Assembly: GCA_030295235.1 (NCBI GenBank)
Contig: AP026162.1
Location: forward strand, 2,232,001 to 2,296,000
DNA length: 64,000 nucleotides
Origin: Fistulifera solaris
Taxonomy: Eukaryota
Direction of reading: 5' to 3'
This document shows positions 1 through 64,000 of this stretch, in pieces; the stretch's first letter is position 1; every line of letters begins with the position of its first letter. The notes under the pieces were generated by a model, which saw nothing but the letters and a program-made list of their open reading frames with translations, was not told where the DNA came from and searched no databases. A program made the position numbers and the translations under genes.

Positions 1-378
1 GGATTTAATTATTGCTCTCCCTTCTTTTCTGGCTGCAAATGAATGCGACCACGTAAAAATGCTGCACAAACGGCACGACCGTGCATCCGTGATGATTTCT
101 AACACGGTACGACGGGATCTATATCTTTTAAGTGTAGTCAGGGATCAAGTCAAACAGTGAAAAAGCATTTCATTGCGACATTGTCACGTTTTCCTATCAT
201 TCTTTCCGAAACGAATGAAATCATAGTGTAGGCTCTAACGATCAGACTAAGGTACCCGTCGACCTACTAAACTTGTAACTTTATCGAAATAACTGCGAGA
301 AACAAGTGTTTTCAATCCATCATCATCTCGATGAAGTTGTAGCTTATCAAAGAAACCAATCCGGATCAGCCGATCTTT

Positions 379-1164
379 TTACTCGCTCGAGTTCCAACGT
401 TCATTCATTTGACTTATGTAGTCATCGATATCAAATGTATTCGGATTCTCGTTAAACATTTTGACCGATTGGAAATTCTCATCCACGCGATAGTTATCCA
501 GGAGGGCCTGCACTACTTTTCTCCCCTCCGTTGTGTCAACCCCTTTGTTTAATATATCACAGCGGACCAGGGAAACATTCTTGCTCGTGGCATAATCATT
601 GAACACCGAAAATGTGAGCAGCGGAGTAGCCGAGTGAGGATCCATTTTGTAGTCTTCTAGATATGCTAACAGAAAATAGGCAGGAGCCTGGAATTGGGAA
701 ACCATCATAAAGAAACCATTGTCACGGAAAATAGGTTGCACAAAGAATGGTCTGGTTTGAGCAATCTTGCAAGTTAGTTACACCCACAACGAAGAATGCG
801 TGTACAACGAAACTCATGCTTACTGTTGATTGGCTCTTGATGTTACGTTTTTCCCATCTTCTCCGGAAAGAACAAGGGCTACTGTATCTTGCTACCATAA
901 TTAATTGGAGAGTCAGCTTTTTCTAGAAAAAGAGCCCAAGCAATACGCACAAGCCCTCCTACTTACCTTTTCCTCGTGATAGGTTTTCCAAATATTTACT
1001 AACTCTGACTTTGTTTTGTCTTCCACAAGCTCTTTCTTCAAGATTTCGTCCAGAGATCGGGGCCCAGCGAAACTAAAGCTTAGATGGCGCACGGACGACG
1101 ATAAAATTGCCGATTGCTTCCGCAATACCAAAGAGCAGATTCGGTTGGATAGTAGCGCTGTCAT
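379..1164 (-). CDS. ATP11: Mitochondrial F1-ATPase assembly factor ATP11/ATPAF1 (3 exons: 1164-967, 891-824, 751-379)
   Basis: Mitochondrial-type presequence, then 'PRSLDEILK...IWKTYH' and 'PFFVQPIFR...FMMVSQF...LEDYK...ATPLLT...LVRCDI'. GT-AG introns at 966-892 and 823-752 join the exons in frame. Confidence 0.85.
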
Positions 1165-1530
1165 TGGTGATCGTAATTGAATAAAAGTTATGATGAATAG
1201 AAAATATAGAGGTCCTATTGCGGATTGCAGCCGAACCCAAACTTGATTTTTGTTGATGTTGTGTCAAGCATGTATGCATGTCAATGACGACGCAAAACAA
1301 GCTATCAATCCAACCGGCACTCGCACTACAACCGTTATCCCTACTGTATCCTGGTGTCCAACAGAAAAGCAACCCCCAGCCATCCAAACAATGAGAAACG
1401 CTAAGGTGTTCTTGTTCATACAACACAGAATTTTTCATGTTTATAGAGTATCCAAGCTTACAGCACTCGACATCCAAACTCCAGCTAAAGTGTCGTTGCT
1501 ACAATATGCTTTGATGTAAGTTAAATACGC

Positions 1531-2016
1531 TTACTTCTCCGAGACCTCCTCAAAGTTTCCTTCAACAAGGTCAGGAACATCATCGTCGTCTTCTTCTTCA
1601 CCTTCCGGGATCGATGCAGCAGCAGATCCTCCAACTTGAGCTGCCATGTTCTGATAAGCAGCGAAGTTGTCCATACCGAGCTGCGACACGATGCTGGGGA
1701 GAAGATCCTGAAGCGGCTTCGTCTCATGCTGACCCGAGATGATGTACGTGTTAGCAGCAATAGCTGCTTGTACTTTTGGGTTCTTGAAATGAATGACCTT
1801 TCCGTCATCCTTGAAGAAGTTCACCTCCTCGATTCCCGGTATGTTGGTGGCACCGAGCTTTTTCAGTGTGGTGCTGAGCTTTGCGTCGGTTTGTGCGTTC
1901 GATGATCGGTTGGTGACCACCTTCTTACGTCGAATACTTCCTTTTCCGCCGGTGGAAGTCGAAGCGCCACCAAATCGCTTGGCGATCATTTTAGCCCGTG
2001 CATCATCCATTGCCAT
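1531..2016 (-). CDS. BTF3: Nascent polypeptide-associated complex beta subunit (BTF3/EGD1)
   Basis: 'GGKGSIRRKK', NAC domain 'IPGIEEVNFFKDDGKVIHFKNPKVQAAIAANTY', and C-terminal 'DDDVPDLVEGNFEE'. Confidence 0.95.
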   Translation of the reverse strand: MAMDDARAKMIAKRFGGASTSTGGKGSIRRKKVVTNRSSNAQTDAKLSTTLKKLGATNIPGIEEVNFFKDDGKVIHFKNPKVQAAIAANTYIISGQHETKPLQDLLPSIVSQLGMDNFAAYQNMAAQVGGSAAASIPEGEEEDDDDVPDLVEGNFEEVSEK

Positions 2017-2413
2017 AAATTAATACTGTAAAATAAAAACAAGAACAACGCCAAAAGGCCGAAATAGACTAGAACTAAATTCAGCAGATCATTGAAGCAC
2101 AAAAACGTTAGAAACGAAATCCCAAACGCAATACTTTAACGAGAAACATCTCGATTGAGGGGGCGTCACGTTGGATACGATGACAAGTTTAGCCTCCAAA
2201 ATATCATGTCGCTTCCTTGCACCATTTTTGCCCCCAGGAATGCCCCCCTACATAAATTTTACTTCATACACAAGCACAAAAGCCGCAATACGAGACTCTT
2301 TCAACAAAAAGACGCCATGGTGTCCTCACCTTGCTTTTTAGGGGGGAGAGTGCATGGTTGCGGCGTTTCGCCTGTCGTTGCAAGCGGCCGTAGTAAGGAC
2401 GGTAAACGCTGGT

Positions 2414-2685
2414 AAGAATTTCGCGTAAAACCCATTGTGTGGTCGGTATCATTTTTGGTGGCAACATCACGACGCCAGACTCCAATAGACGGTCGAGAAC
2501 AGACCATTGGAGTGAGAATATGAGCAAATCGCAGTGGCACTATAATATCCATTATTATGTAGTCATGACATTCATGGAAACGCAAGGCAGATGGACGATG
2601 ACGACGAACATCTGTTGACTGGATTCCTTCCGGGAATCATAAGTTGAAGTAAAGATCATGCCGTTCCAACGCGAGAATTTTTTTT
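2414..2685 (+). ncRNA. Candidate structured RNA segment, family unassigned (possibly intronic)
   Basis: Nested long-range stems 2414-2426/2669-2682 and 2440-2449/2658-2668 enclose about six local hairpins and are followed by T8. The segment begins at a GTAAGA donor-like site at 2412. Confidence 0.3.
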
Positions 2686-2875
2686 ATGCCGGAGGCTTGC
2701 TTGACTCAGCAATCGGCTTGGCTTTACGTTGTTATTACAAGGTATATTTCTATCCTCGAAGCCAACTGTTTTGTTTACTTTTCAGTCGACGGTTCTGCAT
2801 GTAAAACAAGCAGCGGCTTTTATATCTCTCAAGCAACACCGCTTTCTTCACCGTTTCTCATTTCAGCGATACAAA

Positions 2876-5201
2876 ATGTCCGGAAGTTCAACACAATCTA
2901 CCGTGCAATCCTTTTCAATAATTTTGACAATACTGTTAGCATGTTGGACACCAAGCTCTTCCTTCGTTCCTAAGCATGATGGTACAAGGCGAAGTTCAGA
3001 GACTAGTTGCGTAGAAGGCCCTAAAACGCCACTGCATTCATCTTTCGTCCGGTCGATTGACGATAGATTTAATCAGGGAAATTGGGAGAATAATAAGCAA
3101 AAGTTCAAACGGAAAAGAATACCGAAAACAGAAATCGACGCACGGCAGCTTCGACAGCAACGTGAAGAAGAATACGAACGGTTAGTTACAAATGCGGATA
3201 GCGTGCCGAGTATATGGAATTTCGAAAGTCTCTTTCCTTCACCTATCATCGACGAAGAGTCCGTCGATCGTGACTTGTTTGAAATTCAACGGCGAGATCG
3301 CAAGAAGGAGGAAGAAAGAAATGCAGGTGGTCGCTCGAAAATAGTGTCGAATCCTTACGCGGGAGAGACAACGAATCCGTTTCTCCGTTTAATGTGGAGT
3401 GAACCGACAATTAAGACTCGTGAAACTTCTTCGTCCGCTATGACTTCCCTAGCGAACGAAAACGCCACAGCGGCGCTGATCTCAAGCAAAATAGCCAATA
3501 CGACAAGCGCACGGGTTGATCGAAGTTTGACGCGGATGGTCGAAGACCGAATTTATGGCTTCCGTCGAGGTGCATCCGGCGATATTCGATACCAAACGTC
3601 ACTGATGGGTGACGGTGCAGTTCAATATCGTGAAGGAGTGAGACTAGGAAATGCTTTACCAATTAATGCAGACCGTCTGAACTACATGGCAAAGAAAGAG
3701 ATGAAGAAAGGGCGTGTGGAGGAAGCCGAAGAGCTGTACGAACGAGCCGTGGAAATCGATCCTCGGGATGGACGAGCATATCTTGGACTCAGTCGGTGCG
3801 CGCAGCGTCGACAGGACTTCAAGCTCGCCCGCGAGTGGTTAAATCTAGGCATTGCCAACTCAGCCTCTACCTTCAACGGAAATCCAGATCGTGGGGCAAA
3901 TCCGTTTCTGCTTCAGGCACTAGGTTGCTTGGAAGAGAAAGCAGGACAACTGTCGCAAGCTGAATCCTTGTATACATCAGCTGTTAGATCAAGGCCGTCC
4001 CATGCCGCTGGTTGGGTAGCTCTTGCTCAAATTCGCACACGCAAGTTGGGCCAGAGCGTTGGGGCAGGTCGATCTTGTTTCGAAGCCGCCGAGCGTGAAC
4101 TGAAGGCATCAGGACTACCTCAGTCTTCGCATGTCTACACGGCATGGGCCGACCTGGAACTAAAGAAAGCCGGCGATGCCCGAAGAGCCAAAAAACTCCT
4201 CAAAATGGCATTGGAAATCGACCCAAAATGCTCTGTTGGCTGGTTGCAATTGGGTATGCTTGAAAGTGATTTGCAGAATTGGGATAAAGCGGAAGAATGC
4301 TTTGAAAACGTTTTAACGTTTGATCAACGTAATTCTCGTGTGTTACAAGCATATGCAATAATGGAAACGAAACGACCTGATGGGAACAGTAGGAAAGCTA
4401 TTGGACTCTTTGAACGTGCTTTGAAAGCCAATCCTCGCGATGCTGGTGTATTGCAAGCCTATGGCTTGTACGTTGCGAAGTTGGGTGACATCAAATCAGC
4501 AAGAGAATTGCTTTGGAAGGGCACAGAAGTTGATAAACGTCATGCGCCCATTTGGCAAGCATTGGGTGTACTAGAAACCCGCAGTGGAAACCCCGAGGAA
4601 GCTCGTAGCATATTTCAGCAGGGCATCTGGGCTTGCGCACAATTAACAGGTTGTAAATCAGGCGGACACAATTGTGCTCGATTGTGGCAGGCATGGGGCG
4701 TACTAGAAGCTGAAGAAGGGAACCATGCTGCTGCACGACGCTGTTTCAACCGTGCCTTGGATGCGGATAGTAGGAATGTCCCTGCCATTACAGCCTGGTC
4801 ATCTATGGAAGAAAAATTGGGCAATCGCCAAGATGCTCGCGCAATCTACGAAAGGGCTTTGCCTCGCTTTTCAGCCGGATCCGAAAGCAAGAAAGCTCTT
4901 TGGAGGAACTACGAGCTGATGGAACAACGTGCCGGGGATACTGCGGCCGCCCAACGCGTATATCAAAGAGCTATACGAGAGGTGATAAGCTTCGAAGAAA
5001 CTTCCGTTCCCGATCAGAAAGTTGATGCCAATAATAGGCCTCAACCGGAAACTACGACGTCTTCACGAAACAAGAGGGAAAAAAGAAGTTGTTCGGTGGA
5101 ACGGCGGTGGGGGAGAGGTTTGGTTAAACGATAGAGCTATAGAGGCCAAGATCCCTTCAGAGAAGAGGGAAAGCCGATACGAAAAAACAATGAAGTCATA
5201 A
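2876..5201 (+). CDS. Plastid-targeted TPR/HAT repeat protein (Mbb1/HCF107-like RNA maturation factor)
   Basis: Signal peptide ending 'SSSFVP'. Many HAT/TPR repeats ('LYERAVEIDPRDGRAY', 'LWQAWGVLEAEEG'). Apparent 1-nt frameshift near 5075-5085; the other frame runs to TAA at 5201. Confidence 0.75.
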
Positions 5202-6208
5202 AAGAAGTTCAATTTTTAAAGTTTTATTCTTAAAAGCGCTTTATAAATAATCGTCGTGTTAGAAATATTGGCGGATATCATTTCGGAGGGCTGTAATTGC
5301 GGTTTTTGGATCGTCGCAAAAGTACCGCGAATCAAAACATTCGTTAGACTATAACTTCCATGCTTCCTGATAACTGTCTTCTCAACAAAATTGCACTCAT
5401 AAAGTGTAGACGTCACAACTGGATCAGATCAGCGATCAGGAGCAATGTTGAATGTTGATGAAGGATGAAGTGAATGAACTGTTCCCACAATAGTAGTATT
5501 TAACTTACTTTGCCAATAAAATTACAAAAGTAGCTTCACATAAATCCAGATCCAGGCTTCGAGAATCTGGGATACAGCGTCGCCTCAATGCCAATAATTT
5601 TTTGGGCTTGCAATGCATAGCAACATGTCATCATAACTTTATCACTACATTTAGTACATTCTATTGTCGCAGCGTACACTGTTAGTTAATCAGCAAACAT
5701 CAATAGCCTTGACTATGGTTCAAGGTGTAGATTACTTTTTCATGACTAATTTCCAGTCGCGAGCAAGATCCACTTCTTCTTCGCAGTTACGAGGTACGGA
5801 ACCGCCGTCACCTCTTACTGAGATGCGCAAGCACAATAAAAAATTACCGTACGAATGATTATTAACTACAAAATAGCTTACAAGCCTTCCAATGCACGCT
5901 TTCATTATAACCTTAGTTTACGACGAAATCGTTGCGGATCGATCTTTGTAGTTGACACTTTTCGATAGTCCGAAACGTGTTCAACGCTTAACTTTTGAGT
6001 TCAACAAGAGTGGGACGATCGCACCGAGTCTCACAATCAGCATTGCATTTTTTTTCTTCCGAGCGTTTTTGTTCGTCGTCCTCTCCTTGCGAGAGGCATC
6101 TTTGACCGCAACCCGACGCATTTTCGTCAATGCTGAGATGAAATCATTGTCGCTCATATAAATTGAAATTGATTCGATTTATGAGCTACAGCTCCTGAGT
6201 CAGCAATC

Positions 6209-8437
6209 GTGTCAAATAATGCCTCTTACCGTCGAGCCACCGAAAAGACGCAAGGCCGTGGATCTGCGCCGGGAACAAGCAGACGACGAAGCCGCAGTCG
6301 ACGACCACAATCGAGCAATGAAATAAGTTCCAAAGATCGTTCGCAATCTTTTATCGGACAAGAGCTTGTTGAATTGCAGCTGCCACGAACGAACCCGAGC
6401 GAAGTAACGACGAAACAAAGCAGTTCAAAAAGCACAACGAACGCTTCTGTGCCCGCAACGTCCGCTTATAAAGACAGCAAACAAGCAAGTCATCATACCT
6501 TATGCTTAGACACACGCTTTATCGACACAGGGGCGGGAAGAGACGCGGGAAATGAAATCGTTCAGGGATTTCAATCCTTGGTGAAAAACTTGGACGCCCG
6601 TGGGGACTACTGTAACATCATTGCTACGACGAATACTCCCAATGAAAAGAAGCAGGGAAAAGCTACGATAAACTTTGCTACGCTTCGTAACTCTCAAGTA
6701 TCGAAATTGAATATCCCCATTCAGAGAGTTGCGTTGCATGGAATTTCGCTTCCTTTAGAAAACGACGTGTCGACCCCGGATGAATTATCTGCTGAGACAT
6801 CCTGGAATTTATTCGCACGAATGAGTAAGTCCCAGCACTTTGTCATTTGCCCTTTTCCTTTTTCCAACAAGACTTTAACATTTCATTTTTGCTAGTTGGG
6901 AAAATGCTTTTTGATCTAGACCAGCGACCGAAAGAGAATCAAAGCTTGCCTCTCGAGTTTACGATTTTGACTTCCGACATGGCTTTGTTTTCCGAGACAT
7001 GTTCCACAAAAACACGTCGATTGCTTCGAACGATTTGCTCAAAAAATGAAGACTTTGTCTCAGACGGACCGAATCTCTATCATTCGACTCATTGTGGTGG
7101 AAACGCACATGCTCGCAATCGGAATTGACCAATCGCCGACTGCTGAATCAGGTAGGGACGCCTACAAAAGGCGAGAACAGAATGTATATCTGCGATCAAA
7201 GGGGTCATGGATGAGATCGAGATCAATGGTTCACCAACTTCGTCTACTGGTCAGCTTGTGCAGTACAGCCTCAGCTTGATGGATGGAAGCATTTCCAGCT
7301 ACAAAGCATTGTCGTGCAAAATCTTCCGGGAGAATCTTGGCGTTCATAATTTGCGTCGCCAAATTGGTTTCGACCTGCCGGAAACACCTGACGGAACCCA
7401 GTGTCGCATGTATTTCGATATCTTCTTCCAAATTTTCCCATATAAACTTGGTAGTCAGGAGGCCAAGACGCTCGTCGAAGACTTGCATCGACTTTCCCTC
7501 AGTACGCTTGAGATCATCCAGCTTGTGCCCGTGTCTTGCGTGGACGCCAGCCTTCTCTACGGTGTGCCGTTCTCCGTCAATCCTGTTCTCGAGCAAAACT
7601 TTGATCGCAATGAGGAGACAGAGTGTTTGACAACTGTATTCTTTCGATATTTGCAAGAGCGAGACCTGTCGATTCTCTTAAGAGCTTCCCCTTCGACGGG
7701 GCAACCTGCCGGAATTGATCGACCGAACGATGTGCAAAATTTTCTATTGATGCCACAAGAGTTCCCTGAAGCTATGAACACGCCACCACGATCAGGACTT
7801 CTTTTCATTACGCCGAGGCAAACCAGCTTATTAGTGAAGCTGTCCAGATGAATTTGAACAGGAACCTTGATACCGACATGGGCATACAGTATACGGAGTA
7901 CATCGAAAGCGCCATGTCAACACTGGATTGCAAACCATTCAACCCACTCATCAGCGAGATAGAGAAAGTCTCTAATGAAAACGATGCCTCGATTGGCCTC
8001 GATACTGGCGTTCATAGCAAAATGCTTGCCTCATTTCACAATCTGGTAGCATTCCACTCTACCGGCTCACAAATCCAAACGAGCTTTGCTGAAACAGATC
8101 AGATGGACGAGAAGCATTATCCAACGGCGGCACTCAGCGTCAAGGAACGTGATAAAAGCCAGAAGATCAACAAGAGAATGCAAGCGACAAGACCACCATT
8201 TAATTCGCCACCGTTCACGTGTCTTGTCGCAGATCATCCGATGGAAAATGAAAACTCACCCCCACGAGCGAAGTCGCAGATCAGCCAATGAAAAGCGACA
8301 ACTCACCACCGTCCACGAACCAGGTCGCAGATCATCCGATGGAAAGCGACAGTGAGCAAAATTGTTTTTGGAACGAAAATCATGAAGAAAACTCTGATAT
8401 AGAGTACGTCGAGCCCACTTTCGAGTACGACGTGTGA
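6209..8437 (+). CDS. Putative M1AP (meiosis 1 arrest protein)-like protein; one intron near 6824-6894, several frameshifts, start uncertain
   Basis: Ordered motifs 'LEFTILTS', 'IRLIVVE', 'LEIIQLV...SLLYGVPF', 'YLQERDLSILLR', 'FLLMP' and 'IESAMSTLDCKPFNPL' resemble recalled vertebrate M1AP motifs in the same order. Confidence 0.55.
8226..8351 (+). repeat. Three-copy ~48-51 bp coding minisatellite (GTCGCAGATCATCCGATGGAAA core; VADHPME peptide)
   Basis: Copies start at 8226, 8273 and 8324. The 47-bp first spacing implies a 1-nt deletion. Confidence 0.8.
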
Positions 8438-8556
8438 ATTATAGACCCACGCCCAACAATTAGTCAGCCCACATAATCTTCTCATAAAGATATGATGCAT
8501 TTCAGTTTTTGATATTTTGATCTTGCATGCTTTCAATTGTGTGTAAGGAGTTGGAA

Positions 8557-9689
8557 TCAGACCTCGGAAAAGCCACTCGAATCTTGCGTTGCAATCGTGC
8601 TAGCGACAGAATCATTTTCACCACGATACGGAAAATGAGCTTTTACGGCAGCCCCCACTCCACACTGATCAATATTTAAGAAAAGCTTTCTAATTGAAGG
8701 TAACCAAGACCAAGAGGAACCAGCTGCCGTATTACAAAACGCTCTTCCCTTACGTGCCGTGTATTGGTGAGGTACCGTCACATCCATCGCACGCTTTTGT
8801 GTTTTTAACAACTCCAGTGCTTCCTTTTCATTTTCCTCGATGATGTTCAATAGAGAAGATATTTTGGCTTCTACTTCTTGAGAAGACAAGTCCGTGTCGT
8901 AGCTTTTGTGAGAAGCCGGAAGGTACAGCGGGGATAATGCCGATGTATGCTCTGTTGTTTGCGAAATGAGTTGCACTTTCACCACTAAGCGGGCATCTTT
9001 CAAAAGACCAACTTCTTTCTGAGCATCCAAGCAGTTCTCTGGCACCCGAACAGGCAGATCCATTAAGAAACTCCCAGTCTCTTGATGTCCAAAGATAACC
9101 AGAAATGCAACACCATGAACTTCTCTACTGTCTTCTTCCCCGGTGACTCTTAGTTTGATCGCCATTTCAATGATCTCCGGAAGAAGAGCCTTAGAACTCG
9201 ACCACGCCGCACCGTTACTTTGGTACGGCGAGTTATAAGGGCATGTGTGTGTGCTTTCTGCGATATTAGTGTCGAAAGTCCTCGAAGTGTTCAACGCATT
9301 TTCGTCATATATTTCCTCCAAAACACAACGGTTTGATCCCGACAAAGATATGATCTGTGAATGATGCGAAACTGGCATTGTCAAAGATAAGTGCGGAAGA
9401 CAATCCTGCGCAGATGGCCGATTCTTGTCGAACCACGATGCCGAAAGGGTGAAGTTTCATTACAACAAACCATATCCACGGGCTGCGATTCAACCATCAG
9501 TCTTCCTGAAGTGCTACATAGTGTAGACGATGCCACTTCCATATCAGTAGCAGAGCCTGTAAAGGCAACTGCTGCAGTTACCTCCCGAGAGTTCTGAATA
9601 TTTCGATTCACTTGGATTCCATGAAGTGTATGCACCGTCAGCTTGACTTTGATGATTTTACATTCACTTTGCGATTGTAAAGTCGTCAT
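8557..9689 (-). CDS. Hypothetical protein (two ORFs joined by an apparent frameshift near 9400-9450)
   Basis: ORFs 9381-9740 and 8557-9384 are contiguous and protein-like, with beta-rich segments 'VKLTVHTLHGI' and 'GVAFLVIFG'. No family recognised. Confidence 0.5.
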
Positions 9690-10155
9690 CTCTTTCAAGG
9701 CATTACACTTAAAATGAGATACGATATCAAAATAGATCATTGACGACAGATGAGATGAGCGATGAATTCTATGGAAGATCTTCCACTGGATAGATTTTGC
9801 AACGCATGGAATGAATCTACCAGTACCAAAAAATGAGCCTTGGATCTACCAAGCGCCCTCAATACATTGGAACAACATTAGAGCTGAGGTGTTTTCCAAA
9901 GTAAGACAGGTTCAATAGAAATCCACATCAACGGTCCGTATGTCGTACGGAATTATGAAACATCGCAAAAAATAAAAATAATATCATCAATAAGCTCATT
10001 TTATGAGGAATTCAATGATGTTTTTGTTAAAACAGATTCTTTCTAGAAGTTAATTTATTCAAGTTACAAAAATTCGCGCGACAAAATTTCCGCAGTCTGG
10101 TACATCCGTCTACAGGATTCTTACATAGGAAATTTATCCCGTATCCTTCCGATAA

Positions 10156-10380
10156 ATGGATCTTGGACGAATTATTGATCTAGATCAGCCTTTCCCTTCA
10201 TTCTTTGGTAAAAAGCAATCTATTGAACAGCTAATAGAGTGAATGATTGCATATGCAAGCATTGGGTTGTTGGACGATGCGGTGAAAAAGCTTTTTGACG
10301 ACATCTCTACTATCGCGTGACGAGCGACAGTACGAGCATAAACGACTCAAGGCGACGACCCCAAAGCCGCAAAACATATA
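10156..10380 (+). pseudogene. Possible decayed coding fragment with in-frame stops
   Basis: Frame reads MDLGRIIDLDQPFPSFFGKKQSIEQLIE*MIAYASIGLLDDAVKKLFDDISTIA*RATVRA*TTQGDDPKAAK. Confidence 0.25.
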
Positions 10381-10610
10381 ACTGAGCAACAAAACCTTTG
10401 GTTAAATCATTTGCTGTAAATAAGTGAATTTTAATGATCTGTTTAATGCTTTTTTTCATGGTCGAAACTGTCTCAAAACTTTGAGGGCGTTTTTCTCGAA
10501 ATCGCGTTTTGGTAAAATTGACGGTAGACGTACAGAGCTGATGTGGATTTCTATTGAACCTGTCTTAAGTATGGTCTAATGTGGTATCCTTGTAGTCTAG
10601 TATATCCTAC

Positions 10611-10766
10611 ATGAGTTTTTACGGTCGAAAAACGTACAGTTATGCCGTAAGTGGATAAATTCGTCCAGTTATTTTTTGCCCGTAGCACACCCGTAGAGTT
10701 TGTACCAGACGCAACATTTTCCCCCCATCCGCGGACGACAAAACGACGATGATGTTGTTGAAGAGC
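10611..10766 (+). repeat. Left terminal inverted repeat
   Basis: ATGAGTTTTTACGGTCGAAAAACG...GTTGTTGAAGAGC is the reverse complement of 12802-12958. Confidence 0.95.
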
Positions 10767-12801
10767 AAAAGTGAGCCGCAATGCCCCTTATTTGGCGTAT
10801 GTTGACAGCCAACAATGAAAGAACTAAATTCTAGTCATCGCAGTTGTCGAAAAGGCTCGATTTGGTGATAACGGGGCTTCTGGACAAAGCAAAACCTTTC
10901 CTAACAATAACCCCAGCCGCAGCGGTCAAATCAAGGGAACTTCACATCCGAAGTAAAAACTCCCGTGGTTTTGCCAACGCATAGATCTCCAAAGTTTCTG
11001 AAAGAACGACCTTGCAAATAGGTCGTATAGTATTGGTGGTTCTCCGAAGCGTACCTAAATGCTCACCGTCTTATGTTGTAACAAAGGATAGTTTTCACCG
11101 TAATCGGACTTAAGGCAGCCACAGTAAGCTTAAGCCCATGCAATTTCTCGCGCTAAAAACTTATTCCGCGTGAACAATTCACGAGCCCACTTTACGCTCG
11201 AACACAAGCACATTTAACTGATCCGATTGTGCGTTTCAGAGTGTGAAATTGCAGGCGGCGATGAGTTACCCGTTTTCTCTTTCAGTGATTTCAGGTTTTG
11301 GATGACATCTAGGCTATGTCGCTGTCTGGCGTAATTTCTACTCCTCAACAATTGAGTCACTGGCTACAGGGTGAATGAATTTGAGAAAGCTTGCTGCAAG
11401 ACTTCGCTGAACGCCTTTGTCGTCGGCATCTATAGCTGATTCTAAAAATTGTTCGGTTACTTTTAAGTCGGCAATTCCAACTCGAGGATGCGTAAATTGA
11501 ACCGATAATTAAGTAGTATAAGCCAACTATAAACAATGACTTAGCTTGATTCGATTGGCGCCAGGTTGCATGATCTGTGATTGGAGTACATTTAGTACCT
11601 CACTCAATCATGATTTGGCGTCGTTGCGCAACTATTTGCTGGCGCAATCTAGCTTCTGCACGCTCTTTTGACGAGCGTGAAGTCTTTCTATGCAAACTAT
11701 TTGCTCCAATCAGAGTGTATTCAGCCGACTGATAGATGTTGAAAGCGGAAACCCTTTCTAATGATATTTTGAAGATACTCTAATTGAAGGGGAGATCGGA
11801 GAGCTCTTTCGTACCAGGTAAAGTGAATCTTAAACTATTTTCAGAACTAAATACTCACTTCTAATAGAAAGCTATCTAGCAGCGATCAGAATTACTAGTT
11901 GAACAAAAACTAATCTAAAGTAGGTCTACGTCTTATTGAGAAAACTCATTGAACGAAAAATGCTGGTACTGGTAAGGTTTACTACCCAAAAATGCTGATC
12001 TGCCGTGTATCAGAAAGATTACTTAATGAGCGACAAGCTCACAAAGGCAATGTGCACAACGTGCAATTTTGATGCTACCTGGTATGAGGTCAAATTGTTC
12101 GTTTCGTTGGTTGAAAACGAAGAGGAATGGTGTGGCGAAACAAACCAGACGAAAGCGCCATTGCAGCATCATCAATTATAGCAATCGTCGCTCTTTTGAA
12201 AAAACGGAAGTTGATATTGAAATTGAGGTGACAACGGAAGGCAACCTAGGCTCAGGCAACTTCAGATGCCTGAAGAATCAATTTGATTGCCACCCAACCC
12301 GACCTTGTCGTGTTCTCAGAATTCACAAAGCATTCATCCGCTCCGAAACATCGATTCTTACTCTTATCTCTTATGCAAGAGCATTCATTCACTTTCAACT
12401 AAAATATATACATTTTCGCTGAAAGCAGTCCTATCATTCGGTCGTAGAGTACGACAGACTCGATCAATAAGAATCCAGCCGTCGGCTGAAGGTGCAATGT
12501 TGTCAAATACCTGGTGTTGTCTCGTTGAATCCATTCATTCCATCCCGCTCCCGCTTTCGCGCTCATAAATTGAAAGTACTGTCTCTGTGCGAAAGATTTG
12601 TCTACCTCGGATCACCCCGCCATTCATTTTCCTCTCAATATTTCCATGTTTCTGATGCTGTTCGTCGTTGTCGCAATAGACAACAAAAGAGCGACTGTTC
12701 GGCTCCCCATGCTCCTTTGGCAACAGATACTAAACAGGTAGCTCTAGAAATATATGAGAAGGCATTTCATGAACTCCATTGCAACGAAAAAAGGATTTGC
12801 A

Positions 12802-12958
12802 GCTCTTCAACAACATCATCGTCGTTTTGTCGTCCGCGGATGGGGCGAAAATGTTGCGTCTGGTACAAACTCTACGGGTGTGCTACGGGCAAAAAAATAA
12901 CTGGACGAATTTATCCACTTACGGCATAACTGTACGTTTTTCGACCGTAAAAACTCAT
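12802..12958 (-). repeat. Right terminal inverted repeat
   Basis: GCTCTTCAACAAC...CGACCGTAAAAACTCAT is the reverse complement of 10611-10766. Confidence 0.95.
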
Positions 12959-13077
12959 AATAACAATCGAATCAGTACAATAGCATCCGTTGAGATTTTG
13001 AACTTGCGGATTTACAAAAGGCTAAAGAGAAGTAGTTGGGCCAAGGTCTAGACTAAGATATCTAAACTTGTGGTTAT

Positions 13078-14456
13078 TTAGCTACACCGTACTTGGAATA
13101 TCCCTGACTTCGCTATGTTTCGGACGCCTTTGTAGGGATGATAACTTTCTCTGGTGACCGAAAGGCCACTGACGGTTAACCCTGAAACGGAGGCCAATGG
13201 GATTTTCCAATTCAAAGATAAATGAGGCGGATCGAGTGCTTCTTCTTCACCCACTTTGGGCGATACAAAAGAGAAGGAACATGTCAAAGATGCCTTTTGC
13301 TGGCATCCATTTTCCCTAAATTCCAACGAAGCACTTTGGCGGCTTCGTTGTACACCGCCGTCCCAAAAATCGACTCGTAAATTTGATGTAGATCTAGTTT
13401 GTCGCGGAAAAGGAATGTTAACGCAAAAGTCTTCTACCACCACCGGGCCTTTGTGACTTGGCGAGAAGACGAGACTGCTGAGGGTCGTAACCCCGGCGTG
13501 AAGTGTTACTCGACCCGTTCGCATATCTCCCGACGTAGTAGACCGATCTCCGTAGTTCCATTTCGGATGGCAAAAGACAGGAGGGTTGAGAGAACGAACT
13601 TTTTCGGGCACAATGCGGTAGCTCATGAGCTCGAAATTCCCATCCGGCGGAACAAATGAAACAACGGAATCCTCCTCATAGCGTGAATATCGCACACACG
13701 GATGAAAGCTCCAATCATCAATGATAGTAGGATCTTTGAATGTCAGTAGTAAATCGGGTACACCCGAAAGTTGGCATTGACATTGAATACTCCCACTGAC
13801 ATCCGACGAAATGACGGCACCCGAGGCATCGACAATTGCATCGACTTCTTCAACAATGTCAACATAGATCTCATTCTGACTGTAAGAAACATCCGCCGTC
13901 CGCCACGGCATATTGCTGACAGTCCCACTCGGTAATTCGTCGCTCACCACTGTCGTGCTCTGAAGCAATTTGCTCATGACCGTGGGAGGACGAATCATGG
14001 CTTTGAGCGCGTTTGGTTCAGTCGTAAGCGGCCAGCCGTAATCTACCATTTCTTCCAGTAGCTGATACACCGTAGAGAAGTTGTCTTTAATGGCCGACTC
14101 ATCGGCCGGAAATCCAAAGTAGTCGACAAAATGTCGGCGACCCGATGCAAGAACTCCAAAATAAGAAGGGGACTGACTTCCGCCGGACACACCGCCAGAT
14201 AGCTAAGACCGTCCCGTAAACAGCTAATGACGTACAAGGTCCCTTGATCGGATCCGGGAACTTCCATTACCGGAGGCACACTGTCGTAGAGTTCTTCATG
14301 GTCGGAAATGGCGGAGACTCCGCCGTGATGATTGATCGATTCGGACGCGCGGTCCCAAAACGTATCGCAAACACTTCGAGATGTTACGACACCTCGGAAG
14401 TGTCGCTCAATTAAGACTTCTCCCGTGGGGGAGAGAATAAAGAGAGACTGAATCAT
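13078..14456 (-). CDS. AP3M: AP-3 adaptor complex mu subunit (frameshifted in the assembly)
   Basis: 'MIQSLFILSPTGEVLIERHFR', 'IKDNFSTVYQLLEEMVDYGWPLTTEPNALKAMIRPPT', 'NEIYVDIVEE', 'SFVPPDGNFELMSY' and 'PYKGVR'. Confidence 0.92.
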
Positions 14457-14881
14457 TTTAGTTACTCCGTATTCGATAAAACAGAGACGTCTTTGTAATG
14501 GTTTTGGTAACGCAATAAAACGTTTTGTCGTCCGCGGATGAGAAAAGGCGAAAGGCTAAAATATCTTATGCGATATCTACGTTCTAAGCGTACCGGTACT
14601 CATACACTTACCTCAGCTTAGCGAAAACATCTTTTGATACCGTGAATCTTCACTGTACGTAAAATAGTTGTCTCATTCGTCCCGACTTTGCACCGCGCAA
14701 CGACGAGCATCGCGACGACGGCAACAAAAGACGACAATGCTGGACAATTACCAGAGACTCTTTAATTAGAATATGCAAGGGAGGCTCTTTCTACTACAAG
14801 AACAACATTTTACTACTGTCGAGCTAGCGACTGCCTTTGCTGCGCAGTATTCTTGCTGAAAATCACGTGTTTTTCACCGTC

Positions 14882-15628
14882 ATGCACCGCATTTCGCACT
14901 TCTTTGCGTTTCTCTCTTCCTGCGCATCCACAACCGGCTTTGTAACACCCCTGACTCGACAATCGACACAATCCACGGCTTTGTTTGGTATTCCGATCCC
15001 CGTCTTCCCGTTGCGGAGAACCGTGCGTTTGCCGACCGAGTCTTTGACACTGAATTTGTACGAAGAGCGCTACTTGAAGTTGGCGGAGTATGTTTTGCAG
15101 CAAGAACATCCTTACTTTGGAGCCATTTACAGTTCCAATAAACCGCAAATCGTGCGCAACGGAACAGGTCCGATCGTTCCCCTGTTCGAGCCTGGGGATG
15201 TGGGGGTAATTTTTTTGGTACTGAATTCCGAAGAAGGTATGATTCCGACGCGTGGTGGTATTCCGCGCCGTCGTATCCGTTTGGTAGCTCGAGGATCGGT
15301 TCGCTTCCAAATTGAAGAAATTCTGAAAAATGGTTACGATACATCCTTTATTTTGGTGGATGGGAATGTGTTTTTGGACGAGCCGACAGTGGATGAAGGG
15401 ATTTGTTCGCAAGATTTCGTAGACTGGGCCAGGAAAGTGCAAGCAGCCTTAAACATGGATACGAACCTTGAGCATTCACTGGCTGCAGAATTGACATCAT
15501 TTGATAAAGTATCACAAAGACTCTCTGACGGACGCTCCCGAGAGCGCCTGCAAGCAATTAATCGTCGAAACACCCAGGAACGTCTGAACGAGCCAGCAGA
15601 AAAGGCGTTCTTTGGATGGTGGCGGTGA
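14882..15628 (+). CDS. Plastid-targeted Lon N-terminal (substrate-binding) domain protein
   Basis: Signal peptide with 'TTGFV'. 'IPVFPL...LPTESLTLNLYEERY' and 'RGSVRFQI' are typical of the LON_substr_bdg domain. Confidence 0.75.
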   Translation: MHRISHFFAFLSSCASTTGFVTPLTRQSTQSTALFGIPIPVFPLRRTVRLPTESLTLNLYEERYLKLAEYVLQQEHPYFGAIYSSNKPQIVRNGTGPIVPLFEPGDVGVIFLVLNSEEGMIPTRGGIPRRRIRLVARGSVRFQIEEILKNGYDTSFILVDGNVFLDEPTVDEGICSQDFVDWARKVQAALNMDTNLEHSLAAELTSFDKVSQRLSDGRSRERLQAINRRNTQERLNEPAEKAFFGWWR

Positions 15629-16086
15629 CACGTCTTTTCATACAAGTTCCATTGTATATCCGCGTTGTCAGATATTGATCATTGCATGCGACGGGAGCCG
15701 ATAAATCGGCTATAGGCAACCTGTCTAGATCTAGTCTGTGAAGTTCGCGACCATGATCACAATCGCTTCACGCCACCATGGATTTACCCGATTGTTAATT
15801 TTGTTTCAATTAAAGAAATAAGGAGTAAGCTCATCAGTAGATTCAATTGTAAACTTTGCAAGGTTTTACGATCTTCCTTTTTGTAAAAACATTAGTTCTT
15901 CTGCTTCTCCTGAAAACACAGTCCTACCGTCGTCCGGAGTGTCATCGATCCGACATCCAACCGTTTATTGCTTTTTTTCTTTTTCTTCTTTTGTTGCGCA
16001 CGCCTTTTCATTTATTTCCTTGCATTTCCTTCCAACTATACATTTCTTGCCCCTAATAGCACACAATTAGTATCGGTTTCCGCATC

Positions 16087-18314
16087 ATGCCGAAGACGAA
16101 AGGAAAAGAAGAGACACCAAAAGAGACCCAACAATCTTCTGCCGATGATTCATTTCAAAAACTACCCCTCTCGAGTGGGGTGCTCGAATACATCCAAGAA
16201 CAGAATTTCACTCGTATGACACCGGTACAAGCTGCTACCATTCCGCTTTTCCTTGCTTCCAAAGATGTGGCCGTTCAAGCTGTCACAGGCTCCGGCAAAA
16301 CTCTAGCTTTCCTTATTCCTGTCGTTGAAGCGATTTTGCGCAAAAGTTCAAAAAACATCAAGCGGGTGCTTTGATTTTGTCGCCGACCCGCGAGTTGGCG
16401 CAACAGACTCACGCTGTAGCTGCCGCACTGTGCAGGCACTGTCAACTAAAAGAACCGTTGCTGTTGGTGGGTGGCTCTTCGGCCTCCAGTAGTTTGGCTT
16501 CGACGAGACCCGTGACCGCCGACTTGCAGGCATTTCAAGAAACAGGTCACGACATTTTGATCGGAACGCCGGGCCGTGTAGAGGACATTTTGACCAAGTA
16601 TAGCGTCATCGATACGTCGGAACTTGAGTATTTGATTTTGGATGAGGCTGACGTTTTGTTGAATTTGGGCTTTGCGATAACGCTGCAAAGTATTCTGAAG
16701 AGGCTACCGAAAATGAGACGGACGGGTCTTTTCAGTGCTACCACGTCTTCGACAAATGCGAGTTTGAAGGAATGGACGGGACGAGCTGGTTTGCGGAACC
16801 CGGTTTGGATTGATGTAGCAGTAACGACCAATGTCGCTGAGACGCGAACGGCCCAGGCGACCCCTACATCACTCACCAACTACTTCTTAGTGTGTCCACT
16901 GGACGAGAAATTGTCACGACTAGCGGCTTTCCTGCAAGACCATAGCACCGAAAAGGTCATTGTGTTTTGTCTCACTTGTGCATGCGTCGATTTTTATGGC
17001 AATGCTTTGAAAGTTTTGCTCCCAACTGTATCGATTGAGCCATTGCACGGGAAAATGGTGCAAAAGCGCCGTGAAAAGTCCATGGAACGATTTCGAAGTG
17101 ACGCCGAAGGAGGAACGTTACTTTGTACGGATGTGGCAGCTCGGGGGTTGGATGTATCAAACGTGAACTGGGTGGTGCAATTCGATGCCCCACAAGATCC
17201 GGCCTTTACGTTCACCGTGTAGGTCGATCGGCGCGAGCTGGAAAATCTGGAAATAGTCTATTGTTTTTGACGAGGAAAGAAGAAGCTTATGTGGACTTGT
17301 TAAAAATGAGAAAGGTGCCTCTTTCTCCCTTGCCTTCATCGGAACGATGCTGTCCCTTCATTTATGAAAATGTAGAAGAAGGGAATGACAAGGGAGCAAC
17401 AAAACGCAAGACAGACAAATCAAACGAAGAGGAACCGACCAAACGCACTATACGTTGTAATGATGGAAGTGAAATTGAAGACATTTTTCCCAAAGTAAAG
17501 GAGCTTGTCCTGAGCGATCGCGATTTTTCTCGAAAAAGGCACAAAGGCCTTCACGTCGTACATTCGTGCTTATAAGGAACATCATTGTTCTTTCATTTTC
17601 AGGTAAGTCATAAATCGTCGACTTTATAAACGCATGGACGTGCCATTGTGCATTCACTGAACGCCTCCTAAAATGGGAGACGATGTAGTGTTTGGGCTGT
17701 GCCGTAGAGTGCAATACGATGTTGGACCTGCCGATGATCATCAGTCATTGCTTGTTCCGGGTAGATATCCCTGTGTGTGACGTTCTCAGACTCAAATAGG
17801 AACCCAATGCCCCAACACTTCTATTACTTACCAATACGTCTGTCTTATATTGGTTCGCAGGTTCGCCTCCTTGGATTTAGGTTTACTAGCTACATCGTTT
17901 TGCCTCTTACGGTTGCCCAAAATGCCGGAGCTGCAAGATGCTTTACAGAAACACAAGGGTAAATTGCCGCGTTTTCAACCCGCGGGTCGTGAGATTGATA
18001 TTTTTGCCATTCCCTATCGTGATAAAGTGCGCGAAACCGCTCGCCAAAAGCGTTTAATGCAGGAGCAGGAAGCCGGAGGAAAGAATGCGAAACAGTTGCA
18101 AGCCGAACAGAAAAAGGCAGAAAAAGAGCGAAAGTTGCAAGAACGACGCCAAAAGGCCATGGAAAAGGGTCGAAATCCTGACAAGAAGCGTGGTCGGAAT
18201 GCTCGTATTGTAGATGAGTGGGACGATCTGGCGAAAGAGGAACGATTGTACAAAAAGTTACGGAAAGGCAAAATCACCAAGGAGGATTTGGAAAAAGAGC
18301 TCAATGAAGATTAA
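16087..18314 (+). CDS. DDX55: DEAD-box RNA helicase DDX55/Spb4 (intron 17603-17860; several frameshifts)
   Basis: Q motif '[10 protein letters not shown]', 'AVTGSGKT', 'SPTRELA', 'DEAD', 'RRTGLFSAT', 'HRVGRSAR', and '[18 protein letters not shown]...[10 protein letters not shown]'. Confidence 0.93.
17647..17820 (+). ncRNA. Intronic box H/ACA snoRNA candidate with U17/snR30-like architecture
   Basis: Lies in a 258-nt intron. Branched 5' hairpin (TGCATTC 17649/GAGTGCA 17707), H box ATACGA 17714-17719, an internal hairpin, a 3' pocket hairpin (GGGTA/TGCCC lower stem), and ACA at 17815-17817. Confidence 0.6.
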
Positions 18315-18342
18315 AGTAATTGTAGATTTCAAATAATTAAAG

Positions 18343-19429
18343 TTACAACTCAAAAAGGTTAAACGCGTTGACGATTTGCGGATGGGACCGGAGGATCGAG
18401 AATGTAGCGTTGATATCATCTTGAACCATCTCTACCAACTGGAACAAGTCGTGCCTGGTAACTTTTTCGTCCCGAAAAATTCGCTTCCGATCCGCAGCAT
18501 TGAGTTTTGTAAACGAGTCGATTCCAAACTGCACCCGTTCTGGGATTTCGAGGTCAAACATATCAATACGTTCGTCGCTAAACCCAATGCCTCCATTGTA
18601 AGAAAACAACCTGAATTGCTTGACATAATACTGGCGCTCCATGGTCCGCAATATACTGTCATAGCCCCGCGTGGAGCGGGCCCGATGCTTTCCACCCAAA
18701 TCGATTGATTCTAGAGTGCAGTTGCGTGTCAGTTCTTCTGCAACAATTTCGAAATCATCGTCCGACAATGCCATATTCCGCAGGGCGAGACGTTTCAGTG
18801 ATTTGTAGCGGAATATCGTTTGCAAGTGGTCAGCACGAATGATGGAAGGATTATCACGCCAAGGCTTTGACCTTTGAATGACAAGTCGCTTCAAATTGGG
18901 CATTTGTGTCAGAATTCCGGCGAACCGATCGGCGACAATGGTGTAGGACTCCTGTCTTTCCTGCCTCCGAAAGGTCACATTGGAAAAAATGACTTCTTCG
19001 ATGGAAGAAGGGATACTCGATTGAATTAATGGAAAAGTGTATGCGACATGAACCCAAATTGGACTTGGCGGTTGACACAAAATGATTTCAAGTTCTTCAT
19101 CGATGGACTCATCCATTGTAAAAGATCTTCCAACATAACCGTAAAGGCTCCCGTCGACGACGTGGTGACTTTTATCTCTTTAGATTGGTCATGCGATGAA
19201 CTAGTTGGACGACATCAGTCCAAGGGCACTGTTCTCGGTTCGCAATCACCACTGCATACAGAAGGTTAAGCACTTCTCCGTCGACTTTGAGCATTTCAAT
19301 GCCTCGTACATCTTCCATGCGGACCCATGCCTGAAACCCTTCCACATTGATCCTTGTGCTTGAAGGTATAGAGAAGGTGTTTGTTGGTTGAGCGATAAAA
19401 TTCGTTACAATTGATTGTAGCGTCGTCAT
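18343..19429 (-). CDS. RNI-like/LRR protein of an expanded lineage-specific family (frameshifted; possibly a pseudogene)
   Basis: 'MPNLKRLVI', 'SLKRLALRNMALSDDD...ELTRNCTLESIDL', and C-terminal 'FTKLNAADRK...TFSILRSHP'. Confidence 0.55.
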
Positions 19430-19547
19430 GCTGAAATTGAAATTCTCTGTCTCTCGTCATGGTCGACGTTACGGAGTATTTATTTTCTCTCGCACACATC
19501 AAAAGCACACAGAATGCCTGTTTGACCAGAAAGATACTAGGACCGAA

Positions 19548-20136
19548 AACACCGAAATTCCAGAATATCTGGAAATTGCACTTTCTTTCGTTATGATCCA
19601 TAACACAGCTTCCAGAATTCCTGGAACGCGCACATCATTCCGGTAGGATCCCAAACACCGTGTTCAGAATTCTTGGAACTTGCACAGCATTTCGGTACGG
19701 TAGGATCGAAAAAGCTGGTCCAACACCAATTCCAGAATTTCTGGAAATTGTTCTTTCTTTCGTTATGATCCAAAACACAGTTACCAGAATTTCTGGAACG
19801 CGCACATCATTCCGGTAGGATCCCAAACACCGTAATCAGAATTCTTGGAACTTGCACAGCATTTCGGTACGGTAGGATCGAAAAAGCTGGTCCAGAATTT
19901 CTGGACCACCACAGAATTTCTGTATGATCGGAAACACCAATTCCAGAATTTCTGGAAATTATTGCTTTATGATCCATAACACAGATCCCAGAATTTCAGT
20001 AATGCGCACATCATTCCGGTAGGTTCCCAAACACCGTGTTCAAATTTTTTGGGACATGCACCGCATTTCTGTAGGATCAAAAAGCTGGTCCAGAATTTCT
20101 GGACCATCACAGAATTTCTGTATTACCCAAAACACC
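19548..20136. repeat. Higher-order tandem repeat: three ~172-204 bp units built from ~45-bp monomers with a palindromic CCAGAATTTCTGG core
   Basis: The block (C/T)GCGCACATCATTCCGGTAGG recurs at ~19627, ~19799 and ~20003. Many CAGAA(T)TTCTG cores are present. Confidence 0.9.
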
Positions 20137-20528
20137 ATATTCCTAAAACATTGTTAATAACAACGATTCCATTATAAACTAATTATTGAATAGGTACTCC
20201 GTTTTTGTTAAAAGCCATGATTAATCTGCGAAGTAGTTTGTCTCTCATTTCATTGCATTGAAACAAGAAAACTATTCCAACTACTTTTCGGGACTGAATA
20301 TACGTTGAGTCGGAGAAAAGGGTCTCTACACTTTGTCCGATACTCGCTCAGTCTTGTCTCGACCACACCCGTGACTCACAAATGTGCGCGTGCGGAGCCA
20401 TACATTTTTGCACCGCTATTATTATTTTTCGTTTTTGTCCGTTGTCGTTGATTAGCTCTTGAATGATAAACTATTCCGAGTATTAGCCCAACCAAACGAC
20501 CGCCCATTCACCAACAAAACTATTCCGA

Positions 20529-21452
20529 ATGCCCAAGAAATCGAAAGCGCAAATCAAGCGTCTCGCGAAGCGAGCGGAAGCCCGCGGTGAAGTTTACGAG
20601 CCTCCGTTGGAAGAATTGTCGTCGAACAACAAATTACTGGCCGCACGACAATTGCAACAAGAACTGACGAGTATTGAAAAGGATGATACCATGAAAGCAA
20701 AAGACCGGCGATCTGCGAAACGAAAAGCCGAAGCAATTGCTTTGGAGAAAACGGGATGTTCGGCCGACGAGTTGTTGGCGTGGTACAAAGAACAAAAAGA
20801 AGAGGATCGACCCGAAACGAACAGCAACAACAAGAAAAAGACTGAGGATACACAACATGACAAGCGAAAGATCCCTTATATTTTGTTTATCGGTCAATTA
20901 TCGTACGACACCACCAAAGAATCGTTACTGCAACATTTTCAAACCGAATTGGCCGACGATGGCTTTGATGTCAATGAACAAACGTGCCAAATACGACTCC
21001 TCACGGACCCGAAAACCAAAAAGTCTCGCGGAATGGCGTTTGTCGAATTGTCGACTCCGGAATTGATGCACGCTTGTCTGAAATTGCACAAAACCATGTT
21101 GGAGGGGCGCCGGATCAATGTCGAAAAAAGTGCCGGCGGAGGAAAACACAGCGAACAGCGCAAAGAAAAACTAAAAACCTTTCGAACACAACAAGAAGAA
21201 TACATTGAATCTATGGTCGCGAAGATGATTGACGAATACAAACAAAAGGGCGAAATACAGGATGGAGAATTGGACGAAGGAGTGATTGCTTTGTGTCAGC
21301 GACATTCGGGCGCGGTAGTGCAAGCCGCCCTCGAACGATACGTAGACTCCAATGGTCGCGAAATGGACAATCCCAGCGCGTATCTGTCTTTCTTGCTCGG
21401 TAAATTGGCCCACGAAGGTATTTATGATAGTGAAAAGGAAAGAAAATCTTAA
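20529..21452 (+). CDS. RRM-domain protein, Nop6-like nucleolar RNA-binding protein
   Basis: RNP2 'ILFIGQLSY', RNP1 'SRGMAFVE', 'LHKTMLEGRRINVEKSAGGG', and a Lys-rich N-terminus. Confidence 0.75.
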   Translation: MPKKSKAQIKRLAKRAEARGEVYEPPLEELSSNNKLLAARQLQQELTSIEKDDTMKAKDRRSAKRKAEAIALEKTGCSADELLAWYKEQKEEDRPETNSNNKKKTEDTQHDKRKIPYILFIGQLSYDTTKESLLQHFQTELADDGFDVNEQTCQIRLLTDPKTKKSRGMAFVELSTPELMHACLKLHKTMLEGRRINVEKSAGGGKHSEQRKEKLKTFRTQQEEYIESMVAKMIDEYKQKGEIQDGELDEGVIALCQRHSGAVVQAALERYVDSNGREMDNPSAYLSFLLGKLAHEGIYDSEKERKS

Positions 21453-21542
21453 AGAGTGACTCGGATCGACCACCAAAACGTGTTCGCTCGAATTAATTGT
21501 TCAATATCAATTACAAGAAACGTAGCATAGAAAGGTGTATTA

Positions 21543-22783
21543 TCATACTTGACACTCTTGTGATATTTTCTTGGGTCTTCCTCTTCGTTTGGGCTCCCAC
21601 TGGAAACCCAATGTCTCCAGTTGTCGTATTCGCTCTTCCTTTTGGGTCCTTTCAAATAGGCACCCTTCAATCGGATATCTTTGAGTCGTTGCCCAAGGGG
21701 CAGACCCCACAAATGCTCCGGCCACGGCCATTCTTCTCCGATCCATTCATGGGGCTTGGGGACTACAAAATGGATCGGAACATCTAACGATCGATTGTGC
21801 AATTTCGAATAAATGGCCGCCGCATGAACCACCTCCAACCATCCCAGATTCGAGTTTCCCGTCCACCGAAACCCCAATTCTTCGAGCAACCGCCGTCGTT
21901 CCGGATGTTTCTTCACATAAAGACCCTTTTGACGCACCGCATGACATTTGACTCCCAGCGGATATCCCCAAAAGGCTTCCGGCCACTGCGGATCCTCCGA
22001 AGGCACTACATACTGCGCCGGCACCTTCAATACTTGCGTGCGTTCTCCCGGACTGAACGGTCCACACTGTTCCAATCGCGCATAATGCCACATAATATCG
22101 TAAAATTTGAGAAAGCGCTCTTCGTGAACATCCCACACGAACCCCAAACCTTCCAATTGTTGCCGCCGCGCTTCGGCCGTCGGTCCCCGCAAAAAATCGT
22201 GCCGGGCACGAATCCGATACACACTCTTCCCCAACGGGATACCCCACGTCGCTCGCGGCCATTGCGCATTATCTAATGGTACCACAAATTGGTTGGGAAC
22301 CAACACGTGGCCATGCAAATTATAGTAGGTAATCAAGGCTTCCAACACGAGATTCCATTCCGGCTGCAATCGTTCCCACACAAACCCCAATCGATTCAAT
22401 TCGGCAACACGATCCGGACGTTCTTGAATGTGCAATTGCCACCATTTCATGTTATAGACCGTCGAGGATAAATCCAAACCGTACCAATCCGAAGGAAAAG
22501 CTGTCGAGGTCACCGTGTAACGACGGGGAATGACCAAATCGCCGTGCAATGCGTGATAGGTTTGGAGTGCTTGCAACGTAATATCGTACGGAATATCCAT
22601 GGCGTTGGTACGTGTTTGTGTTGTTGAGTGAGTTTCGTTTTCTAGAATGATTCGTTCGTTATTGGGCAAAGCAGGACGGCGCATCATCACTCGCCGATGG
22701 GGGTGTCGGCACATCCAAGCGGTTGCTTGCCACATACTCCAACATCCACAGAGAAATAACCATCCACACCGTTTCCGTAACAT
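21543..22783 (-). CDS. Helicase-associated (HA) repeat protein with N-terminal signal peptide
   Basis: Four repeats of 'L..Y...HG...VP..F.VP....WP...WG.PLG.....IR......R...LE.LGF.W'. Frameshift near 21640; the true end is in ORF 21543-21746. Confidence 0.75.
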
Positions 22784-23305
22784 TCTATTGCAACATTTTA
22801 GAGAATTTTATGATTAATCGAAATAATAGCTGTGTTATAACAATGTTGTTGATAATTACAACGCGCGTTGCGATCGAGTGCAACACACCACGCGCACAGG
22901 CATAAAGTGATGGGTACCGATGTGCCCCTTCAATATAGCGCATATAGTAGTCATGTGTTGTTCTAGCTCATGACTGAAAATCTAGTCTTGGAGACAATCG
23001 ATTTATCTATATTCCTTTGCCTTTAGCTAGAACTAGGTACGACTTTCGCCGTTCGACGTTGCACATTCAAGAAAATTTATTAGCTGCTTTATATTTTGTT
23101 ATAGTAAATAGCCTTTACCTTGCCTAGTTTGCCCGTGTTCCTTGTCTAGCAATGTATAACCCACTTGTTTGACTCGAATGAATTTCCGTTTCGAAACCAT
23201 CAAGCAGCTCTCACTTTTTTCAGCCTTTAAAAGAAAGTCAAGTGATAAAGGCTTTCTGAATTTCACAGTACTCGACGTACTTGATTCAGGAGCTTTCATT
23301 GACAT

Positions 23306-24247
23306 TCATGGAAGGTCTTTGACAAAATACCCAATCTCCGCCGCCGATCCCGCCCAAAAGGGGTTCCATCGTTGACCGACATCTTTATAACCGGCGCTCG
23401 TGTATAATTGATAAGCTGCCGTATTGTCGACATCGACATGCAAGTAGATTTTCGAATAACCCCAGACGGTACCCGCAATGTCTTCGACACATTGCACCAA
23501 GGCGCGACCGATGCTTTGTCCCCGATACGCTTCCGCCACACACAAGTTACTCAAGTACGGTTGTTGCTGAACTGCCGTTTGTTTGTTCCAAAGACGCCGT
23601 TCGATCCGATCCAACCAGGGCAGTGTAAACGGAATTTTGGCATCGCACGGTTGTAAGCGCAATTCCACAGAACCAATGATGTCAATGCGCCAGTTCATCT
23701 TCTTCGTATCGTTCGGAACAGGCCGCGCGAGTACCAAAACGAGAGCCATCCCGGCCGCTCCTTCCTCAGCGGGATGAGGTCCCTGAATGCCCATAGTTTG
23801 GGTAAGACGCCCACGAACCCGACTCCGCAACCCCGCCAAGACTTCGGCAAAGGCCACAATCCCCGAATATCCATTCAACAGTTCGACGGTTGGTTGAAGA
23901 ATGAACTGTTCAAATGACGTCATATCGCTGCTCAAACGAATGGCTTCGGAGCCAAACGATTCGACGACAAAGCGCGCCGTGTCGGGTAAATCGTCTTCTT
24001 CGACGACACACAATTCGAAAGATGGGTCGGATTTCAGCTGGAAGTTGGCGTTGAGGCACGATTGCTCATTTATTGTTGATTCATCTTTTGGGTAAAGAGT
24101 TCGTAAAGGGATTAAATGAAGTGTCGGCCGACGCAATCGATTATTGTTGCGGGCGAGCGATGCGGAAAATCCTCGTGTGCTTTGGACGAGTAATACGAGG
24201 GACAGTAACAATGAAAATCGCCGTCGTTTGAAATCACTTTTTATCAT
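23306..24247 (-). CDS. Plastid-targeted GNAT acetyltransferase
   Basis: Signal peptide with 'TRGFS'. Motif A 'YLSNLCVAEAYRGQSIGRALV' and 'LHVDVDNTAAYQLYTSAGY'. Confidence 0.88.
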   Translation of the reverse strand: MIKSDFKRRRFSLLLSLVLLVQSTRGFSASLARNNNRLRRPTLHLIPLRTLYPKDESTINEQSCLNANFQLKSDPSFELCVVEEDDLPDTARFVVESFGSEAIRLSSDMTSFEQFILQPTVELLNGYSGIVAFAEVLAGLRSRVRGRLTQTMGIQGPHPAEEGAAGMALVLVLARPVPNDTKKMNWRIDIIGSVELRLQPCDAKIPFTLPWLDRIERRLWNKQTAVQQQPYLSNLCVAEAYRGQSIGRALVQCVEDIAGTVWGYSKIYLHVDVDNTAAYQLYTSAGYKDVGQRWNPFWAGSAAEIGYFVKDLP

Positions 24248-24772
24248 CTTGCGAAGTAGAAAAGGGAGGTGGGTTGACGTTAATTATTAACTCCGTAACA
24301 AACATGAGGTGCAATGACGAAATAATATAAAATGAACAAACATGAAACAGAAATTCTGGATAGTGTCGTTCCAGAAAATCTGGATGAGATTCGGTGTAAA
24401 CAGTCATACAGAAACTCTGGCTACGCGCTTGACTTTCTAGATACGGTGGTTCTTATAATACTACTGAAATTCTGTCTACGTTAATCACCTTTTTTATCTT
24501 GCGCAAGACCGTAGCCCTTTCGTTGTATAATTGCTCAATATTTGTAAAATGGACTTGCATGATGTATGACCATGGATCGATTGTGTTTCGATTCTTTGCT
24601 ATAATAGGACATCTTGAGGATGTGTTCCGAATTCTCTCACTACTACGTTGAATGCAGTTTTGAAACCTTATCTTGACGAAATCTCTAGTGATTCAAAAGA
24701 GTTTCATTTCTTCTTACTTTTAATAAAGTATATAGCCTCTACTTTGTGTTTATTTTTATGATTCGTCATTCA

Positions 24773-25759
24773 TTATCCCCCCGTGACCGATTTCCACCAA
24801 TTCCCTAATGTATTTTCTTCTTGTTGTTGAAGAGACTTTGGTTTTCGAAATGGCACCGCACCCGACTCAAATTTGTTTCGCAAATCGTACACAAATTCTA
24901 GTGCGGCTCGTTCGGCGGTGGTCAATTCGGGATGCCAAAAATCCAGAATCAAGACATGCCGATCGTGTTGGGTCGGATTGCCGGTGCTGTGGGTAAAGGA
25001 CGTATCCAAAGTCGTTAGTTTTCCTTCTTGCCATCCACGGCGTTCCCCTCCCACTTCAATCCAGCAATCCTTTCCGTCTTCGGCGGCAGGAATCGATAAT
25101 CCCAAATGGGACGTCAAGATAAAATTTCGTCCGTCGGAATGGGGTTGGACACCGGACCCGGGGGCTTGTCGCGCAAAGCAAACACCCCGGACCGCCAAAG
25201 GAATGTTGAGAGACCGCAACAGTTCGTAGGTTTCGGGAAAGGCTTGACAATTTTCCATATTCCATACCCCCAAACGTTGCAATCGCACGGCACTCCATCC
25301 GGCGCCCATGACTTGATTCTGCCATACGGAATCGGCCGCAAATTTGTTGCTATTCAACAACTGCTCCCGGAATTCGCGTTGAATGATATTAGCCGAAGCT
25401 TCCAAGGGTGCCGCCCACGGAAATAATTCCGGATCGTCGGAGGTATCCCAGAACGGTTTCGCGGTCAAATCGGGGACATGTTCTTCGGAGGGTTCATGAC
25501 CGGAAGCATATCCCTGCGGTGGTGGAATCAATCCCTGGGATGAAGCACAAAACGTACGAATGCGCTCTAAATTTTGTCCATTTTGTTTCAAATAAAATCG
25601 TTCGATGCCTTCCAAGCCTTCTTCGACGTCTTCCCAAAACTGTTGTTGTCGTTCCGTAAGTGCCGATACGGCGACGACGCGAGGATGCGAAGGTGGTGTG
25701 GTGTGAAAAGCTTCAACGACAAACGTTGACCCAACCAACCAAACCAGAAGATGCTTCAT
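24773..25759 (-). CDS. Plastid-targeted aspartyl/asparaginyl beta-hydroxylase domain protein (2OG-Fe(II))
   Basis: Signal peptide with 'VEAFH'. 'PGSGVQPHSDG', 'SHLGL', 'WQEGK...DTSFTHSTGN...RHVLILDFWHPEL'. Confidence 0.88.
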   Translation of the reverse strand: MKHLLVWLVGSTFVVEAFHTTPPSHPRVVAVSALTERQQQFWEDVEEGLEGIERFYLKQNGQNLERIRTFCASSQGLIPPPQGYASGHEPSEEHVPDLTAKPFWDTSDDPELFPWAAPLEASANIIQREFREQLLNSNKFAADSVWQNQVMGAGWSAVRLQRLGVWNMENCQAFPETYELLRSLNIPLAVRGVCFARQAPGSGVQPHSDGRNFILTSHLGLSIPAAEDGKDCWIEVGGERRGWQEGKLTTLDTSFTHSTGNPTQHDRHVLILDFWHPELTTAERAALEFVYDLRNKFESGAVPFRKPKSLQQQEENTLGNWWKSVTGG

Positions 25760-25921
25760 TGTTCGTTTTCGTAAAAAACTGATTGAATAGACAAGCCATG
25801 TACCTTTCCTTTATCTAGCTTGGCAAAAGCAACAACGCCGCAAATAAAAAGTTTTATTGTGAGTTGAGTTGTTGACATTAAACTGAGTTTTTGTAGCTTG
25901 AAACCGCCTGTGTTAAGCACA

Positions 25922-25993
25922 TCCGCGATAGTATAGTGGCTAGTATCCCCGCCTGTCACGCGGGAGACCGGGGTTCGATTCCCCGTCGCGGAG
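25922..25993 (+). tRNA. tRNA-Asp(GTC)
   Basis: Acceptor stem TCCGCGA/TCGCGGA, anticodon arm CCCGC-CTGTCAC-GCGGG, T-loop GGTTCGATTCC, followed by a T-run terminator. Confidence 0.97.
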
Positions 25994-26181
25994 TATTTTT
26001 TCTATTCCGTCTCATTTTTTGCCCACTGACGTTTTTTAGTCGGTTGATGATTCACCACCATCGGTATGTCTTTTTTCTTTTGCACTTGTCGAACATGTAG
26101 AATAACATATACTAATGATCAAGGAAAGGTATTGAAAACAAGACGCTAAAAAACTTAACCTATTCACTATCCTCTTAAAAG

Positions 26182-27408
26182 ATGCACATTCCGTCCGCAA
26201 TCATGACAACTACAATGATTTTGGCTTCGACGACACGATGGGCGTCGGCCTTTTCGTCGCGTTCATCGGCATTTACTCGCAGCAATTTTCGCTCGTATTC
26301 TTCCACACAACTCTCCATGAAGTTACAAACCGCCATTGTCGGATTACCCAATGTCGATAAATCTACGCTCTTCAATGCCTTGACCGAAACACAAGGTGCC
26401 GAAGCGGCCAATTATCCCTTTTGTACCATTGAACCCAACGTTGGGATTGTGGCCGTCCCGGATCCGCGATTGCAAGTTCTGTCCAAAATCAACAAATCTG
26501 TGAAAATTGTTCCCGCGACTTTGGAATTTGTCGACGTGGCCGGTCTGATCAAGGGTGCAGCGCAAGGCGAAGGTTTGGGCAATCAATTTTTGGGCTCCAT
26601 TCGTCAGTGCGATGCCATTGTGCACGTCGTACGGTGCTTTGAAGATGATGATGTCATTCATGTCGATGGGACGGTCGATCCTATTCGGGATGCGGAATTG
26701 ATTAATTTGGAACTAACGTTTGCGGATTTGGCGCAAGTCGAGAAACGGTTGGAACGCGTTCGCAAGGACCGGAATGCGAATACCGACGAAAAGAATGCCC
26801 TCGAAAAAGTGTCGGCTGTACTCAATATGGATCAACCCGCTCGGCAAGCGGATTTGTCTCCCGAAGAAGAAGCATCGATCAAATCATTGGGTCTTTTAAC
26901 AAGAAAGCCCATGATTTATGCCGCCAACGTGGCGGATGGAGATTTGGCGACCGGTAACGAACGCGTCGACCAACTTCGAGAAATGGCGACCAAAGAAGGC
27001 GGGAAAGTTGTCGTAGTTTCGGCACAAGTCGAATCTGAGTTGGTCGACCTTGAACCGGAAGATCGCGAAGATTTCTTGCAGTCGCTGGGAGTGACCATGG
27101 AGGATACAGGCTTGCGCAAATTGGTGCGAGAGGCGTACGATTTGTTGGGCCTGTCCACGTATTTTACAAGTGGAGAGACCGAAACCCGCGCCTGGACGAT
27201 CAAAAAGGGATGGAAAGCTCCTCAGGCCGCTGGTGTGATTCATAATGATTTCGAGCGTGGTTTCATTCGTGCGGAAACGATATCGTACGAGCATCTGGTG
27301 CAATGTGGCAGTGAACAAGAGGCAAAAAGTAAAGGTTTACTACGAAGTGAAGGAAAGGAGTACGAGGTGCAAGAAGGAGACGTCATTTTGTTCCGCTTTA
27401 ACGTATAG
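26182..27408 (+). CDS. ychF: Organelle-targeted YchF/OLA1 Obg-family ATPase
   Basis: 'ASAFS' bipartite leader, 'ANYPFCTIEPN', 'DVAGL', and TGS domain 'AGVIHNDFERGFIRAE...GDVILFRFNV'. P-loop reads GLPNVDKST. Confidence 0.93.
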   Translation: MHIPSAIMTTTMILASTTRWASAFSSRSSAFTRSNFRSYSSTQLSMKLQTAIVGLPNVDKSTLFNALTETQGAEAANYPFCTIEPNVGIVAVPDPRLQVLSKINKSVKIVPATLEFVDVAGLIKGAAQGEGLGNQFLGSIRQCDAIVHVVRCFEDDDVIHVDGTVDPIRDAELINLELTFADLAQVEKRLERVRKDRNANTDEKNALEKVSAVLNMDQPARQADLSPEEEASIKSLGLLTRKPMIYAANVADGDLATGNERVDQLREMATKEGGKVVVVSAQVESELVDLEPEDREDFLQSLGVTMEDTGLRKLVREAYDLLGLSTYFTSGETETRAWTIKKGWKAPQAAGVIHNDFERGFIRAETISYEHLVQCGSEQEAKSKGLLRSEGKEYEVQEGDVILFRFNV

Positions 27409-27443
27409 TTTTAGCATTGTTATGAATAATTACATTTGTTGTT

Positions 27444-28825
27444 TTATTCACCTTGGAATCGTTCTTCCACTGCCCACAAGCCAAGTGCAGGATTTCGAAT
27501 GAAAAGAATTCACCGTCATCATCCGTATTCCAGCCATCTTTGAGCTTTTGAACGTCATATTTCTTTTCCATCTGTTCCAAACTACCGTAGCCTATTCCAG
27601 CCTGTTCTATTTCGTCGCGCGTGAGATGTCCCGGACAGTAAGTGATGTGGAACCTCCCCTCGGACGAGCCGTGAATGAGATGAGCGACCGCGGACAGATT
27701 ATCCCTCAATTCTTGATTCTCTTCCATGGCTTTCATTGTAGCAGGAGTTCCCTTATATCCATATTTTCGTATGAGTTCATCGACTCGTGCATCTTCACCA
27801 AATCGTTTTACACCCGGAGCCAAGACAATGAGATGACCGTCATCGGCCATGGCCATACGTGTGCGGTAGATCGCCTTGTTCCCCAACCAGGTGCTATGAA
27901 ATTCGTCCGGATCCAGGTAGGTTACCATGCGATGGACTGGTTTTTCCAGCATGGTGAAATTGACTTTGAGACTCAGATCGCACGCTTTCGAGTAACATTC
28001 AATGTCCCTCCCAATGTACAGACCCCGTACGCAGAGATCACCTGTGTCTTTATCCGGAGCCACGACAGTCAGTATGTACCACAAATCCAGCTGCTTCTCC
28101 AGAAATTCCTGACTCGCATAGTTCAAGATGGCACGCAATGGATTGTCCTTGCGACCCATCATGCGCTCCATGCCGTGGACGGCTCCAATGAAATGAGACA
28201 AATTGATGGCTTCGACTCCCCCCGTCCCAACAAACAAGTTCTTGTTGAAATTGGCCATCCCCATGACTTCGTGCGGCACTACTTGCCCGATGGATAACAC
28301 GAGAGACGCCGGTTTCTTGTCTGGACGACGACGCTTGTCCCACACCTTTCGATTCAATTGTGCCGGCCATTCTTGATCGACGAGACCCTGTGTTGCCTCT
28401 CGTACCATGGAAGCCGGTGCATGTCCTATCGTGACGACATCCTTACGCCATTCATGAACAATGAAAGTGTCATCTTGTTTCTTCGCTAGTTGTTCTCCGT
28501 ACATGGTTTTGATTTCCTGCGGTGTCATGGGCGCATGCGTTCCGAGTGCGGGTAAAATTTGTATCGAAGGCGGCGAACTTTTCAGTTTCTTTGTTGATGG
28601 AGTATCGCTAGTCTCTGAAGGGATGAACTGATAATGCTCGCATATCATTTGCGTCAATTTTCCTGCTTGAGAATGGAAGCGCGTGAAATCGGGTGGAATG
28701 ATCAAGACATCGTCACGTGCTCCGAGCGCTTCTAGAAATGAATCAATCTGCTGTCTTAGATCATCGTCGGAAAAACACGTTGTTTCTGATCCGACCGCAC
28801 AGAATAGAGAAGGTGGTTCTGACAT
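27444..28825 (-). CDS. LarA-superfamily (DUF2088) nickel-pincer-dependent racemase/epimerase homologue
   Basis: 'PDFTR', 'ALGTH', 'VPHEVMGMANFNK', 'INLSH' and 'WLGNKA'. A terminal frameshift near 27500 restores '...FIRNPALGLWAVEERFQGE*'. Confidence 0.85.
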
Positions 28826-29851
28826 GATGATTTATTTGATGTGAATTGTTAGATCATCATTCTCTCTATGGCAAGTATCGCGACAAAAACGCAGAACGGT
28901 CATCGCGCCCGTGATCGGATCTTTCAGTACCGTATGGATCGTTTACTATACTGAAGCGATGTCGTCGGACCATAACTTGACTGTGACGTTTCGTACTCTT
29001 CAATTCCAGCGTCATGTCAAAAATGTTTGCCTCTTGCTTGCTCTTTCCGCGCAATGACGAAAATGGGCGCAACATCTGACGGAACGACAGACACGGTTTT
29101 ATTTTCGAGACGCGCGTGCAACTCCGAGATCCGAACAAGGAAGTCATTGTAAAGATTAACTATGGACGGAATAGCGAAGATTTAATGCGTACGAACGAGT
29201 TTACTTAGGAGAATGTCGCTGTAGACTCCGGTACATCGTCTACATGACAAAAATACAAAGTCAACGGTTTCTGCAAAGTGTCGTAAAACAAAAAAAAATT
29301 CAATCGCGAGATTTTTCGTACCAGGTACCCCACTTCCTCTCATTGATCACCGCAGCATCACTTTTGCAAAAACAGCAAGCAGCGCAACCCGAAGATCAAA
29401 TCATTTGATTGAAAACTTCAACAGCATGTAAGTAATTCTTTCAATTCTTTTACCATCGTGATTGTAAATGTATCGAAAATGAAATTGTTCATTTTGATTG
29501 GGATAAACGCTTTGAATGGCAATGTTTTGTTGCTCATGGTCGATCTCCATGCATCGAAAAAGGAACGCAGCAGCGTTGACCTCTTGCTCGAGTGTTTTGT
29601 TTTTCATGTCGTTGGAGGCACGTAGAATTTTGTACGAACGCACGCGTAGAGATTCGGGTCCTGAATCGATCAGTCGTGTCACGTAGAAACAGTACTGAGA
29701 ATTCCCGTAGACACGCACGCTCGTTCTTGTCCGACTGATCGAAAAACATTGAGCGGAATGAAGTTTGCATTTCTCTTGTCAGCACCACTTTTGTAAAGCA
29801 CCTGTCATTGCATTGCCTCACAATTCATTCCCCTTATTGCTGACAGATTGA

Positions 29852-30636
<785 letters not shown>

Positions 30637-30725
30637 TTCATCGAGAAGGATTAGCATACAATCTTGGGTAATAAAGTGCCGCGCTAGTTATTATATAGTA
30701 ATAGAAATACTGTTTCATTGAAGTA

Positions 30726-32361
30726 CTACGAAAGTTCCGCAGTATGATGGTCGTGAGGCCCATCGCTGAACCCGTTCGCTTTCGCCGAGTGCGATGATTC
30801 AAACTCGTCGTCATCGTCCAGAGCCGACGGTACGACGCCGGATAACTCCAGATCATCTCCGTCACTCCGCAATTCCATAACGTAGGCGTACTCCTTGGCA
30901 TTAGGATTTGGTCTCCAAAGAATCGCCACACCCAAGAGAGCCCCCGTGTAAATCAATTCTTTGAGTCCTTCAATCATCCATTCATTCTCTTCCAATAAAA
31001 TCCCGCTTTCCCCGAAAGTATCGACCACCGAGAAGATGGCCCAGATCACCGACGCCAAAATGGTGAAAAGGAAGATTTGTCGGAGTTGCAAGTAGCGCTC
31101 GAGCTTGCGCGTTTGATTCATGTTCTCCAAGTACTCCATCGTATTATTCAGGGCATCGAGCATCCACATGAAAAAGACCACATCGAGCACCGCCAATACA
31201 AACGTCAAGAGCGACGCGAGCTGGAAGAGGTTTTCTTCTTTGCTTTCCGAAAGCGTCTGTATATCTTCAATGGCGAACACCATGATCAAGTCCACAAAGA
31301 CGGACGTTGCCGTATATGCCGTACCAAGGATGACAATGGTTTTCATGGTCGATCCCAACGAGTCGCGCACCACACCCCAGCCGAGGCCGACCATGACCGC
31401 CAGACAACGCGAAACACCCTGTTTGAAACTACCGGTAAAAATGGTCAAATACGCCAGCAAGTTATTGGGATAACCCTGACCGTTCCAAAGGAGAAGATGG
31501 ACGGTCTGATAAAAGGCTTCGACGAGGCCCAAACAGATAGTAGCGAGGATCCATTTCTCAATCGGAATGCGACTCTCCTTGTTCTTGATCATACTTAAAC
31601 CGTACCAGAGGACAAAGGCAATGTAACCGACTGTCACATAGATATAAAACCACATAATACCAAAGAGTTGACCCGGCAAGTATCCGTGCTCGGACTTCCA
31701 AATCATGTTTTCCTTTCACGGCCACGGGCCGTCCGGAAGGGTCACAGTTCGCCATAACCACAACATAATGACCCTGCTCGAGTTGATCGAGTTTTCCCAA
31801 TTTGATGCGTTTCGAAACATCCCCCGCCGAAGGAATATTGACATACCGCGAGTCGCCCGTGTACTTGGACTTGTCGACAATGATCCGTCCGTACTGGGCC
31901 GCTTGATCGCGATCGCACAATCCCTTGTCAATCGCATCGTTCGAACAACACCAGCGGAGTGTACCATCGTCCGCGCGACCTCCGACCCCCGATGCGGTAT
32001 AATCACACCCTTTGCGGGAACTCGCACATTTTTCCGGCAATCGAAAGACGAGAATATCGACGGCGGTACCATCCGTTTCGATGCCTCCATCGAGTCGTCG
32101 GCGCGAGCCATCATCATTCACGTACTCATCGTCCGTCATGCTATCGTCTGTAAACACGGAATTGGGATCTAAAAAGTTGTTGTGATCGGAATTGAAGGTG
32201 AGATCCGACAAATCAATGAATCCGGGGGCCCGAATGTATCCTTCGTAATAATGAATCGTTGATTCGTCCGGTTTGAGCAACACGTTGAAGGGCATCACCT
32301 CCGCGTGGGTTCGGACGAAGCACAATGTTGTCGTTGCGAGAATGAATAGGAGTCGTTGCAT
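30726..32361 (-). CDS. GPR107/GPR108/TMEM87 (lung seven-transmembrane) family protein
   Basis: Signal peptide, lumenal domain with 'WCC', 'HGYLPG', seven TM helices, 'GLGWGVVR' and 'LWRPNPNAKEYAY'. Frameshift near 31707. Confidence 0.88.
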
Positions 32362-32832
32362 CTTATTGAATAAAATGAAGTGGAGAATGACCAGGCAACT
32401 CGTTTGAGAAAGTGTTTTGTTAGGAAACACGACCGTTGTAAAAAAGATGCCCCGCAATGACTTCGCGGCAAGCTTCGCGGGAGGCACGAGACCACGGCGA
32501 AACACGCCAAGACACATCGTTTGCTGCGCACTGACGCGCAGGGTCGTGGTGGGAGGAGTTTCCGGTTTACACTGTAATGTACAGTCAATTTCCTTTTGAG
32601 TAACACGGAACTTCATAGTTGTATGTAATAATCGTAGCGGTTCTCAATGAATGGAAAAGACAGCCGTTGAGAGTCGCGCGCCGCCTCACCCTCCGTTTCC
32701 CTCCTCCGCCGTGCGAAGAACCGCCGCCATGCGGTGCACACAAATAAATGACAGTGACAGCACCAAAATATAAAGCATTCATTCGTTCGTCCTTTCTCTG
32801 CACGAGACTTGTTTCAAACCTCTAGACAGATC

Positions 32833-35800
32833 ATGTCACCCACCAAACGAACTATATTTCTCGAACACTCCGACGACTTGCTTCCGCTGAAACGATTGCG
32901 GGGCGGTGGTGAGGAAGAGGAAGAGCCCGCGTTCGACGAAGTCTTTGTGGAGGAATACGACGGTCCGGAACCTCCGGACGAATTTCTCGAAGAAGAAGCA
33001 CCGCTCGTCATTGAAAAGGAAGAACATATCGTTCGTTGGAAACGTCCCGATGTGCCTAGCGACCTCAATAATCAATCCGACTTGAATGTGCAATGGATTG
33101 ATATGGACGTTGTCTCCGGAAAGCCCCTCCAGGAAAATCCCAATCCCCAGAACCCCGTGCGGGGTGGAAACGGTCCCGAAGTTCCCGTCTTGCGTTGTTA
33201 CGGTGTCAATGAAGCCGGTCATTCCGTCGCCATCTTTGTTCATGGCTTTACGCCGTATTGCTTCTTTGCGTTACCCGCCGGATACGCATTGACCGACACG
33301 ACAAAGACGGAAGAAATTCGACACATCCTCGAAGAACGACTCAAAGGGGATGTCCGGAGCAACCAAGCGGACAGTGCCTTGGTACACGGCGTCGAGTACA
33401 TTACCGATCACAAGAGTATCATGGGATACGAAACACAGCACACCCAGTTTCTCAAAGTGTTCCTTTCGTTGCCCGGTCTCGTTCCCACATTAAAACGCAT
33501 CATGGAAGGCGGCATTCATTTGCCGGGCATTGAAGTCACGGATCCGGAAGCGGCTTCGTCGATCGGTGAAGAGTATGGCCGCATGACGAGGTTTGCGGCA
33601 TTTGAATGCAATGTGCCCTTTGTACTACGTTTTATGGTTGACTGGGAGATTACCGGGGCCGGATGGTTGACATTGCCGGCACACACGTATAAGATCCGTG
33701 AAAAATGTGATAAGTTGACGCATTGTCAGGTAAGTGGTTATTTATCAAGGTCATCGGTGATGTATGAGCATTGTGTCTCACCTGAATCATCGTCTCGGCA
33801 CTTCAGATTGAAGTCGATATTACCTACGAAGATATCGTTCCACAAAAATCAGAAGGCGAATGGAACAAGATTGCGCCGTTGCGAATCCTTTCGGTGGATA
33901 TTGAATGTCAAGGGCGAAAGGGACACTTTCCGGAGGCCGAGCAAGATCCGGTCATCCAAATTGCCAACTCGTTATCCGTATCCGGCCAAGACAAACCAAT
34001 TGTGCAGAATGTCTTCACGTTGAAAGGATGTTTGCCTATTGTCGGAGCACAAGTTATTTCGTCGGACAAGGAAGAAGACATGTTGATGAAGTGGAGAGCA
34101 TTTCTGGAGATTTGTGACCCCGACATTATCACCGGCTACAACGTGCAAAATTTCGACATTCCGTATTTGCTCGATCGTGCCGCTACTCTTTGCAAAGGCA
34201 ACAAGAATAGCGATTTGAAGAATTTCGCTCAGTGGGGTCGTATCCGGAATGTCAAAGCCAAGATGAAGGATACTACTTTTCAATCCGCCGCCTTTGGCAA
34301 GCGCAACAACGTCGAGACCACCATTGATGGCCGTGTCATCTTTGACATGTTACCTTACATGCAGCGCAATCACAAACTCAGTTCGTACTCGCTGAACTCT
34401 GTCTGCGCCGAGTATTTAGGACAGCAGAAAGAAGATGTACACCACAGCATCATTTCGGATCTGCAGAACGGGAGCGACGAAGATCGTCACCGATTGGCGG
34501 TTTACTGTCTCAAGGACGCTTTGTTGCCACAGCGCCTTATGGATAAGCTGAGTGTTCTTGTGAACTACATTGAGATGGCGCGTGTAACAGGTGTGCCCAT
34601 GTCGTTCTTGATTTCGCGTGGTCAGCAAATTAAAGTTTATTCCATGATTCTGCGCAAGTGCCGCAAAGTCGGTTTGTTGGTTCCTACGTTGCAAAAGTCC
34701 GGTGGACCGGGTGATGGCGATGTTGGTTATGAGGGAGCTACAGTTTTGGACCCTATCAAAAACTACTATGAAGTGCCCATTGCAACCTTGGATTTCGCTT
34801 CGCTTTACCCTTCCATCATGCAGGCGGTAAGTCATGATATTTCTGGATGCATTTCTCCGTGCTATATTTGCTCATTGTCGGTTTCTCTTCTTTCAGTATA
34901 ATTTGTGCTACTCTACTTTAGTGAACCAAGCGGAAAAGAAGAAGTTGGACTCTTCGCTTTACAAGGAATCAGACAACGGGTACATATTCGTGCATTCGCA
35001 CGTCAAGAAAGGTGAGTTTTTAAGCAGCTTGATGCAACAGTTGTTGCCCTTACTGAAACCACCGATATCAACAGGTATTCTGCCGGAGATTCTGGAAGAG
35101 TTACTAAACGCTCGAAAGCAGGCAAAGAAAGATATGAAGAACGCCCCAACAGATTTCGAACGTTCTGTGCAGAATGGTCGTCAGCTTGCGTTGAAAGTAT
35201 CGGCCAACTCCGTGTACGGATTCACTGGAGCTACAGTGGGTCAACTCCCTTGCGTTCCGATAGCTTCGTCTGTCACCTCCTATGGCCGACAGCTTTTAGA
35301 AAAAACAAAGGCGTACGTCGAGGAGAACTTCACAAAAGCCAATGGATACGAATACGATGCGCAAGTCATCTACGGTGATACGGATTCAGTCATGGTCAAG
35401 TTCGGAACGAAGACTGTCAAAGACACGTTTCCTCTCGCCGAAGAAGCGGCTGAAAAGTGTTCCGCGATTTTTCCTCACCCGATTCAGTTGGAGTTTGAGA
35501 AAGTCTATTTTCCTTATCTTCTCATGTAAGTGCCCGGTTAAAGGGCGATAGATGTGCCTTGGACACGATTTTCTGACCTTCGCCTACCCCAGGAACAAAA
35601 GCGCTACGCTGGACTTATGTGGACCGAGATTGAAAAGTACGATAAGATGGACACCAAAGGTCTCGAAACAGTTCGTCGCGACAACTGTGCATTAGTGCGC
35701 GACGTCATTCAAACGTCGCTCGACAAGATCTTGATCCATCAGGACGTAAACGGGGCGATTGAATATGTAAAGAAACAAATCTCGGATCTTCTGCAGAATA

Positions 35801-36521
35801 AGATGGATATTTCTCAGCTTGTTATTACCAAGTCTCTGAATAAGGGAGCTGAGTACGCGCTAGGAATCGGAGGTAAAAGGAGGACTACAAAGTGAAACAA
35901 GCTCACGTTGAGCTCGCTGCTCGAATGAAGAAGCGTGACGCTGGTTCTGCACCACAGATGGGAGACCGCGTTCCGTACGTAATCATTACTGGAGCGAAGG
36001 GTGCCGCTAACTTTGAAAAGGCGGAGGATCCCATTTTCGTTCTTGAGAACAATATCCCAATTGACTTCAAGTGGTATCTTTCCAACCAGTTGTCGAAACC
36101 GTTAGCACGTATTTTCGAGCCTATTATCCCGAACGTCGAGAAAGTTCTCCTCCAAGGCGACCACACTCGTAAAATCTTCATTCCTACGTCGACCGCCAGG
36201 AAGGGAACCATGAGTGCTTTTGCTGTTAAGATGGCGCAATGTCTTGGCTGTAAAGCTCTTATCCCATCTGGTCGAAAGGGCTACATTTGCGAGTACTGTG
36301 CACCTCGTGAAGCAGAAATCTTCCTCGAAAAGTTGGAAGCCTACCGTGAGGCGGAGTTACGATACAATGAGTTGTGGGCGGCTGCGCAACGTATCCACGG
36401 AACAGTTCATTCGGACATCATGTGCACCGGAGATGGATGCGCCTGTCAGTTTTACCGACGCAAGAAAGTTCAGGCTGACATTCGCCATGCGCAGGAAATA
36501 CTCGATAAATTCGGTCGCTAA
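32833..36521 (+). CDS. POLD1: DNA polymerase delta catalytic subunit (introns 33730-33806, 34827-34896, 35012-35074, 35526-35592)
   Basis: ExoI 'VDIEC', 'GYNVQNFD', 'YCLKDA', 'LDFASLYPSIM', 'RQLALKVSANSVYG', 'YGDTDS', 'KGLETVRRDNC', and a C-terminal Cys domain. Confidence 0.97.
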
Positions 36522-36592
36522 ATAAACCATTCTATCTTTATCAAAGTTCTTTACACAAGTGTAGCAGATTTCGAAGTTGTTATGAGTGAACA

Positions 36593-37604
36593 TTATCGGT
36601 TGCTACACGAACTGCACCGACACCTTTCGCCGCATCGCTGTCCAGCAGCGAAACAACTGCAGTATTTCTGAAGACATCTACCAAATCCATCACTAATTAG
36701 ACTCAAACTTTAATACAAACATTTCGATGACAGAGTCGCTGATTACTTACCGATTGACTTTGCAAGAGCAGCTATCTGTTGTCACTTTTGGCCGCGCATC
36801 GAAGGCATCGGCTCGACGCCGGAGGCAATCCTTGATGGCAGATTCTCTTGCGGCGTTCTCCGTCGGTGTATTCAAACATTCGACGCAGCGACAACTTGAA
36901 TTGCAGAACGACCCCGACTGAAAGCATTTACAGTACAACCGCAAGCACCGCGAGTTCTTGCAAGAACAGGATTGCGACTCCTCCGATGGAACACCCTGCA
37001 CTACTTTCAATGTCGTTTCAATCTTGACACTTTTACAACCCACGCAATTGCAGCTGGGATGATGATTCTCTATGCCACTTCCGCTCGTGTTTTCACACCC
37101 TACACAACTACAAAAGGGTGTGCATGACATACCACTCGAATAGCAAGAACAATACAGCTTAAGGCACTTGGACTTGGTACAGCGACACCACACCTGTCGT
37201 GTCTGTACCGGAGTATTCGTTCCATTCCGCACAATCGAGTCGAGTTCGAGCAATGCTTCTGCAATCCATGTCGGTTCCAGCGATTTTTCGATCGAGTTCT
37301 CCGAGCTGCCGGCGGCGATTGCTGTTTTTCCTGCACTCACAGAATGTAGCGAACGGTGTCTCTTTCTCGACGTTGACAATGCACTCAATAGATACGAAGG
37401 CGATGCCCAAGAAGGCAGCAATGATCCTGGTGTACGAGGAGAGCCCGCAATAGAGGACTCTAACGGAAATGGATCGCCTTTCCGATTGGCGCTCCCGAGC
37501 AGCTCCGTCACTCGATCATTTCCCGAAAAACTGTCATCTTCATTCTTTGTCGCTTCGCTGCCCGAATCGAATGATCCGGCTTGTCCATTAGAAGTCATCT
37601 TCAT
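36593..37604 (-). CDS. Tesmin/TSO1-like CXC (CRC) domain protein, LIN54-like (intron 36750-36678)
   Basis: Three CXC repeats 'CxCxxSxCLxLYCxCF...C...CxCxxCxN' with the linker 'R...I......RADAF..RPK'. Confidence 0.88.
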
Positions 37605-38010
37605 TCGTCAATGATCTCATTGTGAGAGAAGCACGCATGAAACATCCCTCGTCGCGAGAATGATTGATTTGGTTTATTTGTGGTGGTGGGAGTTGAAATT
37701 CAAAAACATTTTTGAAAAAGTGACCTCCATGATCTCATTTGACTATACTGGATGAAGTACGATTGAATCCCACGACGACTTCACAACTCCCACGGCCAAA
37801 CCTCGAACTCTATCGGTCTTAGGCATCGAGGTCGTCCGACGACGAGTTCGGATTGAGGCCAACATGGGAGGCAGGACGGCGAATGAAGACTTGCAACGAT
37901 GTTTCTCATTGTATCCTAACATTTGTATGATGATTCCGCTCTCCCAATCATCGGTGGAAATGGGAGTGAACGACGAGGAATATGACGTCCGATGGTCGGA
38001 TGTTGATGGG

Positions 38011-38376
38011 TTATGCGTCTTCGCGAGCCGTGAGACACACAGTCACCCCGGCCACAACACAAGCAGAACCCACGATGACACTCAACGAATCAGTCATTGG
38101 CTCTCCGATCCAGTAACTTGTAAGAATAGAGAATACCAGAGCCAGACCGTTGCAAATGGGCACCGCGAGAGAAAGATCCGAATGACCCAGTGTGTAGTAG
38201 AACAACAAAGAACCGGATTGATTCACTGCATACGGCAACCACACTCGCACATGTAACCATTTCGAGAGTACGCTGCTTTGCTGCGCCGTAGCGCTGCCTT
38301 GACGCATTAAAGGATTGGTGCAGCCCCACAAGGCACCGACGAGTACGAGAGCAAGCACTTCTTTCAACGAAGCCAT
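38011..38376 (-). CDS. TMEM234: TMEM234-like small membrane protein (EamA/DMT-like)
   Basis: 'LVGALWGCTNPLMR', 'PYAVNQSGSLLFY' and 'LSLAVPICNGL'. Confidence 0.88.
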   Translation of the reverse strand: MASLKEVLALVLVGALWGCTNPLMRQGSATAQQSSVLSKWLHVRVWLPYAVNQSGSLLFYYTLGHSDLSLAVPICNGLALVFSILTSYWIGEPMTDSLSVIVGSACVVAGVTVCLTAREDA

Positions 38377-38811
38377 CTTTCTTTTTGCTGCAAATTGATC
38401 CGTGCTAGAAAGAAATTCGCCAAACACAAAAGTGGTGAGTTTCAAGGTTTCCGAATGATAAACACGACAAACAAATGGACAAAGTGGGTCGGAATGCAAA
38501 CTGGCGACAAAAAAAGTGCGGCGCTGTATAAAATTTTTTCGGCTGTTGGTAAAACTACAATCTACGTTAAAGTTGGGGATTTATCATGACGAAGGCCTAC
38601 GTCAGCACGGTGTTCGATCGATGTGGTTGGTCGTGCGCCACGACAAAATTTCGGATCTTTGTACTTTATAGCTTACTGTTCATCCGTGACGTACGGCGTA
38701 CGACCCGTCCGTTCGTAGAAAAGGATGATTTTGTTTGCCGCCGCTGTTGCAGCCAAAGAACGACAATCGCAAAAGTATTCATTCTTATTATTTCTTTGCA
38801 ACACAACAACC

Positions 38812-39422
38812 ATGCTTTCTCTTTTAACAACTCGAGTTGCGGCACGAAATGTCACGAGTCCGGTCGGAATGGCGGCGGCACGCTTGATCCGACGAGGATA
38901 CCACGAAAACATTGTCGAGCATTACGAAAACCCACGAAACGTTGGTTCTTTGGATAAGAATGATAAATCGGTCGGGACGGTACGTTCGATTTGCCTTTCT
39001 ATTCGCACGTGCAGAGTAAAAAAGGAGCTTTTTGAAGCGTAAAAAAGCATTATGACTCACTCCAATTGCATTGTGTTATTCGACAGGGTCTCGTGGGTGC
39101 ACCCGCGTGTGGCGATGTCATGAAGCTGCAAATCAAAGTGGACGAGAACGGAATTATTACAGAGTCAAAATTCAAAACATTTGGTTGTGGTTCTGCCATC
39201 GCCAGTAGTTCCGTTGCTACCGAATGGGTCAAGGGCAAATCGGTCGACGAAGTTTTGTCCATTAAGAATTCCGACATTGCATCCCACCTGAAATTGCCGC
39301 CGGTGAAACTTCATTGCAGTATGCTTGCGGAAGATGCTATTAAGGCGGCTGTGAAAGATTGGAAGGAAAAGTCAGCAGCTGGTGTAAAGGTGCAAGTCAA
39401 ACAGGAGAAGGTTGCGGCGTAA
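38812..39422 (+). CDS. ISCU: Mitochondrial Fe-S scaffold IscU/ISU1 (intron 38980-39086)
   Basis: 'YHENIVEHYENPRNVGS', 'GAPACGDVMKLQI', 'FGCGSAIAS' and 'LPPVKLHCSMLAEDAI'. Confidence 0.97.
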
Positions 39423-39593
39423 GCACTGCCTGTTCGTATGCACTATATTGTGTGTACCGTACACGAATGAATTAATTTAGATTTCCAATTTTCATGAATA
39501 AGAAAGCAAGCTTTTATTTGTAATGTTGAATGTTTGATTACATGAGTAGGAGGTAGTGTCACGGTTTGTCTCTCAAGTAGATGATTCATTTCT

Positions 39594-40306
39594 TTATATG
39601 TCCCATTCGTCGGCTTCTTTGTATGACACCATAGAATCAATCTTGTGCACGGACGTCGTAAAGCTACGAAGCTTCACTTCCGTCGAGTTGAGGATGTAAC
39701 AAGGGTCGGAATCGGCCCACTTTTCGGGGGCCATCACCTCCTTGTCGGTGTACACCAAGAGATCGAAGGTACAGGGTTCCTGCAAAAGCGGCAAAAACGT
39801 TACACTGGCGGTGATTTGTCGAATAATGGCTTGAATCTCGTCATGAACTTCTTTGATGGACTTGTTGCTGCCTCCCTTGCTAACGTTCGGGACCATGTTT
39901 TCCCCACTCTCTCCCTCCACCGCCACATTGAACTGCCATCGCTCCAGTGTCTCGGTGGAATCCACTCCTTGGACGACCAATACCAGTCGTTGAACGAGTC
40001 CGTTCATTAACCATTCCGCCACTTGCTTTTGTACGTTTTGCAGATAGTTGAGCAAACCCTCGTCCGTGGTGGTCATGACGGTCAAGCCGTACTTGGATTC
40101 CTTCGAGAACGTCTCGGGCATGTAAATTCCTAATGAAAGAATGAGTGAGTGAGCATTCCATCAAGAATGATTTGTATTTGAGATAGTGTCAATAATTTAC
40201 CTCTTTGATAAAGAATGGAATTGATGGCGGTAAAAAAGAAATCGGAGACAATGTCTACACTTCCTTTGAGGGTAATCTCCGTCTTGTTGGCGGTCGCTGT
40301 CGGCAT
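39594..40306 (-). CDS. MAD2: Spindle checkpoint HORMA protein MAD2 (intron 40200-40130)
   Basis: 'ITLKGS...FFFTAINSILYQRG|IY', 'LERWQF', 'IIRQITASVTFLP' and 'LRSFTTSVHK'. Confidence 0.95.
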
Positions 40307-40730
40307 TCTGCTTAAAGGCGTTTCAGAGAATCAGAGCAAGCAACAAAAATATGTGAAAGGCAACAACACCAAGGAGCTTTTAACCTTTTCCATCAACGTC
40401 GCAATGAAAGAATGAAAGAATGAAACCATGCAAAAAGTTGAGAGAAGACCCGGCTTGTCGGCTCCCCCGCGCGCGTTTTCATGCTTAGTCGATAACGAGC
40501 AAGCCAATCTGTTATTATTATCTATGAAACGTGATATATAAAAGAAAATACAAGCATAAATACTTTAGTAGAAATAGCATCGGAGCGGTATCGGACAACA
40601 TGGTCGTCGTCATGCCTCCCACGTCACAATGTCGTCATCGAGGAATTTGGAATGCGGGTCGGCGCTTATTTCGCCTTTAAAGCAAGCGGATTCAAAGCGA
40701 ACGTTTGTAGGCAAACATTGTCACTTCACC

Positions 40731-42258
40731 ATGGCGAGCGTAACGATGCAACGTGTGCTTTCGGCGGCCCCTCGACGGGTTCTTGCGGGAAAGAAACGCT
40801 TTTCCGCGTTGGTATCTCTGGATTATGAATACCCGGGGTAAGTGGACGACAATTGCGTCGAAGGACGGTTTTTTTACGTTTTGTTGCATCGAATGGAGGA
40901 CAGACTGGTTATTTGGTTGCTTCGTAGAGCATGTTGCGTGTAGCGATAACTTATAGATACGCAAATGCAACAAGGAGGCGATAACTGCTGCAGTGTGTTG
41001 TTTTTTCCGAAAATAGCGCTGTCAACAACGTGTACTCATATAATGCCATTTACCTTTCTGATTAAGTTTGCCAGCAGCCACGCCCCAACCGGCCAAGGCT
41101 ACTTCGGTGTCCGTCAGTACTCTGCCCAATGGGCTCACGGTTGCCACAGAAGACTCGTGCGTCAATTCTACCGTCATTATGACCTACCCCAAAGCGGGTT
41201 CGGCCGGAGAAAGCTTGGACGAGCAGGGAGCTGCATTAATGAACAAGTGCATGAATTTCAAATCCGGTTCCGGCCTTTCTTCGATCTTAATCAATCGAAC
41301 CATCGAAGATGCCGGCGGTCTGCCCTTTACGACACTCAATCGAGCGGGCGCCTCGTTGGGTTTCACGGTGGCACCCGAACTGGCGGCGGGATTGGTCCCT
41401 CTCCTCGCCACGGATTGCACCTTTGAAAAGTGGGATGTGCGCGACGCTTTGGCGTTGGCCAACACGGAAGCGGAAGTGGCCGGAACCAGTGCGCAAATTG
41501 TGTTGACCGAGAATGTATTTGCGGCGGCGTACGGGCCGCAATCGCCCGCGGGTCGTCCCCTCTATTCGGCGCCGCCCTCGCTCGATGCCATTCGCTCGTT
41601 CCGCCGTCGGGCGTATGGATTGAAGGACGCGGTACTGACCGTGACGGGTGTCAAGGATCACGCCGCGTTTTGTGCGGAAGTCGAAAGCTACTTGGCCGAC
41701 TCTCCGGTAGGTGCGGGCAGTTTGCCTTCGATGGCGTACATTGGTGGAGAAAGCCGCATTGCCACGCAAGGTTCGGGATATGCTCATGTGGCCATTGCGT
41801 TCCCCGCTCCGGTTTCGTCGGCAGTTGCTACTGTTGTGAAACATTACTTTAGCGTGGTGGGAGGTCCCAGTGGTGTTTCGGGGTTTACGGCGGATGGATT
41901 GGTTGGCTTGTACGCGGGCAGCGCATCGGCGGGAGCGGTTACCGATGCTATGGTCAAGGTTGCTACCACCCCCGTTTCGGCGGATACGTTACAGCGCGCC
42001 AAATCTTTGGCGAAGGGCGAAGCACTTTTGGCTCTGGAAAGTGGCAGCAAGGCACTGGCCTCGGCTATCTCTGCTTCTGTTTTGAGTGGACAAGGTTTCG
42101 GTGGTCCAAAAGACATTGTTTCCGCTTACGATGCTGTTTCCGAAGCTCACGTCAAGCAAGCCCTCGCTGCCATGCTGAAGAGTAATCCGTCTTTGGCTGC
42201 GGTTGGTGATATTGCCTCTGTTCCCTATCACGCCACGTTGCGAGCCAACTTTGCCTAA
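40731..42258 (+). CDS. M16 family non-catalytic subunit: mitochondrial processing peptidase alpha / bc1 core-2 like (intron 40838-41066)
   Basis: Mitochondrial presequence, 'STLPNGLTVATED', 'AGSAGE...GAALM' with no HxxEH, 'YIGGESRI' and 'AAVGDIASVPY'. Confidence 0.85.
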
Positions 42259-42336
42259 GTACTAAGAAGATTTTAAGAATATATACTTTGATGGTATTGC
42301 TGCCTTAGTATTTCCGATATGAGTACAATGTATTGA

Positions 42337-43824
42337 TTAGGGAATTGTTTCACCAATCTCCCCCGAGCCGTACCAATCTTGTTGAACTCGCGTACTGGAG
42401 AAGATCGGAAGTCGGTTCTTCATGTGGACCATATCTATTTCCCACATGATATCGTCCGACAAAGGCTCCTTGATTTGAAAGTATTTTAGACTCTGTTCGA
42501 GTTGCTGCATGTTGCTGTGACCGACGAGAGTCGTCGTGATCAGCGAGCGCTGGCGACACCACCGAAGTGAGAGTTCGGTCAGACTCATCTTATACTTTTC
42601 GGCGATACGACTGTACTCTTGGATCGCTTGCTGCGCGGCATCGGTTCGGTATCGATACAGAGTGCCACCCCATCCTCGAGTATCCATCCGTCCCCGGGGA
42701 TTTTCCAAGGACCGAATTGCGCGTTCGCGATTCGGCAGGTCGTCCAGGGCGGCTGGAATGTCCAAATATTTTCCCGTCAACATGCCACCCGCCAAGGCGT
42801 TGTACGACATGAACCCAACATTTTCATTAAAGGAGAAGCCGCTTCGGCGACACCATTTTCTTCACTTTTGCGGTCAATGAGACTAAAGTCCCCTTGTATG
42901 GAACACGGGGGTGTCGTACCGAGCGCTTTGGCGGTGCGCGTACAAGCGGTCAATCCGTAGGCATTGTCGTTGCAGAGTCCCCAACCCCGAATTTTTCCTT
43001 CTTGGATCAGTTCTTCCATAGCCAAACAGAGATCTTCAAAAGAAGTCGGGCCTCCCATGGACCGCCAGTAAAGATTGGAATCATTCTCAATGTTATATGC
43101 GAGACTTTGACCCCAGTTGCTTTGCGGTGAGTATCTCTGAGGCCAGTGCAATTGATACACATCGATGTAATCTGTTCCCAGTCGTTTAAGACTTCCGATA
43201 CCTGTTCCGCGGGTCAGATGAATGTAGGAAGGTTCACTTGATAAAAGTGTGTGTTTTGGTCCACTTACAGTCTTTTTTAATATTCTGAGGTGTCACATTT
43301 CGTCCGCCGGTAATCTTTGTCGCAATAACCACTTTCCTTCGATCGACTTTCCGATCTCTTAACCATTTCCCAATCACAATTTCCGTATCACCTTCTCGAA
43401 CGCCATCGGAAGGAATGGGATACTGTTCCGCCGTATCGAGAAGATTGACGCCATTTTCGAGAATAGCCTTATCCATGAAGGCGAAACAAGCGGCTTCGTT
43501 GGGGGCATTGAAATCCGACGAAACCCAACGTTGCGTCCCCAAACCCAACTCGGAGACCACAATATCCGATCCTCCCAGTCGTCGGTGTTTCATGCCATTC
43601 ACGGTGCGAATGAATTCATTCGTTTTCCCTTTCGAAGACGCTCCATAAGCCGGATCCTTTCTTCCTCCAAAGAATCCTCCCAACAGAGAGGACGCCAAGA
43701 CGGTCCGTCGGGAAGAACTTGTGACCATCGTCGTAGCGTCGCGTCCTTGGCACGTATAGAACGCATCCGAGGATACCGCGAGGAGCGCTCCCCAAGCGAT
43801 CATGAAGAATGTCAATGAAGCCAT
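42337..43824 (-). CDS. Plastid-targeted aldo/keto reductase (Tas-like); intron near 43267-43201, frameshift near 42825
   Basis: Signal peptide with 'SDAFY', 'VSELGLGT', 'DTAEQYP', 'IATK', 'YQLHWPQR' and 'LAGGMLTGKY'. Confidence 0.9.
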
Positions 43825-44296
43825 GGTTTCAATTGTTTGAAATGAATGACCTATCTTCCGATTGCGTTTTGCTTATCTGCTGATGCGCGAGAATAACATA
43901 GAAGCGTGACTCATGCTCGAAGTCCAGTCAAGGAGCCGTAGAACCTACACTTAGGATTATAGTCGCTGTGGTAGACAAAGGAAGGTACTTATTACACCTA
44001 GTCTCTTACGGTGTACGATATTTCTTAAATAACTGACAGTCTCAACCGGCACACGTTACTATCAATAGAGAGTAAAGTGGGCACGTTTTCTACCCACATG
44101 TTCTGCGATACGAAAACCGAACCACCAAATAATAAGTGCGGGAAACGCGGAACAAGAGCAGCGCAGCAACTAATCCGCAGGAGCAGAGGACTGCGACTGC
44201 AGCTGCAGCAGCGGAAAAACACCGCATTCCACGAACCAGATGCAAATATTATATTGTCGTTGACAGGAAAGACTATTGCAAACATCTCAATTCAAC

Positions 44297-44970
44297 ATGG
44301 CAACTGACATTTGTATTCGTAGACTGACGAAAGAGCTGGCGGCCATGCAAAAGGACCCGATCAAGCAACCCAAGATTACCGTAGCACCCAACGAAAGTAA
44401 CATGCTGGAGATGCACTATGTCATTGAAGGAAGCACGGGGACGCCGTACGAAGGAGGAGTGTATCACGGAAAGCTCCTTTTCCCAAAACAATATCCGTTA
44501 AAACCACCGGGAGTCATGATGTTAACTCCGTCGGGTCGCTTTCAACCCAATCGACGTCTGTGTCTTTCAATGAGTGATTTTCATCCGGAATCGTGGAATC
44601 CCATGTGGTCGGTTTCGACGATTTTGACGGGTCTATACTCCTTCATGCTCGATACCAATCCTACTCTGGGAAGTATTGAAACGTCGACGCGCAAAAGCGG
44701 CAACTTGCGGAGGCCAGTCTGGAATACAATGTCAAGAACGATCCGATATTCTGTAAGCTGTTTCCGCAATATGTCGAACGATATGAGGAGGAACTTCGTG
44801 TTCGTCAACAAAATGGAGAAAGCATTACTGTCGCACAACCTCCTTCGAATGCTTTGTCTTCGGGGAATGCTTGGTTTCCCCGGCCACAGGAGGGACGGAA
44901 CTTTTTCATGGCAACCATGGCCGGCGTTGCGGCGATTCTTTCCATCGTGGTGGCCGTACGCTTCCTGTAA
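44297..44970 (+). CDS. UBC6: ER-anchored ubiquitin-conjugating enzyme UBC6/UBE2J
   Basis: 'TPSGRFQPNRRLCLSMSDFHPESWNPMWSVSTILTGL'. A frameshift near 44695 restores a C-terminal TM 'AGVAAILSIVVAVRFL*'. Confidence 0.92.
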
Positions 44971-45276
44971 TCTGAACGGAAGAGTGACGATTCATAATGC
45001 GCCCTGACAAGCTTATAGTGCTAAGGCAATTCTTATCCGAGAAACGACCGATTTCATGCAGAGCACGGCTTGTTTTATGGACTGGGCACGCGAATAAGTC
45101 ACACTGACCAAGCGACATTTTTCTAACTGCTCTTCAGTTTCCTTGTAGTGTAATCATCATAAACATATATTATAATCATAATAGGCAAGGGCTATATGAA
45201 TCGAAGTATCTATACAAAGAAAACGTCTGTGTTACATATCTTTTGCAGGTTGCTTTATTCTGTCCTTATCATTCAT

Positions 45277-47092
45277 TCATCCTTCCGCGCTATGTGACTT
45301 TGCTTGATGCTTGGGCTGAAAATGAAAACCTTCTGGAACAGGTCCCAAAAGCATTTCCGATATCTTGATCCAATCCGAGGCTTCGCTGGAAAGAAAGAGA
45401 GTTTCGAGGTCGCTGCGACCGCACATGAAGGGTGGAACTCTCTGATTCATGGACTGCGATGCTGTTTCCAACAATCCAATGGGGACCTGTAAAAACAAAT
45501 GCAAACGTAAACCGTCAGTAAGAGCGTACGTATCCTTTCAACTCAAAGAACAGTGTAACTTGCATAGCGATGAAGGAAAGAGAGCCATTCCAGTAGGAAT
45601 CGGCGACAATTATCAACTCCTTTCTGATCACTCCCCCAATGCTCCAATCCGAATCGAACAAAATCTTTCAAAATGTCCAATCTCTCTGTAGCCGAAATAT
45701 CCCATTGTCTCTTTTCTTTGATTTCGGTCGGTAGCCAAGGTTTAATTAACGCCCCTCTTCCCAACATCGCACATGAGGAAATTCCTTCACGTGATGTACT
45801 TTCTTCGTAGTCTTTGTACGAGAAAATGTCGCCGTTTCCAATAACAGCAATCTTGGGTAGACTCTCATCTTGGTTTAAAGCAGCTCTTGATATGTAATCC
45901 CAGTCAGCTTCCTTCGAGTATCGTTGGAGGCGTGACCGACCATGAATCATTACAGCACCGACCCCACCCATACCCCACTTTTGAATCTTCGCGACGAGTT
46001 CATGGGCAAAGGCTTCGCCATGTCCCAGCCTGTTCTCATTTTGATTGTTACGGGACAAGAGAGAGTTTGTGTGATGCCTTTAATTGCGTCTTTGACCTTA
46101 TTCTGGCGCAACATCAAAGCTGCCCCGGCTCCTTTATCGTTGATGATATCCAGCGGGCATCCTAGATTCAAATCAACAAAATCTACTTTTGTATGATTTT
46201 CAATAAGTTCACATGCACGCGTAAATAGATCAGCATGTCCTGCGGCAAGCTGCACACCGAAAATATCTTCGTCGGCATGTCGTTTCAGGAGAGCCCATTC
46301 GGAAGCGTTTCCCATCAAGATGTGTGAGGCAACCGCCATTTCACCGCACGTAATATCAGCACCCAACTTTTTCATCACGCGACGAAAAGGTAAATTGCCG
46401 ACAGTCGTGAGAGGAGCAATATAAACTTTGTTGGAGAAATCAATCATCTTTCGCGACTTTTCAGGGAGAGGTGTCATGTCGGGCAACGCTTCGCTGCTTT
46501 CGTTCTCTTCGGGGGCAGAGGGATTCTCGAGCGCGTCGTCATTCTTTTTCTGATTGAACTTTTGACAAACAAAAGGATACTCGTTTCTGCGCAATTGAGA
46601 CTGGACATCACGATCTAGCAAGTTGAGAACTTGAGTAGAAGCATCAACTACTCCTTCTTTCCGCAGATTCTCTCCCGTCGCGAGATTCAGATGAGACCCT
46701 CCAAGTCGACAAGTAGCTCCGTACATGCAAAACCCATAGAGATTGTAGTGAGGACAACCACCTTCGATTTGATCGATATCGGGTGGTCTCGACGCAAGAA
46801 AAGCCTTGATGTCGTGAGAAAACTTGCACGAGTCTCCGTGTGTGCACACGTCGCCTCGTAGATGAATCAGACACATCTTTGCATGGTCGCCATTCTCTTC
46901 GCGAAGTCGTTTGTTTTTCCTTTTGTTTTTACGGCTTTTGGGGGTTTCGGAATGGACAGGGACTATTGGAACGATAGGAGGCAAGCAAGAGGCACGCTCG
47001 GACAGAATGAATTCTGCTTTCACGCGCACCGAAAATCTTTCGTTTTGACCGGTTCCCTTGTCCTCAACTTCACCGGTTTTTTTCGTCTCCAT
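45277..47092 (-). CDS. DUS3: tRNA-dihydrouridine(47) synthase DUS3
   Basis: Two CCCH fingers, 'APLTTVGNLPFRR', 'DLNLGCP', 'HGRSRLQRY' and 'GRGALIKPW'. Intron near 45565-45487, frameshift near 46010. Confidence 0.93.
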
Positions 47093-47370
47093 CTTGCACT
47101 AGTTCTGATTATCTGTCGGCAACGGTAAGCTAGGCGGTTACTTTATACTATTGCCAATGATTAAATCGCTCAGTCGTCGGCAACACCTTGTTTTCTTTGA
47201 AAAGATTTCATGGCCGTGACGAAAATGTCGAAAATCTTCCTATCTGCGACGGACGTCGTACAGAAACGCAATGGTGTACCAGGGTAACGTATGAAAAAAT
47301 ACTCCGTATTTTGGAAACCTCGATCATCATGTAAACGCTTTATTTTCTACAGCTACATATACAAGTTCGG

Positions 47371-50300
47371 TTACACCCCTGAGCTGCTGGCCCATTTCGT
47401 TCGATACTGCATAAGCTGCTCTGGAGGGAGCTTCGCAATAGCTGACATGCTTGAAACGCCACTCTGACCACTGTTCTCGAGCATGTGGGCACATCGCATC
47501 CAGCCTTCCCATTGCCTTGGGTCTTCGTATATCTTTCCATCTAAAAGACGTGGTAAGAGTTCATTGCAAATCCAAGAGTGAAGACTCTCATGCTGTGAAC
47601 AGACGAGAATACAGGTCCGCATGAAGGCAAGAGGCAGCTTTTCACCACGTGTCAAGAATGTTCCGCTAATGTGATCTAGAGCGGACATGACTACCGAGTC
47701 GTTGTAAATTTCTTCTTCTTCAAGGCACAATTTTATCGCTGAAAGATAACGGCGTTGCTTCTGCTGTTGCGGTAGGTCCAACGAAGAAAAATCAAGCTTG
47801 TGAAGTAAAACTAGTTGTTCACAAAGCGTCATTCCTCTTAGAGCAGGGTTCTCTTCATCTTGCTCTTCACGGAAAAGAAGTGCCTGGGCATTAAGGCGTT
47901 CCCCCATTTTGGCCAAAGCGGTCATGAAGACCTTATCATCTGCGGCCACAAAGTCAACAAATCTCGTTTCGAGATCTTTTCTCAGCATATATCCAACAAC
48001 GGGGATGACAAAACGAGGATCCTTCTCTCCGCCATCGGCTTTCTTCATTTCCTGAATTTCGTAGCAAACATCAATGACATCTTGATCGGGGTTGTTACGA
48101 TCAGACAGAGATGCGAGGTTTTCAAGGAATGTCAACAGCAATGGTATCTCATTGGGGCCCGTCATTTTAGCCACCTTCAAAGCGATACCAGTTTTGCCAT
48201 GCTTAGCGGCACTTGCTTTTGATAGCTTAAACATGTTTGCGCGAACAGCTTTTGAGAGAACGTCCGCCTTTTCCACAGAACTCAAAGAAAAGAGGTCTTC
48301 GATCATATCTGGAATGCGAAGGCAAATAGCCATAAACAGAAGAGCAGGTCCTCTCATCTGTTCTAAGACCTGCTTTTCTTCGCTGCTGAGTGCAATATAG
48401 GGATTTTTCTTTGCTGCAGCTAAGACTTTCGGCTCAGCTTCCTTGTTGGCCTTCTCTATCTGGTCAAAGCATTCGATCGCCTTATTCGACGCGTATCTCA
48501 ATTCGTCTTTCGCGGCGTTTGCTACAAAATCTGAAAGCGACTCATTCTTTGTAAAAGAACGTTGACAACCAGGCCTAAGCCATTTTCTTGTACCTTAGGA
48601 TTTGATGGCAACCTACCTGACGCGATCGCAGCAGCACAATTTACGGCCCACTTGCGAATTTCACCTGAAGTTTTTTGACAAGCGAGATCTCGCAGAATGA
48701 GCAAGCCGCATTTTGCGCGCTTTTCGGCAGCTTGCTTGGCGGCATGTGTTGCGGCAGCTACAGCAATCGCTTCCTGACTAGTCTGGCGTTGGGCTGAAAC
48801 AACCTTCTTCGTTATATCTTCTAGATCACATAAGCCAGCGAGAAGGGTCACCGATGTTTCCGTCACGCGAGGTAAAGACGTCATTACCACTTGAAGCTTG
48901 TGGCAGGCGTCAGCAGCGGCTTTCTTTCTACTTTCGTCCGTTGGTTTTTGGTTGGCAACTTCACCAGCATAAACAACAAGAGATACATACAGCGCTAAGG
49001 TGCAATCGTACTTCCACCACTTGCTTTCAGCCACTGCATCGTCACAACACTGCATGAATGCTTCACTCAACAAGGCTTGTCCGATCGATGTGGTTATACC
49101 ATTATAATCTGACGTCGGCATTACATCAGCAGCGAGAGATGAAGCAACAAGAGGATGAACTTCAATGAATTTCATCAAGGACAGCGCTGTTTCTTCCTTA
49201 AAGTATCTCCCCTGCATTTTGGAAATGCTTTCTTTTGCCATATTAAACTGCTCTTCCTGGATCGCACTCGGTTGGATATTTTTCAATACGAAAGACAGCC
49301 GAGACGTAAGCTGACCTGCCAAAGAATCTAAGGATTTAGATTCGAAATTAGTTACAGATGCCAGAATTCGACCGAGTGCATTAGAAGCCGCCAATTCGAT
49401 CTGATCGTGAACTATTTTGCGTCGCTTCTTTTCGCGCTCGTCTTCTTCTTGCTGGCCGCTGCTCTCAAAGTTCAGGCGCAGCAACCCGACGAAATTCTCT
49501 TTCAAATTGTATTTCTCGTCAGACTCAATATCAACGTTCCAGGCGGCGCTGCCATCCCTCTCATACCAGTGACCCTCCTCCTGTGTCAAAGAAGCCCCGT
49601 TAGTCATAATCGCATCCACAATATAATCCAGAGAAATAGGTATTTTTTCCAGACGCGCTCGTTGAGCGCTTCGGAGGTTCGCTTGGTAGATGATTTAGGT
49701 TCACCATGATAAGATCAATCGAGTCTGACATACTCGTGGGTAGCTGGATACCATGTCCTAAACCTCTCGCCGCTTTGGCAGCTCTCATCTTAGCCAAGGC
49801 GTCGTCTGTTTCTCGTTGTCGACGGCTTGAACGATCATTGTTTTCACTTGCGTCCCATTCATAATACATGTTGGCCCTATTACGCGCTGCACGACCGGCT
49901 GTTTTCAGGTCAGTTGCCTGTTTGGCCATGGAAAGTGCTTTATCGGCTTGAATTTCCATGTCGTACGTTTTCAGCGCACTGTGTAGGACATCTGATGCTT
50001 TCGTAGTGATGGATAGAGAGTTTCGCAACATCGCCAAACACGTAGATTTCAACTGCGAAGTGATCGCTATGACTGCGGATTTCGACAGCACCCCGGTCTC
50101 TGAATAAACTGGGGGCTGGACTGCCCTGCGAGATATACAGAACGAGACCTCCTTGAAAAAGGCCGGACGGTTCGCCGCCAAGGCTTGCATGGCATTGATA
50201 CTCAATGTGTACGACTTCTGCGATAGTTCAAATTCAAACTCCAAAGCGCTACGATCAAGTTTATAAGCCAGAGCGTTGCCAGTTTCTTCTTTTGGCAAGT

Positions 50301-51615
50301 TCGATTCAATTTCCAAGTATGCGAGTGCTGCTGGCTTCAGTATCGAAACAACCTGAGATGACGGAGACCCTCCTCCACCAGATGTCATGAGCATATCTGA
50401 AAGAATATTTGCATCAATCTTTATTTGTCCACCGAGAAACGTTAGGCCTCGTAAAGTTGTGAAAGCATATTCGGCGACAGATTCCAGTGCTTCACGCGTA
50501 ATGACAGGATGACCTGCCGGAAGTTCGTCGAGCGAAAAGTCCGAAGCAACCTACGACAAAGAACCAAAAGGTGAGACAGGCAATTGCCTTGAACATTCCC
50601 CAATAGGGCGTAGGTGACAACTTACGGTAGGTCCGCGGCGTTTTCCGACAGCATCTTGAGCTTTGAAAGAACAGCAAAGGATAACAATTTCCAAAAATTT
50701 GATACAAGCACTGCGAATGGCTTCACCCGAATTACCCAAAAACAGCTTCTTAAATACCCCTTCTACCATTCGCATAACCGGTCCGTAAAGACGATTGGCT
50801 CCACGATCATCTGTATCTTTGATGCGTTGCGCAATGTGTCGCAAGCTAGGTCGGAGCGAAGCACATGCCGCCAGTACTCCACGCGAGGCAACCGCACCTT
50901 CGCCTTCATCGGATGTTAGCACTCCTGGTTCAGTGCATGCAATAGATGCTTGAACCCAATAACGTAAAATCTCTGCTTCGCGAGCTGTTCGCTTCGCCAG
51001 TCGCTTCTGCAGTAACGGTTTGAGCGCTGGGTTCGCAGCCGATGATGAGTGCGACCCTCCCGCACCGTATGGACCAGCTTGAGGCCCGGATGTTGTCGCA
51101 TCCAACCAGCTACCTGCCTTATGACATTCTTTCCAGAAATTGTGAAAGAACTCGAGACTAGCCCCCAGCTTGGCCGGGTTTCGTTCCGACTGGGCCATTT
51201 CCAAAACGACTGGCAACACTAGATCGGATACAACTCTATCGTAAACATCTTCAACACTTGCTTCAATGCCTTCTGTTCCTTCACCTCGATAATAAGTACG
51301 CGCAATAGAGGGTCCAGTGTGAGCCGCAACTTCCAATACAGGACGTAACATCGTCGCCAGTTCTTCGTGAATGTTGGGCGCTCCCGGAGCCGACGAAGTC
51401 CTGACACCCGGATGAATCCGCACGTCGTCTAGCGCCGAAACAATGCGACCCTCGAGATCATCAATCGCTAGTAACAGAGGATCTTCTATTTCCATCTCCT
51501 GTTCCTGGAGTTCCGGCTGGGCATTATCATCGTCCGAGAGATTGTCGTCTTGTAGACCCGCCAGTGTGTCGTCTAACGATTCGCGCATCATGTTTCCGCC
51601 ACTTCGCATCGCCAT
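47371..51615 (-). CDS. SYMPK: Symplekin/Pta1 (3'-end processing scaffold); intron 50625-50551, several frameshifts
   Basis: 'IKFLEIVIL', 'DFSLDELPAGHPVI', and C-terminal 'EQLVLLH...PLAFMRT...LPRLLDGKIY...WEGWMRC...LPPEQL'. Confidence 0.85.
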
Positions 51616-52012
51616 GGTGTCTCCTTTTTCTCAGTCAAACTTAATAAAGCAACTGATTCGAGCTTTGTATTATTTGTCGGTAGAATGAAGGATAGCAATC
51701 AAAGAAATGTGCCGCAGGTTACAATTTTGTTGCTTGTTGTTTGTTGTTGTCTTTTATCCTTCATCTTTTTTTTTGCCTGAGACCGCTGGACGAAGGACGG
51801 ACGAGAAGGCGGATCATTGCGATATCGTGTCGTCGTCATACGCGTGACTAAATCACTCCTGAATGAGCTGAGGATAAAAGAGTTTTCAAGAAACAAACGT
51901 TAATTACGATCAGCGCTACCTGGCAAATGTATAATGCAAAGCACAATTTTTCGAATCGCAAAGAGGACATTATATTCCTACTGTTTATCGAAAAATGACG
52001 GATTGCAACGAA

Positions 52013-53463
52013 TCACGGTGCATTCATTGTCCTTCGCGAATCGAATCGAAAGCCGCCTACACAAAGCTGTAGTGACCTTTGCATTTGCTCGATATCTTCA
52101 CCTAGTTCCTCATCTACTTCGTGAGCTCTAGGTATGGCGGTTCGTGCTCCGGGTCCACCGAGCTTTCGCCCAGCTACCCACGATGCGAAAGAAAGCGCCA
52201 AGCGAGGTTTGTGTTTCAATTCCGAATGCAATTTGGCCAAGAGAAAGGCACCGAAGAATGCGTCCCCAGCGCCAGTTGTATCCACAATCTCCGCATTTGA
52301 AAGGATACCTGCCGTTTCCAAATGGTATCTGGCAGTACAAAGCACATCTTCTTTCTCGTCATTGACATCGGAAAAGACTTGTTTGACGGAAGCACGCATT
52401 ACACCGTTGTCAAACACCGAAACCGAAACCGAAACCTCATTCACGGGCATGATTTGTTTGTTCTCTTCTTTGATTTGAATCGAATCGCAGCGGATTAAAG
52501 CTGACCCCTGACTTCCTCTCGTGATGACAATCTCCTTCCCGATTTGGTTGTACCACCGAGTAAAGAACGCACTCGGGCGAATGAGATGAGCGAGTAACTT
52601 TGCATCCGCTTCCTCTATTTTATCATCATGACATACAGATGTTGGCATGAGCGGACTTCTCTCTCGCGAGTCTTCCATTTCTCGAGTAAGCTTGGTCAAA
52701 TAATCCTCGAGTTGATCGGCATTTGTCAGTACAATCGATGCTACATCGAGTAGTGCATCCAGTGCCTTGCTATTCCGATCCTTCTCGACATCCAAAGAGA
52801 CGGGTATACCTCGTTTTTGGGCTTCGCGCGCCAGCTCCAGAGCTACATCCGTATGGCGAGCGTCTGTGTGAAGCAAAACAACATTTTGGAATAGTTCATC
52901 CCTATCCACTTGTTGCAATTCGTCCAACGTCAACTCCCCACAGGTCCCCGGAGTATGAATGCAAGTTCTCGTGTGTTCATCCTCACTGACGACTATCGTC
53001 GTGAATGCCGTCGTCGATCCTTCGATCCCCACTCGAAACAAGGGAGAAGAAAGGTCGACACCTTCGGCCTCTAAATCGGCCATAATTTGTCGACCCACAT
53101 AGTCATCGCCGACCTTGGTACACAATTGGATGCGATAGAATGACTCTCGAAAAATGGCAGCGCGTGACAATCGCGCCATGGCGGTCGCGGTATTGGCCGC
53201 ATTGCCTCCACCGACTTCGTGGTAGACCGTCGTCCGTACTTTGGCGTCCGGGGTGGGATAGTGGGAGACGCTCAACAAACGATCCATCCCACAGGCTCCG
53301 ATCACGAGAATGACTTTTCATGGCTCATGAGGGACCGAGAGTGGTATCGGCGGGTTGTCGGTGGTACGAAATACTGTTGATTGATGTGCCGAACCCCAGG
53401 AAAGGCGTACGAGGGTTGACAAACGAATATCCAGCTCAATAACGTCTTCCAATAATGGATCAT
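52013..53463 (-). CDS. PfkB-family carbohydrate kinase, likely plastid-targeted
   Basis: 'GGGNAANTA', 'VGDDYVG' and 'VDTTGAGDAF'. An upstream frame gives the signal 'MIHYW...SYAFP', joined by a frameshift near 53317. Confidence 0.88.
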
Positions 53464-53963
53464 GAAGGTTGATCATGAAGCTATTAGCCGTAGGAAGTGC
53501 TTTGAAGCTATTGCGTTGACTGAATAACTATATTATGCTGGTAGCTGACACTTTGTGTGATGTATTCAAAAGTTGCATCTGTCTCTTGTAAATAAAGAGT
53601 AAAGTCCAGATGATGCCTTTTCTTTGACGGTGATAAAAGACAGTTTTAAGCTAAAACAAAGCGCAATAACTCATTGCTGAATTACAAAGTGAATGAAAGA
53701 CCCGTCAAGCTTCGAGGCGATGAACATGCACCGAAAAAAAAACGAACAATACGCGGAGGCGACAAAAGACGAAAACGAGTAGAAGCAGTACGACACGCTA
53801 CGACAGCAAACGCCTGACAACAAGATCACGTTACAAAAAAGCTGCAACAATGCCGTAGATGATATTAGCTGTTATATTTTCGGCTAATCATTCTTTAAAA
53901 AGTTCTAGTATTTACGAGATTCGTCTTACGCTTCCCATAGCACGACGAATCGAATTCAGGCTC

Positions 53964-54188
53964 CTACTTCTTGGCAGCCGCCTTTTGTTTCGCTGCTTGT
54001 TGTGCCAAGTGATGAGCTCGAGCAGCCTCGTACGCAGCAGCGGCAAAGCCACCCACCATGGGTCGGTGATTGCCGGAAGCCGCGGGGGCCGGTTCGGGCT
54101 GCGGGGTTTCATCGTCTTCCTCCGAGTCGTAGTCAAAACCTAGGCCGCCAGCCATGGGTTGCATAACACTCGATTGGCGACGCGACAT
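53964..54188 (-). CDS. Small (74 aa) low-complexity hypothetical protein
   Basis: ATG in an A-rich context and a compact ORF containing the ordered motif 'HRPMVGGFAAAAYEAARAHH'. Confidence 0.6.
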   Translation of the reverse strand: MSRRQSSVMQPMAGGLGFDYDSEEDDETPQPEPAPAASGNHRPMVGGFAAAAYEAARAHHLAQQAAKQKAAAKK

Positions 54189-55204
54189 TGTATTCTTTTG
54201 GAATGTAAATGAAATAGATGACAGGAGATAGAGATAATACGAAAAGCTGTCGTTCGGTAAGCGCAGCAAAGTTGTGTTCGATTTTTATGAATGTTGTCAC
54301 GATGACCTCTCCGCCGTCGACGGGGGCGGAATTTCGGACGGAAGAAGCGACCACGCGCCGGGACGGCAATGACCCTGGCGACGCCGGATGAACACTTTCG
54401 AAGATACAAAAGCCCTTCGGAAGTCTCCGAAACGTAAAGGGCCTTTTCGAGTCATTACTAAGTCCTGGAAATGTACAGTCCAGTACCGCCTTCCGCGCAT
54501 TTTTGGCGTTTTACGTCATTGGACTCCTGAGTCACGAGTCTTTCCGTGTCCGGAGTACTTCAAGTTATATAGTAAATGCAATACGTCATGTTCTTGGAAC
54601 TTGAAACACGACTACAATTAGCGCCCTATAGTACGTGTTGTCCTAACATGAAAAATCTATGTATGGCCTCGCTTTTTCGACCTAGAGTTTAGGAGTTTAG
54701 GCGACGTCGTGCCAAATTTTGAGCTAGATTGAATTCTGAAAACGTAGACTAGTCACAAGGCTCAAGGGTACGATCGCCCTCTCTCTAGAGCCAAAGTTTT
54801 TCAACATGATGACATAGTAATAAGAGTTTAAAAAGGATCGACTTGCAACTACAATGTCTCTATCACTAGTCTAGTTCTCTTACTAGTTACGAGGCGACAT
54901 GGCCAAAGTTCGTCTGTGTATAAACAAGCGCCCAAGTAAAAAGTTCATAGAAAGATTAAATCGGCTTGGAGATATCTCAGCATTACTTGGGGGCGTAGGC
55001 ATTCTTTGCTGCGATTCCAAGGGATTTATGCGCAAACCTAGATCATGTTGCAGCATGCTTCATCGAACCTCAGCTTCTGCTATTTAAGGTGGCAAATATC
55101 CGCACAAGGTGCTTATGAGCTCGGTTGAGAAGACCTTGCTTTAGGTGCCCTTTTATGAAGCGCTGATTTATAACAGTCGCCGGTTGCGCTGGGAGAACGC
55201 AGAA

Positions 55205-56599
55205 TCATACCCAGCCCTCATAAGGAACCAAATCAAAGTTTGGTTCGACGATACCGTTGCGGTGCAATCCGTCGATCATGCCTTTTTGACCGACCGCTCG
55301 CCAATCACTGACCTGTTTCCCCACAACGACAAAGACTCGAAGAGCGACAGCTGCAAGAATGTCGTTCGCATTCTGGTCAAATTGCGGATTCGACAGGTCC
55401 GTATTGTCAAACAGATTAACCCGCTTTGGAAATGTTTTTGTTCGAAATATATCTTTGAGTACATCATTGCATGGGTGATCCGTCGATCGCGGAAGAACAA
55501 ACGGAGGATAGCAGTTCTTTGTCGTCATTGGAGGCTCATTGAAGGTCAACAACCGGATAGGAAAGGTGGGATCATCTATCACTTTGAGCAGGTGCCCTAC
55601 AAACGTGGTTAGCTGACTTTGAAACTCGGCTTGAGATAAGGGACGCTGTGGCTCTTCCAAGCTGAGAAGAATGTGCTTGCACTTTCTCAATTTTTGTTTC
55701 GTTTCAAGCTCCCAATCCACATCTGGATGAACAAAGTCCGTAACATTGTAGTAGTGAAATTTGAAAGGCCTTTGACCTGCCGAAATTTGCGGTCGTAACT
55801 GCAGAAACGTTTCCCATAGTTTAAAAGCACTGTAACTTCCCATGAAACACAATAACTCGTAGTTCCCAAGCTCGTGAAACTTATAAAACCCATTCGGATC
55901 GGTAGTTGCATCATCCACTAAAACGATAGAGTCTGCCGCTTCGAGCATCGTGTAAGCCGATAAATCTTCTTGCTTCGGTAACTTCCAAACATAATCGGGA
56001 AGATTCTTGTCCGGAAAAGTACTCGACAGTGTCGACACCCACGCTTTATTCAAAAACAGCGAGTTCGCCTCACCTGATTTACTCAGTGAATTCTTTTCCA
56101 CGTCTACTAGCATATCGATCGATTGAGATAGTGGACGCCATTCCGTGCGATCCCTTTCGCAACCATACCAGCGCGCATCGACTTTGTACGGTCCGGACAT
56201 GGGAATATCAAAACTACCCCTCCACAGCCTGTCACTTTCCTGCTTTAGCTCAATATTTACCAAACAATTCCCCACGAGTCGAACCCAGAACCTAGGATAC
56301 TGACACGCCGTGTCGGCAATCTGCAAGAGCGCCTCATGTGGACCGGCGCTGTACGCATTGCCGGTGGTAGTATGCAACTTGAGTATCAATTGAACGCCAC
56401 GGGATATTTCCAAAGTCTCGTATTGATATCCCTCTTCCTTTATTAGCTCGGTTTCCTCGACGTAATTGAATCGCAGAAGAAAGATGACGGTCGCGTGAAG
56501 GAAAATCAAGCCTATTACGATGCATTGATAAGGAATGCGGGCAAAGAAGTACCGATAGACTGTCCTCATACTGTTGTTTCTCTTAGAGGGTGTGTGCAT
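55205..56599 (-). CDS. Type II membrane protein, possibly with a degenerate SGNH/PC-esterase-like domain
   Basis: 464-aa ORF with an N-terminal TM helix, an Ig-like 'GSFDIPMSGPYKV' segment, and 'LCFMGSYSA' at a GDS-like position. Confidence 0.55.
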   Translation of the reverse strand: MHTPSKRNNSMRTVYRYFFARIPYQCIVIGLIFLHATVIFLLRFNYVEETELIKEEGYQYETLEISRGVQLILKLHTTTGNAYSAGPHEALLQIADTACQYPRFWVRLVGNCLVNIELKQESDRLWRGSFDIPMSGPYKVDARWYGCERDRTEWRPLSQSIDMLVDVEKNSLSKSGEANSLFLNKAWVSTLSSTFPDKNLPDYVWKLPKQEDLSAYTMLEAADSIVLVDDATTDPNGFYKFHELGNYELLCFMGSYSAFKLWETFLQLRPQISAGQRPFKFHYYNVTDFVHPDVDWELETKQKLRKCKHILLSLEEPQRPLSQAEFQSQLTTFVGHLLKVIDDPTFPIRLLTFNEPPMTTKNCYPPFVLPRSTDHPCNDVLKDIFRTKTFPKRVNLFDNTDLSNPQFDQNANDILAAVALRVFVVVGKQVSDWRAVGQKGMIDGLHRNGIVEPNFDLVPYEGWV

Positions 56600-56956
56600 G
56601 GACGGCGATACTCATTTATTAAGGTCGAGTGGATCGATGGTAATCGATTGTCATTGTCAGACGACAAAGCGCATTTCCTTCGTTTTTTTATTTTTGTGGT
56701 TGGAGTAAAATTTCTCATGGTCATCGAAATTTTGCATTTATGCCACTGGTAAATTTCCGTGTACTACTATCACCACAGAAACAAGCCCAGCGCTGTAGCT
56801 AGAGGTATTTGAAAGAAACAAAAACTACTACTTATCAATCAAGTTAGTCTAGATGAATGACGAAACCCCGTGATCTATTATTCTTTACAGTTATCAGATC
56901 TTCCATATATGAAGTCTATGAAAGATTTGACCCTTGCCAAAAGAGTCAAACTCGTT

Positions 56957-59900
56957 TCATGGGAACAGAGAATCGTTCCCGAAAAGTGCGTTCTTGCGTT
57001 CCGCCAAAGACATTGACGGAACGGGCGGTTGCTTGTTCATTTTCGTTAGCCCCGTAACAAAAAATGATCCGTTCACCGACGGATCAAAGCGAGATGCGGC
57101 GTGAGTTGGTACAATTGATTGATATATGTCGCCGAGTGAAATAGCCGCGGATAAAGCAGCATCTGCTTCATCCTCCCGCGCCGCAACTGCCGGGTCTGTG
57201 CTCTCCAAAATCCCTCCGGCGTGCGGGCTTTGTAGATTGACTTTGTCTAGTACAGCTTTTCGACGGAGTATAGCCGCGAGATAAATGTGCGAATAGTCGC
57301 ATATTTCCTGGATAACAAGCTCAGTGGCCCTCTCCAGTATTCTTCTGGTAGGATCTACCGCCCACTTGCGACAGTAGAACCAGAGTGAGCCATAGTTTGG
57401 ATCGGCATTCAAAAACGCCTGTCGGAGATCGCTCAGATCCAGGGAACCTGTGATTGCTTCGGGGACAAGGAGCTTCCTTACAGACGACATCAAATCCCCG
57501 TACTTTCCCGTTTCAATTGAATTATCCGTACTAATGTGCGAGATTGCAACAGTAATTTCGCCAATATACTTAGATATCGCATCATCTTCTGGGTCCTTGG
57601 ATCTTGCAAGCTCTAAATCTGCTTTCGTTTCTTTCCAAATAATATCTGCAACGCTGACCAAGCATTGCTGTAGGACTTCGAGCTTTGCGCCCTCCACAAA
57701 GCTGTCGCCGTATTGCGGTGTGAATTTGGTCGCAAAAAGAGGTGTCTTCGTGCTCGATCAATGTCGAACGTTGTAGAGAAGGGATTTAAATGTACCCTTG
57801 CGCCTTCGCACCAGACCTCGCCACTTTTTGGCACGGCTTGTAAAGCATGTTTAAGTGCATGTCTCTGCTGTAAGTCGCCTCCATCATACTGTCGAAGTTG
57901 AATCAAAGATGCCCATAACCGCCCAGTTCCACTGTGCATTTCCAAAGCGCTCAAACAGAGCTGTATAGCGCGCGAGAATTGGGCGTTACGTATCTCGAGT
58001 AGCACACTCTCAAGCCAAACCTTCCAGTCATGTGCATATTCGCATCGCCCCTTGCAAAGTATGGCTCGTGCCAACTCTGTATCTCCGAGAAACTCTTCCA
58101 GTCGAGCACATTCCAGAAGAGTTGAAGATCTTCCTTTCTCTGGTACAGAATTGTGAGCTTTGAGAAATAATTTCCGCGCCCTGTCGTTTTGTCCAAACCC
58201 TAATTCGCTCCTGGCAGCTGCAAGCCAAACACGCCATCGCAAATTACTTGGACATGTGAGGATGGTGAGAGAAAGTCTTCGTCTTGCAGGATTTAACATG
58301 TCATTGAATTGCGGATCATCCACTGATGTGCGCTGCAGCAAAGCGCGCTCAAACATCTGGGCCGCTTCTAGATGCACTTTCCAGACAAGTTCCTTACTAA
58401 TGCTCTCGATTGCCCGCTCGACCATTTCACACGCTGTTGGAAGTTCAAGTGCGTTGTTTGTGTAATCGATTTCTTCGCACATGCGCAAGGCGCCAAACCA
58501 CAAAGGTCCGTATCGAGGAATAGCAATGAGTCCCTTTTCGACAACTTTAAGGGCTTCTTGAATTTGACCTTGGTCTCGCTCAAGGCGATATGCCTCAAGA
58601 TATAATGGCCCGTACCACGGAACGTGATGCATCAAATACTTGAGTACGCGCCGAGCAGTTGTGGCATTGCCAGCTCGGGCTTCAATAAGAGCACCCTCGA
58701 GCACTGTCTTCCACGCTTTGTGTATGTCGACGTGTTTCAGTCTAGCCAGAAGCACACGAGCCGTGTCTAAATTACCCAACTTTTCTTGAAGCTTCAATGC
58801 GCGAGTCATTAATGCCTCGTTGTGTTCACAATATTCCAGCCCAGCATGCAGTATATTCATCACGCGGTTCATATTTCCAGATTCTTCTTCAAGTTTGCTG
58901 TATTCAAGCCACCCTTGAAACGCATAGGGTTGTAGCTGACATACTTGTTGATAAAGACGACGTGCTTCCGCAAATCTGTTAAAGCGTTTGGCGAGATCAG
59001 CCAACTCGAGGTAGACCCGCCAATGTATTGTTTCAGGAACAGAGACCGATTCTATCGCGCGCAAAGCGAATTCCTCGGCTTTTGCAAAGGACAGCTTTTC
59101 TTCGCTTTTGAAGGCTCGATAAAATTCTTTGAAGGCAGTGCGAGCTGCAGGGCTTTCGACCAACTCTGCTTGCCTATAGTCAGCTTGATCCTCAGACAAC
59201 GATGCTCGACCTCTCTCGCCTGCCTGGATTGAGGTCTTCGATGGATCTCTGCCCTTCCTTGGCGTGGGAGTTTTCTTAGCTGCAGTTGCTGCTTCCGCTT
59301 TCTCTCTACTCTGCTGGGGTAAAAGCTTTTTCTTTCCTCTTTTCCCCCGGGTTCCATCATTCTTTTGTGGTGCGCGTCCCTTGGATACGCATCGAAACTT
59401 GTTGCGGAAGACAGACTAAATGTTGGTGTAGGCGTCATGGCGGCCCTTGAATATTGGTCGTACGAACCACCAGACATTGCGGAATGCCAACCACCATAGT
59501 GAGGAGACGGTGTCATCGCGGCTCGCGAATTAAGAGAAGCTTGATGCTGAGGATAGCCGTACATGTAATTTGGCGCTACACGCATCGTCGAAGTATTTGT
59601 CCAGCTGCTCTGATCTGAGCTGGGATCATGTGGAGGAGGCGACCACGCTTGAGTCGGAATATGGTAGCTTCGAGTAGTGGAAGGCACAAATTCGCGGGCG
59701 GTGGCTTGCATTTCCGACCCAGGCCGTGTATGTGGAGCTGTTGCCGGTACGAAGTATGCGGGCGTCGGAGAAAAGCTCTGACTTCTTTGAACAGCTGCGC
59801 CGAAATTACTTTCATGCGATGCATTGCCGAATGATGGAGCTTGATAGTTCATCTGCTGGGGGGCTACGAATTGAGAATTGGCCGTTGCAAATGTAAAGGG

Positions 59901-61160
59901 AGAATGAGTGCCGTGATGCACCTCTGTCGCCGACGACGATATCGGTTTCATGAAGCTCCCACTATTTGACGTGGGAACGAAGGCTCCTCCAAAATTGATT
60001 AGCTGCGGAGACGCAACATCATCGGTGCGAGGATTGCCAAATTCAAAACTTTCATTTACATTTCGCCTTGGCTTTGGTTGCTGTGCATGCTGCAAATTAT
60101 TCCGTTGTAAGCCAGCGGGGCGTCGCCGTCCCTTTCCCTCTCTGTGACTCGCATAGTTACGAGGAACAGCAGGCTTAGTCAGCTGTTCACCACCAAAGAA
60201 AACATACGACCCAGTCCAGTCATCGCCACTCGCAGTAGCCTGTGAGTCTCCGCGAAATGTTTTTGATAGCTCCAGTGCGCAGTCATCATCATCGTCCTCC
60301 TGTAACAAGTTTCCTAGATCCTCACGTAGCCGTAGGGTTGTTGGAGATAAAGCTGTGTTTCGACTCACTCCGGTACTACCAGCAGATTCATGTCCGACAG
60401 GATTCGACCAAGAGGCGGAAGAAAACTTCCCGCTCGCTTCAGTCTGCGTTGTACTATCACCACCAATCCGGACGAACGGAGTAGTCGCTGACGCACCAGG
60501 CGTCGGTGCCGGAGCAGGGAAAGTAGGCACTTTTCTACTTGATTCGGCCGACTCTTGCCATAAAGGATCATTTTTGTTGGTTGAGTCGTTTGTTATTGGG
60601 CGTTCCGTAGAATGTAAAGCAGGCGCGCCCAAAGTCAGTCCAAAGCCTAGAAACTTTGTTTCCTCCCCGCGTTGCACCACTGGGACCGTTGGCTTTGCAG
60701 ATACATCCCCTTGCAAGCCGCGTAAGTTATCTGGCGAAGTCTCGTACGCTGATTTGTACATACTTGCCCCAGGCGTTCTCCGCAGAGCCGCCGAAGAATC
60801 GTCTTCTTCTGAAAAGAGATGGTGCGGAGTATGCGCCCTCGTTGATATATCTTCCATCTCATCCTCCTCGTCAATAAGTGTAGGCGTTGTTGCATCAAAT
60901 TGTTTGCGACGGTCTCGAAGACTCGTTCGCGAAGAGGGACGACTTGATCTCCCCCCAAAAGTCGGCTCTTCGCTGTCGAAACTATGTGACTCCCATGATC
61001 CCTTTCGTAATGACACAAATCTCTCTTCCGCGAAACTATCACTTTGCGGTGACTCAGCTGATTGATTTATGCTTTCGGTAGCTTTTTCGCTTTCACCTTC
61101 AGCCGGTGCCGCCCGCCTCGCCGAGTCCGCCGTGTCAGTATCCCCCGGCGCCTCGCTCAT
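56957..61160 (-). CDS. Large HAT/TPR repeat protein with disordered N-terminus (PRP6-like repeats); frameshifts near 59300 and 57735
   Basis: Repeats 'WLEYSKLEEE', 'PRYGPLW', 'VPKSGEVWCEGAR' and 'ADPNYGSLWFYC'. Confidence 0.75.
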
Positions 61161-61686
61161 TCCCCCCTCAAGTTCCTCAGCTCACACAAGTTACGGATTA
61201 CGTAACTATTAGCTCAGCTGATATATTTCTTTTGTGAACAACTCAATAGCGAAAAGACGTGATGAATGCCCCACAGTTATGTTGATATTGATTTATTTGA
61301 ATGTCAATCTCCAAATTTGCCCTCATGTCGGTTAGAAACGCTGGCGCGCTCCTCGGACGAGCGTCTCGCGTGTTTTCGCAGGCCTTTTTCCTTTTTCTGC
61401 ACCCGAGAAATAAATACCGGTACCGGATCGGGTCCGTATGTCGCTTCGAAATTTGATGCGGTACTCAAAATACGTAGAACCTACAATACTGTGTATACAA
61501 AAGAAGTATCATATCGTAGCGGTACCTACTACAAAGCAGAAGCAGTAACTATAAGTTTTTTCATGACAATAATAAAATCGTACGATGCAAGACGGTCGTT
61601 CGCGGCAACCAAGGAAAATCTGCAGAGCAAAACTCGTTTTGTTCCATTATCCATTATCATCATTCTCATCTTGAACTACATACACC

Positions 61687-63691
61687 ATGACTATTCTGGA
61701 CCCAGAGCAGACTTTCGCGTCACTCTCAGACGCCGTTGGTTTAGATGTCCGGCTCAAGAAGGCTGTCGCTCGGCTAGGGCACTCGCGGCCCACCTTGGTG
61801 CAATCCAAGTGCCTTCCTTTGGCAATTTCGTCGGGCAGAGACCTGTTGATTCGGGCAAAAACAGGATCGGGGAAAACATTGGGTTATCTTTTGCCCACTT
61901 TGCATAAAATTCTTTCGAAAAATAGCTCATCCGGGGGCATTGAAGCGGTGATTATGGTGCCTACTCGGGAGCTTTGCCATCAAGTTCAAAAAACCATCGA
62001 AAACCTTAGTTACTACTGCGACGATGCAATCACAGTGGCTGTGCTATCTATTGGAAAAGTTCGTGGTTCCAAATCGCGTCAGGATTTAGAGAGACAAGAA
62101 GCTAGTCTCCGAGATCAGCCCAACATTGTAGTTGCTACACCGAACGGGCTTCTTACCCACATTCGGTCGGGTGCCTTGGACATAAAAACCACTGTTCACA
62201 CCGTGGTCGTTGACGAGGCGGATTTGGTTCTTTCTTTCGGGTATTCCAATGATGTAGCTGAAATCATGAAGGCTCTGCCGCGCATTTATCAAGGTTTTCT
62301 CATGTCAGCAACACTTTCGCCGGACGTGGAATCGTTAAAGAAGGTCGTTCTGCATTCTCCGGTTGTACTTAAACTCGAACAAGACGACTCCCGCGACGCA
62401 AAATCAGGATCATTGAAACAGTTTTACGTGAGTCTGCCAAAAGAGGACAAAAAGCTGGTTATTTATGTTTTCCTTAAGCTGGGCTTGCTGAAAGGAAAAG
62501 GCATTTTCTTTGTTAATTCAACCGATGGGGGATACAGGCTGAAGTTGTTTCTTGAACAGTTTCATATCCGATCATCGGTTTTGAATGCAGAACTTCCTTA
62601 CAGAAGCCGCATGAATATTATTGAGCAGTTCAATGTTGGTAACTTTGACTATTTGATCGCAACAGACGAAAGTGCAGATGTTCGAAGTGAGCAGAGGAAA
62701 TCAGGTAATAGCGACGACGAAAGCGACAGCGACGAAGAGCAAAATACGAAAAAGGGGAAGAAGAAAGACTCTGAATACGGCGTAGCTAGAGGCTTGGATT
62801 TTCGAAACGTTTCTTTTGTTGTCAACGTTGACTTTCCTCCAAGTGCAAAATCTTACGCCCATCGTGTCGGACGAACAGCACGCGGTGGAGCGAAAGGAGT
62901 GGCTTTGAGTTTAGTCGACAATAAGTCTGCGGAAGAATTCCAAACTTTGTTGGCGGTCCAAGACGATCAACCCGCTCTCCCTGCTGGTGAATTACCGACG
63001 TTATCTGGTTCAAATGTCGACGACGCGGAAGCGTCATCATCTGCCGCTAAGGATATACCACAGCCGAGTCCCCTTGATTTTGATTTAGCCGAAATTGAAG
63101 GTTTTCGGTATCGAGTAGAGGATGTGGGTCGTGCGGTGACAAAGAATACGGTACGCGAAGCGCGAGCCAATGAACTGAAGATGGAACTTTTAAACTCGGA
63201 AAGGTTAGAAAGTCATTTCGATGAGAACCCTGCTGATTTGCAACTGCTTCGACATGATCGACTGGCGACGAATGTCTCCAAAGTGCTGGATCACTTAAAG
63301 CACGTGCCTAAATACTTGCTCCCGAAAGGGATGCAGGTAGCGAATCTGAACAAGAAGCGAAAGAAGAAAAAAAGTCAAACATGGAACGGGAGGCGAGCGA
63401 AGAAAAGACAACGACCCACTGCAATCATTTGGAGGAGACAAAAGTTTAAATGACGTCGACGGCGACATGGAGCACGATCCTCTGGTAGCTGAATTTATGG
63501 ATGATGGTACAGATGACGAAGAAGGTCCTACCAAGAAACAGAAAACGCAAGAGGTTTTTGCGAATACTCGCGATGGGACCGGTCAGAGCACGGCTGGTCG
63601 CAATGCATGGAAGCAAAAACACAGGAAGGGCCAGTTTAGTGGAAAGAAACGGAAGTCAGAGCGCAAGAAGAAAGATCCTTTGGGAATCTAG
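61687..63691 (+). CDS. DDX56: DEAD-box RNA helicase DDX56/Dbp9
   Basis: 'PTLVQ', 'AKTGSGKT', 'DEADLVLSFGY', 'SEYGVARGLDF', 'HRVGRTAR', 'EGFRYR' and 'HLKHVPKYL'. Frameshift near 63370-63400. Confidence 0.94.
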
Positions 63692-64000
63692 TTGGGCGTT
63701 GGGCATGATTAGCTTAGTTTATACCTCTAAAACTGTGATTTAGATTTTAAAGTGTCGACTCGAAGCATAAATATCGTACTCGTAGTAGACTAGTTCGTCT
63801 TACTAAGCAGATCTTCAAACAACCAGAATCTGGCTGTCAACGCGATCTATAGAATTTAAGATTCACGACTGAATTGCAGTCGTGGCGAAAAGTCGTCTTC
63901 ACTTTGGTTCATACTAAAATAGACAACGATACATAACGAGAGTTTCGACACAAATTATCCATTCTTGCGTTACAAAGACTGCAAATTGAATTGATTGTGT

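What the first reader, a model, noticed from the sequence alone, without database searches (positions are those of the whole stretch)
17647..17820. Hidden multi-hairpin H/ACA RNA resembling U17/snR30 in the DDX55/Spb4 intron
Seen: this intron is 258 nt, versus ~60-110 nt for most others here. It folds by eye into a branched 5' domain, H box ATACGA (ANANNA), an internal hairpin, and a 3' hairpin ending in ACA. The 3' pocket strands are ATATCCCTG (17765-17773) and AACCCAA (17801-17807), the latter 7 nt before ACA. Established: U17/snR30, required for 18S processing, has this layout with motifs m1 AUAUUCCUA and m2 AAACCAU, m2 lying 7 nt from ACA. Ribosome-biogenesis genes often host snoRNAs. Inference: either a divergent U17/snR30 with altered 18S-pairing motifs or an unassigned pseudouridylation guide. 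Each motif differs from consensus at 2 positions, so identity is not certain.
Basis: partly seen in the sequence, partly recalled or inferred. Interest (0 to 1): 0.7.

Follow-up and report, generated by a model that had tools for sequence, protein, structure and literature searches.

The report
Diatom snoRNA aimed at catalytic-centre uridine
An intron of a diatom ribosome-assembly gene hides a real, uncatalogued H/ACA small nucleolar RNA that is probably not U17 but a guide for a uridine in the ribosome's catalytic centre that is also modified in humans and Arabidopsis, where the papers found name no guide for it.

Summary
The RNA is real, but probably not U17/snR30. A ~189-nt H/ACA RNA (17632-17820) lies in the spliced 258-nt DDX55/Spb4 intron. 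It is 180/186 identical in the genome's second gene copy. It recurs in the same intron in 23 of 49 metagenome loci, and its stems covary (0/500 shuffles). Contigs confined to it occur in three metatranscriptomes. Rfam has no match. The m2-like strand is AACCCA in all 23 distinct sequences, never AAACCA, and the host 18S shows no compensating change. Read as an ordinary guide, the 3' pocket ranks host 28S U2862 first of 1274 uridines (6-8 + 2 bp). U2862 corresponds to human 28S Psi4502 (Psi4532) and Arabidopsis Psi2945 in the peptidyl-transferase centre, for which the papers read name no guide. The internal hairpin carries a 7-9-nt perfect complement to 28S 2891-2902, about 30 nt downstream, kept in three shifted registers. 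It probably compensates for the 2-bp arm. Pseudouridine at diatom U2862 and both pairings are predictions. A residual U17-m1 likeness and an invariant AAAA loop remain unexplained.

The parts
16087..18314 (+). Host gene DDX55/Spb4 (DEAD-box helicase), with this intron near its 3' end
   Evidence: Translation; homologues named DDX55/SPB4 with PF00270, PF00271, PF13959
17603..17860 (+). 258-nt spliceosomal intron hosting the RNA, falling inside the Arg codon of ...[11 protein letters not shown]
   Evidence: GT..AG; 258-nt skip in run X3; same position in diatom-like and plant-like DDX55 loci
17632..17820 (+). Predicted mature H/ACA snoRNA, about 189 nt; ends inferred
   Evidence: Conserved block; metatranscriptome contigs confined to 17639-17813; homologue alignment
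17632..17712 (+). Long unbranched 5' hairpin; about 73-135 nt in homologues; no shared pseudouridylation target found
17669..17676 (+). Conserved apex YAAAAYGG of the 5' hairpin (AAAA and GG invariant); partner unknown
   Evidence: closing stem covaries
17714..17719 (+). H box ANANNA
   Evidence: First A in 22/23, second A in 23/23, last base A 16, G 6, C 1; changes in L002 and in runs X5 and X7 fall on N positions
17724..17757 (+). Internal hairpin between H box and 3' hairpin
17737..17745 (+). Accessory antisense element (core UCAGU), 9 Watson-Crick pairs with host 28S 2894-2902
   Evidence: 7-9 pairs in all 23 homologues, in three registers
17759..17812 (+). 3' hairpin: lower stem 17759-17762/17809-17812, pocket, upper stem from 17770/17800
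   Evidence: Covariation
17768..17769 (+). Left guide arm UC, pairing 28S G2864-A2865
   Evidence: UC directly below the upper stem in all 23
17801..17806 (+). Right guide arm AACCCA, pairing 28S 2856-2861; first base 14 nt from the ACA box
   Evidence: Invariant with fixed spacing in 23/23
17815..17817 (+). ACA box, 43 nt before the intron end
   Evidence: ACA 20, AUA 3 of 23

Best explanation
A diatom-wide, intron-encoded box H/ACA snoRNA that guides pseudouridylation of one uridine in the 28S peptidyl-transferase centre (host 28S U2862, the last U of GGGUUUAG; human Psi4502/4532, Arabidopsis Psi2945). Shown: spliced host intron, conserved boxes, covarying stems, fixed 14-nt pocket-to-ACA spacing and the sequence complementarity. 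Inferred from H/ACA biology: the RNA is trimmed out of the intron lariat and binds Cbf5/dyskerin, Nop10, Nhp2 and Gar1. Inferred: in early pre-60S particles the 3' pocket pairs 6-8 bp 5' of the target but only 2 bp 3' of it. The loop of the internal hairpin pairs 7-9 bp with 28S 2891-2902 about 30 nt downstream and supplies the missing affinity. The 5' hairpin has no shared guide function; its AAAA(Y) apex may touch 28S 2884-2888 or bind a protein.
For: (1) Among 1274 uridines of host 18S, 5.8S and 28S, U2862 scores first for all 23 distinct homologue pockets. U2, U5 and U6 score at most 14 against 20-24. 9 of 300 shuffled consensus pockets reach the consensus score anywhere. (2) The pocket boundary is fixed independently of the target: the first upper-stem pair varies as A-U 10, C-G 5, G-C 1, U-A 1, mismatched 6. 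(3) U2862 lies 32 nt after the A-loop U, like human Psi4470 to Psi4502, and neighbouring modified positions map to the right bases. The human test substrate for 28S-Y4502 in the supplement of PMC6984369 has the same 18 letters as host 28S 2851-2868. Human Psi4502 is 100% modified (PMC6182160 Table 1). Arabidopsis U2945 equals human U4502, guide 'nd' (PMC8351944 supplement). (4) The internal-hairpin motif gives a Watson-Crick run of 8 in 17, 9 in 5 and 7 in 1 homologue with 28S 2891-2902. It is the only such site in 5182 nt for 17 of 23, and 78 of 20000 shuffled 14-mers do as well in that 48-nt region. The 5 sequences that lost the 3' AG gained four pairs on the 5' side, and 2 others shifted the other way. 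(5) Precedent: a weak pocket of SNORA57 works when helped by strong pairing elsewhere in the RNA (PMC8522698 section 8).
Against: No pseudouridine map of diatom rRNA was seen, and yeast lacks this modification. The left arm has only 2 bp. The window's own pocket scores 20, which 56 of 300 shuffles reach. The 23 sequences share the same invariant letters, so 23/23 is not 23 independent tests, and all were compared with the host's rRNA only. I noticed the 28S matches by eye before testing them, so the chance figures are post hoc. The left strand keeps A/U-rich bases (AUUC in 16 of 23) that 28S does not explain. In human cells an 18-nt fragment lacking the downstream site was modified at 4502, so the human activity does not need the accessory pairing and could be a stand-alone enzyme.
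Confidence: 0.72

Rival explanations
1. Non-catalytic or mainly scaffolding snoRNA: it clamps 28S domain V at 2855-2861 and 2891-2902 during early 60S folding, and the 2-bp arm never presents U2862 productively.
For: Both pairings are conserved while the left arm is minimal. Yeast snR37 combines modification with scaffolding in the same region (PMC13015370 sections 9 and 12). The host gene is a ribosome-biogenesis helicase.
Against: The geometry is that of a productive guide (distal pairing, two unpaired bases, 14 nt to ACA). The exposed U is a known pseudouridine in human and Arabidopsis. UC is kept at the pocket top in all 23.
Confidence: 0.13
2. Divergent U17/snR30 that docks on 18S ES6 for 18S processing.
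For: Same layout: long pocket-less 5' hairpin, internal hairpin, 7 nt from motif to ACA (PMC7601244). The left strand gives 5-6 contiguous pairs with rm1 in 16 of 23 homologues. YAAAAUGG can pair 8-9 nt with 18S 810-818 beside rm2. No canonical U17 was found in the genome.
Against: m2 is AAACCAU in all 14 species of the review's table, and changes are said to be always compensated in 18S. Here it is AACCCA in 23/23, with uncompensated host rm2 and at most 4-5 pairs. In the window itself m1/rm1 gives 3 pairs. U17 pairs in the basal pocket, whereas here the invariant bases are distal. The 7-nt spacing is just the general 14-nt guide rule. The RNA is absent from this intron in 10 Thalassiosirales-like loci, although it could have moved.
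Confidence: 0.07
3. Orphan H/ACA RNA with another target (U1, U4, spacer RNA, mRNA); the 28S matches are coincidence.
For: Short motifs and a post hoc match. The invariant AAAA apex has no convincing partner (24 UUUU sites in rRNA). U1, U4 and the 5' external spacer were not scanned.
Against: Two separate motifs match within 40 nt of each other (about 0.05 expected), with register-shifted compensation, and the site is a known pseudouridine elsewhere.
Confidence: 0.06
4. Not an RNA gene: a conserved intronic cis-element acting on the DDX55 pre-mRNA.
For: The folding z-score is unremarkable. Expression evidence is low-depth contigs only.
Against: H and ACA boxes with fixed spacing, covarying stems, and contigs limited to the element without exon sequence in three studies.
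Confidence: 0.02

Closest known systems
Canonical eukaryotic box H/ACA pseudouridylation guide snoRNAs
   Same: Hairpin, H box, hairpin, ACA; intronic; distal bipartite pocket 14 nt from ACA that exposes a U plus one base
   Different: Extra internal hairpin with an antisense loop; only 2 bp on one arm; long 5' hairpin without a shared target; no Rfam family match
U17/snR30 (SNORA73; Rfam RF00045, RF01271)
   Same: Long 5' domain, internal hairpin, m1-like left strand, 7 nt between right motif and ACA
   Different: Right strand AACCCA, not AAACCA; no compensation in host 18S rm2; distal rather than basal conservation; best partner is 28S
Yeast snR37 (PMC13015370)
   Same: Enlarged H/ACA RNA with extra helices, acting on the peptidyl-transferase region of the large rRNA
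   Different: snR37 guides U2944 (human U4521) with its 5' hairpin and its 3' hairpin has no pocket; here the 3' hairpin guides a site 11 nt downstream and the extra contact is RNA-RNA pairing
Human SNORA71, SNORA22 and SNORA57 (PMC8522698, PMC6984369)
   Same: SNORA71 was proposed for 28S-4502 and SNORA22 for 4501; SNORA57 shows assisted activity of a weak pocket
   Different: SNORA71 was inactive on 4502 in yeast tests and SNORA22 hits the neighbouring unmodified U; no sequence homology to this RNA was detected by Rfam models

Membership tests
Box H/ACA snoRNA | H box ANANNA in the hinge after the 5' hairpin | tested here: met
   ATACGA at 17714; A22/A23/(A16,G6,C1) of 23 homologues
Box H/ACA snoRNA | ACA box after the 3' hairpin | tested here: met
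   ACA 20, AUA 3 of 23, at an invariant distance
Box H/ACA snoRNA | Hairpins supported by covariation | tested here: met
   7 of 12 pairs with changes on both sides; 91.7% of cells paired; covariation score 0/500 shuffles; slid controls 26-44% paired
Box H/ACA snoRNA | Discrete stable RNA ending 3 nt after ACA | tested here: inconclusive
   Contigs of three RNA studies lie wholly within 17639-17813, two stopping at 17813; contigs cannot show ends or strand, and no DNA run was laid
Box H/ACA snoRNA | Binds Cbf5/dyskerin, Nop10, Nhp2 and Gar1 | not testable with these tools
   Needs immunoprecipitation
H/ACA pseudouridylation guide | Distal bipartite pairing around U-N, 14-16 nt from the box | tested here: met
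   28S U2862, 6-8 + 2 bp, 14 nt; the left arm is unusually short
H/ACA pseudouridylation guide | Target is pseudouridylated and depends on the guide | not testable with these tools
   The equivalent site is Psi in human and Arabidopsis; no diatom map seen
U17/snR30 | m2 AAACCA(U) forming 6 bp with 18S rm2, or compensated | tested here: not met
   AACCCA in 23/23; 4 bp in 17 and 5 bp in 6 against host rm2, which is canonical in 3 of 3 copies read
U17/snR30 | m1 AUAUUCCU forming 6 or more bp with 18S rm1 | tested here: inconclusive
   3 bp in the window; across homologues 6 bp in 5, 5 bp in 11, 4 bp in 4, 3 bp in 3
U17/snR30 | Match to Rfam SNORA73 or snR30 models | tested here: not met
   No hit at this locus or in homologues; these models found no U17 anywhere in the genome, so sensitivity is low
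U17/snR30 | Internal hairpin and long pocket-less 5' domain | tested here: met
   also seen in other H/ACA RNAs
U17/snR30 | Required for 18S processing | not testable with these tools
   Needs depletion

The most novel reading that the evidence does not exclude
This is the surviving diatom branch of an old, unrecognised guide lineage for the conserved catalytic-centre pseudouridine (human Psi4502/4532, Arabidopsis Psi2945). It works as a three-point clamp: pocket on 28S 2855-2865, 5'-hairpin apex on 2884-2888 and internal loop on 2891-2902. It would both modify and chaperone domain V, and its signature would lead to the missing human and plant guides among orphan H/ACA RNAs.
Probability: 0.25. 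Interest if true: 0.82.

Novelty: new variant of a known kind. Interest (0 to 1): 0.63.

Why it matters
Human 28S Psi4502 (Psi4532) is fully modified and sits two bases from the methylated U4500 in the peptidyl-transferase centre. A 2021 paper states that no guide has been assigned to it, and a 2021 Arabidopsis table lists none for the equivalent site. If the reading holds, this is a natural guide for that site with a searchable signature (UC at the pocket top, AACCCA, 8 nt, ACA, plus an AUCAGUAG loop). It also shows how a pocket with a 2-bp arm, which standard target predictors would reject, can be rescued by a loop-borne accessory antisense element. That suggests why some orphan sites and orphan H/ACA RNAs have not been matched.

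Tried and rejected
Rfam: the whole window at gathering cut-offs gave only a tRNA. E-value scans of the locus, of 20 homologue loci and of two homologues alone gave only chance-level hits. My first pocket scan demanded at least 3 bp on each arm and found nothing convincing; it missed the 6+2 site. Compensatory change in 18S ES6: absent. Canonical U17 elsewhere in the genome: RF00045 best E 6.3, RF01271 none, strict pattern 4 hits against 9 in the control, looser pattern 48 hits against 18. I folded 29 of the 30 loci returned for those 48 (the script found no match near the centre of one). None was convincing, and the best-looking one (L083) reads like coding sequence. This is inconclusive, because the assembly has homopolymer errors. 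5'-hairpin guide scan: the best sites were shared by only 10 of 22 homologues under loose rules, so no target is claimed. U2, U5 and U6 as pocket targets: rejected. 28S 1499-1508 and 18S 810-818 as partners of the AAAA apex score best but could not be tested for conservation. A telomerase template reading was considered and dropped: the window has GAACCC, and the motif sits in a guide pocket. Whole-region duplex folding was uninformative. The host-exon tree is the quick version only. Earlier scan findings held no look-alike.

Full report
Observation. A contig of run X3 (RNA by guess) skips exactly this intron. The host is DDX55/SPB4 by homologues that are mostly diatom proteins. Two corrections: the 5' domain is one unbranched hairpin from 17632 to 17712, so the RNA is about 189 nt. 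Also, folding energy alone is not significant (z -1.08 for the whole; -0.79 to -1.89 for the domains).

It is a real RNA. The genome has a second copy of the gene (L002, about 91% identical overall). Across 17632-17817 the copies match at 180/186, against 18/29 and 34/43 in the intron flanks and 114/143 at third codon positions. A motif search in the genome found only these two credible copies among 15 matches. Of 8 runs listed I laid 4. The three metatranscriptomes, from three studies, gave four contigs lying within 17639-17813 with no exon sequence; two stop at 17813. Depth is low (2-3.8), contigs show neither ends nor strand, and no DNA run was laid, so this is a hint of a free RNA, not proof.

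Homologues. A pattern for the exon end plus splice donor returned 49 metagenome loci. 23 carry the RNA: all 19 with a long intron and a found acceptor (246-412 nt), plus 4 with no acceptor found. 10 diatom-like loci have 74-118-nt introns without it. 10 plant-like loci have 76-83-nt introns without it. 4 plant-like loci have no intron there, 1 was unresolved (L023) and 1 was truncated (L056). A covariance model built from these sequences recovers the same 23 loci, the window and L002 at 66-112 bits, and finds nothing in the other 26 loci. After dropping two near-duplicates (L037, L042) and adding the window and L002, 23 distinct sequences remain. In a quick tree of the host exon, RNA-bearing loci sit beside Nitzschia, Fragilariopsis, Seminavis and Chaetoceros proteins, and the short-intron loci group with Thalassiosirales proteins (weak support, careful search unfinished). 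H box, ACA/AUA and the spacing AACCCA-8 nt-ACA are fixed. Twelve pairs in three helices give 91.7% paired cells and a covariation score of 0.499 (0/500 shuffles; slid controls 26-44% paired; the count of doubly changed pairs was reached by 42/500). Rfam has no family for it.

U17 test. I read parts 2-3 of PMC7601244, part 2 of PMC2664660 and passages of PMC12095548. U17 is defined by m1 and m2 pairing 6 bp each, in the basal pocket, with 18S rm1 and rm2; m2 is the same in all 14 tabulated species. Host rm1 and rm2 are canonical in the 3 copies read, of 12 listed. The right strand is AACCCA in 23/23 and gives 4 bp (17 sequences) or 5 bp (6) with rm2. The window's left strand gives 3 bp with rm1. 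In favour of U17: 16 of 23 left strands give 5-6 bp with rm1, the 5' apex can pair next to rm2, and no canonical U17 was found in the genome. I leave it at 0.07.

Target. Covariation places the pocket top at UC on the left and AACCCA on the right: the next pair is A-U 10, C-G 5, G-C 1, U-A 1, mismatched 6. Scanned as a standard guide over 1274 uridines of the host's mature rRNAs (coordinates), every homologue ranks 28S U2862 first, with 6-8 + 2 bp. U2, U5 and U6 score far lower. 9 of 300 shuffled consensus pockets do as well anywhere; for the window's own weaker score it is 56 of 300. The 23 are not independent and were all tested on the host's rRNA. By offset from the A-loop, U2862 is human U4502, listed as 100% Psi in Table 1 of PMC6182160 (passages). 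PMC8522698 (passages and section 8) states that no guide has been assigned to 4502, that SNORA71 failed in yeast tests and that SNORA22 hits 4501. Supplement rows of PMC6984369 agree and give a substrate identical to the diatom sequence. A supplement row of PMC8351944 equates Arabidopsis U2945 with human U4502, guide 'nd', no yeast site. PMC6793436 (passages) reports Psi2945. The numbers 4532 and yeast 2955 follow by offset from PMC13015370.

Accessory pairing. The internal hairpin carries UCAGU in all 23. With its flanks it forms a perfect run of 8 (17 sequences), 9 (5) or 7 (1) pairs with 28S 2891-2902, about 30 nt past the target. For 17 of 23 this is the only such site in 5182 nt, and 78 of 20000 shuffled 14-mers match this well in that region. 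Registers shift: 15 sequences extend the core by one base 5' and two 3'; 5 (including the window) by four 5' and none 3'; 2 by none 5' and three 3'; 1 by none 5' and two 3'. In many homologues the motif fills the hairpin loop; in the window it overlaps the stem end. I spotted this match by eye first, so the chance figures are post hoc. From recall, 2891-2902 is the 3' strand of helix 73, the root of domain V. The AAAA(Y) apex could pair with GUUUU at 2884-2888 (compatible in 21 of 23), but such runs are common and I make no claim.

Mechanism. Shown: spliced intron, conserved boxes, covarying stems, complementarity. Inferred: release from the lariat, H/ACA RNP assembly, docking on early pre-60S rRNA through pocket plus loop, and conversion of U2862 (0.72). 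SNORA57 is a precedent for a weak pocket assisted by pairing elsewhere. snR37 is a precedent for an enlarged H/ACA RNA that also scaffolds this region, but it uses another hairpin and site (abstract, sections 9 and 12 of PMC13015370). Against: no diatom pseudouridine map was seen, the arm is only 2 bp, and in HeLa cells an 18-nt fragment without the downstream site was modified, so the human activity may differ or be a stand-alone enzyme.

Novelty. Searches found no description of this RNA and no later assignment of a guide to Psi4502/4532/2945; one search returned no papers. The library lacks most subscription journals, and supplements of modification-mapping papers that I did not open could hold an assignment. 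Passages of PMC4247016 (Phaeodactylum small RNAs), PMC7671301 (Ostreococcus snoRNAs; its supplement target table was not opened), PMC3177221 and PMC2655684 did not describe it. Earlier scan notes list other intronic snoRNAs in this genome with other targets; I did not check them. Verdict: a new H/ACA family, a variant of a known kind, interest 0.63.

Noticed in passing
window 16087-18314 (near 16345, 17208 and 17524-17537): The DDX55 reading frame shifts several times at homopolymer runs, and the second copy L002 has different shifts. Both X3 contigs lack the extra base at 17524, so these look like assembly errors, not a pseudogene.
   Followed up: partly
L015, L024, L033, L034, L046, L047, L051, L054, L058, L062: Plant-like DDX55 genes have a short (76-83 nt) intron at the same codon position as diatoms, suggesting an ancient intron that gained the snoRNA in diatoms or lost it elsewhere.
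   Followed up: no
L016, L022, L032, L036, L038, L039, L040, L050, L052, L053: Thalassiosirales-like loci keep the intron but at 74-118 nt with no RNA within about 1.5 kb: a lineage loss or relocation, and a natural test of whether the 28S site is modified there.
   Followed up: partly
L061: A very divergent DDX55 (long branch, 69/144 identical) carries the same RNA; it may lie outside or at the base of diatoms.
   Followed up: no
window 19500-20000: Degenerate direct and inverted repeats built on a CCAGAATTTCTGGAA-like unit; similar words turned up on other contigs.
   Followed up: no
window 25922-25993 (+): A tRNA gene with a GUC anticodon (Asp), the only Rfam hit in the window.
   Followed up: no
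G000 contigs C15, C16, C45, C46: At least 12 scattered 18S rDNA copies in both orientations with slightly different scores, rather than one tandem array.
   Followed up: no
whole genome G000: No canonical U17/snR30 was found by two Rfam models or two motif patterns, although it is described as ubiquitous and essential; the diatom U17 remains unidentified.
   Followed up: partly

Follow-up and report, generated by a model that had tools for sequence, protein, structure and literature searches.

The locus described here raises the question of whether a diatom nucleus encodes an enzyme that depends on the nickel-pincer nucleotide (NPN), which reaction such an enzyme would catalyze, and where its cofactor would come from. 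Diatoms are major primary producers and, to our knowledge, urease and Ni-SOD are the nickel enzymes established in them. If NPN-dependent, the protein would bring to three the reasons for diatoms to need nickel, the new one being organometallic, and the cofactor would have to be either made by a eukaryotic NPN pathway or taken up; whether the epimerase also serves as a nickel sink is a matter of speculation.

The general point that eukaryotes possess LarA homologues is already in print. The published text places all eukaryotic LarA homologues (LarAHs) in the GntE branch and assigns them to unicellular eukaryotes, and it describes LarAH15 of Phytophthora nicotianae as the first eukaryotic member whose activity was confirmed, using D-mannonate with a Km of 9.4 mM (PMC11770544). 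An initial sequence-only reading of the window (the whole 64-kb stretch of DNA that was analysed) had overstated the novelty of finding such an enzyme in an alga. The present analysis adds diatom-wide conservation with invariant cofactor residues, the assignment to LarAH group 18, and the correction of a frameshift in the assembly. A literature search, judged by titles and the beginnings of abstracts, returned nothing on-topic for lactate racemase or nickel-pincer in diatoms. A text search of one supplement of PMC11770544 found none of the terms eukaryote, diatom or oomycete, although the taxonomy figures of that paper may list diatoms.

The following features bear on the gene model.

27444..28825, minus strand: epimerase CDS of LarAH group 18 (GntE branch), 460 aa with the missing base counted, intronless
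27398..28825, minus strand: ORF as read literally in the window, 475 aa, in which the 34 residues from S442 onwards are out-of-frame read-through
27502..27505: homopolymer A4 (T4 on the coding strand), one base short; A5 in public runs restores ...GEFFFIRNPALGLWAVEERFQGE*

The conserved C-terminus, FIRNPALGLWAVEERFQGE, with its stop at 27444-27446, sits in a different frame from the literal ORF, and the tail of that ORF down to 27398 is unrelated to it. The gap in the A-run at 27502-27505 shifts the frame of the final 20 codons. An extra A behind position 27501 was present in the contigs of all four public runs, which came from two studies, and it was carried at full depth (35.8/35.8, 25.5/25.5, 18.2/18.2 and 8.2/8.2 in runs X1 to X4), these being figures for contigs that carry no information on expression level. 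A database protein (P0001) that is 98% identical also has 460 aa. Since all four runs carry the extra base, the true CDS is 27444-28825 and encodes 460 aa, and the window sequence is frameshifted near the 3′ end of the gene. The span of 27444-28825 that was first proposed therefore has the ends of the true CDS, with the caveat that its 1382 bases are no multiple of three and that the ORF in the window ends at 27398. The claim that the gene is intronless was borne out.

The encoded protein scored 549 bits (E 5.5e-165, residues 16-454) against NCBIfam NF052594, "nickel-dependent putative hexonate epimerase" (LarAH group 18), for which the curated equivalog cut-off is 500 bits, and the match is thus far beyond chance. 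P0001, with the correct C-terminus, reached 569 bits, and six of six further eukaryote-like homologues also lay above the cut-off (526-570 bits). An AlphaFold (AF2) model had a pLDDT of 90.6 and a pTM of 0.89. Its top PDB match in Foldseek was 4NAR (E 8e-26, TM 0.79/0.86); 19 matches had E <= 0.001, and all 14 rows listed down to rank 15 were LarA-family structures. The model also showed the two-domain LarA fold, with TM values of 0.67-0.72 against 5HUQ/6C1W. The diatom gene is an intact member of the LarA superfamily (DUF2088) and belongs to LarAH group 18 in the GntE branch.

Three other identities were considered and rejected. Lactate racemase was ruled out with 21.8 bits on NF033504 against a cut-off of 460, and malate racemase with 37.5 bits against a cut-off of 500. 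A fusion protein was ruled out as well, Lar_N being the sole domain in seven longer or closest homologues.

The residues on which nickel-pincer chemistry depends were located as follows.

28679..28693, minus strand: PDFTR, residues 45-49; D46 corresponds to the catalytic D72 of LarA, and R49 to R75 of LarA (NPN binding)
28565..28618, minus strand: low-complexity insertion, residues 70-87, in eukaryote-like sequences only
28535..28549, minus strand: ALGTH, residues 93-97; H97 corresponds to the catalytic His108 of LarA
28193..28276, minus strand: P184-H185-E186-V187...K195...H211, with the catalytic His, the EV loop, the NPN-tether Lys and the Ni-ligand His
28241-28276, minus strand: PH-x9-K, residues 184-195, in which H185 is the second catalytic His and K195 the NPN-tethering Lys
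28193-28195, minus strand: H211, sixteen residues past K195, counterpart of the Ni-ligand His
27875..27883, minus strand: GNK, residues 315-317; K317 corresponds to K298 of LarA
27680..27685, minus strand: A381-H382, the final two positions of the GntE signature E, V, A, H

All the motifs that had been pointed out at the outset (PDFTR, ALGTH, PH-x9-K, a further H at +16, and GNK) were thus located in the translation of the ORF, and the spacing of H174, K184 and H200 in LarA is kept exactly by H185, K195 and H211 (+10, +16). Homology to the LarA residues, on which that reading had staked its case, was confirmed by way of GntE2 (PDB 4NAR): D46, R49, H97, H185, K195, H211 and K317 align in HMMER with D38, R41, H73, H154, K164, H180 and K287, and these seven functional residues are in register in alignments with E 1.3e-29 (sequence) and 1.3e-42 (profile). 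As described in PMC7583248, R41, K164 and H180 of GntE2 are the counterparts of R75, K184 and H200 of LarA, and the catalytic residues D72, H108, H174 and K298 of LarA are conserved in GntE2. The seven residues, together with E186, V187 and H382, did not vary in any of the 46 homologues aligned (44 eukaryote-like and two bacterial), and A381 was conserved in at least 90% of the same set. The insertion at residues 70-87 was missing from bacterial homologues in the alignment, differed in length between diatoms, and lay in a region of low model confidence (pLDDT 63 for residues 71-80).

With regard to specificity, the signature of groups 18-20 and the GntEs comprises E and V/S after the catalytic His, and A and H in helix 14 (PMC11770544, PMC7583248); the GntE version given in section 6 of PMC11770544 is E, V, A, H. 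In the diatom protein these positions are E186, V187, A381 and H382, and its AH aligns with the AH of 4NAR. The early suggestion that the enzyme possibly acts on sugar acids fits both this signature and the NF052594 assignment.

Taken together, the gene probably encodes a nuclear, presumably cytosolic, NPN-dependent enzyme of the GntE branch, for which the likeliest reaction is the interconversion of D-mannonate and D-gluconate. We infer the use of NPN in vivo, the substrate and the cofactor source; a cytosolic location is suggested by the sequence, because the N-terminus is not extended beyond that of the bacterial proteins. In the proposed mechanism, Lys195 would most likely tether NPN, His211 would contact the nickel and Arg49 the cofactor; inversion at C2 of a hexonate, via proton-coupled hydride transfer, would then fall to His97 and His185 with the aid of Asp46 and Lys317. 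Conversion of mannonate to gluconate and then to 6-phosphogluconate would be the entry into metabolism. If the enzyme is active, diatoms could in this way channel mannonate, and with it uronic-acid or mannose-derived material, into these two compounds.

An unlikely alternative holds that the protein is an orphan LarA homologue, in diatoms without LarB, LarC and LarE, which depends on associated bacteria for NPN or a precursor, uses another ligand, or works free of cofactor. It draws on the searches for biosynthesis genes. In agreement with what was reported at the outset, larB, larC and larE were not found in the 64-kb window by Pfam, which covered 47 of its 60 ORFs with 140 aa or more, and tblastn with bacterial LarB, LarC and LarE against the window gave no Lar match below E 0.18. 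The two other eukaryotic contigs (L017 and L018) likewise held no lar biosynthesis gene, the diatom DNA examined for these genes (window, L017 and L018) amounting to about 74 kb. Protein-database queries with residues 1-260 of a bacterial LarC and with a 165-aa LarB core, run against longer proteins only and so directed at long or fused forms, gave 3486 candidates at E <= 0.001 among 7999 scored for LarC and 3928 among 8000 for LarB. No eukaryote-named protein occurred among the best 120 of the 3486 and the best 120 of the 3928, a result that cannot show absence, and the organism-named rows in both sets were all bacterial.

Absence from one window says little, however, because larB, larC and larE are usually unlinked in bacteria too. 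Among metagenome loci LarC was near the epimerase in 2/80, LarB in 2/80 and LarE in 1/80, and both bacterial genomes that were checked possess all three genes, unlinked to the epimerase. Moreover, NPN-biosynthetic genes are stated in the introduction of PMC11770544 to occur in some unicellular eukaryotes as well. That the residues tethering NPN (Lys), ligating Ni (His) and binding the cofactor (Arg) are invariant in 46/46 sequences argues for continued NPN binding. It is quite doubtful that diatoms keep an NPN-dependent epimerase without LarB, LarC and LarE and rely on bacteria for the cofactor or a precursor; if true, diatoms would be auxotrophic for an organometallic nickel cofactor much as for a vitamin, with B12 as the comparable case. 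Such a supply would be in keeping with strict conservation of the cofactor-binding residues and with no biosynthesis gene in the roughly 74 kb of diatom DNA.

An enzyme of the same class with another substrate, such as a different hexonate, a uronate-derived acid or an aldarate (e.g. altronate, idonate, gulonate or mannarate), appears rather improbable. In the published accounts groups 19 and 20 and LarAH15 are the only ones with reported activity (PMC7583248, PMC11770544), and for group 18 the epimerization of a hexonate, as in groups 19 and 20, is put forward as a hypothesis (PMC7583248). For the related GntE1 (group 19) a Km of 120 mM for mannonate was given and a different native substrate suspected (PMC7583248); because this Km is very high, the native substrate of the diatom enzyme could be another hexonate or an aldarate. 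In a structural alignment, identity between the diatom protein and GntE2 was only 21%. Against this stands the E, V, A, H signature of characterized GntEs (PMC11770544, section 6), which is complete and conserved in the diatom protein.

The gene neighborhoods of bacterial relatives also argue against another substrate, since group-18 genes there adjoin gntK and gnd, whose products consume gluconate and 6-phosphogluconate. In one bacterial relative (L002) gntK overlaps the start of the epimerase gene, and in another (L001) the gene is surrounded by uxaC, mannonate oxidoreductase, gnd and a hexuronate-type MFS transporter. Within 80 metagenome loci, gnd was found in the flanks of 37 and uxaC in those of 26. 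Operon arrangement is not expected of eukaryotic genes. No hexuronate or gluconate gene adjoined the epimerase in the window (47 ORFs scanned); a PfkB (ribokinase-like) kinase lies 23 kb from it. D-mannonate and D-gluconate remain the preferred substrate pair.

The genomic setting bears on the origin of the gene, and its nearest neighbors are listed below.

26182..27408, plus strand: gene of a YchF/OLA1-type GTPase, convergent neighbor; its stop and the true epimerase stop are 35 bases apart
29855..30265, plus strand: histone H3 gene, about 1 kb upstream of the epimerase, its identity read from the translation only

These two neighbors point to a nuclear eukaryotic locus, and other flanking genes in the window include DNA polymerase delta. 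The organism-named matches among the best 120 were all from diatoms (11/11). Named diatoms with the gene include Seminavis robusta, Nitzschia inconspicua, Cylindrotheca closterium, Mayamaea pseudoterrestris, Thalassiosira profunda and Chaetoceros debilis. A metagenome scan with the family alignment gave 80 loci, of which 78 were 49-56% identical and were read as bacterial, only L017 and L018 being eukaryotic in appearance. In a tree of 72 rows, 47 eukaryote-like and 25 bacterial sequences were split by one branch with an SH-aLRT of 99. The gene is nuclear and eukaryotic, and its conservation extends across diatoms, none of the cofactor residues varying. The close bacterial relatives (51-53% identity) and the frameshift in the window copy might raise the suspicion that the gene is a bacterial contaminant in the assembly or a pseudogene in decay after a recent transfer, but this is highly improbable and, as far as these data go, refuted, given the eukaryotic flanking genes within 64 kb of even GC content (0.41-0.51), orthologues in named diatoms on contigs of up to 4.35 Mb, eukaryote-like and bacterial rows on opposite sides of a single branch, four of four public runs without the frameshift, and transcript labels on some homologues from MMETSP, a transcriptome project.

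Among known systems is the lactate racemase LarA of Lactiplantibacillus plantarum (5HUQ, 6C1W). It shares with the diatom protein the two-domain fold and, by way of GntE2 as described in PMC7583248, the functional set H/H/K/H/R/D/K. Identity is nevertheless about 15%, and the diatom protein falls far short of the lactate racemase cut-off of NF033504. The substrate loop is FF in LarA and EV in the diatom protein, and the latter is therefore not a lactate racemase.

GntE2 (LarAH20) of Thermotoga maritima, a D-mannonate/D-gluconate 2-epimerase (4NAR), is the best solved structure by both sequence and fold, and its seven functional residues and E.../AH signature are in register with those of the diatom protein. 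The two differ in that they belong to groups 20 and 18, respectively, at about 21% identity; GntE2 has S in place of the diatom V after the catalytic His-Glu, and G in place of the diatom N before the catalytic Lys.

The bacterial members of LarAH group 18, as delimited in PMC7583248 and by NF052594, form another close known system. The diatom protein lies above their equivalog cut-off, is 45-62% identical to members of the group, and has identical catalytic, cofactor-binding and specificity residues. Unlike the bacterial genes, the diatom gene is nuclear and lies outside any hexuronate/gntK/gnd operon, and its product carries the low-complexity insertion at residues 70-87; the eukaryote-like rows are also set apart from the sampled bacteria by a well-supported branch.

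Oomycetes and diatoms are both stramenopiles. LarAH15, compared here by its published description (PMC11770544), resembles the diatom protein in coming from a unicellular eukaryote and in belonging to the GntE branch, the difference being that one is an oomycete enzyme and the other a diatom enzyme.

The epimerase gene lies on the minus strand. It contains no intron, as the sequence-only reading had noted; each of the motifs named in that reading was found in the translation, and the His/Lys/His spacing of +10 and +16 is exact (H185/K195/H211). The features of the gene are:

27398-28825, minus strand, ORF of the epimerase gene (475 aa, from the ORF listing of the window)
Residues 45-49, minus strand, PDFTR
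Residues 93-97, minus strand, ALGTH
P184-H185, nine residues, then K195, minus strand
H211, minus strand, 16 residues past K195
Residues 315-317, minus strand, GNK
27502-27505, A4 run, site of a frame break

The span proposed earlier, 27444-28825, comprises 1382 bases, one base fewer than a whole number of codons. Past ...DDGEFF the ORF in the window continues into a 34-residue tail, which was unrelated to the homologues in the alignment; F-I-R/S-N-P-A-L-G-L-W follows at this point in all aligned homologues, including the bacterial ones. The conserved C-terminal ending is present in the window in a different frame, with its stop at 27444-27446. Logan contigs from four public runs (two studies) were mapped to 27300-28900, and an extra A behind 27501 was detected at full depth in every run covering the A4 site (35.8/35.8, 25.5/25.5, 18.2/18.2 and 8.2/8.2); one contig was the same as the window except for this extra A. 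The frameshift thus reflects an error in the assembly, or a private variant at most, and the real product has 460 aa, as in the 98% identical database protein P0001. The gene is real, intact and conserved, and was correctly read from the sequence.

The runs (X1-X4, over 27300-28900) were also found to contain two variants of the gene side by side, namely contigs identical to the window and contigs that differ from it at about 5-9% of positions, among them in-frame insertions of 3 and 6 bases at 28323 and 28606. The pattern points to divergent alleles, or to a strain or species closely related to this one. Three other genes in the window are split into overlapping ORFs in different frames, which could reflect further one-base homopolymer errors like that at 27502-27505, or short introns:

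16371-17575, plus strand, DEAD-box helicase
32809-36521, plus strand, DNA polymerase delta catalytic subunit
45543-47092, minus strand, Dus3-type dihydrouridine synthase

The only Pfam match of the protein was a weak one to Lar_N (37 bits, residues 81-138). The NCBIfam model NF052594, "nickel-dependent putative hexonate epimerase" (NPN_18_hexonate), scored 549 bits (curated cut-off 500), covering residues 16-454 and profile positions 3-410 of 411. For P0001, whose C-terminus is the correct one, the score was 569 bits, and scores of 526-570 bits were obtained for five more eukaryote-like homologues, of which three come from named diatoms. All other LarA-type NCBIfam models were far under their cut-offs; malate racemase (37.5 bits, cut-off 500) and the LarA equivalog (21.8 bits, cut-off 460) were rejected. 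Among solved structures, the best sequence match was 4NAR, the GntE2 protein of Thermotoga maritima (E 1.3e-29 for the sequence alone, and 1.3e-42 when a 15-sequence profile was used). Foldseek also ranked 4NAR first (E 8e-26, TM 0.79/0.86) when searched with an AlphaFold2 model built from 46 sequences (mean pLDDT 90.6, pTM 0.89), and the ranks below held only LarA, malate racemase and other LarA-like structures.

Residue pairs of the diatom protein, GntE2 and LarA (diatom-GntE2 pairs from HMMER alignments, single sequence and profile; LarA pairings beyond R75, K184 and H200 follow motif order)
D46, GntE2 D38, LarA D72
R49, GntE2 R41, LarA R75
H97, GntE2 H73, LarA H108
H185, GntE2 H154, LarA H174
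K195, GntE2 K164, LarA K184
H211, GntE2 H180, LarA H200
K317, GntE2 K287, LarA K298

Desguin et al. 2020 (PMC7583248) equate GntE2 R41, K164 and H180 with LarA R75, K184 and H200, and report that the catalytic LarA residues D72, H108, H174 and K298 are also conserved in GntE2. The proposed homology to LarA H108/H174/K184/H200, on which the sequence-only reading had staked its case, is borne out: H97/H185/K195/H211 are in register with GntE2 H73/H154/K164/H180. All seven residues were invariant in 46/46 aligned sequences (44 eukaryote-like, two bacterial). The DxTR motif was misplaced at the ragged N-terminal end of a direct phmmer alignment with L. plantarum LarA because of an insertion at residues 70-87, and its homology to LarA was traced via GntE2. 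This insertion occurs only in eukaryote-like sequences, and is of low complexity and low model confidence.

The window is ordinary nuclear DNA. A Pfam scan covered 47 of the 60 ORFs with 140 aa or more, setting aside 13 that were nested or antisense, and detected NAC, an AP-complex mu subunit, DEAD helicases, DNA polymerase delta, symplekin, UBC and others. The epimerase gene has a histone H3 gene 1 kb upstream and a YchF gene converging on its 3' end, and GC content is even (0.41-0.51). All 8000 candidates scored in the protein search had E <= 0.001, and identity was 54-98% for the best 120. The 11 organism-named proteins among these 120 were all from diatoms: Seminavis, Epithemia, Mayamaea, Nitzschia (two), Cylindrotheca, Chaetoceros, Thalassiosira (two) and Bacillariaceae MAGs (two). 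Some of these 120 matches lie on 1-4 Mb contigs, and four are MMETSP transcripts.

For the tree, one bacterial ORF below 395 aa was removed before input, and the 202 input sequences were reduced by 130 that were at least 70-72% identical to a retained row. In the unrooted IQ-TREE 'quick' tree of the remaining 72 rows, one branch (SH-aLRT 99, length 0.56) divides 47 eukaryote-like from 25 bacterial rows, most 'eukaryote' labels being assigned from clustering with named diatoms. Identity between the two sets was 45-62% (median 55%), and 54-100% among eukaryote-like rows. The N-terminus is level with that of the bacterial relatives, from which we infer a probably cytosolic enzyme.

Four specificity positions in GntEs are usually E, V, A and H, according to a section of Urdiain-Arraiza et al. 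(PMC11770544). The diatom protein has E186, V187, A381 and H382 here, in keeping with the earlier suggestion that it may act on sugar acids, and E186, V187 and H382 were invariant across the 46 aligned sequences. PMC7583248 places groups 18, 19 and 20 together by these features and hypothesises that a hexonate is epimerised by group 18 too. Among bacterial relatives, L002 (a gammaproteobacterial MAG, 51% identity) has a gluconokinase gene whose sequence overlaps the epimerase gene at its start, and L001 (a Bacteroidales MAG, 53% identity) has the epimerase gene in the midst of genes for glucuronate isomerase, D-mannonate oxidoreductase, 6-phosphogluconate dehydrogenase, an MFS sugar-acid transporter and a LacI regulator. 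A tblastn survey (E <= 1e-10) of the flanks of 80 metagenome loci (two eukaryotic; many shortened by contig ends) detected gnd in 37, uxaC in 26, an MFS transporter in 21 and a UxuB-like SDR in 48, although the last count may include unspecific matches. This bacterial context fits a hexonate epimerase. From the GntE signature and the bacterial context, the most likely role would be in a route from mannonate to gluconate to 6-phosphogluconate, in a direction and with a diatom function that we infer. Mannonate could come from uronic-acid or mannose-derived material.

Entner-Doudoroff and pentose-phosphate routes have been described for diatoms, a possible link to this reaction. Two other genes were observed in the window at some distance from the epimerase gene: a PfkB-family sugar kinase at 52013-53305 (minus strand, 23 kb away), closest to ribokinase models but under their cut-offs, and, at 42337-43824 (minus strand, 14 kb away), an aldo/keto reductase in two separate ORFs. 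In L001, the epimerase gene is directly preceded by a 295-aa ORF without NCBIfam match (8934-9821, plus strand), which itself follows a PPi-phosphofructokinase-like gene; sequences resembling this ORF were found in 3 of the 80 metagenome loci.

The pathway for the nickel-pincer nucleotide (NPN) is the part of the original idea that would matter most. The reported absence of LarB, LarC and LarE from the window holds, as Pfam detected none in the 47 ORFs and tblastn with the proteins of two bacteria gave no Lar match better than E 0.18. Linkage is not to be expected: in both bacterial genomes with a group-18 gene, the epimerase gene is far from a larC-larB-larE cluster whose members exceed all three curated cut-offs, and LarC or LarB was near the epimerase gene in only 2 of 80 metagenome loci. 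The strict conservation of the tethering Lys and nickel-binding His across diatoms argues that NPN is available to diatom cells, either made there or acquired. According to the introduction of PMC11770544, genes for making NPN are present in some unicellular eukaryotes, as are LarA homologues.

In protein searches aimed at long or fused LarC and LarB, the named matches among the best 120 of each were all bacterial. Among the matches listed, fused cofactor-synthesis proteins were common, both LarC-LarE fusions of about 665 aa and, at 420-530 aa, fusions of the LarE-LarB and LarC-fragment-LarB types. P0145, P0147, P0153 and P0171 from the LarC search and P0251, P0257 and P0261 from the LarB search are among these fused proteins, and the sole named one has a bacterial, JGI-style name. 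P0349 (383 aa, on a contig of 4296 bases) has an unusual LarB architecture: a basic N-terminus rich in Ser/Arg, and two tandem LarB-type domains that match NF033503 over two stretches with 311 bits.

Diatom proteins among the best 120 matches are labelled 'DUF2088', 'LarA-like N-terminal domain-containing' or 'nickel-dependent lactate racemase'. A literature search for lactate racemase or nickel-pincer with diatom returned other subjects only, by titles and abstract starts. LarA homologues in unicellular eukaryotes, all in the GntE branch, are described in a section of PMC11770544, where LarAH15 of Phytophthora nicotianae is shown to be active as a D-gluconate 2-epimerase; a passage of PMC12611868 repeats both points. 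The diatom enzyme is a further member of this known family, and not a new kind of system.
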